Positions 1-64,000 of a stretch of 64,000 nucleotides of DNA are shown here, in pieces (position 1 is the stretch's first letter; every line of letters begins with the position of its first letter). The position numbers were made by a program, and so were the translations under genes. Under the pieces are notes generated by a model that did not search any database, was not told the origin of the DNA, and saw nothing but the letters and a program-made list of their open reading frames with translations. The DNA is from an uncultured Hormoscilla sp. Its GTDB lineage: Bacteria; Cyanobacteriota; Cyanobacteriia; Cyanobacteriales; Desertifilaceae. The stretch spans positions 2,976,001-3,040,000 of the forward strand of contig OZ001293.3 of NCBI GenBank assembly GCA_963921275.4, read 5' to 3'.

Positions 1-886
1 ACATAATCTCAACATTGTCTTTAATTTCGCCCCCTCGCAGTGCATCGACCCTTGCTGCTGTCAAACCCAGTTCCTGGGGATTGACTGCGGTTATCTGCAC
101 CCGACCATCGGACAATACTGCCAAATCTGTTAAATCTCCCAACCCCGCCTCATCTAGTTTTTCCCGTCCGTGGAGGACGATCGCCTTCTGGGTTCCCAAC
201 TGCTGCAATGCTTGGGCGATCGTTTCTATCATCCCCCCATCGAAGACCCCGATCGCTTGACCTGTAGGGCGCAAGGGATTCACCAGTGGACCCAAGAGAT
301 TAAAGACAGTTCGCACCTTCAGAGTTTTCCGCAGACTCACTACCGCCTTCATCGCCGGATGCCAACCGGGGGCAAATAGAAACGTGATTCCTACTTCATC
401 AAGGGCCGAGACAACCTTCTGAGTGGGTGCATTCAGGTTCACGCCCAAACCTTCCAACACATCCGCCGAACCCACCTTACTTGATGCCGAACGATTGCCA
501 TGTTTGGCCACTTTCACCCCAGCGGCGGCGGCCACAAAGGCAACAGCAGTAGAGATATTAAAGGTAGAAGCACCATCCCCACCCGTTCCGCAAGTATCTA
601 TTACAGGGGTCGAATGTACGGTTTTGGGGTATGATTTAGATTGAGATTGCAATACCGAGGCCATGCCCGCCAGTTCTGTTGCTTCTACACCTTTAGCTTG
701 GATGGCCGCTAAGATCGCACCTGAGAGTACTGGCGGAATTGTCTCACTTAACCATCCCTCCATTAAGGACTCTGCCTGGGCCCGTGAGAGTGATTGCTTG
801 TCTAGGAGTTGTTGTAGTAAATTGGACCAGTTGGGGATTTGCACGTCAATTGCCATCGCTCGCTCCTGAGTCATAATTGTTGCCAT
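1..886 (-). CDS. trpD: anthranilate phosphoribosyltransferase (3' end runs off the window)
   Basis: Manual minus-strand translation from ATG 886: ...[50 protein letters not shown] (TrpD signature). Absent from the ORF track because no stop lies in the window. Confidence 0.95.
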
Positions 887-991
887 ATTTGACTATTTTC
901 AATTGGAGATCGTCATGGGTTATTCAGTCAAGTCCTATATTGCGGTGTCTTCCTCCCATTGAAACCCATATCCTGCCTGGTGTCTAGACCC

Positions 992-1133
992 AATTTGCGA
1001 GGGATCCTGTTTTCGCACCCTTTTTCCTACCCCATGATCCCTAAAAAAATGGCTGAAACCCTTACAGGTCAAGGGAGCGATCGATCCCATAAAAACTCGT
1101 TGTTTCAGCCATTTTTCAGATCCCTCGCAAATT
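992..1133. repeat. palindromic intergenic element with nested inverted repeats
   Basis: AATTTGCGAGGGATC ... GATCCCTCGCAAATT, with inner AAAATGGCTGAAAC ... GTTTCAGCCATTTT. Confidence 0.6.
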
Positions 1134-1502
1134 TTACTAAATAATCAACAATTGGGGAGGTTTTGTAACAGACGGGCCACCGCACCTCGTTACCGGGTGT
1201 GGTCAAAAACAGTTGGTACACCGGAGTTCTCGCGGGGTGCAGGGCGAAGCATTCGGATAGGACATCTGTAAATTTATGTCATAATTTGCGGAAGAATGCT
1301 AGTCGCCCCTACAGGGGTATACGACAGGGAGGGCCCATAAACGATCAACGGGTTTTGACCACACCCACCTCGACCTGGTTCATATTTTGGCGGGACAGCG
1401 GGTAAAATCGCACCTTGCTGGCTGGGATTTATCGAACGAGGGCCCGGCTACATGAAACCGTTCTCAGGCAGAGTCGTGGGAACGAGGGGTTTGGCTACAT
1501 GA

Positions 1503-1722
1503 AAGCTATTGCATGCTTACACTAAGCTATTGTATGCTTACACTAAGCTATTGTATGCTTACACTAAGCTATTGTATGCTTACACTAAGCTATTGTATGC
1601 TTACACTAAATTATTGTATGCTTACACTAAATTATTGTATGCTTACACTAAATTATTGTATGTTTACACTAAGCTATTGTATGTTTACACTAAGCTATTG
1701 TATGCTTACACTAAGCTATTGT
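1503..1722. repeat. 21-bp tandem repeat, about 10.5 copies
   Basis: Unit AAGCTATTGTATGCTTACACT with minor variants; no spacers. Confidence 0.95.
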
Positions 1723-1844
1723 AAACATATGTTACAATTTTCTGACGCTCGGCGCCAGCAACCGCTCTCAAGGTCGCCGTGCCGGGCACGGCAACCCCTT
1801 GATGCAGAGCTTATCAGAAACATCCTCCCGTGGGAATCATTAAC

Positions 1845-3353
1845 TTAGAGGGAAAAAGTAAATCCCATTTTTACCTCCCAGATGCTGTCATTGTCGCTGT
1901 CGCTTTCTGGGTTAATCTGTACAGACAAATTATAATTCCATCTAATCCGGTCAGTCAAAGGATAGCTATAGGTTCCTGCAATTGTCAACCCAGTATCGGG
2001 ATCTATTCGTTCGGAAAGGTCATTTTCGGTCACCTTCGGTTCCATTCTGAACAGGAAACTCAACTGAGACCCTAGTTTACCTACGTCTGGAAAAGCCAGT
2101 CCGAGCCCCCAGTACCAAAGCTCGGCTTCAGCACCTCTGGAACCTTCAAAGATTCCCTGAGATCCAGGAGAACTTTCTGCCTTCGCCTCAGTATAACCCA
2201 CCCAAGCGCCTGCGATCAGGCTATCGCTAAACCGATAGTTGGCTTCGATGCCATAAGCATTTGCTGATGTTGCGGTATCTTCACCAAAAGCTGCTCCCGC
2301 AAAGCTGCTGCCACCACGCCCAACATTAGGGCTATTAGGAGCATAGTAACGCGCATAGGTAAGACCGATACCCAGGCGATCATTCGGTGTCAAAGTCACC
2401 TGAGCTAAAGCTCCAAATTTACCGTTAAAAAGCCCTTTCCCCTCACTGGGATCCGATATACTATCATCCGAACCGAAATAAGTTGCGCCAATTTCCAGCC
2501 AATCATTTAATTGATAGTTTATCCCCACGCCACCACCAGAACTGAGCCCGTAGATGGGGCTGCTGGAGACCGGATTTAATGAGGGAACAACGCTTGTTGC
2601 CGACTGACCCCTTGCCACTAAGTAGAATTGACCGCGAAAGCCCAGGGGAAATCGATAGAACACCGAGCCCCAACTAATTTCACCACTGCCAGTGAGCCCA
2701 GCTCGCAACAGGTCTCTACCGGTGAAACTGGTGTCAAAGTTGAGAGACGCCGAACCTCCAAATGTGAGATTTTCCTCTGGATCTTTGTTCCAACTCTCAG
2801 TAAAAGTGAAGCTGGCTGACCCAAATAGCTTCGCTGTAGTAGAGAACTGATTCGCTTCCAGTTCAGCCGTCAGGGCTTCCAGGGCATCTACTCGACCCCG
2901 CAGAGTCGCCAGTTCTGGGGCATACTCGTCTTGCAGCCGTAGCAACCTATTTATGTCATCTCTGTCCAGTACATTGCTTGTCGCACTGGCAATTAGTTCA
3001 TTTATCCTGTCTAAACAGGCATTCAATCCCGCCGCAAACTCATATCTCGTTAAGGCCCGATTCCCCCGATACCTGCCATCGGGATAACCGGCGACACAAC
3101 CGTAGCGTTCTACCAATGATTGTAATGCTTGGTATGCCCAATCTGTTGGTTGGATATCAGATAGTTGAGACACCGATGTTGTCTGCCATCGCTGCCGGGA
3201 ATCTCCAACATTCTCCCCCACATCAGAAGATAATTCTTCTACCGAAATGAAGGGACTCCCTAAGCTGCCATTAGTCTGGGCCAGACTAAGATCGCCTATC
3301 GTCAAGCTCGATCCTAGTATTGCCGACGCGATCGGCAATAGACATTTTTTCAC
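1845..3353 (-). CDS. cyanobacterial outer-membrane porin (SLH domain + OprB/Som-type barrel)
   Basis: SVSQLSDIQPTDWAYQALQSLVERYGCVAGYPDG..TRYEFAAGLNAC SLH motif; NQFSTT; DTSFTGRD; C-terminal beta strand. Confidence 0.92.
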   Translation of the reverse strand: MKKCLLPIASAILGSSLTIGDLSLAQTNGSLGSPFISVEELSSDVGENVGDSRQRWQTTSVSQLSDIQPTDWAYQALQSLVERYGCVAGYPDGRYRGNRALTRYEFAAGLNACLDRINELIASATSNVLDRDDINRLLRLQDEYAPELATLRGRVDALEALTAELEANQFSTTAKLFGSASFTFTESWNKDPEENLTFGGSASLNFDTSFTGRDLLRAGLTGSGEISWGSVFYRFPLGFRGQFYLVARGQSATSVVPSLNPVSSSPIYGLSSGGGVGINYQLNDWLEIGATYFGSDDSISDPSEGKGLFNGKFGALAQVTLTPNDRLGIGLTYARYYAPNSPNVGRGGSSFAGAAFGEDTATSANAYGIEANYRFSDSLIAGAWVGYTEAKAESSPGSQGIFEGSRGAEAELWYWGLGLAFPDVGKLGSQLSFLFRMEPKVTENDLSERIDPDTGLTIAGTYSYPLTDRIRWNYNLSVQINPESDSDNDSIWEVKMGFTFSL

Positions 3354-3498
3354 CGTCTATTCTCCTCACACAACACATCCCTCGATCTCTGGTGATACAA
3401 TATCAATCACCCCCTGTCAAGAGACCGGGCAACGTGCACTTACGGGCAAGGTGCAGCACTGCCTATAATACAACTGACCACTGACAATTCACAATGTC

Positions 3499-4515
3499 CT
3501 AGGGACTAATCGTGATATTGTTATGGATGTAATCCCGCAGCTTAGGAAGCTCAGAAGGAGAAAGTGCCACGTAAAATAGTTCAGCGTTAATTTCTGGACC
3601 CATGCTCGTCACCCAAGTAACGAAGTCTTTTATTGCTTGAGCGATTTCGGCATTGGGGTATTTCTGGTAAAATATCAGCATACTCGTACCGATGATCGGA
3701 TAGCCCTCATCTGGGTCATCTATTTTTTTGAGTGAGAAATTCTCGTCCCACTCTGTTGTTAGCAGCGCTTTATGGGACTGATCTACCGTAGGTCGGACAT
3801 ATTCTCCCTTCTTATTTTCCAGTCGGGCTGTCGATAAGTTGTAGCTCAAGGCATAATTTGCTTCTACATACCCGATCGCCCCATCATTTAGGGCCACCGT
3901 CGATGCCACTCCTGCATCCCCATCACGACTCGCAAACAAGTTGAAACCCCATTCTGGGTTTTTCGTAGCCTCTATTTCCCCTTTTGTCAGGGCACTCAAG
4001 TGACGGGTGAAAATCAAGTTCGTACCGCTGCCATCGTCATGGACAACCACCTGGATTTTTTGGCTTGGCAACCGAGGACTCACCTGATTCCAATTACCGA
4101 TTTGACCTGTGAATATTTTCACTAGCGTCTCCCGAGATATCAAGATATCCGGAGGTGCCTTTCTGAGATTGTATATCACTGCCACCCCGTTTCCTACCGT
4201 GGACAGCAATAGCAAACCCCGATCCATCTGTTCTCTTTCTGCACGTGTTGGCGGTGCATCGCTGGCTATGAAGTCTACCGACTCATTCTGAAATCTTTCT
4301 ATACTACCGGCGCTACTCCTAACTACGTACTTTATTTTTACACCGGTTTTTTCCTCGTATTCGGTAAAATAACGCTGGTAAGCTGGGAGACCAAAACTTG
4401 TTACCACACCGCTGATGGTTTGCGCTATTGCTGCATTAACCGCACTTAAGGAAAACCCGATCGCCATGCTTGTTGCTGTTAAGGCTTTACGCCAACTGCT
4501 TGCTTTCACTACCAT
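3499..4515 (-). CDS. pstS: PstS-family periplasmic phosphate-binding protein (divergent)
   Basis: Signal peptide; DFIASDAP, IFTGQIGNWN, DGSGT, GAIGYVE and YPI motifs. Confidence 0.85.
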   Translation of the reverse strand: MVVKASSWRKALTATSMAIGFSLSAVNAAIAQTISGVVTSFGLPAYQRYFTEYEEKTGVKIKYVVRSSAGSIERFQNESVDFIASDAPPTRAEREQMDRGLLLLSTVGNGVAVIYNLRKAPPDILISRETLVKIFTGQIGNWNQVSPRLPSQKIQVVVHDDGSGTNLIFTRHLSALTKGEIEATKNPEWGFNLFASRDGDAGVASTVALNDGAIGYVEANYALSYNLSTARLENKKGEYVRPTVDQSHKALLTTEWDENFSLKKIDDPDEGYPIIGTSMLIFYQKYPNAEIAQAIKDFVTWVTSMGPEINAELFYVALSPSELPKLRDYIHNNITISP

Positions 4516-4554
4516 CTTTCCCTATTTCCTCCTGTCTTGGTTAGATCCTCTTTC

Positions 4555-4585
4555 ATTATAGCCCTATTCTCTGTGTACTTGTCAA
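4555..4585 (-). promoter_or_regulatory. sigma70-like promoter for pstS
   Basis: TTGACA-N19-TATAAT on the minus strand; the same arrangement is kept in the paralogous copy at 5981-6011. Confidence 0.5.
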
Positions 4586-4665
4586 ATATTAAGGAATATG
4601 AAGTCCGAGACCTGACATGGCCTACAGGATTTCACCGATCTTACCAGACTAGCGGTGTCTCCTGG

Positions 4666-5908
4666 CTGATAGGGGTACAACGCGGGTTAGAACGTAGATA
4701 GGGCAAGCTCTATGGTACGCTGTCCTTTTTTATAATCCTTGATGAAACGGCGGTTAATTTGCCAAAGTTCCTTCACAGTTTTTGGGCACAATTGCTCTCG
4801 GTTTTAGCCTGCAGATGCTGACCAACATAAAAAGAGCTATGTCTGCCTTGAGATTTCCCCTTAGTCTCAGGACGGGCAACACGCTACCGCTATTTTTGAA
4901 TCCCATTCGCTTGATTTTTTGCCCTTCTCGAGTTGCCCTAGGCAATAGCCACAATAATCATCAGTAAGATAAGCTATGCATGCTCCCAGTCTTGACCCTT
5001 CAAGATTATAGCCACCTGATTGGAAATCTCGAAAATATCAAAACCTTTTTGATAAGCTTGCCATCCCTAGGAAAATTTGTTAAAACGTACCAAGATTCTT
5101 TAGCTTTGAATCCTCGGTAATTTTTCTGACATGGGACATGTTCCAAATCCTTTCCTCACTTGTCGAGCATTGACAAACAGTTTTATCCCGGGTTTAAAGG
5201 TCTCGAAGTTCCTGAAATATCCCAGACTCTCTTGCAATTTTTGTGTCACATGTCTTAAACAAAAGTAGGCTTGACGCTCCCTAACCAATGTCCTAGCTTA
5301 GGTGAACAAAATTCTCGGTCTCCTAACAGGACCACAACATATTCTGATAATACCTCTAGACTCTATGGCTGCTTCGCTACGCGATAAGCAAAACACTTTG
5401 TTGCTAGTAGCAAGTTACTACTCCCTTTCTTGTCTATAAATTCCCAGGAAATTGGCCAAAACCTATGGTCATAAACTACCCTGACTAATAAAATGTTGCT
5501 CTTTCCCCAACTCCTGCGCTCGCTCGCAACATAAAGGGTATCCTCCGGATGAAAGACAGTGGCTAAAAGAGACTTTATACAAGGACACAGTAGGGTTTCT
5601 ATACTTAAAGCATCCAGTCGAGGGAAATCTGCGGAGCATCCTCTGCGACGACTTTCAAGTAATATGGGTAAAGGAAGAGCCTCTGCTAAAACCTCAAGCT
5701 TCACTTGCCAATCGCATTTGTAACGCCGCAACCAGCAAGACAACTGACAGATACGTAGCGTGGCCCGCAAGGATAATTTTCTGGTATTCTTTTGCTATCA
5801 TTTTTCTTCCATAGAGCAGATCTACTAGATCTGCTCTATCTTTTTCTTCACTTTTTTTCTGTATAAGCTGCTACATAAGGCTTTCAAGCTCCGTTGTCCC
5901 CCTATCAG
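4666..5908 (-). mobile_element. degenerate IS4-family element
   Basis: Terminal inverted repeats CTGATAGGGG(T/G)ACAACG; fragmented transposase (LPLPILLESRRR, WPISWEFIDKKGSSN). Confidence 0.8.
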
Positions 5909-5910
5909 GG

Positions 5911-5941
5911 CTCTACGCCAACTGCTTGCTTTCACCACCAT
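5911..5941 (-). pseudogene. 5' stub of a second pstS paralogue (MVVKASSWR) cut by the IS4 end
   Basis: 5913-6091 aligns with 4487-4665, covering the start codons, promoter and upstream element. Confidence 0.8.
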
Positions 5942-6022
5942 CATTCGCTATTTTCTCCTCTCTTGGGTATATCATCATCCATTATAGCCCTATTCTCTGT
6001 GCAGTTGTCAAATATTAAGTAT

Positions 6023-6134
6023 TATGAAGTCCGAGACCTGACATGGCCTACAGGATTTCACCGATCTTACCAGACTAGCGGTGTCTCCTGGTCGGGAGAT
6101 GTCTTGTGACACAGCCGCCTAATCGCACTTCATA
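6023..6134 (-). ncRNA. candidate structured RNA (multi-stem junction); IS-truncated second copy at 4597-4665
   Basis: Closing stem TATGAAGT/ACTTCATA around hairpins TGTC-GACA, TCTCC-GGAGA, CACCG-CGGTG and CCTG-CAGG; the shared segment is identical in both copies. Confidence 0.55.
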
Positions 6135-6550
6135 GGAGACACTGCGGAGCCATTATTCATTAACTATATCATAGCCGCAGCAACCTAAATCAAGTTGTCA
6201 ATGTTCCTTGACAGGTAGCAGGGCTGGTGTGGTAAGATGGACTTGTCGCGATCGCCAGCGTATGGCTGCACACGCTTCGCTACGCTACACGGCTACGCGC
6301 GATCAGACCACAGACTCTCTGGCTGGATGACTTTAGTATAGCCCGTGGGCTCAAAATTTTGGATCGTGGAAAAAGAAAATGGTAAAGTAAGAGTAACTAA
6401 AAAGGTAGAAAAGCGATGAAATAAACTGGATGCATCTCAGTTTTGCAAATTTAGCAATTGAAAATTGATCAAGATAAAATTTATAATTGTTCCCTTTTAC
6501 ATATTTGCAATTATACCCGTAGGATTCGCAAATACAAGTACAAAAGTGAG

Positions 6551-6955
6551 ATGCTCCGAAATCAACTATCTGCAGTCTAGGTATCGTTGTTATAACTATT
6601 CTCACTTTAGCAGCTACAGCACCACTAGCCTGTTCTGATGCTATTGTCAACTCGGAAACTTTAGAAAACAAACAGTTACAAAACATGGATTATCAAATCA
6701 CAGCAGTGGATTTAGTCAATCGCGCCTATCGCGGTGCCTATCGCGCAGCGCGATCGCTGCGCGAAAATAGAGAAACCAAGGAATTTATAGTTATCAGGCC
6801 CTCGTCCTCTCTTATACGAGGCGCACATTTACTGCTAAAGATCTGGTGGAAGCAGCCGTGAAAGCCAAACTAATCCAGGAAGCTGCTGTTAATGACCGGA
6901 GGTACTTAAATGATGTCAATGCCCAACTAAAAGCTCTCGAAGATATCTGGAGATA
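6551..6955 (+). pseudogene. frameshifted secreted hypothetical protein
   Basis: Signal-peptide-like segment and AKDLVEAAVKAKL..YLNDVNAQL lie in different frames; palindromic insert near 6735-6765. Confidence 0.45.
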
Positions 6956-6989
6956 AAGCTATGCTTGTAAATTGAGCATATTGAAGATT

Positions 6990-7520
6990 ATGAATCTGCC
7001 AACCGGGATTACTTTCTCTCGTTTGCTGGGGATACCATTTATCCTCTACTTTTTAACGGCACCTACTCCCACCCAGCGCTGGATATCTCTGGCAATCTTT
7101 CTAGTTGCTGCTGGTACGGATTGGTTAGATGGCTATTTGGCCAGGAAATTGAACCAAGTTACAGATTTGGGCAAGTTTCTCGACCCCTTGGTAGATAAGT
7201 TGCTGGTGCTTGCGCCTTTGCTTTCTTTAATTGATTTGGGGCAAGTGCCAGCTTGGGGCGTGTTTGTGATTTTAGCACGAGAGTTGGCGATCGCAGGTTG
7301 GCGGGTTAATCAACCCCACATCTCTGGGGCGAATATCTGGGGGAAGCTCAAAACTGTCAGTCAAATCGGGGCCTGTGCCCTTCTCATCGCCCCCACTCCT
7401 GATAGCTGGGAAATCCCTTCTCTGATTGTCTTCTGGGTTGCTGTCGCTCTCACTTTGATTTCTGGCGCTATCTATCTATTGCCCAAAAGAGAAAAAAACT
7501 CGACAAAAATTAACAATTAA
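6990..7520 (+). CDS. pgsA: CDP-diacylglycerol--glycerol-3-phosphate 3-phosphatidyltransferase
   Basis: TDWLDGYLARKLNQVTDLGKFLDPLVDKLL CDP-alcohol phosphotransferase motif; start taken at MNLP. Confidence 0.95.
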   Translation: MNLPTGITFSRLLGIPFILYFLTAPTPTQRWISLAIFLVAAGTDWLDGYLARKLNQVTDLGKFLDPLVDKLLVLAPLLSLIDLGQVPAWGVFVILARELAIAGWRVNQPHISGANIWGKLKTVSQIGACALLIAPTPDSWEIPSLIVFWVAVALTLISGAIYLLPKREKNSTKINN

Positions 7521-8436
7521 TCATATTTGGGATAATTAAAAATCGCGATAGCCTACTTGGAGTCAATGGAAAGAGATTTTTGAAAATTATCTCATTTTAC
7601 CAGAGATTCGGAAACATCTTTATGCCCAGATAATCTGCATGACTTTGATTTGGGATGCTAATTTAAACTTGATTGACGAAAAGCTCGATATTCACTCTCC
7701 TTTTCTTACTGCTAAACTGGAGAAAGAAGCAGATTTAGAATGAATAGTCGCCCTCACGTTAATTTCTGGTGCTATCTATCTATTGCCCGGAAAAGCGGAG
7801 AAAATGGGTGAGGCAATGAATCGCCAATGTCCAGTAGGGGCATGGCATCAGCAGTAAGATAGGTTAATCGAAACATGTTTAAAATGCCGTGCCCGGCTCC
7901 ATGCGATCGCCATATTCCGCCGACGCTGGAGAGAAATAGCCGAATAGTCAAAAAAACCGGGTTTCCGACTCAGCAGAAACCCGGTGCATTCCGATTAAAG
8001 GAGAACGCTGCGCGAAAAATCGAATGTCATGGTACAAATCCCATCATTGTCAATCGCTTCCCCCCAGGCGATCGCCTGGGGATATCCGGTCAGCAACCAC
8101 CACCAGAACGGGGGTGGGCGCGATTATTCTACCGGTGCTTGTTCCGACTTATCAGGGTAATAAAATTGCCCTCCAGCTTATTCGGCACAATTCGGCACCA
8201 TATAATTTGCACCGGCAGTATGTCGCGCAACAATGAGGTTAAATTCGTACATATTCAATCTTCCTTTTTGGTAATTTTCTATTGCTATTTTTATAGTAAT
8301 TCATAATTTTTGATTTGGATATAAAAAAATTAAAAATTACCAAAGTTTTTTAATTTTTTTTCTGGGGACGACATGGCACTGGCGCAGGCATCCGGTGATG
8401 CTGCTAGGTGGATGGTGGGCAGTGCCCACCCGACGT

Positions 8437-9363
8437 TTAGATGATTTCATCATCGACGGAAAAGTCAACTTCCGCCTTATGCTTACTCTGAGTTAGGTAA
8501 TCCTTCTCGAAGGATTCTTTCAGACCAGAAAGCATGTCAAATTCTGGCCGCCAGTTGAGTTCGGTCATGGCTTTATGTACGTCAGCGAAGAAATGCTGCA
8601 CTCGCAGAGGGAAGGCTTTGCGCTTGCCGAAATCAAACTTTTTCGGGTCGTAATGTACTATATTAATGCTATCAGGTGATTTGCCGGCGGCTTGGGTACA
8701 GGCACGGGCTAAACCGTTAAAAGTGACGTAGCGATCGCCCGAAACATTATAGATCTGCCCGATCGCCTGAGAGTTTCCCAAGACAGCTGCCATAGCCCGA
8801 GCCAAGTCTTGACAATGTCCCAGTTGGGTGATATGATAGCCATTACTGGGGATAGGAATGGGGCGATCACGGACAATCCGGTCAAAGAACCAGGATTCCA
8901 AAGGATTATAATTCTTGGGTCCATAGATATAGGTAGGACGAATGGCAGTAAAGGGCAAACCAAGTGCTTGGAGATATGCTTCCGTTTCATACTTACCCTT
9001 GTGGCGAGAATTGGGGTCGATCGCATCTGACTCTACATGGGGCATTTGGTCGGATTTGAGATAGACTCCGGCAGAACTCATGTAGACAAAATGCTGGACC
9101 CTGTCCTTAAACATATCGGCAAGGGGTTGAGTGTCGCTGAGTTGGCGGCCATTGTTATCAAAGATAGCGTCAAACTTTTCCTGGGAAAGTTTTTCCTGGA
9201 GTTGGGCCGGATCGGTGCGATCGCCATGAATCTGCTTGACCCCCGGGACTGGTGCCGGTTGATTGCCGCGATTAAACAGCACAACTTCATGACCTTGTGC
9301 GACCAGAATTGGCGTGAGGTAAACACCGATAAACCGGGTGCCACCCATAATTAAGATTCTCAT
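8437..9363 (-). CDS. NAD-dependent epimerase/dehydratase family protein (CSP41b-like)
   Basis: MGGTRFIG, FNRG, DNNGR, YMSSAGVY, RPTYIYGP and KKFDFGKRKAFP motifs. Confidence 0.9.
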   Translation of the reverse strand: MRILIMGGTRFIGVYLTPILVAQGHEVVLFNRGNQPAPVPGVKQIHGDRTDPAQLQEKLSQEKFDAIFDNNGRQLSDTQPLADMFKDRVQHFVYMSSAGVYLKSDQMPHVESDAIDPNSRHKGKYETEAYLQALGLPFTAIRPTYIYGPKNYNPLESWFFDRIVRDRPIPIPSNGYHITQLGHCQDLARAMAAVLGNSQAIGQIYNVSGDRYVTFNGLARACTQAAGKSPDSINIVHYDPKKFDFGKRKAFPLRVQHFFADVHKAMTELNWRPEFDMLSGLKESFEKDYLTQSKHKAEVDFSVDDEII

Positions 9364-9499
9364 GACCTTGTTGATTGTTAATGGTTAAAGGTGAATTGCC
9401 AGCTTCCCGAGAAACGGAAGGCATTGGCAATCTGGTAGAGATTGTACTCCAGAAAGTAAAATATATACTATACTGAAGCAGGTTTGATAGGTGAGGTTG

Positions 9500-11595
9500 A
9501 TGATGATGGCTGCGGCTCGTTTTTGGCGGAAAATCAGGAATTGGTGGGCCTTCGGGCAGAAGGGGAAAAGAATGATTTTGGCCTTGCTACTCATGCTGCT
9601 GTGGTTGATACTTTTAGGGCCAGCATGGCAGAAAAGCCTCCAGAAAAGGCGGTGGTGAAGGTGCCAGTGATGCTGGATGGTAGGGAGTTGTTTCGGGTGA
9701 GTAATTCTGGAGAGTTCACTGCCGCCGAACGAGGGAAAAATATTGATGCCCTACTAGAGGAAAAACTAGATGGGACATTGAAATCGGGTAGGTCTCTGGA
9801 GGTAAAAATCGCCCAGCAGAAGGAACCAATAACCCTGCGGCTCAATGACCAGCATCTGGTGACGGTGACGGAAAGAGATACCATTCCAGGGATGATGTTA
9901 GCAGAACAGGCGCAAATATGGCAGGAAACTCTTCAAGAGGCGATCGCCAGAGCCAAATATGAGCGAACACCTGCTTACATGGGTCTGGCGATAAAACTGA
10001 CTCTGGGGAGTATAATAGGGGCGCTCGTCCTACAATGCGCACTTGTCTGGATAGGTAGGCGGTATAGACGCCGACATCTGCGACGGGAAAGTAGCGAAAA
10101 AGGATCTTGGCAATTATTAGTGCTGCTGCTACTGCGGATCGGGGTAGGGATAGCAGTTGCTAGTTATATCGCCAATTTATTCCCCTGGACTCGTCGCTGG
10201 CTATACAAAGCCTACCAAGTTTTAATAACCACATTTTCAGCTGAGATTTTTACCTTAGGAGAAGAAGCAGTTTCACTCAACCGACTGCTGCTGATGGCTG
10301 TCTTAACACTGGGACTGTGGATAGGGGTCGGTTGGTTGATCAAATTGCTGAAATCTCAGATCTTACCCTTAGCGGGAGGAGACCAAACTGTCCAAGAGTC
10401 GATCGCCTATTTCCTCCGCTACGGGTTAATTTTCTTTGGTTCCCTGCTAATCCTCACCGTTGGCGGGTTTGACTTTCATTCCCTGGCCATTATAATTAGC
10501 GTCCTGGGGGTAGGAATTGGCTTTGGACTGCAAAATATTGCTAAAGACTTCATCAGTGGCTTGATCATGAGCTTCGATCGTCCGATAAAAGTCGGTGAAT
10601 TAGTCCAAGTCGGGGAATTTCAGGGTTTAGTCCAACGCATAGGTCCGCGCGTTACCGAGATTTCTACCATAGAACGAGTAATTGTGATGATACCCAATTC
10701 TCGGTTTATCGAAGGGGAGGTGCAAAACTGGCATCGTAGCGGACTGACTCGCGTGAAAGTCTATGTCGGGGTCCCCTATGGTGCGGATATGGAATTAGTG
10801 CATAAAGTGCTCTTAGCTGCTGCTCAAGCTGCTCAAGCTCACCATCCTGATATTTTACGCCATCCTCCCCCCAAGGTGAAGTTTCGGGGGTTTGGCGATA
10901 GCGCCCTCAATTTTCGGGTGGTGGTGTTTATTCGCGACCCCCTCAAGGAACCAAAGGTGAGAACTCTTGTTTACAATCAGGTTGAAGCTTATCTGCGCCA
11001 ATATCATATCAAAATTCCTTTTCCCCAGCGTTCTTTACAGGTAAATATCCCTCAATTTAAGGAACTGGCCGCAAGTTGGCAAAACCAACCAGCTAAACAG
11101 GATCCTTACTATCCAGATCGAGCCAGGGACGAACGCTGCGCGAAAAATCGAGATGATGATACCCCAGCACCCCCGGTCGTGCAAGCAGAATATGATTGGC
11201 AGGCGATCGTTTCCCAGATGCGGGGACCGTCCGGAGTAGAAATTAAAGACCGCCGATATAATCTGAAGTCGTTCGACAAATGCTTTGTCGGGTCCGAAGC
11301 AGTAGACTGGTTGATGGAGCATGAAAAAGCTACCAGAGAAGAAGCGATTCTGATCGGAGAATTAATGGTCTCCGGGAAGTTAATTCACCATGTCCTGGAC
11401 GAACATGGCTTTAAAGATGGACTCTTATTCTATCGCTTCTATGCTGATGAAGATACCACGTCCAAGCCAGATAAATCCAATTTTCAGCCCACAGCTACCG
11501 TTCCGGAAAAATCAGAACGCGATCGGGGTCTAGACAATGACGACGATCGAGACAGCAAGGATAGAGAATATTCTGGAGGAGTTATCGATGACTAA
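9500..11595 (+). CDS. MscS mechanosensitive channel with C-terminal DEP domain; signal peptide frameshifted near 9627
   Basis: GIGFGLQNIAKDFISG, RPIKVG, IPNS and IPFPQR (MscS); KDRRYNLKSFDKCFVGSEAVDWL..HHVLDEHGFKDGLLFYRF (DEP). The leader MMMAAARFWRK..MILALLLMLLWLILLGPAW is in a different frame. Confidence 0.85.
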
Positions 11596-12269
11596 AGTAT
11601 GATTTTGGTAACGGCAATATTACCAGAAAAACAAACATCGACATCCGTGCCAGGAACCCGCTCGCGCTTACCATACTCTCCGATATAATAATATTGGTCT
11701 TCCTCAATCCGATATTGTACAGGTAAAGGTTGGGTACTGGGTTCACATAAAACTACATCTGGCTCAGCAGCACCTGGTTCAAGATGAGGTAAATTCACGT
11801 TCCAGAAACTACCCGGATCGAGAGGAAGGGAGAAGAGCTCCCTTAATAGCATAGCAGTCCATTCGGTCGCCCACTCCCAATCAATTACCAAAGGTTTTTT
11901 GATCCAGTGGGAAATAGCAATGCCGGGGATACCGAGAATGACAGCTTCTCGGACAGCAGCGACAGTTCCAGACATATAAACATCAACTCCCAAATTGCCC
12001 CCCGCATTAATCCCAGATAAGACCCACTCGACATCAGGACAAAGATGTGTTATTGCTAGACGAGAGCAGTCTGCGGGAGTACCGCCAACAGCATATTCTG
12101 TGTCTGAGAGACGGCCGACGTGAATTGGTCGATCTGTGGTAACTTGGTGCCCGCAGCCCGATAAATGCCCTTTAGGTGCGACAATGATACCATTGCCATC
12201 TAGCGCCCGCTGTAGCGCCCGGATGCCTGGGGCATCTATGCCATCATCGTTGGTTAGAATTAGGGTCAT
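11592..12269 (-). CDS. surE: 5'/3'-nucleotidase SurE
   Basis: LILTNDDGIDAPG, GTPADC, SGINAGGN and SGTVAA motifs. Confidence 0.95.
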   Translation of the reverse strand: MTLILTNDDGIDAPGIRALQRALDGNGIIVAPKGHLSGCGHQVTTDRPIHVGRLSDTEYAVGGTPADCSRLAITHLCPDVEWVLSGINAGGNLGVDVYMSGTVAAVREAVILGIPGIAISHWIKKPLVIDWEWATEWTAMLLRELFSLPLDPGSFWNVNLPHLEPGAAEPDVVLCEPSTQPLPVQYRIEEDQYYYIGEYGKRERVPGTDVDVCFSGNIAVTKIIL

Positions 12270-12320
12270 AAAGTTCAGGGTGGAAAGGATATGAATGCAA
12301 AGGACAGCATTAACTATAAT

Positions 12321-12460
12321 AGTGGAACGAGTGCTGGGGGAGTGGAACGAGTGCTGGGGGAGTAGAACGAGTGCGGGTTGGATAATGACTGTTGCGGGTT
12401 GAGCAGTGACCTGTGCAGGTTGGATAATGACTGTTGCGGTTGAGCAGTGACCAGAGTTGG
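12321..12460. repeat. degenerate 20/21-bp tandem repeats
   Basis: GAGTGGAACGAGTGCTGGGG x2-3, then alternating GATAATGACTGTTGCGGGTTG / AGCAGTGACC units. Confidence 0.75.
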
Positions 12461-12779
12461 GAAAGTAGCATAGCTGGTGCCGTTCCGGAAAAATCGGATT
12501 GCTCGATTTTTCCTCAGTTGCGCAATTTTGATTCCGGATCGGAGGTCGTGCTGATAGAACTCGATATACAGTAACGCATAAGGTAAGAGCAATCTAGTCC
12601 GATTTTGTCCCGCGTTCTGACGCTGAGTTCAAAAACTGGGAATCAAACGCAAATATGAGATGCACCCTCGCACTCTCATCAATGCATCGCGAGGCTGTAG
12701 CGGATGCGCCCTCGATGTTTGGGATACCTCCTGCTGTAGAGAAGAAATGGGAACCAATCATTCATCTGTCATTGCCAAC

Positions 12780-12967
12780 AGATTTGAAAATCATGATTGT
12801 GGACGATGAACCGGTCAACCTCCAGGTACTGGTGAACTATCTGTCGCCCCATAACTATGTTCTGATCGAAGCCACGAATGAAGGCAGATATTCACGAAGG
12901 GATTGAGAGCACGTTAGTAATCTTAGAAAATTATCTGAAAAATACCCCTAATGGTAGGAAAATTCAA
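12780..12967 (+). pseudogene. fused remnants of a receiver domain and a histidine-kinase ATPase domain
   Basis: KIMIVDDEPVNLQVLVNYL followed, out of frame, by ADIHEGIESTLVILE; ends at the intron boundary. Confidence 0.7.
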
Positions 12968-13750
12968 GTCAGACCGGGGTCGAGCTGGTACTCGCGTACC
13001 AACCCTCCCTTTCGGAACCTGAAGAGCGACTTTCACCGCACACGGCTACTGGTTAATAGGCTGTTGTCATCAGTAGGATTACCGAGGGTTACCCCGTTTG
13101 TCCCTTGTCCCATGAAATTTTGCCCCTTTGTGGTCAGTCGATGGACCCTTAGCTACCTAACTCCGGAAGGTTCGCGGGGGTTAGACCAGAAAACCACATC
13201 TCCGCTCTTTACTAAGTTTTCCCTTTGTTTTTGGAGCCCTGTATCTTTACCCGGTTAGGATTTTAATCCACCATTAATCCCTAGGATTTCTCCTGGTTTA
13301 TTACATTCAAAGGCTACTTTCTCCCAGAACCTCCTATTATATCCGTCCTACGTCAGCATATCCCAGGCATTACCCCGGGCGTTGGCTTCTTAGGACATCC
13401 CTTCCTCTGTGGCATGCGCTTTACATCTAACTTGTCCAAATGGGGACAGCACACAGGAGATTACCTCGTTCCTTGATATCATTTCACGAGACTTTTAGGT
13501 CCCTTCTTTCCACCGGTAGTCCTATTCGGGTAATTACTAGCTACCTATAACAGCTAGTACGCTGACTACTTTCACAATTTTGTGTCGAGCGTTTTATCAG
13601 CCCTTTTCGCTCGTTCTGTGTAACGACGTTTATACGAAGGTTCGCTTTTTCTAACCATGAGCCTCTTTCCTAGCGGTTTCGTTCTCCGGACTGACCTTAT
13701 CCTACATTTTAGTCCTTGCTTCACACCACGGCGATGTGACTCCGTAGCAC
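12968..13750 (-). mobile_element. ORF-less group II intron (~780 nt)
   Basis: 5' end GTGCTACG; domain V-like AGCCGTGTGCGGTGAAAGTCGC..GGTTC (13014-13048); domain VI hairpin ending AC; no RT motifs, only an ORF stub. Confidence 0.8.
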
Positions 13751-14152
13751 TAAGGACCCATACTCTCCCATGCTGCCATTGCCACCAATGGCGCTATTAT
13801 TCTGGAAAGTGCTATCGGTCACCGTGACCGTCCCTTTATAGACAAACAGGGCACCGCCCATGCCTGCCGCCCCGCCGCCGCCATCGCCTCCTCGGGCCCG
13901 GCCGTTGCTAAAGGTCAGGCGATCGAAATTGACCACACCGCTTCTGACAAAGAACAGCCGGTGTTGGTCGTTGCCATTAATGGTGTTGTCGCCTCCTGAA
14001 ATCGTGAGCTGGATGTCCTCTTCAATAAGGGGTAGCAACCCGGTCAGGGTAATATCTCCCGTGATGTTAATGCTATCTGCCTCACCGTTATTCTTGGAAT
14101 CGGTAATCGCTTGGGAGAGTCCTCTTTCTGTGTTGACGTTAAATGTAGCCAT
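13751..14152 (-). pseudogene. N-terminal part of a large Gly-rich surface/adhesin-like beta-helix protein, truncated at the intron
   Basis: LFFVRSG..FSNGRARGGDGGGGAAGMGGALFV..TFQNNSAIGGNG; the frame runs directly into the intron 5' end. Confidence 0.75.
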
Positions 14153-14418
14153 AATATCTCCTGATGATTGGTTCGGGGGAGCCCTTCTAGGGGTTGTTGG
14201 TCCAATGACCTTGTTCCCTGGCTCCATTGAGCGAAACTTTTAGCTCTACTCCTCAGGGAGTATTTCCTGCTATATACTTTTTTTATGATATTCCGAAGGT
14301 AGTTGTCATCCGTAGATCTCGAAAATTATCAAAATTATTTGCTACTATACCGTCGTCAGCCGCTCCTGGGCCATGTTTTGCCGCTCCTGGGCCATGTTTG
14401 GGGCTATGTTTGGGCCAC

Positions 14419-15636
14419 CTACTGAAGTTCTCCCGTTACCAACCTCCTCAAAATCTCGGTCACTTCCGCAGCCATCCGGGCATCTACCTCTACGGCCTCC
14501 CGGTCGCGTAGCGTGCGCGCAGCGCAATCGAAATCACCCAATGCTTTGGCACAGCGCAGGGTCATGGCCACAGAGATTAGTTTGTCCTGGTAATCAAACT
14601 GAGTAAAGCAGGTGTAAGTTAACTCGGTGCGCTGTTGCCAGCTACTGTAGCCAAAGCCCATTTTCGAGAGTATGACAGGCTTGGAGATCCTATTTTGGAT
14701 GCCTAGCTTCTCAATGGCTACGTCAAGGTAGCGGCCAGGATCTTTACCCAGAGCAAGAATAAATGGTTTCAAGTTGTCCCAAGAACTTCCAGGCAATTGC
14801 GCTGTCGATGGCAGGTGATAATGCCACCCTACCATTGAGATGATTCTCGTCAAGTCATAAGCTGTCACCGAGTTTTCGGTCTTCTCTGTTTCTGGTGCAG
14901 CAGTCAATAGCACCTCATCTGACTTAATCACTTCCGGGTTAGCAATAAACGGATCTTCACCATACATCCCCCGAAATATGGTATGGGGCGTACCAGTAAT
15001 TCCCTTCAGCCATGCTTCTAAATCAGCAAATGTCTGAAAACGCTTAAACATGGCTGCTATAGAATTAGAACTACCTATCTTTGAGTCATAGGTAACAATA
15101 TCCTCGATCAGTTCCGGGATGCCAAAGCTTTTGCCATCACCCCTGACTGCACAAGCATTGATATCTGTCTTGAGGGAACAGATGACATTCAGAATGGGAA
15201 TGATTTTGGTCGTACTCCAAAACTCACCCCGGACGCGGGCTTCTCTTCCCAACCAACGGGCTTTGAATGGCCCTCCTTCCGCACCGCCAATGCAAATACA
15301 GGCTTGCTTGATGTCGGGATGGAGAAATTCTAGTGCTTGTTCGTCAATTGCGGGCAACTCCCCTACTTGGGGATAAGAGGGAACTCCCCCGATCGCCAAG
15401 GAAGGCTGTTCGGTTAAATAGTCTGGGTAATTCTCCACCTGACTGTGATAGGGTGAGTTTTTAATCCCTTTGTCTAGAAAAGCTAGCTTATAGCTGTTGA
15501 AGCCTGCTTCTGAGTCTAGAAACTGATTGTAGACCAGATTCCGATCTTGGGCTATTGTCAGAGAGACGGTCTCGCTGACGAAATTAAAAAAGTTAGTAAT
15601 CAGCTCAGTTATCGTATGAAGTGTCAATTCATTCAT
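14419..15636 (-). CDS. hypothetical protein with penicillin-binding-protein/class A beta-lactamase-like motifs
   Basis: WSTTK (SxxK), SSN (SxN) and KMG (KTG-like) occur in the canonical order. Confidence 0.6.
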   Translation of the reverse strand: MNELTLHTITELITNFFNFVSETVSLTIAQDRNLVYNQFLDSEAGFNSYKLAFLDKGIKNSPYHSQVENYPDYLTEQPSLAIGGVPSYPQVGELPAIDEQALEFLHPDIKQACICIGGAEGGPFKARWLGREARVRGEFWSTTKIIPILNVICSLKTDINACAVRGDGKSFGIPELIEDIVTYDSKIGSSNSIAAMFKRFQTFADLEAWLKGITGTPHTIFRGMYGEDPFIANPEVIKSDEVLLTAAPETEKTENSVTAYDLTRIISMVGWHYHLPSTAQLPGSSWDNLKPFILALGKDPGRYLDVAIEKLGIQNRISKPVILSKMGFGYSSWQQRTELTYTCFTQFDYQDKLISVAMTLRCAKALGDFDCAARTLRDREAVEVDARMAAEVTEILRRLVTGELQ

Positions 15637-15683
15637 TCCTACTACTGCTCCTTTTCCTGCTCAAAAGCATCACGGACGATGGA

Positions 15684-17641
15684 TTACAAAAACCACAAAC
15701 GCCGATCGCGCTGCATTCCTGGCGGGAGCAGGTCTTTTAAGGCACGCGACGCTGCCCGATCGGCATAATAGGTGGTAATGGGTAAGCGGACAGTCTGAGT
15801 CGTGCCCACTTGCATCAGACTTAACCAGTATACCTGTTCGGCGAGGGTAAGTAAATCCGTCTCGCCCATCCTTTTTCTAATGCGCAGGGGACGGGGAGCA
15901 CTCTTAGGACTTACTTTAGTCTCGCGCCGACCCGTCGTCAGAATCACCGCTTCATTGCGAGCATATTCCCAAGCATATCCATTTTCCGGGTTCCTGGAAT
16001 TCTTAGGATTCTCTGGGTTATATTCTACAGCTCGACAAGTCCCTGATTTGATTACTTCCACCACATCCACCTGTTTTATTCCGGCTACATGTTTCTGCAA
16101 ATCCGAAATTGCTTCCATCTCTGCATCTCGAACATCCCCGTCGCGATGAATCACTAAATGTTGGAGCTTGCACTTAAAATGGCGATCGTACAATATGACA
16201 AAATTTCCTAACCAATCCATGAGTTGAACGCGATTGAGGGCTTCTCTGTAGACAGGAAACTTAGCTGTTGACCAACCGATCGTCCTACCGGTTCTGTCTA
16301 TCAAGAACGCTGCCGCGACTGTGTCCCTATTTTTCCTGCCAAAATCTAGACCAATAAAAGCTTGGGCTTTTCCTGGCATATCCTTCAGACGCCAACTGAA
16401 ATGACCGAGTTTGGCATTGATTCCCAGAATTACATTCCGACCGATATACTCGTTCCATCCCCTTTTGAGGGTAGATTTGGTAATCATCTGAGATGGCAGT
16501 TGCCGCTTGACAAATTCCTGCTTAATCAGTTCGTAAGGATTGACCTCTCGCGTAAAGTATTTTTCCCCCGGTTTGGGAACGTAAGCAATGACAGCAGCTT
16601 ATGCGCTTTCATTCCAGCCGCTGGATAGGGAAATAAACCTTTTCCAAAATCGAGATTACTCGAACCCTGCTTAAAGTTTTGCAGGTTTCGCGGTTCGCGC
16701 AGGGACTCGGAAAACTTGACGGGAATGTCATTCAGATGAAAGCGATTTTTGGCGTTGAGAAACTTAATGCTGGAGATCGCCTTCTCGACTTTTTCGCCAA
16801 TGGGCAATAGTTGCTGTTTTAAAAACTCATCTTCTACGTCTTCTCGGTCATAAATTTTCCGCAACAGTTGCGGCATGTGGCTGGCCTCAAAATCTATTTT
16901 CCCACTATTTTTATACTTCACCGTGACCGCTGGTGTCGAGGGGTCTAAGGAATTAAGTAATTCATTATCCAGGTTACCTTTTTGCTTGTGGTAGTCAAGG
17001 ACACTCTTATTCCCTAGGGCAGATAGTATAGTGCTAATGTTTTTTTCCTTGTCGATGCGGACAAATTCACAAACCTTGTCATCATACTTGTGCAGCAAGC
17101 GATCGCCAGGATCCAAACTGTCCAGTCCCAGTTGGTCGATCGTCAACTGGGAGTGATACTCGTTAGCGAAGTCAAGCACTAAAACTAAATGCTGATTTTC
17201 TTCTCGGATAAAGTAAAATTTCAGATACATTTGACCTTCCATCCCATCCGTAGTTACCCTCTCTTTGGAATAAATACGTTGGCGCTCGCGATCTACTTTC
17301 GGAGGATGCTTGGCGCTCTGAAAAGCATTATACAGGGCAAAGTTGCAAACCTGGAACAAGTAGCGATTGTATCTGGGTTCAGCTAAGTTAATTGACTCTT
17401 CGTCTATAATACTGTAGCGATCGTCCTGTCTGGCCAACGGAACTAAACTTAAAATGGCACAGTTAGTGATGTCTGCAAGAATGGCAGTTTTGTGTTTCCA
17501 TTTCAGACTCCTAGCTAACGTTCCCAGTTTTCTGGGTAGTTCGTCACTTGCTGCATTTAGTCTGACGCGATAGCGGGTGTAAGGTAGTGAGACGATCGGC
17601 TTTTGACTGACAAAGCTCAATTCTCGTATTAGCATCGGCAT
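15684..17641 (-). pseudogene. ago: long prokaryotic Argonaute (N-PAZ-MID-PIWI), split near 16595
   Basis: PIWI motifs FIGLD, IHRDG, VEVIKSG and RLPITTYYADR; MID motifs YELIK, PSQMI and NVILGINAKLG; upstream ORF has a PAZ-like SVLDYH..PAVTVKY..HMPQLL segment. Confidence 0.9.
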
Positions 17642-18190
17642 TGACTCCCTTGACTTGACTTAGCTTACCATAATCTGGGCGATCCATAACTGCTATATTT
17701 TTTTGTCGCCTGTGCTACTGTTTTTGACTGGTGACCGGACCAGAATCCCCAAGGTTCTGTCGCGCTATTAAATTGCAGAGGTCGAAAAGCTGATGTCTTT
17801 GTTATCAATGGCTTTCCCAATTTAAAATTTTGAATTGCTTAGTCACTCTTCAATGCTACTATATAAATTATAGATCCTATAGGGTTTCCTGTCCTTCAGT
17901 GGTCAAAAGTAGTTGTATTAGTGGGGAACAGGGAACGGAGAACGGGGAACAGGAAACGCTCGCAGGGAACGGCGAACGGTTGCCAACGGGCGCAAGACCA
18001 CACCCGTTTAAAACCCCGACGGAGAGGTTTGAAACCCAAACGCGCGTCTTGAATCTTGCCAAGTATTCCCTGAATCTCCTCAATATCATAACCGTCAAGG
18101 AATCTGAACACGGAGGATGCCAGATACTCCCGATCGATAAAATGTGCAACGCCCTCTCCAGCTTTCGCCAGGGAGTTGCCTTCCATTCAT

Positions 18191-18400
18191 CTTTAACGCA
18201 GAGTTGCGCGACTTTAACGTAGAGTCACGCGACTTTAACGCAGAGTCACGCGACTTTAATGCAGAGTTGCGCGACTTTAACGCAGAGTTGCGCGACTTTA
18301 ACGCAGAGTTGCGCGACTTTAACGCAGAGTTGCGCGACTTTAACGCAGAGTTGCGCGACTTTATATATTGGTTATATGACTTTTACGCAGATGCTCCGAA
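18191..18400. repeat. 21-bp tandem repeat, 8 copies plus 2 degenerate
   Basis: Unit CTTTAACGCAGAGTTGCGCGA; no spacers. Confidence 0.95.
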
Positions 18401-18528
18401 TATAAGGGTTTTGAAGGTTGCACAATCACGGGATGATAAGGGCTGCTAATGGCTAATACTCAAAGGTTAATCTAGATAGTCATTGGTAGTCATGAATAGA
18501 TTGATTTACTCTTTGCAATTAGCAATTT

Positions 18529-18725
18529 TCAACCATTGGCTCTTCCAAATGGCTTTATCCACTCGACATACTCGGTTTCCTCGACATTACCATAGGTTTT
18601 CTTGCGGCGCAGGGCAAAAGGCGGGGAAGTCATGACAAGATCGATACTGTTGTCTAGCAACTCTGCTAGGAGTTCAAAGGAATCACCTACGTAGGCTTGA
18701 CCTCTTGTTGTGTGATAAATTTGAA
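18529..18725 (-). pseudogene. N-terminal fragment of a beta-class amino (probably N4-cytosine) DNA methyltransferase, M.PvuII-like
   Basis: GDSFELL..SIDLVMTSPPFALRRKKTYGN..EYVEW, then an abrupt end. Confidence 0.85.
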
Positions 18726-19855
18726 TTAAAGGTATCAACAAGAGCCGTCGCTGAAGTTGCCGAAGCGAATTTGCCTAATGCCCATGCTGCTCCTGCCCGT
18801 AGTTCCTCATCACGGTCGCTGTCCTGCAACACCTCAATCAGTATGCTTTTGCTATGTTTCTTTGGTATTTCGGATACCACAATGACTGTTTCCAGTTGTG
18901 TTTGAAGGGGCACGCTCATGACTGGGCTTCGCAGTTTTCTCTCTATGAACTTCCAACCATTCGGGTCGTCGTATGCAGCCAGGGCCGCCGCCGCCTCCAG
19001 TTGAACGTAGATATCCTCATCGGGATCGTTCATCCGGGATGCGAGTGCAGACTTAGCATTGCTATAACCGCGATAACGCAGAGCCTTGGCAGCCGCATAT
19101 CTTTCGCTGAGATTAACACTAGCGAGTTTGTCTGTAAAATATGTTTCATCAATTGGTGGGGGACATTTGAGGTCTGTATAGACAGGTACAACTGACGCAA
19201 CAATTTGATTTGCTTCCACTAGATCTCCTACTTTAACCTGCGGTAACAAGGTTATCTTTCCTCCACTCCGGCTTAACTGGATAGTTTGCCGACGCCCATT
19301 CTGGATCGGAGTAAGACTGACCTTATTAGGTTCCACAGCAAAAACTTGTGACCTCTGTTTGGCAGCGGCACATACCCACACTACCCTGATTTCATAGCCT
19401 TCCTCGACCCCTTTTGGCTGAGTGATAGACACTTGTTCGGCGCTAAAGGCATTACGCAGATCGCTGACGCTAACAAAATGAATAGGAGAAATTTGCTTCA
19501 GGTCAACAGGAGAACCATCTTCTTGCTCAAACATAATGATTGAAACCAGGTCATCATCCCGCATTCCAGCATCCCATGATCTCTTGGGATCCTTCAGGGA
19601 ATGAGACATTGATATTTCGAGTTTTGTCTTGCCGCGAGATTCAAACCTAAGCCCCGTGTTTAAGCAGAGGATGTCAGGCATCCGTACACGCTTGATCTTG
19701 ATTTTCTTCCAAATCTTAAAGCCAGTAGACCCGCGATCGAGTTCGATCGGGTTAAAGTCCATGCTTCTCAGATAGGCAATAGTCGCATTTGTCCCGGCTG
19801 CACCAACCGCAAGTTTTCTCAAGAAACTATCGTCGCTCTTAAAATTATTTGCCAT
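18683..19855 (-). CDS. putative PD-(D/E)xK endonuclease with C-terminal HEAT repeats, probably 3'-truncated
   Basis: RMPDILC..FESRGK; HEAT-like units ERYAAAKALR, DEDIYVQLEAAAALA and DEELRAGAAWALG; adjacent to the MTase remnant. Confidence 0.6.
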   Translation of the reverse strand: MANNFKSDDSFLRKLAVGAAGTNATIAYLRSMDFNPIELDRGSTGFKIWKKIKIKRVRMPDILCLNTGLRFESRGKTKLEISMSHSLKDPKRSWDAGMRDDDLVSIIMFEQEDGSPVDLKQISPIHFVSVSDLRNAFSAEQVSITQPKGVEEGYEIRVVWVCAAAKQRSQVFAVEPNKVSLTPIQNGRRQTIQLSRSGGKITLLPQVKVGDLVEANQIVASVVPVYTDLKCPPPIDETYFTDKLASVNLSERYAAAKALRYRGYSNAKSALASRMNDPDEDIYVQLEAAAALAAYDDPNGWKFIERKLRSPVMSVPLQTQLETVIVVSEIPKKHSKSILIEVLQDSDRDEELRAGAAWALGKFASATSATALVDTFNSNLSHNKRSSLRR

Positions 19856-20028
19856 TTTTGCCCCACCATATATGAAGTCCTTTTCATTTCTGGTATCAAT
19901 GTATTATTTTTGGATCGCGGCATTGCCTGTACTGGCATGCTTCCTACGAAGGAATACGTACTCTACGGGCGATCGGAAAGTGATAGCAGCGATCGCCTTA
20001 AGGAAAGGTGGGCGGTGCCCACCCTACT

Positions 20029-20976
20029 TTAATTAGAACTTTCAACGGATTTAGCATTGCTAGGGGCAAAAATTTGCCGACCCGTTAAACTGTTCAAATA
20101 CATCCCGCCCACGGTAACCAGGAACAGGAGGTAACCCACTGCTTCTACACTATACATCTGTTCCCGGTAGCCAAACAATATTTTCAACAGAATTCCGGGA
20201 AATTGCTTCTGGGGGAGAATGCTTGAGGCATCCCAAACCATTGGTCCTAAGACACATGAACTGTTTGTCGCCAAGTCTCCGTAGAAACATAGCCCTGCTT
20301 GGGAATTCATCTCTGCCAGTTGACTGACAACAATGTCTAAATGTGCTAAAGCAGAGATCACTAAACCAGCAACAATCAGCAGCAACAAGACACCCATCAC
20401 CTGGAAAAAGGCGCGGATGTTGATTTTGACTCCCAATTTGAAGATTAGCAGGCCAATTATTGCCGCCATCACCACGCCGGCGATCGCCCCGACAACTGGA
20501 GTTAACCCTGATTGGAAGTAAGCAAGTACCAAGGAAACCGCCTCAAAGCCTTCTCGTAAGACAGCAATCAGAATTAAAGTAAAGATCCCCCAACCTGCAT
20601 TATCTCGTGCGATCGCCGTTTTCACGGCCCCTGCAACTTCCGCCTTCATCGTTCGGGCCTGTTGAGTCATCCAGACTAGCATCCAACTCAGGAGGGCGAT
20701 CGCGACCAAACTAAATCCCCCTTCCAGAGAGTCTTCTATCACCTCCTCATACTGGGGATAACTAGCAGTTAAACTCGCCATTCCCCAACTAAACAATATC
20801 CCAACTAAGGCACTTGCGACAATTCCCACCGCGATGCCACCATAAACCCAAGGGTTCAACTGACTCTGTTCGGCCTTTTTCAGGCAAGCTAAAACAATTC
20901 CCACCACCAGTGCGGCTTCCACCCCTTCTCTGAGGGTGATTAAAAAAGTTGGTAAAGCTGAAGTCAAATCCATCAT
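20029..20976 (-). CDS. FTR1/EfeU-family iron permease
   Basis: Two RExxE motifs (LREGVEA, LREGFEA) and multiple transmembrane segments. Confidence 0.93.
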   Translation of the reverse strand: MMDLTSALPTFLITLREGVEAALVVGIVLACLKKAEQSQLNPWVYGGIAVGIVASALVGILFSWGMASLTASYPQYEEVIEDSLEGGFSLVAIALLSWMLVWMTQQARTMKAEVAGAVKTAIARDNAGWGIFTLILIAVLREGFEAVSLVLAYFQSGLTPVVGAIAGVVMAAIIGLLIFKLGVKINIRAFFQVMGVLLLLIVAGLVISALAHLDIVVSQLAEMNSQAGLCFYGDLATNSSCVLGPMVWDASSILPQKQFPGILLKILFGYREQMYSVEAVGYLLFLVTVGGMYLNSLTGRQIFAPSNAKSVESSN

Positions 20977-21024
20977 TTTCTTGCTTATTGCTAATTTCGT
21001 TCCCGGAACGAGGCTAACGAACCA

Positions 21025-21489
21025 TTAACTAAAGTCGCGCAACATTTTTTTAATTTCGATGTTGTGCATTTCTTCCTGACCGATCATGCCGCGAGCAAAT
21101 TCTTCCAGATAAATGCTAGCACCCTCTACTGTATCTAGTAAGTCCTTATACAGTTCCAGGGCTTTTTTCTCGTGGTTGAGGCTTTCTGAGAGAATATCCT
21201 TGACAGAATGCTTATAGGTTTCCTCAATCGGCGCGATTCGCTGGGTCGGATGACCTTCCAAACCCGTGAGAATTTCTCCCACCTGCTGGGCGTGAAGCAG
21301 CGACTCGGTAGCTTGAGTCTTAAAGAAGTTCACGATCGGGATCCGGTTAGGACCGGTCACCATCAGGGAATAGTGAGTATAGCGCACGACCCCTGCCAGT
21401 TCAAATTCCATGATCTGCTTTAGCTGGCCATTGGTCTTTTCTACATCAAGTTCTTTCATTTTCTTGGATGCTATTACTGCTTTCTCCAT
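21025..21489 (-). CDS. bacterioferritin/ferritin-like protein
   Basis: FELAGVVRY, ESLLHA, HE and EEMH diiron-type helices. Confidence 0.85.
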   Translation of the reverse strand: MEKAVIASKKMKELDVEKTNGQLKQIMEFELAGVVRYTHYSLMVTGPNRIPIVNFFKTQATESLLHAQQVGEILTGLEGHPTQRIAPIEETYKHSVKDILSESLNHEKKALELYKDLLDTVEGASIYLEEFARGMIGQEEMHNIEIKKMLRDFS

Positions 21490-21623
21490 TATCCATCAAT
21501 TGGGACCGATCTCCTTGTCAGCAGCCGGGGCTGACCGGGGCTTTCCTCTTAGGTAAGCCTAGGCTTCTACTATGATATAATGATAGCACAACATCTTTTT
21601 TTTGAGCTCGTTGTTAAACAGAA

Positions 21624-23012
21624 ATGGCTTTAGTAATTGCGGGCGTTAGCAGCGGCGTCGGGAAAACAACTTGTACTCTCTGTATGCTAGCATATTTGCA
21701 ACGCTACGGAGTGCAATCTTTTAAGGTCGGTCCTGATTATATTGACCCGATGTTTCATCAGCATGTCACGGGTCGCCCTTGTCGGAATTTAGATCCGATG
21801 CTGACTGATTCAGAGTACGTACAGCAATGTTTTGCTCTCCATACTCGAGCAGTGGACTTCGCCCTGGTGGAAGGAGTGATGGGACTATTTGATGGCATTT
21901 CTTTCGAGTCTACAACTGATTTTGCCAGTACGGCCCATATCGCTAGGTTACTGGATTTGCCCGTATTATTGGTAATCGATTGTAGTCGGCTATCGGGTTC
22001 CGTAGGAGCGATCGCCCACGGGTATCGGTCTTTCGACCCCAGGATTACAATAGCAGGTGTAGTATTAAATCGGGTAGGGAGCGATCGGCATCTCGAACTG
22101 CTCGAAGCAGCTCTACTGCCCTTGCATTTGCCAATCTTAGGAGTGCTGCGGCGACAGGATAATATTACCATCCCCGATCGGCACTTGGGATTAGTCCCCA
22201 CCGCCGAAATTCACGCACTGGATGCAATAATTGACAAACTGGCCCATTTGGGAGAAAATAGCTTTGACTGGGAACAGCTAATCCCACTCGTGCAATGCTC
22301 CCCCAAATCCCCCATACCGTTCCCAGGGGTCGCCAGGGAACGAGGACATGCAGCAATACCCATGCAGCGATCGCGCCCCAGATTGGCGATCGCCCGGGAT
22401 GCCGCTTTCAGCTTCTACTACCAGGATAACCTCGACCTATTAGAACAGCTAGGGGCCGAATTAATCCCTTGGAGTCCCCTAGCAGACAAGAGTCTACCAG
22501 ACCGAGTGCAGGGATTATATTTTGGAGGCGGGTTTCCAGAAATGTTTGCCCAACAGCTAGCAGAAAACATCCCCGTTCGCCAGGCCCTGCGGTCGGCAAT
22601 CTTGACAGGAATGCCTACCTATGCCGAATGCGGCGGTTTAATGTATTTGTGCGAGTTTCTAGTTGATTTTGCCGGCAAGTCCTGGCCAATGGTAGGAGTA
22701 TTGCCCACATCGACGATCGTGAGCAAAGGGCTAACCTTAGGATATCGACAAGCAATAGCATTGCGAGATAGCCCCCTGCTGCGGACTGCCGAAGTTGTGC
22801 GGGGACATGAGTTTCACCGTTCCCAGCTGACCAAAGCACCCAAAGAACCATTATATCGGACAAAGGGATATGACTCCCGAGGCCAAGCAGGTACGGAAGG
22901 ATGGCAGTTGTATCAACTACATGCTTCCTACATTCATCTTCACTGGGGAGGACTTCCCTCAATTATCGCCCAGTTTTTGCAGTCAATGTCATATACTGGT
23001 AAACTGAGTTAG
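21624..23012 (+). CDS. cobB: cobyrinate a,c-diamide synthase
   Basis: SSGVGKTT, FKVGPDYIDP, EGVMGLFDG, YAECGG and GHEFH motifs. Confidence 0.95.
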   Translation: MALVIAGVSSGVGKTTCTLCMLAYLQRYGVQSFKVGPDYIDPMFHQHVTGRPCRNLDPMLTDSEYVQQCFALHTRAVDFALVEGVMGLFDGISFESTTDFASTAHIARLLDLPVLLVIDCSRLSGSVGAIAHGYRSFDPRITIAGVVLNRVGSDRHLELLEAALLPLHLPILGVLRRQDNITIPDRHLGLVPTAEIHALDAIIDKLAHLGENSFDWEQLIPLVQCSPKSPIPFPGVARERGHAAIPMQRSRPRLAIARDAAFSFYYQDNLDLLEQLGAELIPWSPLADKSLPDRVQGLYFGGGFPEMFAQQLAENIPVRQALRSAILTGMPTYAECGGLMYLCEFLVDFAGKSWPMVGVLPTSTIVSKGLTLGYRQAIALRDSPLLRTAEVVRGHEFHRSQLTKAPKEPLYRTKGYDSRGQAGTEGWQLYQLHASYIHLHWGGLPSIIAQFLQSMSYTGKLS

Positions 23013-23033
23013 AACTAGAATTGGGAAGGATCT

Positions 23034-23384
23034 GTGACTGTATCCGTACAATTTATTGAGGGACTGGATGAGGCGATCGCTGGCATTAGCTTGCGAAAAC
23101 GCCGGAATGATGAAACCAAGATTGTGGTTTTAACCTTCGATCGCCTGCGGGCGATCGAGCAATTTCGGAGCTTGACAAAAAAAATTGACGCCCTGTTGCT
23201 GCGGGATGAAGAAGGGGAGATTCGCGCGATCCCCAGTGGCATTAAGTTTATCTTTGAAAAAGAAGATGAACTGTCAAAAGCATTCTGTACATTTGAAGTC
23301 AACGACCAATCAGCTTTTGAACGAGTGATGCGGTTTTTGCACCGTTATGCAGAAGCGAATGGGTTTGAGTTTCGCTCCGGTTGA
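23034..23384 (+). CDS. psb28: photosystem II assembly protein Psb28 (Psb28-2-like)
   Basis: VQFIEGLDE, LRDEEGEI and FERVMRFLHRYAEANG motifs. Confidence 0.9.
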   Translation: MTVSVQFIEGLDEAIAGISLRKRRNDETKIVVLTFDRLRAIEQFRSLTKKIDALLLRDEEGEIRAIPSGIKFIFEKEDELSKAFCTFEVNDQSAFERVMRFLHRYAEANGFEFRSG

Positions 23385-23394
23385 AAGCACGGGC

Positions 23395-23685
23395 CTATTC
23401 CAGATTTTTCGGACCGTCCGCGGGCCGATCGCCCCCGATCGCTGAATGTGATGATTCCTGGTAAGATGCTAGCATCCGGCGCATCAGTGGCGGCCAGATT
23501 AACAGAAAAAATCCCATCCAGGCGCACACGGGCACAGAGACAATAATTGAGATCCAGATGGTCCGGAAGAGAAACCAACTGAGATAGATGATAGTTATAC
23601 CAGTGAGGATAATTGACCAAGGTTGACACCACCAAGGCTTATAATCCCAAGGGTTAATCGGTTTTGGTGCAGATATTTCTTTCAT
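23395..23685 (-). CDS. conserved cyanobacterial small membrane protein
   Basis: NPWDYKPWWCQPWSIILTG followed by two transmembrane helices. Confidence 0.75.
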   Translation of the reverse strand: MKEISAPKPINPWDYKPWWCQPWSIILTGITIIYLSWFLFRTIWISIIVSVPVCAWMGFFLLIWPPLMRRMLASYQESSHSAIGGDRPADGPKNLE

Positions 23686-24041
23686 GGGTGAGCGGTCAGT
23701 AGTCAGTGGTGAGTGGTAAGTGGGTACGAGCGGGCTGGGCGATCGGGTGCATCAGGTAGATTATACAATAGGCAGGCGATTGCCACCCCGTCAGGCCGGG
23801 AGTGACAACCGGCGATCGCCAGTTCGGGGCCGGGGGCGATCGCCTGGGAGAGAATCGGGGTAGAAAAGGGATTGAAAAAAAAGCGATCGGGAATTATAGT
23901 AAAAAAATCCCGATCGAGCTGTCTCGATCGGGCCAAGGCGATCGCGGTAGGGCAAGGAGATGGTAAAATGCCTGACATAGCCCCCCAGATCAAGGACTCC
24001 GGACCAGAACAGGCAAAGAGAATGAAGAAAAAAGTAAGAAC

Positions 24042-25307
24042 ATGAGTAGTGAGACAAAGAAAGAACGACCGATCGCAGTAGACTTGTGCGCAGGTGCAGG
24101 AGGGATGACCCTAGGGTTTGAACAAGCAGGGTTTGACGTGCTGGCATCTTTTGACATAGACCCAATACACTGCGCTATCCACGAGTATAATTTCCCCTTT
24201 TGGTCAGTATTATGCCAGAATATAGTAGAAATTACGGAAGAGGAAATAAGGTCGAGGTCAAAAATAGGCGATCGGGAGATAGACGTAGTGCTGGCAGGAT
24301 TACCAATATATCAAGGATTGGCATCCAAGGGCAGACGGGCAGCGGAGGAACAGCGGAACTCGGTGTTGTATCATTTTCACAGACTGGTGGTGGAGCTACA
24401 ACCGAAATATTTTGTGATGGAAAATGACCGGGGACTGGCGATCGGGAGGCCAAAACAGCGACTGAAGACTTTGATCAAGGAGTTGAAGGCAGCAGGCTAT
24501 CAAGTACAAGAGGAATACAAATCTCTCAATGCAGCCAACTACGGGGTACCAGAGGCTCGGGAACGATTGTATCTGCTAGGATGCCGGTCAGACAGGAAGT
24601 TGCCGAAATATCCCCCGCCAACGACGAAACCAGCAAAACCCAAGCTGCGCGATCGGCATCGAGATTCAGATCTGCCCCCCGGTCCCACGGTGTGGGATGC
24701 ATTATCAGACCTGCCAGAAGCGAAAAACTACCCAGAATTGTTCAAGCAGGACTGGGCCCAGGCCGAGTACGGCAAGCCTAGCGATTATGCCAGGGCACTG
24801 CGCGAGCGGGACTTTTTAGAAGATAATTATGCCTACGAGCGGGAATACAATCGACAACTGCTCACGGCCAGTATGCTGACTAAACATTCATTGCGATCGA
24901 TTAAACGATTTGAGAATACCAAAGAGGGTCAAAGGGAAAAAATCAGTCGTTTCCAGAAGCTGCATCCAGAAGGAATATGCAACAGTCTCCGGGGGGGAAC
25001 GGACAGGAATCAGGGTTCATTCACGGCCCCGAGACCAATTCATCCCTATATACCCAGATGTATCACAGTCAGGGAAGCAGCAAGGATGCATTCTTTCCCG
25101 GACTGGTTTAGATTTCATGGAACGAAATGGCACGGCTTCCGACAAGTGGCCAATTCTGTACCGCCATTGCTGGCCTTGGCCCTGGGGGCAGAGATTATAC
25201 GTGCCTTGGGAGTGGTACCGTCTAAACCGACGGTCAAGCAGGAGTTGGGAGATAAGAAATTACTACAATTAACTAATTCCCAAGCAAGTCTGCGTTACCG
25301 TTCGTAG
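24042..25307 (+). CDS. DNA cytosine-5 methyltransferase-like protein lacking the catalytic Cys
   Basis: Motifs I (DLCAGAGG), VI (FVMEN), VIII (RERL), IX and X are present; motif IV reads LAGLPIYQG instead of GGPPCQG. Confidence 0.85.
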   Translation: MSSETKKERPIAVDLCAGAGGMTLGFEQAGFDVLASFDIDPIHCAIHEYNFPFWSVLCQNIVEITEEEIRSRSKIGDREIDVVLAGLPIYQGLASKGRRAAEEQRNSVLYHFHRLVVELQPKYFVMENDRGLAIGRPKQRLKTLIKELKAAGYQVQEEYKSLNAANYGVPEARERLYLLGCRSDRKLPKYPPPTTKPAKPKLRDRHRDSDLPPGPTVWDALSDLPEAKNYPELFKQDWAQAEYGKPSDYARALRERDFLEDNYAYEREYNRQLLTASMLTKHSLRSIKRFENTKEGQREKISRFQKLHPEGICNSLRGGTDRNQGSFTAPRPIHPYIPRCITVREAARMHSFPDWFRFHGTKWHGFRQVANSVPPLLALALGAEIIRALGVVPSKPTVKQELGDKKLLQLTNSQASLRYRS

Positions 25308-25376
25308 TAAGTCGTTCGTAGTAAAGACTAAAGTCCTTACCTAAATGTGATATAGTCAGAGAAAAGGGAGGGAATA

Positions 25377-25898
25377 ATGCCCAGAACACAACGTAACGAT
25401 AATTTCATTGACAAAAGCTTTACGGTAATGGCAGATATCATACTCAAGATAATGCCGACGAACAAAAAAGCGAAAGAAGCTTTTGCCTATTACCGGGATG
25501 GAATGTCAGCTCAAGCAGATGGAGAATACGCGGAAGCATTGGAAAATTACTATGAAGCGCTGGACCTAGAAGAAGATCCGAACGATCGCAGCTATGTCCT
25601 GTATAATATCGGATTGATCCATGCCAGCAACGGAGAACATGAGAAGGCACTGGATTACTATCAGCAGGCCCTAGAACAAAATGCTCGCCTTCCCCAAGCG
25701 CTGAACAATATTGCTGTGATTTACCACTACAAGGGGGAAAAGGCAAAGGAAGCTGGTGAAGATGAAGCTGCTGAAGCTATGTTTGATAAAGCAGCTGAGT
25801 ATTGGAAGCAAGCAATTTGCCAGGCACCCAATAACTACATTGAAGCTCAAAATTGGCTCAAAAATACAGGGCGATCGGAAATGGATGTATTTTTCTAG
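25377..25898 (+). CDS. ycf3: photosystem I assembly protein Ycf3
   Basis: [23 protein letters not shown] repeats and [11 protein letters not shown]. Confidence 0.98.
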
Positions 25899-25984
25899 TA
25901 GCGTAGCGTGTAGGACTTGTCCCGCCTGTCCGTAGGACTTGTCCCCCCTGGAAGTCAGTTGTCTATTCTAACCAGCAACTCCCG

Positions 25985-26284
25985 ATGAAGATCGATCTAG
26001 AACAAGTCCGCAAAGTTGCCCATCTGGCCCGTTTGGAATTAACTTCGGACGAGGAAGAGAAGTTTACTACTCAACTGAGCAGTATTCTGGACTATTTTGA
26101 ACAGCTGAGCGAACTAGATACCAGTGATGTGCCGCCGACAACACGGGCAATTGATGTCAGTAACGTGGTGCGGCCAGATGAACTGCAACCCGACCATAAC
26201 CGGGACGCTATTCTAGCATGTGCGCCTGACCAAGATGGTGATTTCTTCAAGGTGCCACAAATAATCAGCGAAGAGGATGGCTAA
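25985..26284 (+). CDS. gatC: Asp/Glu-tRNA amidotransferase subunit C
   Basis: VRKVAHLARL..ELDTSDVPPT..FFKVP. Confidence 0.95.
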   Translation: MKIDLEQVRKVAHLARLELTSDEEEKFTTQLSSILDYFEQLSELDTSDVPPTTRAIDVSNVVRPDELQPDHNRDAILACAPDQDGDFFKVPQIISEEDG

Positions 26285-26819
26285 ATTCTACGAGCAATTG
26301 AATGACTCTTTACGGCAGTTCATCGCGGCACAGCAGATGTTTTTTACAGCAACTGCGCCGTCAAAGGGGAGAATAAATCTATCCCCAAAGGGGATGGATA
26401 CTTTTCGGTGTATTGATAACCGAACAGTTGCCTATTTAGATTTAACCGGAAGCGGCAATGAAACAGCGGCCCATTTACAAGAAAATGGGAGAATGACAAT
26501 GATGTTTTGTAGCTTCGATCGGGATCCGTTAATCCTGCGTCTCTACGGACAAGGGAGAGTAATTTTCCCCCGAGATGAAGAGTGGCAAGATTTATATCTC
26601 CTGTTTGAAAAGCTGCCTGGAGAAAGGCAAATTATGGTTTTAGCAATTGAAAGCGTCCAGACATCTTGTGGTTATGGGGTTCCCCTTTATGAGTTTAAGG
26701 GAGAAAGACCAACCTTGAAAGCTTGGGCCCAAAAGAAAGGGGAAACAGGAATTATTGAATACTGGCAAAAGAAGAATCAAACCAGTATTGACGGATTACC
26801 GACAAATATATTATCATAG
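26277..26819 (+). CDS. pyridoxamine 5'-phosphate oxidase family protein
   Basis: FFTATA, NLSPKG, LDLTGSGNET and QTSCGYGVP motifs. Confidence 0.9.
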   Translation: MAKFYEQLNDSLRQFIAAQQMFFTATAPSKGRINLSPKGMDTFRCIDNRTVAYLDLTGSGNETAAHLQENGRMTMMFCSFDRDPLILRLYGQGRVIFPRDEEWQDLYLLFEKLPGERQIMVLAIESVQTSCGYGVPLYEFKGERPTLKAWAQKKGETGIIEYWQKKNQTSIDGLPTNILS

Positions 26820-26870
26820 TAGCGCGTAGGGCGGGCGGATCGCCTGCCGGGGATGAACCTAGGGCGGGCG

Positions 26871-27144
26871 CAATACTTCTCGGTTAATAACTTGTCATTG
26901 CGGGGGGCTCCCAAACGAGCATTCTTCTGATCCCCGCGCTTAATCCCCCCCGAAGCAATCTCACCTCCGACAGCGCTTTTCCTCTCATACGGGGCGGGGG
27001 GATTGCTAGCCCTCCTGGCGTCGGGCCGCTGCGCTAACCGGGGGGGTTAACGAACATGAACGCATAAGTTAATCGCTACGTACTCCCCCCCACGCTGCGC
27101 GAAAAATCGCAATGACAGATAAGATGCTTAACCGAGAGGTATTG
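26871..27144. mobile_element. MITE, 274 bp
   Basis: TIR CAATACYTCTCGGTTAA; 10-bp target duplication AGGGCGGGCG; internal GTCATTGCG..CGCAATGAC palindrome. Confidence 0.8.
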
Positions 27145-27164
27145 AGGGCGGGCGGATCGCCTAG

Positions 27165-28451
27165 CTAAAGAACTCGGATCGCACTGGGAATGCTATCAAC
27201 AGCATCCAGAGTGTTAATTTCATTGAGGGCATTGCGGAAGTTGCCTTCACGGGTTGCGTGGGTAAGGACGACAATTTCTGCTAGTTGACCCTTAAAGCCG
27301 ATTTGGACAAGGGATTCGAGGCTAACATTATTGTTACCGAAGCTGGTGCCTAAGTGACCGATGATTCCCGGTTGGTCTTTGGTCAGAAAGCGGACGTAAA
27401 ATCGGGTCTGGAGTTCTTCTATTGGGGCGATCGGGCAATAATGTTGATGGTGACACGAGAGCAAGGGATGGGGTATGGGTTCGGTTTCAGTTTGGAGAAT
27501 AGCAGCAATGCCGATCAGATCGGCAACTACGGCACTAGCAGTGGGACCAGCACCCGCACCCCGTCCGTAAAACATTACCTGTCCGATCGGTTCTCCTTCG
27601 ACTAAGATGGCATTATAAACGCCGCTGATGCTAGCGAGGGGATGAATTTGGGGAACCAGAGTGGGATGAACCCTCACTTGCAGGGAGTCTTCTAGGTCCC
27701 GTTGGGCGATCGCCAGCAGTTTAATTTCAAACCCCAGCTTTTCAGCATAGGCAATATCTGCTACAGTTACATGACGAATGCCTTCGCAATAAACATCTTC
27801 TAGTTTCAAACGTCCCCCAAAAGCTAAGGATGCCAGAATAGCAATTTTATCGGCAGCATCCAAACCATCTACATCGGCAGTAGGATCTGCTTCCGCGTAA
27901 CCCAACTGCTGTGCTTCCGCTAAAACATCGGCAAAATCAATGCCTTCCCGTTGCATTTTGGTCAGGATATAGTTAGTCGTACCGTTGACAATGCCGATTA
28001 CAGATTGAATGCGGTTCGCGACCAATGCCTGTTTCAAGGGTCCAATCACGGGAATGCCACCTCCCACCGCCGCTTCTAGCATTACGTAGACGCCAGCGTT
28101 ATTGGCCGCCGTGTAAATTTCATCACCGTAGCGGGAAATTACCGCTTTGTTGGCAGTGACCACATGCTTTCCGTGGGCAATGGCTTTCAGAATGAGCGAT
28201 CGGGCGGGTTCCAGTCCTCCGATCAGTTCTACGACAATATCAACTGCCTCGTCTGTGACAATTGCCTCTAGATCCGTTGTCAGGATATCCGCAGGCAATT
28301 TGACAGGGCGAGGTTTGGAGATATCCCGCAGGCCCACCCGATAGATTGACAATTCCTGCAATAGGGGATGGCGTCCCTTGGGGTCGAGTAAAATCTCTGT
28401 CGTCCCCCCACCAACGGTACCCAATCCCAGTAAACCGATTTTATAAGCCAC
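27165..28451 (-). CDS. hom: homoserine dehydrogenase
   Basis: GLGTVG, VTANK, EAAVGGGIP, NGTTN, GYAEADP and GAGPTASAV motifs, C-terminal ACT domain; start taken at GTG 28451. Confidence 0.95.
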   Translation of the reverse strand: MAYKIGLLGLGTVGGGTTEILLDPKGRHPLLQELSIYRVGLRDISKPRPVKLPADILTTDLEAIVTDEAVDIVVELIGGLEPARSLILKAIAHGKHVVTANKAVISRYGDEIYTAANNAGVYVMLEAAVGGGIPVIGPLKQALVANRIQSVIGIVNGTTNYILTKMQREGIDFADVLAEAQQLGYAEADPTADVDGLDAADKIAILASLAFGGRLKLEDVYCEGIRHVTVADIAYAEKLGFEIKLLAIAQRDLEDSLQVRVHPTLVPQIHPLASISGVYNAILVEGEPIGQVMFYGRGAGAGPTASAVVADLIGIAAILQTETEPIPHPLLSCHHQHYCPIAPIEELQTRFYVRFLTKDQPGIIGHLGTSFGNNNVSLESLVQIGFKGQLAEIVVLTHATREGNFRNALNEINTLDAVDSIPSAIRVL

Positions 28452-28745
28452 GATGACAAGTTCCGATATGTTTGCCTTGACTATTCTGACAGATTTTAGT
28501 AAGAGGAGAATTGCCAATTTAAACTTGTAAATTGAAAATCTAGTATTTTTATATTTATAGCTATTTTTGACTCTAACATTTTACAAGGCGATCGCATTTT
28601 TCGAGACAGAAACTTGCCTCTTCGATCGCAATTTGAAGGGCGATCGTCTAGCCTGATTATGTTCGGAGATAATATTCTAATTATAGGCAGATTATGGTTG
28701 TATATCGAATGTAAATATGACTGTAGGTTGAGCAACTAAACCGAA

Positions 28746-28916
28746 TTATGTCGGATCTTCATCCTCTAGATATAAAGCAACTGCTTCTTGCAGATTGCTG
28801 ACAATTTCCTCTTTACTCCTACCCTGAGTGACTACATTAATTTCTGGGCATTCGGCTACATAACCTTGTTGTTCGCCCCGACTGATTTTAGCTGTGATAT
28901 AATTTCTTAATTCCAT
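28746..28916 (-). CDS. HicB-family antitoxin-like protein (short or truncated, no hicA partner seen)
   Basis: GYVAECPEINVVTQGRSKEEIVSNLQEAVALYLE. Confidence 0.75.
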   Translation of the reverse strand: MELRNYITAKISRGEQQGYVAECPEINVVTQGRSKEEIVSNLQEAVALYLEDEDPT

Positions 28917-28920
28917 AGCT

Positions 28921-29120
28921 GTAGCAGATGAGTTCAGGAAGGCCGTTCGCCTCGCAGGTGGATATAAATCTGATAACATGAATTTACCGAACGGGATCTT
29001 TAGCATCGACCAACCACCCCGGTTGAGGGCTAGGTTTGGCTCTGGGGAACCGGCAGCAGGAACAGACCGATCGGTCCTCACGGTCGGCGGACTCGTCGTC
29101 AACCGCTGCTCCCAAAGCCA
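28921..29120 (-). ncRNA. probable 6S RNA (SsrS/SsaA-like)
   Basis: About 190 nt folding by eye into a rod (AGCAG/CTGCT, GTCCGCC/GGCGAAC, GGTCTG/CAGATT, TGCCGG/TCGGTA) with a central bubble; TATAAT lies just upstream at 29128-29133. Confidence 0.55.
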
Positions 29121-29162
29121 TGATAATATTATAGCAACACATTGTTTTGCAGATAGAGAACC

Positions 29163-29474
29163 ATGACTCCAGAACAAGAACAAAAAATAATTGAGTTACG
29201 TGCCAAAAATATGACTCCCAAACTGATTGCGCGGAAATTGGGCTTGAAAGTATCGGAAGTAAGTGCGATACTCAAGGGTCAAGCACAACAGGTAACTCTG
29301 GAAAGGGCAGCTAGTGGGGAAATGGACCCAATAGCAAAATGCCTGGTGAACGCTAGCTGCTTCGACAGTTTATTTGGAGACAAACGTCAGCGAGAGGCAG
29401 CAGAAGATTCGCAAGTGGGGGGCCTGGGATTAGTTGCAGTTGCACGCACCACAGGGCAAGATAAGTTTATCTAA
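29163..29474 (+). pseudogene. N-terminal fragment of an HTH-containing hypothetical protein
   Basis: IIELRAKNMTPKLIARKLGLKVSEV helix-turn-helix; ends at an apparent junction with the next remnant. Confidence 0.55.
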
Positions 29475-29497
29475 AGAATGGTTCTCCGATAAATGTC

Positions 29498-30244
29498 GTG
29501 GTTCATGTAGAAGTCCAAAGTGAGTACGAAGTAGACTTTACCAAACGGATACATATTTACAACAGCCTAATAGAGTTGCGCCACGATCTGCCGGCGGCCA
29601 GTTTGGTAATATTAGGCGATGACAGACCGACCTGGCGACCCCAAGAATATGTGTCTACAATTTGGGAAAGCAGAACAACCCAGTCCTATCGTGTAGTCAA
29701 GCTGCTGGACTACCAAAACCAATGGTCTGTGTTGTCGCATAGCACTAATCCCTTTGCGGTGATGGTAATGGCCCATCTGAAAACAATGGCGACGCGCGAG
29801 AATGCCCGGAAACGCTTGGAATGGAAAACCAGGGTAACCAGAGGGCTGTTAGAGGTTGGATATAGCGAACAGGAGATTCGCAACTTGTTGCGGCTAGTAT
29901 ACTGGATGATGCGACTGCCAGAGAATTTAGAACGGGAATTTCAAATTCAACTAGATAAATTCTTGGAGGAGAAAGAGATGCCGTATGTAATGATGCCTTG
30001 CGAGCAAGATGCAATGATGAGGGGTATCCTGCAAAAAAGCAGAGAGGCCATAATCGATATCCTCGTTCTGAGGTTTTCTTCTGTGCCCGAGGAAATAGCC
30101 GATCGCATCAATAAACTGAAGTCCGAGTCGGTGCTGCGGGATCTTTTGAGGCGAGCGGTGACGCTCGCCTCCCTATCAGACTTCTCTGCCGTTCTCGATC
30201 AACTTGCGCCAGCGGAAGATAGTAGTGGTGATCGGTACAACTAA
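29498..30244 (+). pseudogene. Rpn/YhgA-like (putative transposase/nuclease) protein, N-terminally truncated
   Basis: VHVEVQS, SLVILGD, VKLLDY, NPFAVMVMAHL and WMMRLP motifs. Confidence 0.7.
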
Positions 30245-30905
30245 CCGCGAGCAGGATGAGGGGCGATCGCCCCTACTGAAAGCAGAGGGCGATCGCCAAA
30301 GATTGTTTCTTGTCCGAGAAAGAGATGCCCTATGTAATGCTGCCTGGTGAGGAAAATGCAATGAACAGGGGGTATCCTGCCTCCTAGCTAGCACAAAAGG
30401 GGAAACACGGCCAGGCCATTGAACAACATCATCCCGCGATCGCCCCCCTCACCCGAAAGGGCCTCAGCTGATGGTGCGATTAGCCAGTGGAGCAGACGGC
30501 GCTACGAACGACGGGAAGCACGAAGCGTGCTTACTACCTCACTCTTGTGGTACAATGGTCGAAAGCAAACGCTTCTTCGCAAGGAGTAGTGTCAGGCACG
30601 CTCGCCGGAGGCACTAGATTCCCATGTCAATGCTAGCCTCATGGCTGGTCATCTCGCCTCTTCAGCTTTGCAACCGCTACAACTAACAACTGACCCGTTG
30701 AGTTTCTCCATTGCCTCTTACAAGCGGCTGGCTCTCAATGAGCATCTGGCGTTGCACAACTCCGGGATGATTTGTGACCACTTCCAAGAAGCTTATAGCG
30801 ACCATGCCTCATTTATAATGACTTGTTACAACTGATAACTGACAACTGACAACTGACTAACCAGAGAGCCACCATCATCCCCAAAATGTGCAACGCCCTT
30901 TTGGA

Positions 30906-31018
30906 GGCGTTGCACAATCACGGGATGATGGGCATAGTTGCAGCACTTTTAAACTTAGAGTACAAGCTATTTTCTGTTATGTGCAAAAAAGGGCATCATC
31001 CCCAAAATGTGCAACGCC
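30906..31018. mobile_element. 113-bp MITE (GGCGTTGCACA family)
   Basis: TIR GGCGTTGCACA/TGTGCAACGCC; 8-bp TSD CTTTTGGA; second copy at 54300-54412; isolated ends near 30873-30897, 18140 and 18416. Confidence 0.85.
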
Positions 31019-31030
31019 CTTTTGGACTTA

Positions 31031-31849
31031 CAGCATATTGCAGATAAATGAGGTACACTTAATAAAAGTAAATCAATCAGTAAAATGAAAGCTTTACTCA
31101 ATTGACTTCCGCGAAAAAATAGTTTTGGCTTATGAACAAGGTAACACTTCAGTCAGAAAAGTGTCGGTGTCCCCCGGTCGCTCATCGTATTCGCAGAAAA
31201 GGGGGGACACCGCTGATAGATTTGGTGTAGCCAAAAGCTTTGTGCAGAAACTACTCTCCATGAAGAAGACCCAAGGTCATGTCAAGCCTAAACAACAAGG
31301 TGGAGCAATGAAGGGTCAGTTGAATGGATTGGGAACTCAATTAGCCGCAATGGTGGAAAAATACCCAGATGCCACTTTATCGGAATACTGTGAGTATTGG
31401 GGAACCACCTATAATCAATGGGTAAGTACAAGCACGATATGTCGTGCATTGAAAAAATCAAAATTAACACTAAAAAAAAAGACATTAGGGAAATTGAAAA
31501 TTGAGCAATTGAAAATTGAGCAATTGAAAATTGAAAATTACTTCATTTTCCATAGCGCTATGCGCACTGCGTATACGCAATTCGTAATTAGCCATTTTCA
31601 TTCGCAAATACAAATGCCAAAGTGAGATGCTCCCCAAGTGTTCTTTATCAATCACCCTCCTCTCCAGATTTTAATCCTATTGAACACTGGTGGTCACAAT
31701 TAAAATCTTTTTTACGTCAATTTTATCCCATATCTGCCAAAATGGTTGATGTTCTTATTCGCATTGCACTTAACTTGGTCAATCCTCAGCATTTAAAAAA
31801 CTGGTTTACAAACTGTTGTTACTGTACCTCATAAACCTGCAATCCGCTG
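31031..31849 (+). mobile_element. degenerate IS630-family element
   Basis: TA-flanked imperfect TIRs CAGCATATTGCAG/CTGCAATCCGCTG; fragments SIDFREKIV, YPDATLSE and SPDFNPIEHWWSQLK. Confidence 0.85.
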
Positions 31850-31902
31850 TATTTATTTCCTTGTTTGACTTAGAGCCAACGCAAGATTAAATCCCATCCG
31901 AA

Positions 31903-33261
31903 CTACCAGAATCTGCTTATCTTCTGTCCGGAGTATTGCCCTTGGATAGTTTTGGGTGAGAAACTGACTTTACGGCTCATGACAAATACTGAAACCGTCT
32001 GAAACATGCACAACGCCAACCACAAGATATGGCTACTATGGAAGTGCATCGCAATGAGCGCGAGGGGAATAAAACCCACAAGATTACCAGCTATTGTACT
32101 ATTCCGCAGCACCTTGGATTCCGTCAAACCTAACCAATAGCCTCGCAGAATATTAAAGAGGGAATTAAACACTGTAAACGGCACCAGCCAGATTAAGTAA
32201 ACTCCCATCCCATCGAGAATCTCAAGGTGATCTGTGAGTAAGCCAAACAGTGAATGGGGGAATAAAATAAAAGGGCAAATTGCCCCTAACCCAAGACAAA
32301 TGCTTGTTGCTCCAGATATCCGCAGTAGCCAAGGAAGTTTTTGGGTTAAGTTTCTACCCTGAAAGTTACCAGCTAGGGTTTCTGTCGCACAGGATAGTCC
32401 ATCAGTCAGCAGGCTTGCAATTAGCATGACTTGAAATAATAGGGAGTTAATGGCCACAACTTCTGTCCCTAAAGAAGCACTTAAGTCAGTAAAGATAATT
32501 AAAGTCAACTGACTTGCCACTATGCGCAAAGTAATATCTCCATTAAGTTGGAGCATGGTTTTAATTTTTTCTCGCTCGAAGGTTTGACTCGCAATAGTCC
32601 ATAACTGAGGCAATAAACCTGAGAATACAATGTAACCCAGCCCACCCAGAAGCATTAAATATTGGCTAATCGCAGTGGCAGCACCCACACCCGTACTCGC
32701 CCAGTGCAAATGAAAGAGAAAAAAATAGTCCAATATAATATTACTGACACAATTGATTGCAAAAAGAATCAAAACCTCAATGCTTTTCCCTCGCCCTAGT
32801 AACCATCCGAGCAAGCTAAAGTTTAGCAAAACAGCTGGCGCTCCTAAAATTCTGGCGAAGAAGTAATCGCTCCCGGCCATTTTTACTTCCGAGGTGGTAT
32901 GAAGCAGCGCAAAGCCTAAATATTGTAGTGGATATTGTAGTAAAATCAGCAGAAAACCCAATATCAGTGCGATCGATGAACTCCGCAATAAAAGTAGCAA
33001 AACTTCTGCTCGATCTGCGCGACCCTCAGCCTGTGCTGTAGGTCCAGTCGTTCCCATCCGTAGAAACCCACAAGTTGCATAAATGAAATTCAAAATTACA
33101 CTGGCAACGGCAACGCCAGCAAGATAACTAATGTCTCTGAGATGTCCCAAAAAAGCAGTGTCTACCAATCCCGCGATCGGCACCGCCATACCGGATAAAA
33201 TATTTAAAATTGACAGCTTGAAAAAACGGGATAGCGAATTTTCAGGTATATCCTCAGTCAT
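31903..33261 (-). CDS. MATE-family efflux transporter (DinF-like)
   Basis: PIAGLVDTAFLGHL, GFLRMGTTG and about 12 transmembrane helices. Confidence 0.9.
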   Translation of the reverse strand: MTEDIPENSLSRFFKLSILNILSGMAVPIAGLVDTAFLGHLRDISYLAGVAVASVILNFIYATCGFLRMGTTGPTAQAEGRADRAEVLLLLLRSSSIALILGFLLILLQYPLQYLGFALLHTTSEVKMAGSDYFFARILGAPAVLLNFSLLGWLLGRGKSIEVLILFAINCVSNIILDYFFLFHLHWASTGVGAATAISQYLMLLGGLGYIVFSGLLPQLWTIASQTFEREKIKTMLQLNGDITLRIVASQLTLIIFTDLSASLGTEVVAINSLLFQVMLIASLLTDGLSCATETLAGNFQGRNLTQKLPWLLRISGATSICLGLGAICPFILFPHSLFGLLTDHLEILDGMGVYLIWLVPFTVFNSLFNILRGYWLGLTESKVLRNSTIAGNLVGFIPLALIAMHFHSSHILWLALCMFQTVSVFVMSRKVSFSPKTIQGQYSGQKISRFW

Positions 33262-33326
33262 TGAATCTCTCCTAACTTCTAGTTAAAACCATTCCCAATT
33301 TTCTATCCAGCTTGACGCTAATAGCC

Positions 33327-34325
33327 CTAGAGATATTTAATTTGAGTGAGTTGAAAGGAATTTAAGAGTTCTAAAACAAACTCAATGCAATCGAACAATA
33401 TTTCATGGTGTTTTTCTCCCAAAATAACTAGGTTTCTGTTTTGGGGATAAGCCCAACGTTCCATATGGGCAATACTGAATCCTGCCTGTTTTTGCTCTTC
33501 TAACGGTACTTTTCTCAGGGCATCCCATAACACAATACTAGGCTTCTCTAGAGCAGTCGCAATGTGAGATGGTCCGGTATCGAAACCAATATAGATGTCG
33601 CTAGCCCAGATCAAAGCGAGCATCTGGCGAACGGTTGTTTTGGGAGCAAACACGGGCAAGGGCTTCCGATGGAATTTGTTATGACCAATCTGGAGGAAAC
33701 TAACTTGCTGTTTGAGTGTTTCAACCAACAGTAACCATTTATCCAGATACCAGGGAGATTCAGGCAGACTGGAAGATGTGCCATAGGGACATAAACAGAT
33801 GACAAGACGCTTGAGATCCCTGAGCGATCGCAATCCCCACTGCATTTCCTCAAACGAAAGAAACAGAGAACCGCGCAACTGCCGAGGACGGAGATTGTAG
33901 GGAGCGCAGAGATTGATAATTTCATGTCGGGATTGGCAGAAGTTATCGAACTCAGGATTAATGGCGTTCATAATAGCTGGATCTAGCTTATTGGCATCAA
34001 TAATTTCCTCAACATAAGGATTGTTTTGCCAAATGATAGTATTCCAATCCTCTCCTGGGTCGTCTGGCTCCTTAGGGTTCTTGATAATGTCAGAAGCGCA
34101 GAGGATTTTGACCGGACTCCCTTTTTGTAAAGCAAATTCTTCAACCAAGCGAGTGTAACAAACCAAACTGCCGAGAGCCAACCAAACCGGCCTCAATCTG
34201 CCTTTTTTGGTCTCGACCTCTATCGACTGCATCGGTTTAATCGCGATTCCTTCGGCTTTGTTGTCGGCCAAGGGTGGCAGGCCGAGCAACTCGGGAATTG
34301 TCGAATCGAAGCCGATGGGGTAGGG
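33327..34325 (-). pseudogene. in-frame chimera: RNA ligase (Rnl2-like) fragment joined to a GT9-family glycosyltransferase
   Basis: YPIGFDSTIPELLGLPPLADNKAEGIAIKP (ligase motif IV-like), then from ~34184 NNPYVEEI and YIGFDTGPSHIATALEKPSIVLW (GT9). Confidence 0.65.
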
Positions 34326-34333
34326 GGGGACTG

Positions 34334-34489
34334 GGGAGCATCTCAATTTTGCCACTATATAAATTGTCCCCTTCGTAACGCAGTGCCGATTCTTGGGCGG
34401 TTTCAAACTCTATTATCGCCCAAGCGATTCTCCTACGGAGACGCTTTCGCGATCGGCACTGCGTTACAAGGCAAAACTGAGATGCTCCC
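34334..34489. mobile_element. 156-bp MITE
   Basis: TIR GGGAGCATCTCA/TGAGATGCTCCC; 8-bp TSD GGGGACTG. Confidence 0.8.
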
Positions 34490-34630
34490 GGGGACTGCCC
34501 CTACAAATACTGGAACTGTTTAAACGGATTTGATATCAAAACTCAAAACTTAAAACTCTACCATTCCAAATTTTAAATTTTAAATTACCTATTTTAAATT
34601 ATCCATTCCAAATTTTAAATTTTAAATTAC

Positions 34631-36496
34631 CTATTTTCCATTCCCCATACTGGCGATAAGCACGGAAATTCCCGATCGCATCTTGATTTGTTGCCTGAAG
34701 CGCAAGCCCACCGAGCGCAATAAATCCTGAAATTGGGGCAGAGTTCGCTCGCAACCGCCGGTTATTACTAGCATATTTAAGTCCAGCAAACCGCAGTCAG
34801 GCACGCTAGGTTCCAGGACTCTTTCTAGGATGTAGAGCCGACCCTTTGGGGTCAGGGCTTGTTTGGCTCGTTGCAGAATTATTTTTGCTTGCGGGTCTGA
34901 CCAGTCGTGCAGTACCCGAGCTAGGATGACAGCATCGGCCAGGGTTGACCAAGATGCAAACAAATCTGCTCCCACAATTTGCACCCGCGTAGCAAGATTT
35001 TCTGGGACGCGGACATTGGCGATCGCCTCCGGTCTGTCTAGCAAAATTCCAGTCGAGCGAGGCGAGGCTTGCAAAACCATCCAGAGCAATTCTCCCGTAC
35101 CGCCTCCGGCATCCAGGACTGTTGCGCGATCGGACCGCGGACGGTCCGAAAAATCGGAAAAGTCGATTGCTTCCGTAATAGCAGAGTAATCGTGGTGGGC
35201 ATAAGTTAATAGAGCTTGGTGATAGGTTTTTAATTTCTCTGGCTCTTGCCCGTACCAATCAAAGAACGGCAGGCCAAACTGGGTATCGAATGCGGGTTTG
35301 CCCTCGCGCAGAGCAGCCGCTAAGCTCGCCCACGCTGCATAATGTTCGCTCCCCCAAAGCACTGCTGCAGATGCCATTGATAAGGGATGATTTGTCGCTA
35401 GCAAGGCACCGCGATCGCTCGTTTGCCAGAAATTCGCGCCCCTTGGAGAAACCCTGGGAAAAACCAAGCCCAATTCGTGGAGCGCTCGCAGCAGTCGCTC
35501 CCCCATCCCCGAAGCAAGTCCCAGTTTTTGTTCCATTGCCGAGCTAGTAGCTGGGAGAGCATCGAATACGCCCAATTTTACCGCAGCAAAAATTGTCTGC
35601 GATCGCCAATATCCCACCATATCTGCCGATAGCTCTTGGAGCGCGTCTCCTTCTGGCGAAGTAATTTCTAGCGAGGGTGGCGAGGGTGGCGAGGTAATTT
35701 CTGGCGAGGTAATTTCTGGCGAGGGTGGCGAAGTAATTTCTGGCGAGCGTGGCGAGGGTGGCGAGGTAATTTCTGGCGAGCGCAGTTGCACTATTGTTTT
35801 TCCCGCCTCATCGATAACCAGCAATGCTCCGTCAAAGTCTTCTACGCGAGCCTGCCCGTTATAGAACGGTTCTACGGCGGCAAACCGTCGTCCATAAGCG
35901 GATTCTCCTTGGAGATTGATATGATGCCAGCCGCGATCGTCGCGAGCCCGTGCAAATCCTTTATGAAATACATCCAAATCCCGGAAGCATCGCTGATGTT
36001 GCGGCCGACCGTCTAAAGTAATATGCGCGTGCAGCCCATCTTCTCGTTGAACGACTGCTATTCCTTCTCGGTAATCTCCTACATATCGATAGCCAATATT
36101 TCCAGATTCGTAAGCCTTAGTGCCATCGGGTCGGATGTGGAAATATTGGCCGTCCCAGGTGCGAACTGCAGAGCGTCCTTCCTGAAAATTGCCGCACCAA
36201 TCATAGCGATCTGGGTAGAGGGGTTGGCCATTTTCTAGAATGTGAAACCAACCTCCAAGCGAACAAACGGCGGCACGTCTTTCGTAAAATCCAAAAGTCC
36301 TGAGATAGTGGTTTGAATAAGCGGGAGACCCATCCGCTAAAATATGATAGGCTCCCGACGAGTCTCTAACTGGCGCTAGACCCGGAGCGTGAAACTTGAG
36401 AACTTCTTCAAAGCGAGCCGAGTAAGCAGGGCGACCTTGGAAAAGGTGATGCGATCGCTCTGGTGATATTGTGAATTCTTGCCAGGGTTGTTTCAT
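34631..36496 (-). CDS. WG(KWG)-repeat protein fused to an O-methyltransferase (family 2)
   Basis: Repeated F.EGR.AV / ..HI..DG units; Pro/Ser-rich linker; AAVKLGVFD dimerisation helix, VLDAGGGTG, ARVLHDWSD and GGCERT motifs. Confidence 0.85.
   Translation of the reverse strand: MKQPWQEFTISPERSHHLFQGRPAYSARFEEVLKFHAPGLAPVRDSSGAYHILADGSPAYSNHYLRTFGFYERRAAVCSLGGWFHILENGQPLYPDRYDWCGNFQEGRSAVRTWDGQYFHIRPDGTKAYESGNIGYRYVGDYREGIAVVQREDGLHAHITLDGRPQHQRCFRDLDVFHKGFARARDDRGWHHINLQGESAYGRRFAAVEPFYNGQARVEDFDGALLVIDEAGKTIVQLRSPEITSPPSPRSPEITSPPSPEITSPEITSPPSPPSLEITSPEGDALQELSADMVGYWRSQTIFAAVKLGVFDALPATSSAMEQKLGLASGMGERLLRALHELGLVFPRVSPRGANFWQTSDRGALLATNHPLSMASAAVLWGSEHYAAWASLAAALREGKPAFDTQFGLPFFDWYGQEPEKLKTYHQALLTYAHHDYSAITEAIDFSDFSDRPRSDRATVLDAGGGTGELLWMVLQASPRSTGILLDRPEAIANVRVPENLATRVQIVGADLFASWSTLADAVILARVLHDWSDPQAKIILQRAKQALTPKGRLYILERVLEPSVPDCGLLDLNMLVITGGCERTLPQFQDLLRSVGLRFRQQIKMRSGISVLIASMGNGK
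35652..35782. repeat. coding tandem repeat (PEITSPPS) linker
   Basis: CTGGCGAGGTAATTT and GGCGAGGGT units. Confidence 0.85.
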
Positions 36497-36572
36497 TTTG
36501 GGGAATTGGTAATTGGGCATTGGGCATTTGGAATGGGGAATTGGGCATTGGGCATGGGAAATTCCCTATTCC

Positions 36573-39056
36573 CTATTCCCCATTCCGCATATTACAACCT
36601 TGACACAGAGAGTGATTTTGATAGGTCGAGCAAAGCTGTTGGTATGCTTGGCTCTGCCAGATTTGCCAAATACTCTGGGAGTTGAGGTTGCCAAATTCCC
36701 CCAGAGTGCGGCGCAGGGCATCTGGGGCGCAGCAGGGGTTGAATCGTCCTTCGGCGCTAACCCAAGCTTCCCGACCTAGAAAGGGACAAACCGCATCGGG
36801 AGCGATTTCTTGAGGCTCGTTCGGGTCAAGGGCAAAGATGTTTTCTAAAAGTACCCGTTCTCCATTGGGCTTGCGGTATCGTTCGGCGGCTGTTTGGGCA
36901 GCAGCAACTGCTTGATTCCAGCGCGCGATCGCCTCCGTACTGCGTCGCATAGATAAGGACTTAATCTCGTCAAAATGCGCCCAGAGGTGGTGTCCTTCAC
37001 TCGGTCAACCCCCAAGGAAGCCGCCAGCTTGACAATTTCCGCCAGTTCCTCCAGGTTTGTTTCTAGAAAAGTTAGTTGGAAAGTTACCCGACACCAATTG
37101 CCCCCAGACTCGGCATGGCGATCGCGCACGGTAATAAACTCTTTGACATTCTCTAGCACCCGCTCCCATCGCGTCCCCAGTATAATCGATTCTTGAGTTT
37201 CTTTACTCGCTCCGTTCCAAGATATTTTCACGTCCGAGGTCACGGGCACAATTTTTTCCGCCCACGCTTTGGCTCCGCGTCTGGGAAAAGTGCCATTGGT
37301 AGTTAGGTTTAGCTTCACCCCGTATTTTTGGCACAGGTCGAGAATCTCCTCAAAATGCTGGTACAGCAGCGGTTCTCCCATTGTCGAAGGGATAATTTCT
37401 CGCAACGGCGTTCCCGCCGACTCCGCCATAATTTTGCGGATTAGCTCGATATCCATGCGCCGGCGAGGTTTCCCAGCCGCTCGCCGCTGTTGCTGTAACG
37501 AGCTGTAGGGGGAATGTTCCTCGCACATAATGCAGTGCAAGTTACAGTCATCGGGATTCGTATCGAACGTAATCCGCCACGGCCCGGGTTTGTTGGCTGT
37601 TCCTGTAAGGGTTGTATTTTTGTCAGTTATGCCCAATCCGGTTTCATAAGAACCTAATTTTTCTAGTTCGCCCAAGCGGGCGCACTCTACCGCAACGGGC
37701 AAGGCGTTTCCGCCAATAGGGTGACGGCTTACCCGCGTATCCACCGGATTTGATATCGCTCGGGCATCAATCGCTCGGCCATAGAGTTGCTCGATTTCTA
37801 GAACGCGATCGCTAATACTGGGAACGTTCCCATCCGCAGACTGTAAATAACCGCGCATTCCCAGTTTCCGAGCCAATTGAGGATCGTCTGCCAAGCGCTG
37901 CATTTGCGCGGCTAAAGATAACGGGTCGCGGTGGTTAAAGAGCAGCCCATTAATAGAGTCCCGGACGTATTCTGCCATGCCCCCATAATTGGCGGCGATA
38001 ACTGGCACGCGGACTTGCAAGGCTTCGTGAATAACCAAAGGCGAGTTTTCCCCCCAGATAGACGGCACGACAATAGCGTCGCATTTGTTAAAAACTGCAG
38101 GGACAATATCTGAGTTTTGGTATTCTCCCATCCATTCGATGCGCTTTTGTACCTCGAAAGGCAGCTCTTTCTCTAGAGCCATAAGTGCTTTGGTTTCCAT
38201 CCGGTGCCGCCCCCAAATTCTCAGGCGAGGATTGCCCCCGAGCTGTCCGAAAGCTTGGATTAAATGGTGTACGCCTTTGGCGGGGATGTGAGTGCCGATA
38301 TAACCAAAGGTGAAAGGTTCCCCAGCCAGCCGGCGACGATTTGCTAGGCGATCGCGGTCAAAGCCATAGTCCAAATAAACCAGTTTTTCCGGTTCCAGAC
38401 CAAATTCCGAGCGGAATCTTTCTAAAAGATATCGGGAAGGAGCAATAAATAAACTTACTGCCTCGCAGATTTCGCGTATATGCGCCATGCGCCGGCTTAC
38501 CCAGTCCGTCCAGTAGGCGATATCGGTTTCTGCTTCCGCCGGAGCGCCGCTAAAATACCTGCAGTAGCATCGTTCGGCGCATTTTCGGTCTGCTTGGCCG
38601 TCGCAAAGCGCCCAAACGTCCCTTGGTTTTTCTGGAGAGAGTTGAATAAATTGACCCCGAGGACACATCAGCCAAAAGTCATGCAACGTGAAAACCATTG
38701 GCACTTGGCGCTGCTTGGCTTCTAGCACTATTGAAGTGGAAAGGTGATTGAGGTGATGGATATGGACGATATCCGGTTGGATGCGATCGAGCAGCGCCCC
38801 AAAGTAGCGATCTACATTCTGGGTCGCGGTAGCGATCGCGCCCTCTCGCTAAGTTAATCGAGTAGAGTTTTACCCGCTCGTCCCTTGAATCGGTCTTTTC
38901 ACAGGTCGTATAGTCTGGGAGAAACGTATTTTCTTGTCGAGTCAGTACGTCAACTTCGTGTCTATCGGCCAAGGCCCGCGCCAATCCTTGGACTGAGACT
39001 TCCGAGCCCGCGTTGTAGTCGGGGGGATATCCGTGGATGACCAGTAGGATTTTCAT
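36573..39056 (-). pseudogene. GT4 glycosyltransferase-radical SAM/SPASM fusion with two frameshifts (~38820, ~36995)
   Basis: HGYPPDYNAGSE, TLHDFW, KGVHHLI and ENSPLVIHEA (GT4); CNLHCIMC, GEPLL and TTNG (radical SAM); CPFL..NPCC..CQGC (SPASM/twitch). Confidence 0.9.
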
Positions 39057-39093
39057 CTGAAATCTCTCTTGCTTCGCCATTGTCTGCCAATTA

Positions 39094-39198
39094 TATAGCA
39101 GGGAACGGGGAACAGGGAACGGGAAACAAGAAAAGTCCGTTCTTGTCTGGGGCAAGACAATTATTCGCGAGTCCGCGCCCTACCTGGCAACTGCTATA
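39094..39198. mobile_element. 105-bp MITE-like repeat; second copy at 40323-40427
   Basis: TATAGCAG..CTGCTATA termini, internal GGGAACA heptamers; the two copies are near-identical. Confidence 0.75.
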
Positions 39199-39323
39199 TC
39201 AAATCCGGTTAAATACTTAGACAAAAGATTTGGAACCTCCCGTAGGACAGGCTTCCGAGAAGTCCCAACAAGCGTATACGGACAGGCGTCCCGCCTGTCC
39301 TACGGGAAGCTCGATTCGTATTA

Positions 39324-40306
39324 ACGTGAGTTCGACGAAACTAGAAAATGGCAGGAGGTAGTGCTGGTAAGCCTTTGACCTCCAGAACGAGGCGAGGTTT
39401 TTTATCGGCGTCGGTGTAGGCCACCAAGCCAGCCAGCAGGTTGACCAAGAAGTTGAAGACACTCCGGTGGCGAGAATGCTCGATTTGACAGATGTTCTTG
39501 AGTTGGTCGTTGACCGATTCAATGACGGCCCGCTTCCGGAGCTGGATTTTATCGCTCGTTTTCATCAAGCGATTTTTCATATTTCGCTTCGATTTAGCAA
39601 TTTGAGACCTTGTTCGTATAATTTCTCGAATAGGTCTCTCAAGACATATCCCCGGTCTCCAAACAGTTTTCCAAACAAGTCTTGAGCCATCTCTGGTACA
39701 GGTTTACGGTCGTCAGTGTTGGCTGGCGTGAGCTTGAAGGCTAGTAACTCTCCGCGCTCGTTGATAATCAAATGCAATTTAAATCCGAAATGCCAGCCAG
39801 TTGAGCTTTTCCCCCAGTGGACTAGCCCTTTGAACACCTTATGGTTATGAGCACGACGAGGGTGACAAACTTCTATGGGTGTAGAATCAACAAAGGAAAT
39901 GCCTGTAACTTCTCCTTTTCGAGTATGAAGAAAACAACTTCATAGCATTAGACACCACGGCATCAATTCCACAAAGCGATTATAGCTGACCAAGACAGGG
40001 TGTAAAACTCTTTGAACGTACGGAAGCCCGAGCCATGAAAAGCGATGGCAATCGTCATAATTTCTGAGAGGCTCATGCGCGAACGACAGCATCGTTCCCC
40101 AGGCATGGAGGGCAGTTGCGGTTGTTCTTCCCAGTGGCGCACCGTTCCGGAAAAATCGAACATTTGGCAGAAGTCGTCTAGTTCACAGAAGATGCGGGTG
40201 ACATCCAGGCGCGATACAATTTGACTCATGGTGGGTTCAGACTGGGGTGGAATGGTTCAAACCCAGTCTCCGCCTTTTTTTTTTGTCCAGTCCGTCGAAC
40301 TCACGT
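39324..40306 (-). mobile_element. IS982-family element with frameshifted transposase
   Basis: TIR ACGTGAGTTCGACG; TSD TCGTATTA; IFCELDDFC, GWHFGFKLH, FGDRGY and [12 protein letters not shown] motifs. Confidence 0.92.
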
Positions 40307-40440
40307 TCGTATTATGGGCGATTATAGCAGAGAACAGGGAACAGGGAACGGGGAACAAGAAAAGCCCGTTGTTGTCTGGGGCAAGACAATTATTCGCGAG
40401 TCCGCGCCCTACCTGGCAACTGCTATAAACGGATTTGATA

Positions 40441-40860
40441 TTACTCCGCGTCAGGAATCGCATCGGGTAATTCATATTCCAAATATCGCAAACGGGGAAA
40501 AAAGTAAGCTACGGATGTCATTAAAATAGTCAAGGCTCCCATGCAAATGAAGAGTAAGCCGATGCCACGACCGGGGCCAGTACCGATCGCCCAACCAATA
40601 CTTCTCGCAACAATACTATCTTGATTCATTAATGGTTCAAAGATGCGATCGGCTAGAGGGCCCGCCGCAAGATAAGAGAGAGGAAGCGTCGCCAAAACCA
40701 CCGATTTGCGAAAGGCAAAAACGCGCCCTTGGACTTCCGGTGCGACCTTGCGCTGGTAGATGGCTTGAATGCTACCGTTAACGACGGGAACGGCCAAGAG
40801 CAAAGAAAAATTGGCAACAGCCAGTAGGATCGCACTCGGGCGAAGACCTGTAACCAGAAC
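40441..40860 (-). pseudogene. C-terminal part of an MFS (macrolide-efflux-like) transporter
   Basis: QRKVAPEVQGRVFA, GPLADRIFEP and GTGPGRGIGLLF; abuts the truncated NRPS C domain. Confidence 0.8.
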
Positions 40861-43800
40861 CTACAGACCAATGGGGGTGAGGGTTAAGCCGGGGAACTCC
40901 CCATAAGTGGGGGCCAGTTCTAGAGCAAACATCACTTGAAATAGGGGACTGTAACTGGGGGAACGTTCCGGTTGCACAGCCTCTACTACTTTGTCAAAGG
41001 GAATATCCTGATGGCTGTAAGCATCCAGAGCCACCTGCCGCACCCGAGCGAGCAAATCTTGGAAACTGGCATTGCCTTCGATAGAGTTCGCAGCACCAAA
41101 GTATTTACAAAGAAGCCGATGAGGGATTCGGTCTGATGATTGCGGTTGGCAACGGGAATGCCGATAGGGATATCATCCTGAGAACTGTAGCGCGATAGCA
41201 GGACCGCAAAAGCCCCTAGCAAAGTCATAAACAAAGTGCTTTGGTTGGCCTGGGCCAAGGTTCGCAACTCTTGGGAGAGCGAGGCATCCAGTTGAAAAGG
41301 AACCCGTCCCCCTCGAAAGGTCTGTACTGCCGGACGGGGGCGATCGGTGGGTAAGTTGATGGGGGAGGAAATATCTGCAAGCTGCTGTTTCCAATAGTTG
41401 AGTTGAGTTTCGAGAAGGGATCCTGTTAGCCACTGACGCTGCCACACCGCATAATCGGGGTACTGAATCGGCAGGTCTGGAAGGGGAGAAGGTTGCTCGT
41501 TCGCAAAGGCAGCATAGAGAGTCGAGAGTTCCTGGAACAGCAGTTCCATTGACCAGCCATCCGAAACAATGTGGTGCAGGGTGAGGAAAAAGGCGTAGTT
41601 TTCTGGAGACCATTGCCAGAGGGAAACTCGCATGGGCTCGTCTCGTTCGAGGTCAAAGGGAGTTTGGGCTTCCGCCGTAGCTCGTTCTTGGAGAAACCGC
41701 TGGCGTTCTAATGGGCTATTTTCTATAGTTTGCAGGTTTAATTGAAATTTCTTTACCGGAGCGATCTCTTGGTGAGGAATGCCGTTAACTATTTGAATGC
41801 GAGTTCGCAGAATAGCATGACGGCAAATAATTTCTTGCAGTCCTCGCTCCAGGGCTGCTACATCCAGAAGCCCGGTAATTTCTAGGGCAACGGTAACATT
41901 ATAGGTGGCGTTGGGCGCTTCTTCGAGCCGATTGAGAAACCAAAGGCGAGTTTGGGCAAAGGAGAGGGGAAGGGGTTGCCCTACCGTTCCGGAAAAATCG
42001 GAGGCTGCCGGAATAATATCCGCTTTGGTCGTTTGTTCGCTATTGGCAATCAGAGCAGCAAAATCAGCTACTGTGGGAGATTCAAATAGGCTTCTGACGG
42101 GTAAGTCAACGGCAAATTTTTCTCGCAGTCGAGAGATTACTTTAATTACCAGCAGCGAATGACCTCCCAAAGCAAAAAAGTTATCGTGAATTCCGACTCG
42201 CTCTCGCGCCAAAACTTCGGTTATAATCTTGGCAATAACGGTTTCGGTGGGGGTGCGGGGGGGAACCAACTCGGTTTCCCGCTCTGCTTCGACATCGGGA
42301 AGGGGTAAAGCGCGGCGATCGATTTTGCCATTGGCAGTGAGGGAAAACTCGTCGAGCCAAACGATAGTATTTGGTCGCAGATAATCTGGGAGTTTTTGTT
42401 GCAGAAATTGGTTTAATTCTCCATATTCCCCATTTTCCATTCCCGTCGCATAAGCCACTAACGATTTATCTCCGAGACTATTTTCATGCACTATAACGAG
42501 TGCTTGCTTCACACCGGGATGTTGGCTCAGGACTGCTTCAATTTCCCCAGGCTCGATGCGAAAGCCTCTGATTTTAACTTGGCGATCGCTCCGTCCTAAA
42601 AACTCAATATTGCCATCGGGTAAATAGCGAACTAAGTCTCCGGTTTTGTAGAGGCGATCGCCCTCAACGAAAGGACTGGGTATAAACCGTTACCCATTCA
42701 ATTTGGGACGATTGAGATAGCCTCTGGCCACGCCATCGCCCCCGACGTAGAGTTCTCCTGCCACGCCAATAGGAACCGGCTGCTGTTGGGAGTCTAAAAT
42801 GTAGGCTCGGGTATTGGCAATGGGGCGACCGATGGGAATTGATTCTTTAATTCTCCCAGACCCAAAAAAAGAAGCATCAATTGGGTAACAACAGGTAAAA
42901 GTTGTATTTTCCGTCGGACCGTAACCATTTATAAGCTGACAGCGAGGTAACCCTTGGCGGCACGTCTCTACATGAGTTACCGACAACACATCTCCCCCTG
43001 CCATCAACAAACGCAAAGATTGCAAATCCTCCAACCCTTCATCGATCATTAAATGAAACAATCCGGCAGTCAGCCACAGAATCGTCACCTGATGTTGCCG
43101 CAGAATTTCCCCCAAAGCAGTTAACGACGGTTGCCGTTCGGGGCAGAGAACTAAACGGGCACCATTGAGCAAACTGCCCCAAATTTCCAAGGTCGCTGCA
43201 TCAAAAGAAACCGATGCTAGCTGGAGAAAAACATCATCGGGTTTGAATGAAGCATAATTGGTATTCTTGACGAGCCGCACGATATTCCGGTGAGCGACCG
43301 TAACTCCTTTCGATCGTCCGGTGGAGCCAGAAGTGTACATGACATACGCTAGAGAAGTTGCGGTAGTTGACGCGATCGCATTTTCTGTCGAGTAGCTGGC
43401 TATTTTCCCTTCAGCGGCATCTAAATCGATACAACTGGCAACCCCTGGGAAAAACTTGCTTTTATCCTTCTCAGTCAATATCGTTTCTAGCTGGGCATCT
43501 TCAACCATGAGAGCCAAACGATCGCTTGGATAAGTCGGATCTAGAGGCAGGTGTGATCCACCAGCTTTGAGAATTGCTAAAAGGGCGATGATTAGGTTGG
43601 GCGATCGCTCCAGACAAACTCCCACCAAACTCTCTACCCCAACCCCCACAGCTTGCAAGTAACGAGCGAGTCGATTGGCTTGTTCGTTCAACTCTGAATA
43701 TGTCAGGGTTTGCTCTCCAAATACGAGGGCGATCGCATCGGGAGTATTTTCGACTTGAGTTTCAAAAAGATGGTGAACGCAGGCATGGCGCGGGTAATCC

Positions 43801-46800
43801 GTTTCCGTTTGATTCCACTCAATCAATAATTGCTCTCGCTCCCATGGGCTCAAAAGAGGGAATTGAGCGATCGCCATTTCCGGATTTTCCGCGATCGCCC
43901 CCACCAGTCTCAGGAAGTGACCCGCCATCCGCTCCATGGTTGCCGCCGCAAACAAGTTAGCATTGTATTCTAAAGTCCCGACGAGACCCTCGTTATTTTC
44001 TCTGAGAGATAAGGTCAGGTCAAAAGTAGCTCCCGCCGTCGGCTTAAGAAAATCGAGCCGCTCCGTTTCCAGCTCTGGGAAGGTCAGAGTCTCCTGGGTG
44101 ACGTTTTGCAAGAGAAACATCACCTGAAAGACGGGGTTATAGTTCGGGTGACGCTGGATTTGTAGCGCTTCTACCAGGCGATCGAAAGGAACGTCGGCAT
44201 GGGCATGGGCATCTAAAGCTGTTTGCTGGACGCGATCGAGGAGAGTTAAAAAAGTTGGATTATCCGGCAGTTGAATTCGCAACGCCAAGGTACTGACAAA
44301 AAAGCCGATGAGTCCTTCGGTAATAGCCGGATTGCGGTTGGCAATCCCGGTGCCGATGACTATATCCTCCTGGTTGCTATAGCGAGAGAGCAAAACTGCC
44401 AAAGCCGTTAGGAGGGTAACAAAGAGAGTTGTTTGCGATTGGGAGCGCAGCGTTCGCTGGCTCAATGCCTTCAGCTTTTCGGTGGTTTCGCCATCGATTT
44501 TCACGGAGACGATACCGCTTTGAAAGCCTGCGTCGGCATTATTGCTGCGAGGAAAATCCGTCTGCAAATCCAAAAGTGGCGGTGCGCCGGCAAGTTGCGA
44601 TCGCCAGTAATCCAGTTGCTCTTCCACAACCTCCCCAGCCAAATATTGATGCTGCCAATGGGTATAATCCCCATATTGAACCGGCAGCGGAGGTAAAGGA
44701 GAAGCAGAATCTTGACGAAATGCCGTGTAGAGAACTGATAACTCTTTCAAGAAAACCTGTATCGACCAGTCATCGCTGATGATATGGTGCATTGTTATCA
44801 ACAGGTGATGCTCGCGATCGCTCAAACGAATCAGCACGATTTTTAACAAAGGAGGTCGAGTCAAATCGAAGACCCAACCCTGTACTTCCCTCCTAATTTC
44901 TTCGACTTTAGCACTGCGTTCTGTGGCTGGTAAGTCTTGTAAGTCTGAAATCTCCAGTGAAAATGGCACCCCGGGGGCGATCGCCTGGACGGTAACGCCA
45001 TCAACTACGTCAAAACTCGTTCGCAGAATTTCGTGCCGTTCTATAATAGCTTCAATTGCCCTTTCCAAACAACCGACATCAATTTTTCCCGTCAAACGAA
45101 ACCCGCGAAAGAGGTTGTAAATGGCCTTGTTGGTTTCTAGGCGATCGAGGAACCAGAGGCGCTGTTGTGCCAGGGAAAGGGGTATTTTAGTTTCCCGAAG
45201 AGTTGGCGTCGGGACTAAAGGAGGTAAAGATGTTTCTGTTTTCGCCGACTCTAGGTGTTTGGCAAGTTGGGCGATCGTCGGGGCAGCAAAAATAGTTTTT
45301 AGAGAGAGTTCGCTTTTAAATTTCTCGGAAATACGGGCTAAAACTCGGCTGGCATGAAGGGAATTTCCTCCCAAATCAAAAAAGTTATTTTCAACACCGA
45401 CCGCTTGCAGGTTCAGCACTTCAGACCAAATTTGCACCAATCTTTCTTCCGTAGCATTTCTGGGAGGGACGATATCCAGGTCTGAAGTAGATAAAATCTG
45501 GGGTTTGGAAAGCGATCGCCGATCGATTTTACCCGTCGCCGTTAAGGGCAGAAACTCCAACCAAAGGAAGTAAGCCGGGATTGCGTAATCGGGCAACCGA
45601 GCAGCCATTGCCTCCTTTAACTCCTTTGCTGTCGGTTTGTTTTCGGAATTAACAGCAGTGAGGTAAGCGACGAGGAGGCGATCGCCCACTACCCCACCCA
45701 CATCTGCCTGGGCCGCTACAACTGCCTCTCGAACGGACTCTAAGCTCAATAACGCTCCTTCTACTTCACTGGTTTCCACCCGATAGCCTCGGATTTTGAC
45801 CTGAAAATCTTTACGGCCTAGGTGCAGCAAACAGCCATCCGGTAATAACCGACCCAAATCACCTGTTTTGAAATAGCGGCGATCGCTATCTGAGAGAAAC
45901 ACTTGCTCCGTTAGTTCTGGTTGACACCAGTAACCCAAGGCCACTTGCCGAGAACTAACCACAATTTCTCCAACTTCTCCGGCGGGAACCTCCTGCCCGG
46001 ACTCATCCCAAAGCCAAACTTCCGTTCCCTCAACCCCATATCCCGCAGGCACCGTACTCCCCGTCAGCACCGTATGTTTTGTTATCGGAAATTGTCGCAC
46101 CGGACTAATCTCCGTGCCCCCCAGGTTCACCATTAAGGTACATCCAGAGGAAAAATGTTCCTGGAACAGTTCTGCATCCTGTCGGTAAACTGTTTCACTA
46201 CCTATTTGGATGAGTCGCAACTTGGGAAAATGCCCTTGTCCCTTTAACGTGGCAGCGAAGTGACGAAACAAGGTGGCCACCGCGAACATCACGGTAATCT
46301 CATTATCCTGCAACCACCGACCCAACTGGTGTAAACCAATTTCCTTCACATCTAGGGGCAGTAATGCGGCGCCATTCAACAAGGCGCAGTAAATATCTCG
46401 CACTGCACCACCGAAGGCCCCTGAGTACAACAGTGAAAAGCGATCCTGTTCGGTCATCGCCCCGCTGTTGGTATAGTTCCTGTATAGATTTAGGACATAC
46501 CGATGATTTTGCATCACCCCCTTGGGTCGTCCTGAGGAACCGGAGGTGTAAAGAATATAGGCCAAGTCATCAGGTTCTGATTTAATCTCCAGGTTCTCTT
46601 CTGATATTCCTCGTTCTCGGGTATCAAGCCACAAAACATCTCGGCCCGAAACCACCTGCTCGATATCTAAACCCTGTTGCTGGTGACCCCCGCTCAATAT
46701 CAGTTCTGCTCGTGCATCTTCCAGGATATTCTTGAGGCGAGACCCCGGCCAAGATACATCTAACGGCACGTAAAACTTTCCGGCCTTGAGTACCCCCAAC

Positions 46801-47057
46801 ATGGACGCAATCATTTCTGGTCCGGTTTCAAATAGGAGGGCGATCGGCTCTGCCCCAACACCCCGTTTTTCTATAATAGCTCTTGCTATCCGATTGGCCC
46901 AACCATTCAATTTCTTATAGGTTATGCAGCTATATTTGGTTTTTATTGCTACGCGATCTCCGTAGCAAATCACCTGCTCTTGAAACCTCTGGGTAATCGA
47001 TTGGTTAATAATATTCACACCAATGTTTTTAATTTTCGTTGATGCTGAGGCTATCAT
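40861..47057 (-). pseudogene. NRPS A-T-C-A-T-C; in-frame TAA at 42690-42692, frameshift near 41083, 3' deletion
   Basis: YTSGSSGRPKG and YTSGSTGRSKG (A); GGNSL and GGHSL (T); HHIISDD and HHIVSDG (C); the same frame continues after the stop as RFIPSPF..YKTGDL. Confidence 0.92.
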
Positions 47058-47151
47058 TCTCTCACCATCTCCTCATCATTATATCTGCAAATAATTAGAG
47101 CGTAAAATTAATATATAGACCTTCCCCCTCATGCTCAATACACCGCATTTA

Positions 47152-48129
47152 CTATTTTCCATTTAATAACGCTTCCTCCCGATCCCTAATCCACCTAAAT
47201 GCAGATCTTACCGGATTTATGACCTTTACCTGGGTTAACCAACCCCCTACTGCATTTATTTTACTTTTCTCTTGCAACCAATCCAGCAGTATAGGCACCT
47301 CTGTACAACCGGCGATCGCACAATCTATATCCCCAATCTCTGTTTGTATAGTGCTGTTACATTTATCTCTCAACAAGTTCAATAATTCTTCTCCTTTCCT
47401 ACAGGCATATTCTTTGTCAAAAGCTTTGACCCCCTGGTAAATTGCACTCATCAGAATTTCTTGCTCTCCCTCTGATAATTCTTTACACTTTATCCCCCGT
47501 TTTTCCAGAGGAGCGGAGTACACCCTGCCCATTCTTGTTGCACTGGTTCCTAATAGTAAGGGCTTATTGAGTTTCCTCTTTTCCATCTCCGCCATCACCG
47601 CCTCCACCATGGAAATATATTCTAACGAAGAAGCTACCTTTGGATAGCGTTTTTGCAAATCTGCTTTCACCATGGGCAAATAGTAATGAACTGCATTACA
47701 CATCAATATTATCATAATCTTTGCTGGCTTGCTCTGCAAATATTCTTTTGCCTGGACGATCGCCTCCGATACTCCTTCTACCAGGTATCTCTGGATCGGT
47801 AAACCATGAATCATCCGGTTTGGTTCCAGCATCACCGTCATCCGACTGGGTATCGAGCAAGCTTGATAGAGGACAACTTCCCGCCTAGTTCCAAAGTATT
47901 CACAGACTAAATCGAAACCTACTGCTCCTGCCAGCGGCCCCATTCCTCCTATGAGAATAATAGGGGGGCCATACGCTGCCGGGGGTTGGAAATACAAAAC
48001 CTCGACGGGATGGTCTCGATCCTCTGCACATTTTCCCCTCCCAGCTTGGTATTGTGAAGTTGCTCTCAAGCCCTTGATGTAGTCAGCAACAGCAGCACGG
48101 ACCTGAGATAACTCTGAAAATTTTTTCAA
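47152..48129 (-). CDS. aspartate/glutamate racemase family protein
   Basis: IGGMGPLAG, MCNAVH and AGCTEVP (both catalytic Cys present). Confidence 0.85.
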   Translation of the reverse strand: MKKFSELSQVRAAVADYIKGLRATSQYQAGRGKCAEDRDHPVEVLYFQPPAAYGPPIILIGGMGPLAGAVGFDLVCEYFGTRREVVLYQACSIPSRMTVMLEPNRMIHGLPIQRYLVEGVSEAIVQAKEYLQSKPAKIMIILMCNAVHYYLPMVKADLQKRYPKVASSLEYISMVEAVMAEMEKRKLNKPLLLGTSATRMGRVYSAPLEKRGIKCKELSEGEQEILMSAIYQGVKAFDKEYACRKGEELLNLLRDKCNSTIQTEIGDIDCAIAGCTEVPILLDWLQEKSKINAVGGWLTQVKVINPVRSAFRWIRDREEALLNGK

Positions 48130-48138
48130 GAAGCTACT

Positions 48139-49005
48139 TCAGCGAACCGCTGTGAATAAGGAATTTGTTGCTGCTGCATTTTTCTCCTGTTCCATTGCTG
48201 CCGTTAGAGACTCCATTACCTTCCCTACCCGATTTAAGTATTCCTCAAATATCTGCCTTACTTGTTGATAATCTATCTGGCTTTCCGTTGCCGCACAATA
48301 AGCATTTAGCGCCTTGGCCACTACTAAAAAGTGATCTACTTCCGTTTCCTCCGCCACATGGACATAAATATATTGCAATGCCTTTTCTCGATCTGAACCC
48401 GTGAGGTTATAGTGGCGATCGACGTATTCTGAAAAAGCTGAAAGGGCTATACTGTACTCAGCATGGTTGTATATTTCCGAGAACATATTGGTCAACAGTC
48501 CGGTCTTAATATCGGACACCACCATCTTCTGATAAATCCATCCTCCAAACTCTCGCGCTTCGGGAATACAGTATTTCTCTAATGACCAAGGGTAATCTCC
48601 CAGTAACGCCCTTGCCAAATCATTGAAAAGCTGAGCATGGGTTTCGCCACCATAATCTAACCCTAAATCTTCGTAGCTTGTTTCCGCATTATGGGCACTC
48701 GCTAACATCAATTGCCCATGACTCACTGACTCGGGACTGACATTCATCGCCAGCCTCTGTAGCCGACAAGATAATCCATATATCGCTAGCATCTTCAGAT
48801 GGGTTGCTTTCCAACTATTCAGGAACTGAGCTAATTGTTCTGAAGACCAACTGCATTCCGGCAGTAAACTAAAGCATCTCTCTATTTTATCTATTGAACT
48901 TTGCCCTGAGACTATACTCTCCTTCAATGCCTGGCTTAACTTTCGATTCCAAACCAAATCAGCCAGTTCACTTATATACTCATTTATTGTCTTTCTTCCC
49001 ATCAC
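48139..49005 (-). CDS. heme-oxygenase-like diiron oxidase/oxygenase (HDO) family protein
   Basis: Helical-looking sequence with ligand pattern EDLG..THAQLF, SE and HVAEETEVDH. Confidence 0.7.
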   Translation of the reverse strand: MMGRKTINEYISELADLVWNRKLSQALKESIVSGQSSIDKIERCFSLLPECSWSSEQLAQFLNSWKATHLKMLAIYGLSCRLQRLAMNVSPESVSHGQLMLASAHNAETSYEDLGLDYGGETHAQLFNDLARALLGDYPWSLEKYCIPEAREFGGWIYQKMVVSDIKTGLLTNMFSEIYNHAEYSIALSAFSEYVDRHYNLTGSDREKALQYIYVHVAEETEVDHFLVVAKALNAYCAATESQIDYQQVRQIFEEYLNRVGKVMESLTAAMEQEKNAAATNSLFTAVR

Positions 49006-49049
49006 TACTCTCCTCCTTACTTGTTTTTTTTCTGTACCGTCCCGAAGTA

Positions 49050-49078
49050 ATTTTAGAAGCCAACTCTTTCTTTGTCAA
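49050..49078 (-). promoter_or_regulatory. sigma70-like promoter of the HDO-racemase-NRPS operon
   Basis: TTGACA-N17-TAAAAT; AAGGAGG ribosome-binding site before the start. Confidence 0.65.
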
Positions 49079-50562
49079 GATTCTCGCTGCTTTTTTTCCT
49101 ATCTTCGGGGATCTCTCCCTTCTTGCCCCTACTCCTGCCGGCGTACTCCCGGCTAGGGCACTGTCTCCCGGATGAGGGCGAGGGCACCCAAAAGGCAGAT
49201 ATTTCCCTGTTTTGGGGGTCCCTCAGAGTACCATGCGGTCACAGCAGTTCCCCTAGCTCTAGGCCCGATGCAGTGGCCTCGCGACCCTCGATCGGGGGGG
49301 CGGCTACGATGTCCTCCAGGCATCGAAGTGCGTCTTCCAGACATCAAGATCCCAGGAGACATCGAGATCCCCCGAGACATCTAGCTGGACCGGGGACATC
49401 GAGCGCGCTTTAGACATCGAAGCCAAAGCGATCGCCCCTTAACGATAGATATATTTGATCGTGGAATAACTCAGTCATGCCCCTCTGTGACTGAGTTATT
49501 TTCTGGAGTGACTGAGTTATTTCTTGGGGTAATTGTTCAGTTCCTAAAGTAACTATTCAGTTCCTGGAGTAACTGGGTCATGCCACCGAGTACGAGAGTC
49601 ATGCCCTGGCGGCACAAAGCTTTGCTTTGACTTGAAACAATGTTACCAAGCGCGATCCGAGTCACTCTCAGGCTGGAAAAAGTCTCTCCAAGGCCGGAGT
49701 CAAATCCGTTCGCGCAGCGTGGCGCAGCCATGGCCAGAGTGAATATTCAGGCTGGACTGAGTGAGGACAAAACAAAATTCAGCTAGGTCATCACTCACAG
49801 ATGTTGTGAAGTGGTTATTTTGCTCTAACTGGATGGGTGCGGTCACAAGTAGTTGATAGCCGCATTGATGATGCATGTAATATAGCCCGCGCAGGCGGGC
49901 TTTGTTCCTGTAGTCGGGCTATGCACGGGTTCCCCAGAAGGCAGATATTTCCCTGTTTTGGGGGTTTTCTGTTGATTTTTTCAGGTTCCGAAACCCTGGG
50001 GTCCCGTCGCTTCTTAGAAGCCCGCAACTTCTTTGTCAAGCTTCTAATTGCTAGATCTTTGTCCTATCTTCGGGGATATCTCCCTTCTTGCCCCTACTCC
50101 TGCTGGCGTACTCCCTGCCAGGGCACTGTCTCCGGAAGCCTGGCGATCGCTACTCCCTTCCTGAATATTTCCATTTCTCTACGTTTTGTAAATTCGTAAC
50201 TTTACTTAACTGGCTCTTCTGGGTTTATAGTGGTAAATGTATTTTCTTATATATTTTTGCGAGATCGAAAAGGCTAAAACCCTTGATTTTGCGTAATCAT
50301 AAGTTTTGCTTATCACCCAAAACCCAGGAGACCCACTTAACTTAAGTTGCTACCTACAGAACCTCAGCACCCACATTCGCCAAAATTCGCGCCTCTTGCC
50401 TTGTAATTTACCTCAAAATGGCATTTTTCTAGATTAATTTGGCAAAAATTGCTGTCTTCCAGGTCAAAAATTTTATCTTGTTGCAACTTGGGTTTACTTA
50501 TCTTTGGAATTGAACTGCAATCGCCAAAGCCTTCTGGTGGGCAGTGCCCACCCTACAGATTA

Positions 50563-50772
50563 TCATTGATTTTGCAACCACTCGTACCATTCACTCAATC
50601 CTTTTCCAGTAATGGCAGAAACTTGGAATATGCGTATGTTATGATTGACTTGGCGGGCGTATTCCAAGCAGCGTTGGACATCGAATTGCACGTAGGGTAG
50701 TAAGTCAATTTTGGTGAGAATCATGACGTCGCTGGCCCGGAACATGTGGGGATATTTAATGGGTTTGTCCTC
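50563..50772 (-). pseudogene. hypB: C-terminal remnant of hydrogenase nickel-incorporation GTPase HypB
   Basis: [24 protein letters not shown] and VSAITGKG; the N-terminus is absent. Confidence 0.88.
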
Positions 50773-50917
50773 GCTTTCGCGCCTGGGAAGCACGCTTCGT
50801 GCTTACGGAGAACGACGGGAAGCACGAAGCGTGCTTGCTGCGAACGCGGACTTGGCAGTAGGGCCAGAAGATCTTAGAATAAATCCCATATGTCCCATCA
50901 TCTGTCCAGGATCTCTG

Positions 50918-53641
50918 ATGACTTCGACCATTCTGCTTAGCAAATACGACCCCTCTAACACCGAAGCCAAATGGCAACAATATTGGCAAGACTATCAGGT
51001 CTTTCAAGCTGACCCCGCAAAAGGCGGCGAACCTTACTGTGTCGTTATCCCGCCCCCTAATGTCACGGGCAGTCTCCATATGGGTCACGCTTTTGAAAGT
51101 GCCCTCATCGATACTTTGGTCCGCTACCACCGGATGCGGGGACGCAATACTCTCTGGTTGCCCGGAACTGACCACGCTAGCATCGCGGTCCAAACAATTC
51201 TGGAAAGACAATTACAAGCTGAAGGCAAAACTCGCTACGATCTGGGCCGCGATCGCTTTCTGGAACGGGCCTGGCAGTGGAAAGCTGAGTCCGGAGGGAC
51301 GATCGTCAACCAGCTGCGACGCCTGGGGGTGTCGGTGGATTGGTCTCGGGAACGCTTTACTATGGATGCAGGCTTATCAAAAGCGGTATTAGCAGCATTC
51401 GTCCAATTATACGAACAAGGACTGATTTATCGCGGCAACTACATGGTCAACTGGTGCCCAGCTTCCCAGTCGGCGGTGTCTGACCTGGAGGTGGAAAGTA
51501 AGGAGGTAAATGGGCATCTGTGGCATTTTCGCTATCCTCTCACAGATGGTAGCGGCTATGTGGAGGTGGCAACCACCCGACCGGAAACTATGTTGGGGGA
51601 TACGGCGGTGGCAGTTAATCCCCAAGACGAACGCTATCAGCATTTAATCGGCAAAACAGTCACTTTGCCAATTATGAACCGGGAAATTCCGATTATTGGC
51701 GATGAATTGGTCGATCGGGAGTTCGGGACGGGTTGCGTGAAGGTGACTCCCGCCCACGATCCGAATGACTTTGATATGGGTCAGCGCCACCAGTTGCCCT
51801 TCATCAATATTATGAATAAGGATGGCAGCTTGAATGAAAATGCGGGACAGTTTCAGGGACAAGACCGCTTTGTCGCCCGCAAAAATGTGGTGGAAAAGCT
51901 GCGATCCGAAGGTTTCTTGGTCGAGGTTGAAGATTATACCCATACTGTCCCCTATAGCGATCGGGGCAAGGTACCGATCGAACCTCTCCTCTCTACCCAG
52001 TGGTTCGTGAAAATTCGCCCGATCGCAGATAAAACTCTGGAATTCTTGGACGCACAAAATTCCCCTCGGTTTGTCCCCGATCGCTGGACGAAGGTCTATC
52101 GGGATTGGCTAATAAAATTGAAAGACTGGTGCATCTCCCGCCAACTGTGGTGGGGACATCAAATTCCGGCCTGGTATGCGGTGAGTGAAACTGGGGGCGA
52201 AATAACTGATACTACCCCCTTCTTTGTGGCAGGCGATCGGGAAGCAGCGGCAGCAAAAGCGAAAGCAGAGTTTGGCGAAGACGTGCAGTTGAAACAGGAT
52301 CCAGACGTGTTAGATACCTGGTTTTCTTCGGGACTATGGCCATTTTCGACAATGGGCTGGCCGAAAAAAGACCATCCTGACTTAGACTTTTACTATCCGA
52401 CGACAACCTTGGTAACGGGTTTTGATATCATCTTCTTCTGGGTAGCCCGGATGACGATGATGGCAGGACATTTTACGGGCCAGATGCCCTTTAAGGATGT
52501 CTATATTCACGGGTTGGTCAGGGATGAGAACAACAAAAAAATGTCCAAGTCAGCGGGGAACGGTATAGATCCGCTGCTGCTGATTGAGAAATACGGTACA
52601 GATGCCCTGCATTACACTTTGATTAAGGAAGTGGCAGGTGCAGGTCAAGATATCCGCTTGGAATATAACCGCAAGACTGATGAGTCAGCATCTGTGGAAG
52701 CATCCCGCAATTTTGCCAATAAGTTGTGGAATGCGGCCCGGTTTGTGATGATGAACCTGGATGGGAAAACTCCAGAAACATTGGGTTCTCGTAAAATGGA
52801 GGCCCTAGAACTTTGCGATCGCTGGATTTTGTCTCGGTTCAATCAAGTGGTGCAGCAGACGGGGGACTACATAGATAACTATGGTTTGGGAGAAGCGGCG
52901 AAGGGACTCTATGAGTTCATCTGGGGGGACTTCTGCGATTGGTACATTGAATTGGTAAAATCGCGGCTGCGTCAAGATGGGGAACCAAGTTCCCGGGTGG
53001 TGGCCCAGCAAACTTTGGCCTGCGTATTAGAAGGGATCCTGAAACTGCTGCATCCCTTTATGCCCCATATTACCGAGGAAATTTGGCAGACTCTCACTCA
53101 AGCAGAGGCAGGGAAAAGTTTGGCGATCGCACTTTATCCCCAGGCCCAGACAAGTATAATAGATGGCTTGCTGGAAGAAGATTTCGATCTGATAATTGAC
53201 ACGATCCGCACGATCCGGAATTTGCGGGCGGAGGCGGATGTTAAACCCGGAGTGCAGGTGGACGTTATCTTGCAGAGTGAAAGCGTCAGGGAACGAAAAA
53301 TACTGGAGGCCGGGGAAACTTATCTGCGAGAGATTGGTAAGGTGGAGAAATTAACCATTACCGAGACTGTGGCGGAAGTTGGGCAGATTATAGCAGGGGT
53401 GACGGGGACAGTGCAAGTGCTAATTCCCTTGGCAGGTGTAGTGGATGTGGAGGCCCTGCGTGCTAAGTTACAGAAGGATTTGGCTAAGATAGAAGCAGAA
53501 ATCAAATCTCTGTCTGGCCGTCTGAATAATCCGGGTTTTGTTAACAAAGCCCCAGCAGAAGTGGTAGAAGGGGCTCGGATGAGTCTGGCAGAGTCGGAAA
53601 AACAAGCCGAAATTTTGCGCGATCGCCTGAGTCATCTGTGA
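50918..53641 (+). CDS. valS: valine--tRNA ligase
   Basis: [25 protein letters not shown] and KMSKS; start taken at ATG 50918. Confidence 0.98.
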
Positions 53642-54028
53642 AGCCCCCCAGCCTAAAGACTGGGGCTACACTTCCCTTCGCCCGCCTGCGGGGGCTAGAT
53701 GACAAGCATTTCGTTGTTCTCTAGACAGACAATGAACGAAGGGACAAAAGAGACGGAAATCCTATATCTAGCCCAACTCCAAAAGCAGTCTGGCCAAGCT
53801 GGACTGCGGTTGCTAGCAGCTTATTCCCATAAGTTAATCGCGGTTGTTCTCCCCCTCGCAATGACAAATAAAATCCTTCTTATAGTGAGATGCGCCCGAT
53901 CGCTACGGGTGCATCCCGTTTTTGCTTCGCTATTACTATATCCGTCATCTCCGTCATTTTTGTCATCTACACGCTACGCTAAAAATGAGATGTACCGGCA
54001 CCGGTTTAGTTGAGGCACGAAACCCAAC

Positions 54029-54550
54029 CTACGAACTTACTTGACCTTGTTTCTGGCGCTGGCGCAAAAAATCAGCAAACTCTTCAAGTTGTCCCAGACG
54101 TTCTTCTGAAAGTTCATCTAAAATAGCTGCTAGTCTGGCCCGAACCCCAACAGTTTCACTAGCTGGTTTAACCAGGGATATTGGTCAGGATAAACAGTTT
54201 CAATGCCTATATTTTCTACAAAAGAGTCTGGATCGTCTCTATGACTCTCAATGAAATTTCCTTGCTGATCGTATTTTACCCAGTTGCCAAACATTTCTAG
54301 GCGTTGCACAATCACGGGATGATGGGTCTCTTTGCATAAGTCTTAAACGTATACTATAAGCCACTTTTAGTTATGTGCAAACAATGGCATCATCCCCAAA
54401 ATGTGCAACGCCCATTTCCAATTCGTAAGCTTCACCATTCTTATAAACTTCGACGCTCGTTCCTATCGTTCCTGAACTAGCTATCCCACCTTCAGTTAAT
54501 TCTATATCTTGGGTTAATTTAACAGTAGCAAAGAGGTGAAATTAATTCAT
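54029..54550 (-). pseudogene. DUF4926-like protein broken by a stop at codon 3, a MITE and a frameshift
   Basis: Removing the MITE and one TSD copy restores GTIGTSVEVYKNGEAYELEMFGNW; the tail LDELSEERLGQLEEFADFL is in a shifted frame. Confidence 0.6.
54300..54412. mobile_element. 113-bp MITE (GGCGTTGCACA family)
   Basis: Same TIRs as 30906-31018; TSD CATTTC(T/C)A. Confidence 0.85.
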
Positions 54551-54662
54551 TGTCAAACCTCCTATCCTTCTGTGCTAAGAAATAGAGTTTCTGCGAGAAA
54601 CCTGGTCTCTGGGTTTTGTAACCTATGTACTCGCCTTGTCCTCGATATCGCCAGATAGCCTT

Positions 54663-55520
54663 TCACAAAAACTCCAGTACCCTTTGGAGATAAATATCAG
54701 CCGACTCCAACATCGGAAAATGAGCCGTATTGGGAATCATCGCAAATTCTACTAAATCATTCAACTCAGCCGCCTTTTTCCCCATCATAGCTGGAATAAT
54801 CTTATCGTACTCACCAGCAATCAACAGACAGGGCACAGATAAATTAGCAAATTCCCCTGGCATAATTTCCGCTGCATGCTTACTTATAGAAGTATATATC
54901 GTACCCAATGCTGCGTCGTAATCTGCCAACAGAAAATCTTCCAAAAAAGCCCGACTTTGGGCAGTGGGAATGGTACGATACAGAAATCTGGCCATAAACA
55001 TCTTATCCATCAGGGGAATCTGCGTCAGCCACTTGGGGCGAAACTTCACTACATACCCGCCAAAGCGATGAAAAGCCGTAAATGACTTTTCGTCGTATTC
55101 AAAAATCCCACTACAGGTAAAAATAGCCTTTTCTACCAATTCCGGGTAGCGATTGATAAACAGCACCGCCACTGACGCCCCCATGGAATGGGCATTAATA
55201 TACACCCGTTCCAGCTGCAAAGCATCTAGCAATGCTGCTAAATCTTCTGCATATTCTTCCATTTCGTAGCCAATTTCCACCGGTTGTTCCGGCAGTCGGC
55301 TTCTGCCAAACCCCCGCATATCATATAGCAGACAATCAAATTTATCCCCGATCGCGCAGCGTGCGCGCAGCGCAATCGCCCTTGCCGTCGATTCCCAGTA
55401 CCGGTCCGAACCCGCCCAGCCGTGGACAAACACCATCACCGGCTTACTTGACGCCGCCGAATCCCCTTTCACCCATTCATAATAATGTTCTACGCCACGA
55501 ACCTTTATCTTTACCATCAT
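54663..55520 (-). CDS. alpha/beta fold hydrolase
   Basis: FVHGWAG, YDMRGFGRS, AHSMGA and TAHFPMLE motifs. Confidence 0.9.
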   Translation of the reverse strand: MMVKIKVRGVEHYYEWVKGDSAASSKPVMVFVHGWAGSDRYWESTARAIALRARCAIGDKFDCLLYDMRGFGRSRLPEQPVEIGYEMEEYAEDLAALLDALQLERVYINAHSMGASVAVLFINRYPELVEKAIFTCSGIFEYDEKSFTAFHRFGGYVVKFRPKWLTQIPLMDKMFMARFLYRTIPTAQSRAFLEDFLLADYDAALGTIYTSISKHAAEIMPGEFANLSVPCLLIAGEYDKIIPAMMGKKAAELNDLVEFAMIPNTAHFPMLESADIYLQRVLEFL

Positions 55521-55589
55521 CCTATAAAACAATCGAGGGTGAAATCCTGTAGACTTCACCCTTCACTATATCCTCTATCCCGGACAAAG

Positions 55590-56930
55590 TTAAGCAGAAG
55601 CTGGCTTCGGCAGAGAAGAAGGATGTAACAGCAACTCAGCAGTCGATCGCTTCTCAACCATTTCCTTAGTGATGGCGCAGCGAGTCACATCCTTGCGGGA
55701 TGGCAACTCGTACATCACCTCCAGCATCAGTTCTTCCACGATACTCCGCAGGGCCCTCGCTCCCGTCTTGCGCCGGTATGCTTCTTTGGCGATCGCCTTT
55801 ATCGCCTCCGGTCGGAACTCCAGCTGAACATTATCCATCCAGAGCAGTTTCTGGTATTGTTTAACCAGAGCATTTTTCGGTTCCGTCAAGATTGCCATCA
55901 GGGCCTCTTCATCCAGAGGTTCCACAACTGCCGCCACTGGTATTCTGCCAATGAACTCTGGAATCATGCCAAACTTCACCAGATCGTCTGGTTCCATATG
56001 TTTCAGTACCTCAGCTGTCCGTTGTTCCTTTCGAGGCGTATTTTCTCCAGGCTGAATAAACCCGATCGACTTTTTCCCCGTCCGTTGGGAGACCACCTTA
56101 TCCAGGCCCACAAACGCACCGCCACAAATAAACAGGACATTACCCGTATCGATCTGAATGCAATCTTGGTAGGGATGCTTCCGTCCCCCTTGGGGAGGCA
56201 CATTTGCTACAGTTCCCTCCAACATTTTCAGCAAAGCTTGCTGAACACCTTCACCCGATACATCCCTCGTGATTGAGGGATTTTCGCTCTTACGGGCAAT
56301 CTTGTCAATTTCATCTATATAAATGATTCCCCGCTGAGCTTCTTCTACATCAAACTCTGCCACTTGCAGGAGACGCAGCAAGATATTTTCCACATCCTCA
56401 CCGACATACCCCGCTTCCGTCAGTGTCGTCGCATCTGCCACTGCGAAGGGTACATCCAGCATTTTTGCCAGAGTTTGAGCCAACAGCGTTTTTCCACAGC
56501 CCGTCGGCCCGATCAGCAGGATATTCGACTTTTGCAATTCTACAGCATCATCCTTATTAGAACCTTTGCCGTCGTTTTTCGCCTGGATAAAGCTGAGACG
56601 CTTGTAATGGTTATATACCGCCACCGAGAGTACCTTTTTCGCCTCCTCTTGACCTATTACATGGTCGTCGAGGTACTTTTTAATCTCTTTCGGCTTAGGA
56701 ATTTGATGCAACGATACATTTGCTGTACTTTTCCGCCGCTTTGGCGCCGGTTTTTCTCGCCGCTGTCCTGCTGTCGAACTTGAATCAAACAGTTCCTCGT
56801 CTAAAATCTCGTTACACAGTTCCACGCACTCATCGCAAATATATACTCCCGGCCCAGCTATCAATTTGCGCACTTGCTCCTGAGACTTTCCACAAAAGGA
56901 ACATTTTAGATGGGAATCATACTTTGACAT
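55590..56930 (-). CDS. clpX: ATP-dependent Clp protease ATP-binding subunit ClpX
   Basis: CSFCGK zinc finger, GPTGCGKT and RDVSGEGVQ. Confidence 0.98.
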
Positions 56931-56940
56931 ACTCTGCCTC

Positions 56941-57624
56941 TCATTTCACTACTGCGATCGGTTTGACCTTGGTGGGGCTGGAGATTACGCGATCTATGAT
57001 ACCATAATTTTTGGCTTCCTCTGCCGACATAAAGAAGTCGCGTTCCGTATCTGCTGCTATTTTTTCCAGGGGTTGACCCGTGTGTTCCGCTAGCAATTCA
57101 TTCAGAGTTTGCTTATGATAGAGAATTTCTCGGGCTTGAATTTCTATGTCAACCGCTTGTCCTTGAGCCCCACCTAATGGCTGGTGAATCATGATCCGGG
57201 AATTCGGCAAAGACATGCGCTTGCCTGGGCCCCCCGCCGTCAGCAGAAAGGCGCCCATACTCGCAGCTAAACCATAACATATGGTCACCACATCTGGGCG
57301 AATTTGTTGCATCGTGTCATATATTGCCATCCCAGCCGTCACCGACCCTCCCGGGGAGTTGATGTATAGCTGGATGTCTTTTTCTGGGTCTTCTGCTTCC
57401 AGGAACAGCAATTGGGCCACTAGCGAGTCGGCTACATTATCGTTCACCTGCGTTCCCAAAAAGACAATCCGCTCGCGCAATAGCCGCGAGTAGATATCAA
57501 AGGCCCTTTCTCCTCTACCGGACTGTTCGACTACCATCGGGATGACACCCAAGGTCTTCACAGAGTAGGCATCAAAGCTGCTCTTGCTTTCGGGCGAGTA
57601 ATTTTTGGTTTGAGATACAAGCAT
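56941..57624 (-). CDS. clpP: Clp protease proteolytic subunit
   Basis: [19 protein letters not shown] and MIHQP. Confidence 0.98.
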
Positions 57625-57789
57625 AAAGCCGTCAGTTGTCAGTTATCAGTTGTCAGTTGTCAGTTGTCAGTTGCCTAGTCTGTCTTTGCCTGTTCTGGTC
57701 AGCTAATACCATTCTCTCTGTAGACCATTATGACCTAATCTACTGGAGTTGGGGGGGAAATCTTACTCTTGGGACTCGAATGGGCCGAT

Positions 57790-59301
57790 CTACTCGATAG
57801 GTGCTTCGGGCCCTGTTTGAGGGATTTCCTCTGCTGGTGCTGGATCTACTAGTGCTGTCTCCTCGCGAACCCCTACGGTCCGCGGACGGCCCGAAAAATC
57901 GGACTCCGACTGGCCGATCGCCTCTTGGGAGTCTGGATCTGCTGGTGGTTGTAGGGTTCCTTCTGGGACCAGTTCTATCGTGCTATGTTCTTCTACCCAA
58001 CCGAGGACTTTTTCTCGCACCAGGTCTATTCCGACCGCCTCTCTTAGTTTTTCTTGGTCAAATATCTCCTTCTCCTGATGGGAGTATTGAGCCAATATCT
58101 CTGTCATTTTCGCCTCTATGGCTTCTGGGGAGACAAAAATGGATTCCCGTTTGGCTATTTCTGTTACTGCTAGGTTGCGTTTAATCCGTTCGATCGCCTC
58201 TGGCTGTGAGTTCTGGCGCATGGAAGCGACCATTTCTTTTGTCAAGATCTTTTGCAAGTCCACCCCTTGCCTAGCCAGATCGTATACTGTCTGAGTCACC
58301 ATTTCGTCAATCTCAGAGGATATCGTACTTGCAGGAATTTCCACTTCCAGCTGCTCTACCAGCGCCTCCATGAGAGCTTGGGACTTATTAGCTGCTGTTT
58401 GACGTTCGGCCCGCTCTTTATATTTGCTTTCCAGATCGGCTCGCAATTCGGCTAGGGTTTCAAACTCACTAACTTCTGCGGCGAGTTCATCGTCTAATTC
58501 TGGCAACTCTTGTTCTTTAATCTCCTTGAGGGTAATGCTGAACACCGCTGGAATACCCCTCAAGTCCTTTTGGGGATAGTCTTCTGGGAACTGGAGCGGT
58601 ACTTCTTTAGTTTCCCCCAGCTGCATCCCGACAATGCCCTCCACAAATCCAGGGATAAACCCTTCCGTTTTCAGTTCCAGTTCAAACTCGGAGGCTTTGG
58701 CTCCGGGAATCTCTGTTTCCCCTTCTTGCCCTTCTTGCCCTTCAAAAGACGATGTCCTCGCCATCCGCCCGGCAAAATCGATCACCGTTATGTCACCCAT
58801 CTGGGCTGGACGGTCTTCTACTGGTATCAGAGTCGCTTGCTTGTGACGTTGCTCTTCCAATATTTCATCTACTGTGACGGGGTCGTACTTTACTTCCTCT
58901 ACTTTTATGGTTAAGCCTGTGTACTGTTCGATTTGAATTTCTGGCGGTATGTCAACCGCCACATTGAATGTCAGCGGTTGTCCTGGCTGATACTGGCTGA
59001 CTAATGCCTCGAACTCTGATACCAACTGGGGTTTGTCCAAAGCCTCTATCTTCTCTTGGGCGATCGCCTCTGATGCCACTTCTTCGATCAGCTTTTCTAG
59101 GGCCACTGCTTTCAGATTCTGGGAGCCCAACCGCTGGATCAACACTTGACGCGGCACTTTTCCTTTCCGAAACCCAGGAATGTTTACCTTCCGCCTGTAC
59201 TCTGCCAGCACCTGCTCGTAAGCCTGCTTGGACCTTTCCGGTGTTATTTCTATTTCCAGACCCATCTGGCTGTTTGGACGCTTTTCCTGGGTTACTTTCA
59301 T
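57790..59301 (-). CDS. tig: trigger factor
   Basis: IPGFRKGKVP and an FKBP domain (FIPGFVEGIVG, FPEDY); lies upstream of clpP-clpX. Confidence 0.96.
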   Translation of the reverse strand: MKVTQEKRPNSQMGLEIEITPERSKQAYEQVLAEYRRKVNIPGFRKGKVPRQVLIQRLGSQNLKAVALEKLIEEVASEAIAQEKIEALDKPQLVSEFEALVSQYQPGQPLTFNVAVDIPPEIQIEQYTGLTIKVEEVKYDPVTVDEILEEQRHKQATLIPVEDRPAQMGDITVIDFAGRMARTSSFEGQEGQEGETEIPGAKASEFELELKTEGFIPGFVEGIVGMQLGETKEVPLQFPEDYPQKDLRGIPAVFSITLKEIKEQELPELDDELAAEVSEFETLAELRADLESKYKERAERQTAANKSQALMEALVEQLEVEIPASTISSEIDEMVTQTVYDLARQGVDLQKILTKEMVASMRQNSQPEAIERIKRNLAVTEIAKRESIFVSPEAIEAKMTEILAQYSHQEKEIFDQEKLREAVGIDLVREKVLGWVEEHSTIELVPEGTLQPPADPDSQEAIGQSESDFSGRPRTVGVREETALVDPAPAEEIPQTGPEAPIE

Positions 59302-59682
59302 TTGTTCTTGACCAATATTTCCTACTTGTTCGCAGTCGGCCCGATCGCCCTAGCCTACCAGCAGCGCCATAGACGCCTGCCGGTTGTGGCGCTGCTGCAT
59401 GCAGTTGCCGATCGACATTGCTTTCCTATCATACAGTTCCTGTCCGTGATTGGGGCGGATACATCAGCCCGATAACTTTCAAGACCCTAAAACCCAGGCT
59501 GCCAGGCTAACTCAGGCCCTTTGCGCCATCGGAGCGATCCCAGTCAGGTGTTAACTTGCTATTAGTTAGATTAAGATAGATTACATCCGAGACCTGCTAG
59601 AATCGGAAAGCTTATAGTTCGTTCATATTTTCTATTTTCGCCTTGTGCTCAAACTTAATACTTGTCTGTAGAAGGAGGGGCT

Positions 59683-60738
59683 TTGTCTATATATTACCGA
59701 GTAGCAATTTTAGGAGCGACGGGTGCAGTGGGCACCGAGTTAGTGGAATTATTGGCATCGCGAAAATTTCCCCTTGCCGATCTGAAGCTGCTAGCTTCCC
59801 CGAGGAGTGCCGGTCGTAAAATGAGGTTTCAGGACAGGGAAATAGAAGTGGAGGCGGTAGGAGAGGGGTGTTTTGATGATGTGGATTTGGTGCTAGCCTC
59901 AGCAGGAGGTGCGATTTCGAGAACTTGGGCGCACAAAGCAGTAGCAGCTGGGGCCGTGGTGGTGGATAACTCGAGTGCTTTCCGTATGGATCCGCAAGTA
60001 CCATTGGTAATTCCAGAAATTAACCCCCAAGCAGCGGCAAAACATCAGGGGATTATTGCCAACCCCAACTGCTCGACGATTTTGATGGCTGTTGCGGTCT
60101 GGCCTTTGCATCAGGTCCAACCGGTGGAGCGCTTGGTGGTGGCGACCTACCAATCGGCTAGTGGTGCCGGTGCGCGGGCGATGCAAGAGGTGAAAACTCA
60201 GGCCCAAGCGATCTTAAATGGTGAAGAACCCCAGGCTTCGGCGTTTCCCTATCCCTTGGCTTTTAATTTGTTTCTGCATAACTCGAAGTTGAACGATCGG
60301 GGGTATTGTGAGGAAGAAATGAAAATGGTGAATGAGACGCGGAAGATTTTTGGGGCACCGGAGATGAGAATAGCAGCAACTTGCGTGCGGGTGCCCGTAC
60401 TCCGGGCCCATTCGGAAGCAGTGAATCTGGAATTTTCCCAGCCTTTTGATGTACAAGCGGCGCGGGAAATTATTAAAGCAGCACCAGGGGTGCGTCTGGT
60501 AGAAGATTGGCAAGCAAACTATTTCCCGATGCCGATGGAGGCGACGGGTAAAGATGATGTATTGGTCGGTCGGATTCGTCAAGATATTTCTCATCCCTGT
60601 GGGTTGGATATGTGGCTGAGTGGCGACCAAATTCGGAAGGGGGCAGCTTTGAATGCCGTGCAAATTGCGGAGTTGTTGGTGGAACAGAATCTGCTAGGTA
60701 GTCCGAAAATGCTGGCAAGGACTGCCTTTGAGAGTTAA
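59683..60738 (+). CDS. asd: aspartate-semialdehyde dehydrogenase
   Basis: GATGAVG, DNSSAFR, NPNCST and CVRVPV; TTG start after AAGGAGG. Confidence 0.97.
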   Translation: MSIYYRVAILGATGAVGTELVELLASRKFPLADLKLLASPRSAGRKMRFQDREIEVEAVGEGCFDDVDLVLASAGGAISRTWAHKAVAAGAVVVDNSSAFRMDPQVPLVIPEINPQAAAKHQGIIANPNCSTILMAVAVWPLHQVQPVERLVVATYQSASGAGARAMQEVKTQAQAILNGEEPQASAFPYPLAFNLFLHNSKLNDRGYCEEEMKMVNETRKIFGAPEMRIAATCVRVPVLRAHSEAVNLEFSQPFDVQAAREIIKAAPGVRLVEDWQANYFPMPMEATGKDDVLVGRIRQDISHPCGLDMWLSGDQIRKGAALNAVQIAELLVEQNLLGSPKMLARTAFES

Positions 60739-60754
60739 CAATGAGGAGTGAATT

Positions 60755-61639
60755 GTGAGAGATTTTGGACGAGTGATCGCTGCGATGGTGACGCCTTTCG
60801 CAGCAGATGGCAAGGTAGATTACGCTGTTGCTGAAAAGCTGGCATCCTGGTTAGTGGAAAACGGAACAGATAGTTTGGTGGTTTGCGGTACGACGGGTGA
60901 GTCTCCAACTTTAAGTTGGGATGAGGAGTACGAGTTGTTTCAGGTGGTGCAGCGCACAGTGGCGGGGAAGGCGTTGGTAATCGCTGGTACGGGCTCGAAT
61001 TCGACCTCGGAGGCGATCGCGGCTACCGAAAAAGCTGCTAAGCTAGGATTAGATGGTTCTTTGCAGGTGGTGCCTTATTACAATAAGCCGCCTCAAGAGG
61101 GGCTTTATCAGCATTTTCGGGCGATCGCAGATAGTTGCCCTTCCTTGCCGATGATGCTCTACAATATACCCGGTCGGACTGGGACGAATATGCAACCAGA
61201 GACGATCGCGCGTCTGGCGGAAATAGATAATATCGTGGCAATCAAGGAGTCGAGTGGGAATCTCGATCGGGTCAGTCAGATCAGAAGTATGACTGGGCCA
61301 GAATTTGAGATCTACTCAGGGGATGATTCTCTGACTTTGCCCATGTTAGCTGTGGGCGGGAAAGGGGTGGTCAGTGTTGCTGCTCATTTGGTGGGAAATC
61401 AGCTACAAGAGATGATTAAAGCCTTTGGGGCGGGTCAGACCCAAAAGGCGACTGAAATCCATCTGCAACTTTTCCCTTTATTCAAAGCTTTGTTTACCAC
61501 TACGAACCCTATTCCCGTTAAGGCAGCACTCAAACTGCAAGGTTGGGAGGTGGGTTCGACTCGTCTTCCCCTTGGAGACCCGCCGGAACATGTCAATCAA
61601 ACCCTAAAAAATGTTATAACTGAACTAAATTTACTCTAA
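60755..61639 (+). CDS. dapA: 4-hydroxy-tetrahydrodipicolinate synthase
   Basis: GTTGES, PYYNKP, YNIPGRT and IKESSG. Confidence 0.98.
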
Positions 61640-61925
61640 GCAGGTTTTGAGTACAACTTAGTAGTTTGAATTGTCAGTGGTAGGTAGTCAGTTGAAAGTA
61701 GTCAGTTGAAAGTAGCCCAATAACAACAAAAACTAACAACATACTGACAGGCGAGACGCCTGTACTACGAACTGACAACTAACAACATACTGACAGGCGT
61801 CTCGCCTGTCATACGAACTAACAACTAACAACCAACCATTGTCGTGGGTTAGTCATTAGTCATCAGCAAAGGACTAATGACGCCGACGCCTAATGACTAA
61901 ACATAAATGAATGTAGAGGTAGTTT

Positions 61926-63728
61926 ATGACTAAAAACGGATCGAAACCAAAACTAAAAATTATTCCCCTAGGAGGATTACACGAAATCGGCAAAAATACC
62001 TGCGTTTTTGAGTTTAATGAGGAAATTATGCTGCTGGACGCAGGACTGGGTTTCCCGACTGAGGGAATGCATGGGGTTAATATTGTTTTGCCCGATATCA
62101 GCTATCTGCGAGAAAATCGTCACCGCATTCAGGGGATGATCGTTACTCACGGTCATGAAGATCATATAGGGGGTATTCCCTATCACCTACGAGAGTTTGA
62201 TATTCCAGTGATTTACGGTCCCCGCTTGGCAATGGCTTTGCTGGAGTATAAACTGGCAGAGGCGGGATTGGCCGATCGCACGGAGTTGAGAACGGTAGGA
62301 CCGCGGGACATGGTTCGGATTGGTAAGTATTTTTTGGTGGAGTTTATTCGCAATACTCACTCGATGGCGGATAGCTTTACGGTGGCGATACATACCCCTA
62401 TTGGCATGGTGATTCATACGGGAGATTTTAAGATCGATCATACGCCAGTAGATGGGGAACGTTTTGATTTTCATAGATTGGCGGAACATGGCGAACAGGG
62501 CGTTCTCTGTTTGATGAGTGATTCGACTAACTCGGAAGTATCGGGTTTCACTCCTTCGGAAAATTCTGTTTATCCTAATCTGGATCGGGTGATTTCTCAA
62601 GCGCCAGGACGGGTGCTGGTAACGACGTTTGCTTCTTCGGTGCATCGGATTAATATAATTTTGCAGCTGGCCCAGAAGAATAACCGGTTGGTGTCGATCC
62701 TGGGACGATCAATGCTGAATGTGATTGCCCACGCACGCAATCTGGGTTATATCAAGTGCCCGGAGAGTTTACTGCAACCTTTACATGCTATACGCAGTCT
62801 GCCCGACGATCAAATATTGATTCTGACTACGGGTTCTCAAGGGGAACCTCTGTCGGCCATGACTCGGATCGCGAATAAATCTCACCGACAAATTAAAATC
62901 CGTAAGGGGGATACGGTGGTATTCTCGGCGAACCCGATCCCGGGAAATACAATTTCGGTGGTGAACACGATTGATAAATTGATGAAGCTGGGTGCTAATG
63001 TGGTATATGGGCGAGATCAGGGGATTCATGTTTCTGGTCACGGCTGTCAGGAAGATCAAAAGTTGATGCTGGGTCTGACTCGCCCTAAGTTTTTCTTGCC
63101 AGTTCACGGCGAACACCGCATGCTGATTAAACATGCCCAAATTGCTCAAAGTCTGGGCATTCCCCAGGAAAATATGGTCATAGTTGATAATGGAGATGTG
63201 GTAGAATTGTCGGCAGATTCTATCCGCATCGCTAGTAAGGTCTCTTCTGGCATTGTCTTGGTGGATAATGCGGGACTGTTCCACGATCGCCTGCTGAAGG
63301 AACGCCAGCAACTGGCAGAAGATGGGGTGGTCACGATCGCTGCTACGATCGGTTGGGATGGTAAGTTAGTCGCTCAGCCTCAGTTACATCTGCGAGGTGT
63401 GGTCACTGGCCTGGAAAGTACGCATTTACAAGCTTCCGTGACTCAGTTTATGGAAACTATCTTGCGCGCTCGCTTTTCGGAGTTCTCTTATAGCTTCGAG
63501 AATGGGGAAGTTGAAGTTGACTGGGAAAAACTCCAAGCTCAGTTAGAGACGACATTGGGTAAGCTTGTGCGACGCTTGCTGCAAAGTAAGCCTATGCTGG
63601 TCTTGTTACTCCAAAAACTAGATTTTCCTGATGTCCCCTCAACTCTCCCCACTGTTGCGGAAGGTACTGACAGTCCAGTTAAGTCTCGACGCACTCGTAT
63701 CCGTCCTACTGCTAAAGTCGCTTCTTAG
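61926..63728 (+). CDS. rnj: ribonuclease J
   Basis: PLGGLHEIGKN, THGHEDHIG, HVSGH and PVHGE. Confidence 0.97.
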   Translation: MTKNGSKPKLKIIPLGGLHEIGKNTCVFEFNEEIMLLDAGLGFPTEGMHGVNIVLPDISYLRENRHRIQGMIVTHGHEDHIGGIPYHLREFDIPVIYGPRLAMALLEYKLAEAGLADRTELRTVGPRDMVRIGKYFLVEFIRNTHSMADSFTVAIHTPIGMVIHTGDFKIDHTPVDGERFDFHRLAEHGEQGVLCLMSDSTNSEVSGFTPSENSVYPNLDRVISQAPGRVLVTTFASSVHRINIILQLAQKNNRLVSILGRSMLNVIAHARNLGYIKCPESLLQPLHAIRSLPDDQILILTTGSQGEPLSAMTRIANKSHRQIKIRKGDTVVFSANPIPGNTISVVNTIDKLMKLGANVVYGRDQGIHVSGHGCQEDQKLMLGLTRPKFFLPVHGEHRMLIKHAQIAQSLGIPQENMVIVDNGDVVELSADSIRIASKVSSGIVLVDNAGLFHDRLLKERQQLAEDGVVTIAATIGWDGKLVAQPQLHLRGVVTGLESTHLQASVTQFMETILRARFSEFSYSFENGEVEVDWEKLQAQLETTLGKLVRRLLQSKPMLVLLLQKLDFPDVPSTLPTVAEGTDSPVKSRRTRIRPTAKVAS

Positions 63729-63837
63729 ATGGTAATGCGTAGGACGGGCGGAACGAGGTTCTGCGTAGGGCGGGCGTCTCGCCTGCCCTACGCTCCGGAA
63801 GATGAGATTAAAATCAAGCTAGGTAGAGGATAAAATA

Positions 63838-63981
63838 ATGTCAGACGATCGGCGAATAGCGACAGCATTACTGCTGCTGAGGCTGAGTGTATTTCTAGTC
63901 ATGTTGGTTTGGACGCTAATTAAATTCGTGCAGCCGGAAAGAGCAGCTATAATATTTGAGAAGATCGTTCGGCCAGATTAA
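63838..63981 (+). pseudogene. DoxX-like membrane protein fragment
   Basis: ALLLLRLSVFLVMLVWTLIKF followed by an early stop. Confidence 0.45.
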
Positions 63982-64000
63982 CCTATGGCTAAGACTATTA

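Follow-up and report, generated by a model that had tools for sequence, protein, structure and literature searches.

We take CpAgo, CbAgo and AaAgo to be long-A prokaryotic Argonautes (pAgos). Together with KmAgo, they give the best MID-PIWI sequence matches and the best whole-orthologue fold matches (CpAgo, 9jh7/9jh8; CbAgo, 6qzk; KmAgo, 8xhv; AaAgo, 1yvu) to the cyanobacterial clade described here. Like this clade, all four have a DEDD tetrad, a YK-type guide pocket and no conserved partner gene. However, identity in the fold alignments is only 16 to 20%, the N-terminal half of the clade proteins goes unmatched by sequence, and the papers found report no measured activity for a clade member; moreover, the Hormoscilla copy that is our subject is broken. 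As outlined in part of PMC12094033, long-A pAgos that stand alone employ DNA guides to counter plasmids and phages. The same paper describes the APACE1 pAgos, which come with the Cas4-like ACE1 and resemble the clade in being long-A and cyanobacterial, with a DEDX tetrad. They fall on a separate branch of our tree, however, at ∼30% identity, and no Cas4-like open reading frame was found beside the clade pAgo in the window (the whole 64-kb stretch of DNA that was analyzed), in the congeneric genomes G001 to G004, or in G028 and G429.

Profile searches draw the same distinction. The PADLOC pAgo_II model gives 95 bits for the intact orthologue versus 1049 for the APACE1-type protein, and the short-type pAgo_I models stay below 60 bits. 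The best profile is PADLOC PDLC02428, “PprPIWI” (324 bits over the full length), a model that carries no description and whose name we did not find in the literature. We also found no study of the clade or of pAgo loss in Hormoscilla, though subscription journals and supplements (e.g., the protein lists of PMC6299218) may list members; among the papers listed, none pairs Argonaute with Hormoscilla or Aerosakkonema, and two mention it with Moorena or Prochloron. The portion of PMC6520454 consulted describes Hormoscilla itself as a symbiont of sponges, uncultured and with a large genome. Here, we are highly confident that the pAgo of one Hormoscilla genome (G000) is a fixed pseudogene, derived from a catalytic Argonaute of the long-A type.

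The Argonaute locus

The gene lies on the minus strand of the window, from 17641 to 15684, and is a broken long-A-type pAgo. Its 5′ part (N, L1, PAZ and L2; 16594 to 17641) keeps 349 codons in the ancestral frame, and its 3′ part (15684 to 16591) holds a complete PIWI domain and the latter half of MID, in another frame. The first open reading frame (17641 to 16526) gives 371 amino acids, the final ∼22 of which are out of frame ahead of the stop at 16526. The second is open from 16598 to its stop at 15684 (304 amino acids, or 267 from its first ATG at 16487), and the two overlap by 73 nt. This agrees with the original prediction, which had placed a frame switch between ..KAHKLL and AAVIAYVP and considered the joined product (∼650 amino acids) short: the region spans 1958 nt versus 2139 nt in the intact orthologue.

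The prediction had also called for a Piwi/PAZ HMM scan. In Pfam, Piwi scores 71.3 bits on the C-terminal part (cut-off, 28.9), while PAZ_3 scores 24.8 bits on the N-terminal part, below its cut-off of 27, and exceeds that cut-off in a single homologue, P0010 (27.5 bits). An NCBIfam search returned no match for any of four proteins. Against solved structures, the C-terminal part matches CpAgo (E value of 9e-34) and CbAgo (4e-29) as its best relatives, and the N-terminal half has one chance match only (E value of 0.32). Both halves align well with the intact orthologues P0003 and P0026, at 83 to 85% identity in the 5′ part and 92 to 96% in the 3′ part, with P0026 the nearest intact protein (96% in the C-terminal part).

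The DEDD tetrad that the prediction had picked out is present, spanning 15759 to 16346 (D, 16346-16344; E, 16244-16242; D, 16142-16140; D, 15761-15759, all on the minus strand). Its acids, in GLD, YRE, HRDG and YADR, align with GLD, NGE, HRDG and YADK of solved pAgos. The 6qzk chain has Ala at the aligned GLD and HRD positions, the first and third of the tetrad, and HRDG has Ala in 9jh8 versus Asp in 9jh7; these Ala residues are presumably engineered catalytic mutations. The proposed 5′-phosphate pocket of MID, Y-K-Q-K, is likewise in place (minus strand, 16410 to 16535; Y 16535, K 16523, Q 16490 and K 16412). All eight tetrad and pocket residues align with CpAgo and CbAgo, and none of the eight varies among the 20 aligned homologues (22 protein matches minus two fragments). 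The pocket motif follows the definition in section 8 of PMC6299218, and long-B and short pAgos lack the catalytic tetrad, according to the sections of that review consulted here.

Modeled with AlphaFold, the intact orthologue P0003 (pLDDT of 86) has CpAgo, KmAgo and CbAgo as its closest folds (TM scores of 0.73 to 0.77; 0.77 over 794 columns for CpAgo). The orthologue shows the full N-L1-PAZ-L2-MID-PIWI architecture, and the G000 copy has all of these parts except 66 MID residues. Altogether, the tetrad alignment and the sizing of the deletion (below) uphold the active-type call for this long pAgo and place its break in MID.

The clade is small. We found 22 proteins, those with a genus name coming from Hormoscilla, Aerosakkonema, Moorena and Paraprochloron, and a search of 400 other genomes of the phylum at an E value of 1e-60 found the clade in 2. 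In a 39-row tree, whose rows are all cyanobacterial, without long-B, short or outside references, and whose long branches meet near the root, the clade forms 24 rows with support of 92/99, just under the starred level, apart from the other cyanobacterial pAgos, whose 13 rows take in the Cas4-partnered type. The clade is of stand-alone type, since its neighbors differ between genera. By analogy with described systems, DNA-guided action against plasmids and phages is the likeliest ancestral role. Guide and target type are not readable from sequence, as stated in the consulted part of PMC6299218. The ancestral gene (∼718 codons) would have encoded a stand-alone long-A pAgo that, judging by its motifs and fold, most likely bound 5′-phosphorylated DNA guides and cut complementary invading DNA through its DEDD tetrad, like CbAgo and CpAgo.

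The 199-bp deletion

The reference for the lesion is the orthologue in the same-genus genome G001, which has an open frame and 92% identity (among 61 genomes) and encodes 712 amino acids in 2139 nt. Compared with it, the G000 gene misses a single block of 199 bp, equal to 66 codons plus 1 base, at a junction between 16592 and 16593 (minus strand), and this frameshifting deletion leaves no single open reading frame. All other indels are in frame. A single-base slip is ruled out, as 199 bp are missing, and the prediction of a deletion in its place holds both in the orthologue alignment, the gap sizing it had proposed, and in a sponge-metagenome contig (below).

The mechanism offered with that prediction, microhomology at GCTGCTG, did not survive. 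The left flank of the junction reads AAGCTGCTG in G003 and G004; GCTGCTG is therefore left-flank sequence of relatives intact at this point and no junction repeat, and the only bases common to both ends are TG, at 16593-16592. Since by our own arithmetic a 2-bp overlap arises at a random junction about 1 time in 6, a microhomology mechanism is unsupported. The missing 199 bp were not found elsewhere in the G000 genome (best match, E value of 0.086).

In the P0003 model, the deleted residues, 343 to 408, lie where MID begins and fold into two strands and two helices (strand 347-355, helix 356-375, strand 379-387 and helix 392-401); they include six columns invariant in 20 of 20 homologues. The pocket residues are still present in G000, but the fold that bears them is truncated.

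The neighborhood of the gene

Upstream of the pAgo by ∼0.4 to 1.1 kb lies the remnant of an N4/N6 type II DNA methyltransferase (minus strand, 18045 to 18741; N6_N4_Mtase E value of 0.008). A dispersed repeat interrupts the remnant, whose pieces lie at 18719-18540 and 18138-18045. Its counterpart in G003 is whole (338 amino acids; 517 bits on PADLOC MTase_II). Farther upstream, a gene of 390 amino acids (minus strand, 18683 to 19855) matches HEAT models only, and a 358-bp deletion removed its 3′ end together with the methyltransferase start. Its HEAT repeats are C-terminal, and its N-terminal half has a PD...ESRGK stretch. By eye, we take this stretch to resemble a PD-(D/E)xK nuclease motif; it has no family match. 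No restriction nuclease was identified near the methyltransferase, and the HEAT-repeat gene lacks a nuclease family match. Between these genes and the pAgo, G002, G003 and G004 carry an HTH and PIN pair that is absent in G000.

The original prediction had seen here a decaying defense island with a restriction-modification remnant. The shattered methyltransferase and the HTH and PIN pair of congeners speak for it, but there is no restriction nuclease, the GC dip is small, and decay is genome-wide; we consider the island reading fair but modest. Downstream by 47 bp, a 405-amino-acid gene (minus strand, 14419 to 15636) is beta-lactamase-like by its features, with PF13354 as Atlas lead, a domain that 39% of the proteins in the nearest named cluster carry. 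It is ruled out as a pAgo partner, being whole in all five genus genomes and present in 21 of 61 genomes, most of them without the pAgo clade.

Elsewhere in the window, 21-bp tandem arrays occur at 18191-18540 (8.2 copies in 18191-18363) and at 12321-12452; they lie inside a repeat that all five genus genomes carry, scattered over dozens of sites. A whole C5 cytosine methyltransferase of 421 amino acids (Pfam, 182 bits) occupies 24042 to 25307. An Rfam scan of the window gave a single match, a CRISPR-DR28 repeat at 49883-49906, distant from the pAgo locus.

Parallel losses and genome decay

The G000 break belongs to a wider pattern. The pAgo is broken in four of five Hormoscilla genomes (G000, G002, G003 and G004), with lesions that all differ, and is intact in G001. 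In G002, a 199-bp deletion at codons 33 to 98 (L026:9940-10262), with a TG overlap, is joined by one ∼1.6-kb deletion. The G003 gene has lost 1 bp at codon 390 and carries D688E in the final tetrad residue. In G004, an 887-bp ORF-less group II intron sits in sense at codon 485 (L025:8143-9029), where it might splice out, and the gene is also broken near codon 583, with its halves in different contexts and an inverted repeat beside each. The equal sizes in G000 and G002 raised a special 199-bp deletion mechanism, which we set aside: none of 116 sampled indels (30 to 3000 bp) was 199 bp, and with no such peak we treat the match as coincidence.

Loss is neither universal in the genus nor strictly tied to sponges, because full-length copies persist in close relatives. 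P0003, P0004, P0005 and P0026 are full length, a contig of the sponge-metagenome run X5 is putatively so, and P0006 begins ∼92 residues late. Of the closest Hormoscilla loci, L031, from a sediment bin, is whole, and L033 and L032/L034 are broken. Among other clade members, P0030/P0033 and P0035 are split by nonsense codons in different places on large contigs. Of four copies in the genus of G028, one has a stop, two are whole and one is cut by a contig end.

Selection on the broken copies looks relaxed. Lineage-specific non-synonymous and synonymous changes number 21.5 and 8.5 in G000, 18 and 6 in G003, and 13 and 7 in G004, compared to 19.5 and 21.5 in the intact G001. The corresponding rate ratio is ∼0.75 for G000 and 0.73 when the three broken lineages are pooled, versus 0.27 in G001 (Fisher P = 0.009 pooled and 0.03 for G000 alone, in a test of four related genomes with one intact lineage).

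A second pAgo fares no better. Its Cas4-partnered, APACE1-type system lies ∼19 kb past the window end (L027:7182-10207; G000:C1:3059181-3062206), and both the pAgo and its Cas4-like partner are frameshifted in G000. This second pAgo is disrupted in all four carriers (G000, G002, G003 and G004), differently in G002, G003 and G004, and was not found in G001 (93% complete).

Decay extends well beyond Argonautes. From 249 open reading frames of at least 250 amino acids in 663 kb of G001, after dropping 43 absent, 24 partial and 2 multicopy, 33 of 180 scorable genes that are whole in G001 are broken in G000. The reverse count, which dropped 35 partial, 19 multicopy and 16 at contig edges, found 7 of 165 broken in G001. 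Ten of the 33 carry insertions of at least 640 bp, of which nine match a group II intron, six in sense; these six might splice. Without the ten insertion carriers, the count is 23 of 170. Under relaxed selection, the genus has lost this gene several times in parallel, the G000 loss among them, probably as part of a general erosion in what are likely sponge-symbiont lineages.

Group II introns and pAgo loss

The G000 genome is rich in group II introns. One ORF-less intron of 867 bp has 145 copies at ≥90% identity (for example, L099:210-1077; G000:C1:10309-11175). We counted ∼415 group II intron 3′ ends, compared to none in a shuffled 2-Mb control and none in a G001 sample, and 55 reverse-transcriptase-like frames. 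The largest published count for representative genomes is 101, under stricter criteria than ours, in the part of PMC8919778 consulted, and we found no literature on group II introns in Hormoscilla. Within the window, a group II intron 3′-end-like match at 12978-13050 (minus strand) falls below the Rfam gathering score.

Could the loss of pAgo be causally tied to this intron swarm? Loss might have freed the introns, or the introns might select against a nuclease that takes its guides from multicopy DNA; such a tie is compatible with a pseudogene and differs in cause only. With 150 candidates scored per genome and repeats undercounted in fragmented assemblies, RF00029 matches number at least 151, 144, 143 and 111 in the four congeners with a broken pAgo versus 2 in the intact G001. 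Beyond the genus, G028, whose pAgo has a nonsense codon, has at least 150 (150 of 150 scored) and the intact G429 has 0; G340 has 2. Both pAgo systems are broken in the four intron-rich congeners, and an intron sits inside the G004 gene. However, G438, a closed single contig of another genus, has an intact pAgo and 77 matches, and the intact G437 (71% complete) has 18; G005 has neither the clade pAgo nor introns. Undercounting in fragmented assemblies and the non-independence of kin weaken the comparison further, genomes with pAgos do not have fewer transposons according to the part of PMC6299218 consulted, and drift in symbionts accounts for both patterns. Because an intact-pAgo genome of another genus holds 77 matches, we favor shared genome decay as the likelier cause and think a causal tie improbable. 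We would give equally long odds to the broader proposal that the clade restrains group II introns, or turns self-toxic as they multiply, such that repeated independent loss in Hormoscilla and in the genus of G028 tracks the swarms; in that doubtful reading, the swarms would be several times the published bacterial maximum.

A broken gene or a functional one?

One could suppose that expression of the gene continues, through −1 frameshifting at a C CCA AAC heptamer (minus strand, 16571 to 16577) or as two chains of 371 and 267 amino acids, to yield an Argonaute that is split or lacks MID. There is a 73-nt overlap between the frames, the shift needed is −1, the heptamer has the canonical slippery form and is in phase within the overlap, and every catalytic residue is whole; rare MID-less pAgos are also on record, in the consulted part of PMC6299218. 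Yet such a heptamer is expected by chance in 7.5% of 24-codon stretches, the downstream fold is weak (−8.1 kcal/mol over 65 nt), and the heptamer is older than the deletion, because G004 has it with MID whole there; we judge it incidental. The product would miss 66 structured residues, no relative has this break in common and other lineages are broken elsewhere, and selection appears relaxed. Continued expression is thus very unlikely. An AfAgo-like split pAgo was rejected separately, as the break lies inside MID, 66 residues are deleted and relatives are broken elsewhere.

Least likely is an assembly or sequencing error: the matching runs X1, X3 and X4 come from one study, possibly the source of the assembly, and were compared as contigs and not as raw reads, but because a single contig from each crosses the junction with neither a difference nor a gap (depths of 16, 48 and 85), we regard the break as real. 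All 205 sampled words are present in 4 of 23 runs, and among the loose-end rows listed (24 of 207) there is no joint or loose end at the junction. The relative's contig in X5, by comparison, has 199 extra bases there. The read check that the original prediction had proposed therefore finds the break, and no continuous open reading frame, in run contigs in place of raw reads. The deletion is fixed in the sampled population; contigs drop rare alleles, so these could be hidden.

We therefore return to a fixed pseudogene, tempered by the fact that the deletion is its only inactivating lesion and there is no in-frame stop. One 199-bp deletion shifted the frame and cost MID half of its fold. If translation began at 17641, an N-L1-PAZ-L2 fragment would result; if it restarted at 16487, the product would be PIWI lacking three of the four pocket residues (Y, K and Q). 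Neither fragment should bind a guide.

Implications

In itself, the locus is ordinary, a dead defense gene in an eroding genome. It does, however, mark a rare clade of catalytic long pAgos that is apparently unstudied. Reconstructing the gene is unnecessary, since natural intact orthologues exist (P0003 and P0026), and natural intact members of the clade could be tested as programmable nucleases. Since intron-rich genomes have lost both pAgo systems in parallel, a test of pAgos against retroelements would be easy to arrange, although what we see so far speaks more for shared decay. If the improbable idea of intron restraint were true, these genomes would be a natural experiment on whether Argonautes of prokaryotes silence retroelements the way Piwi proteins do in eukaryotes.
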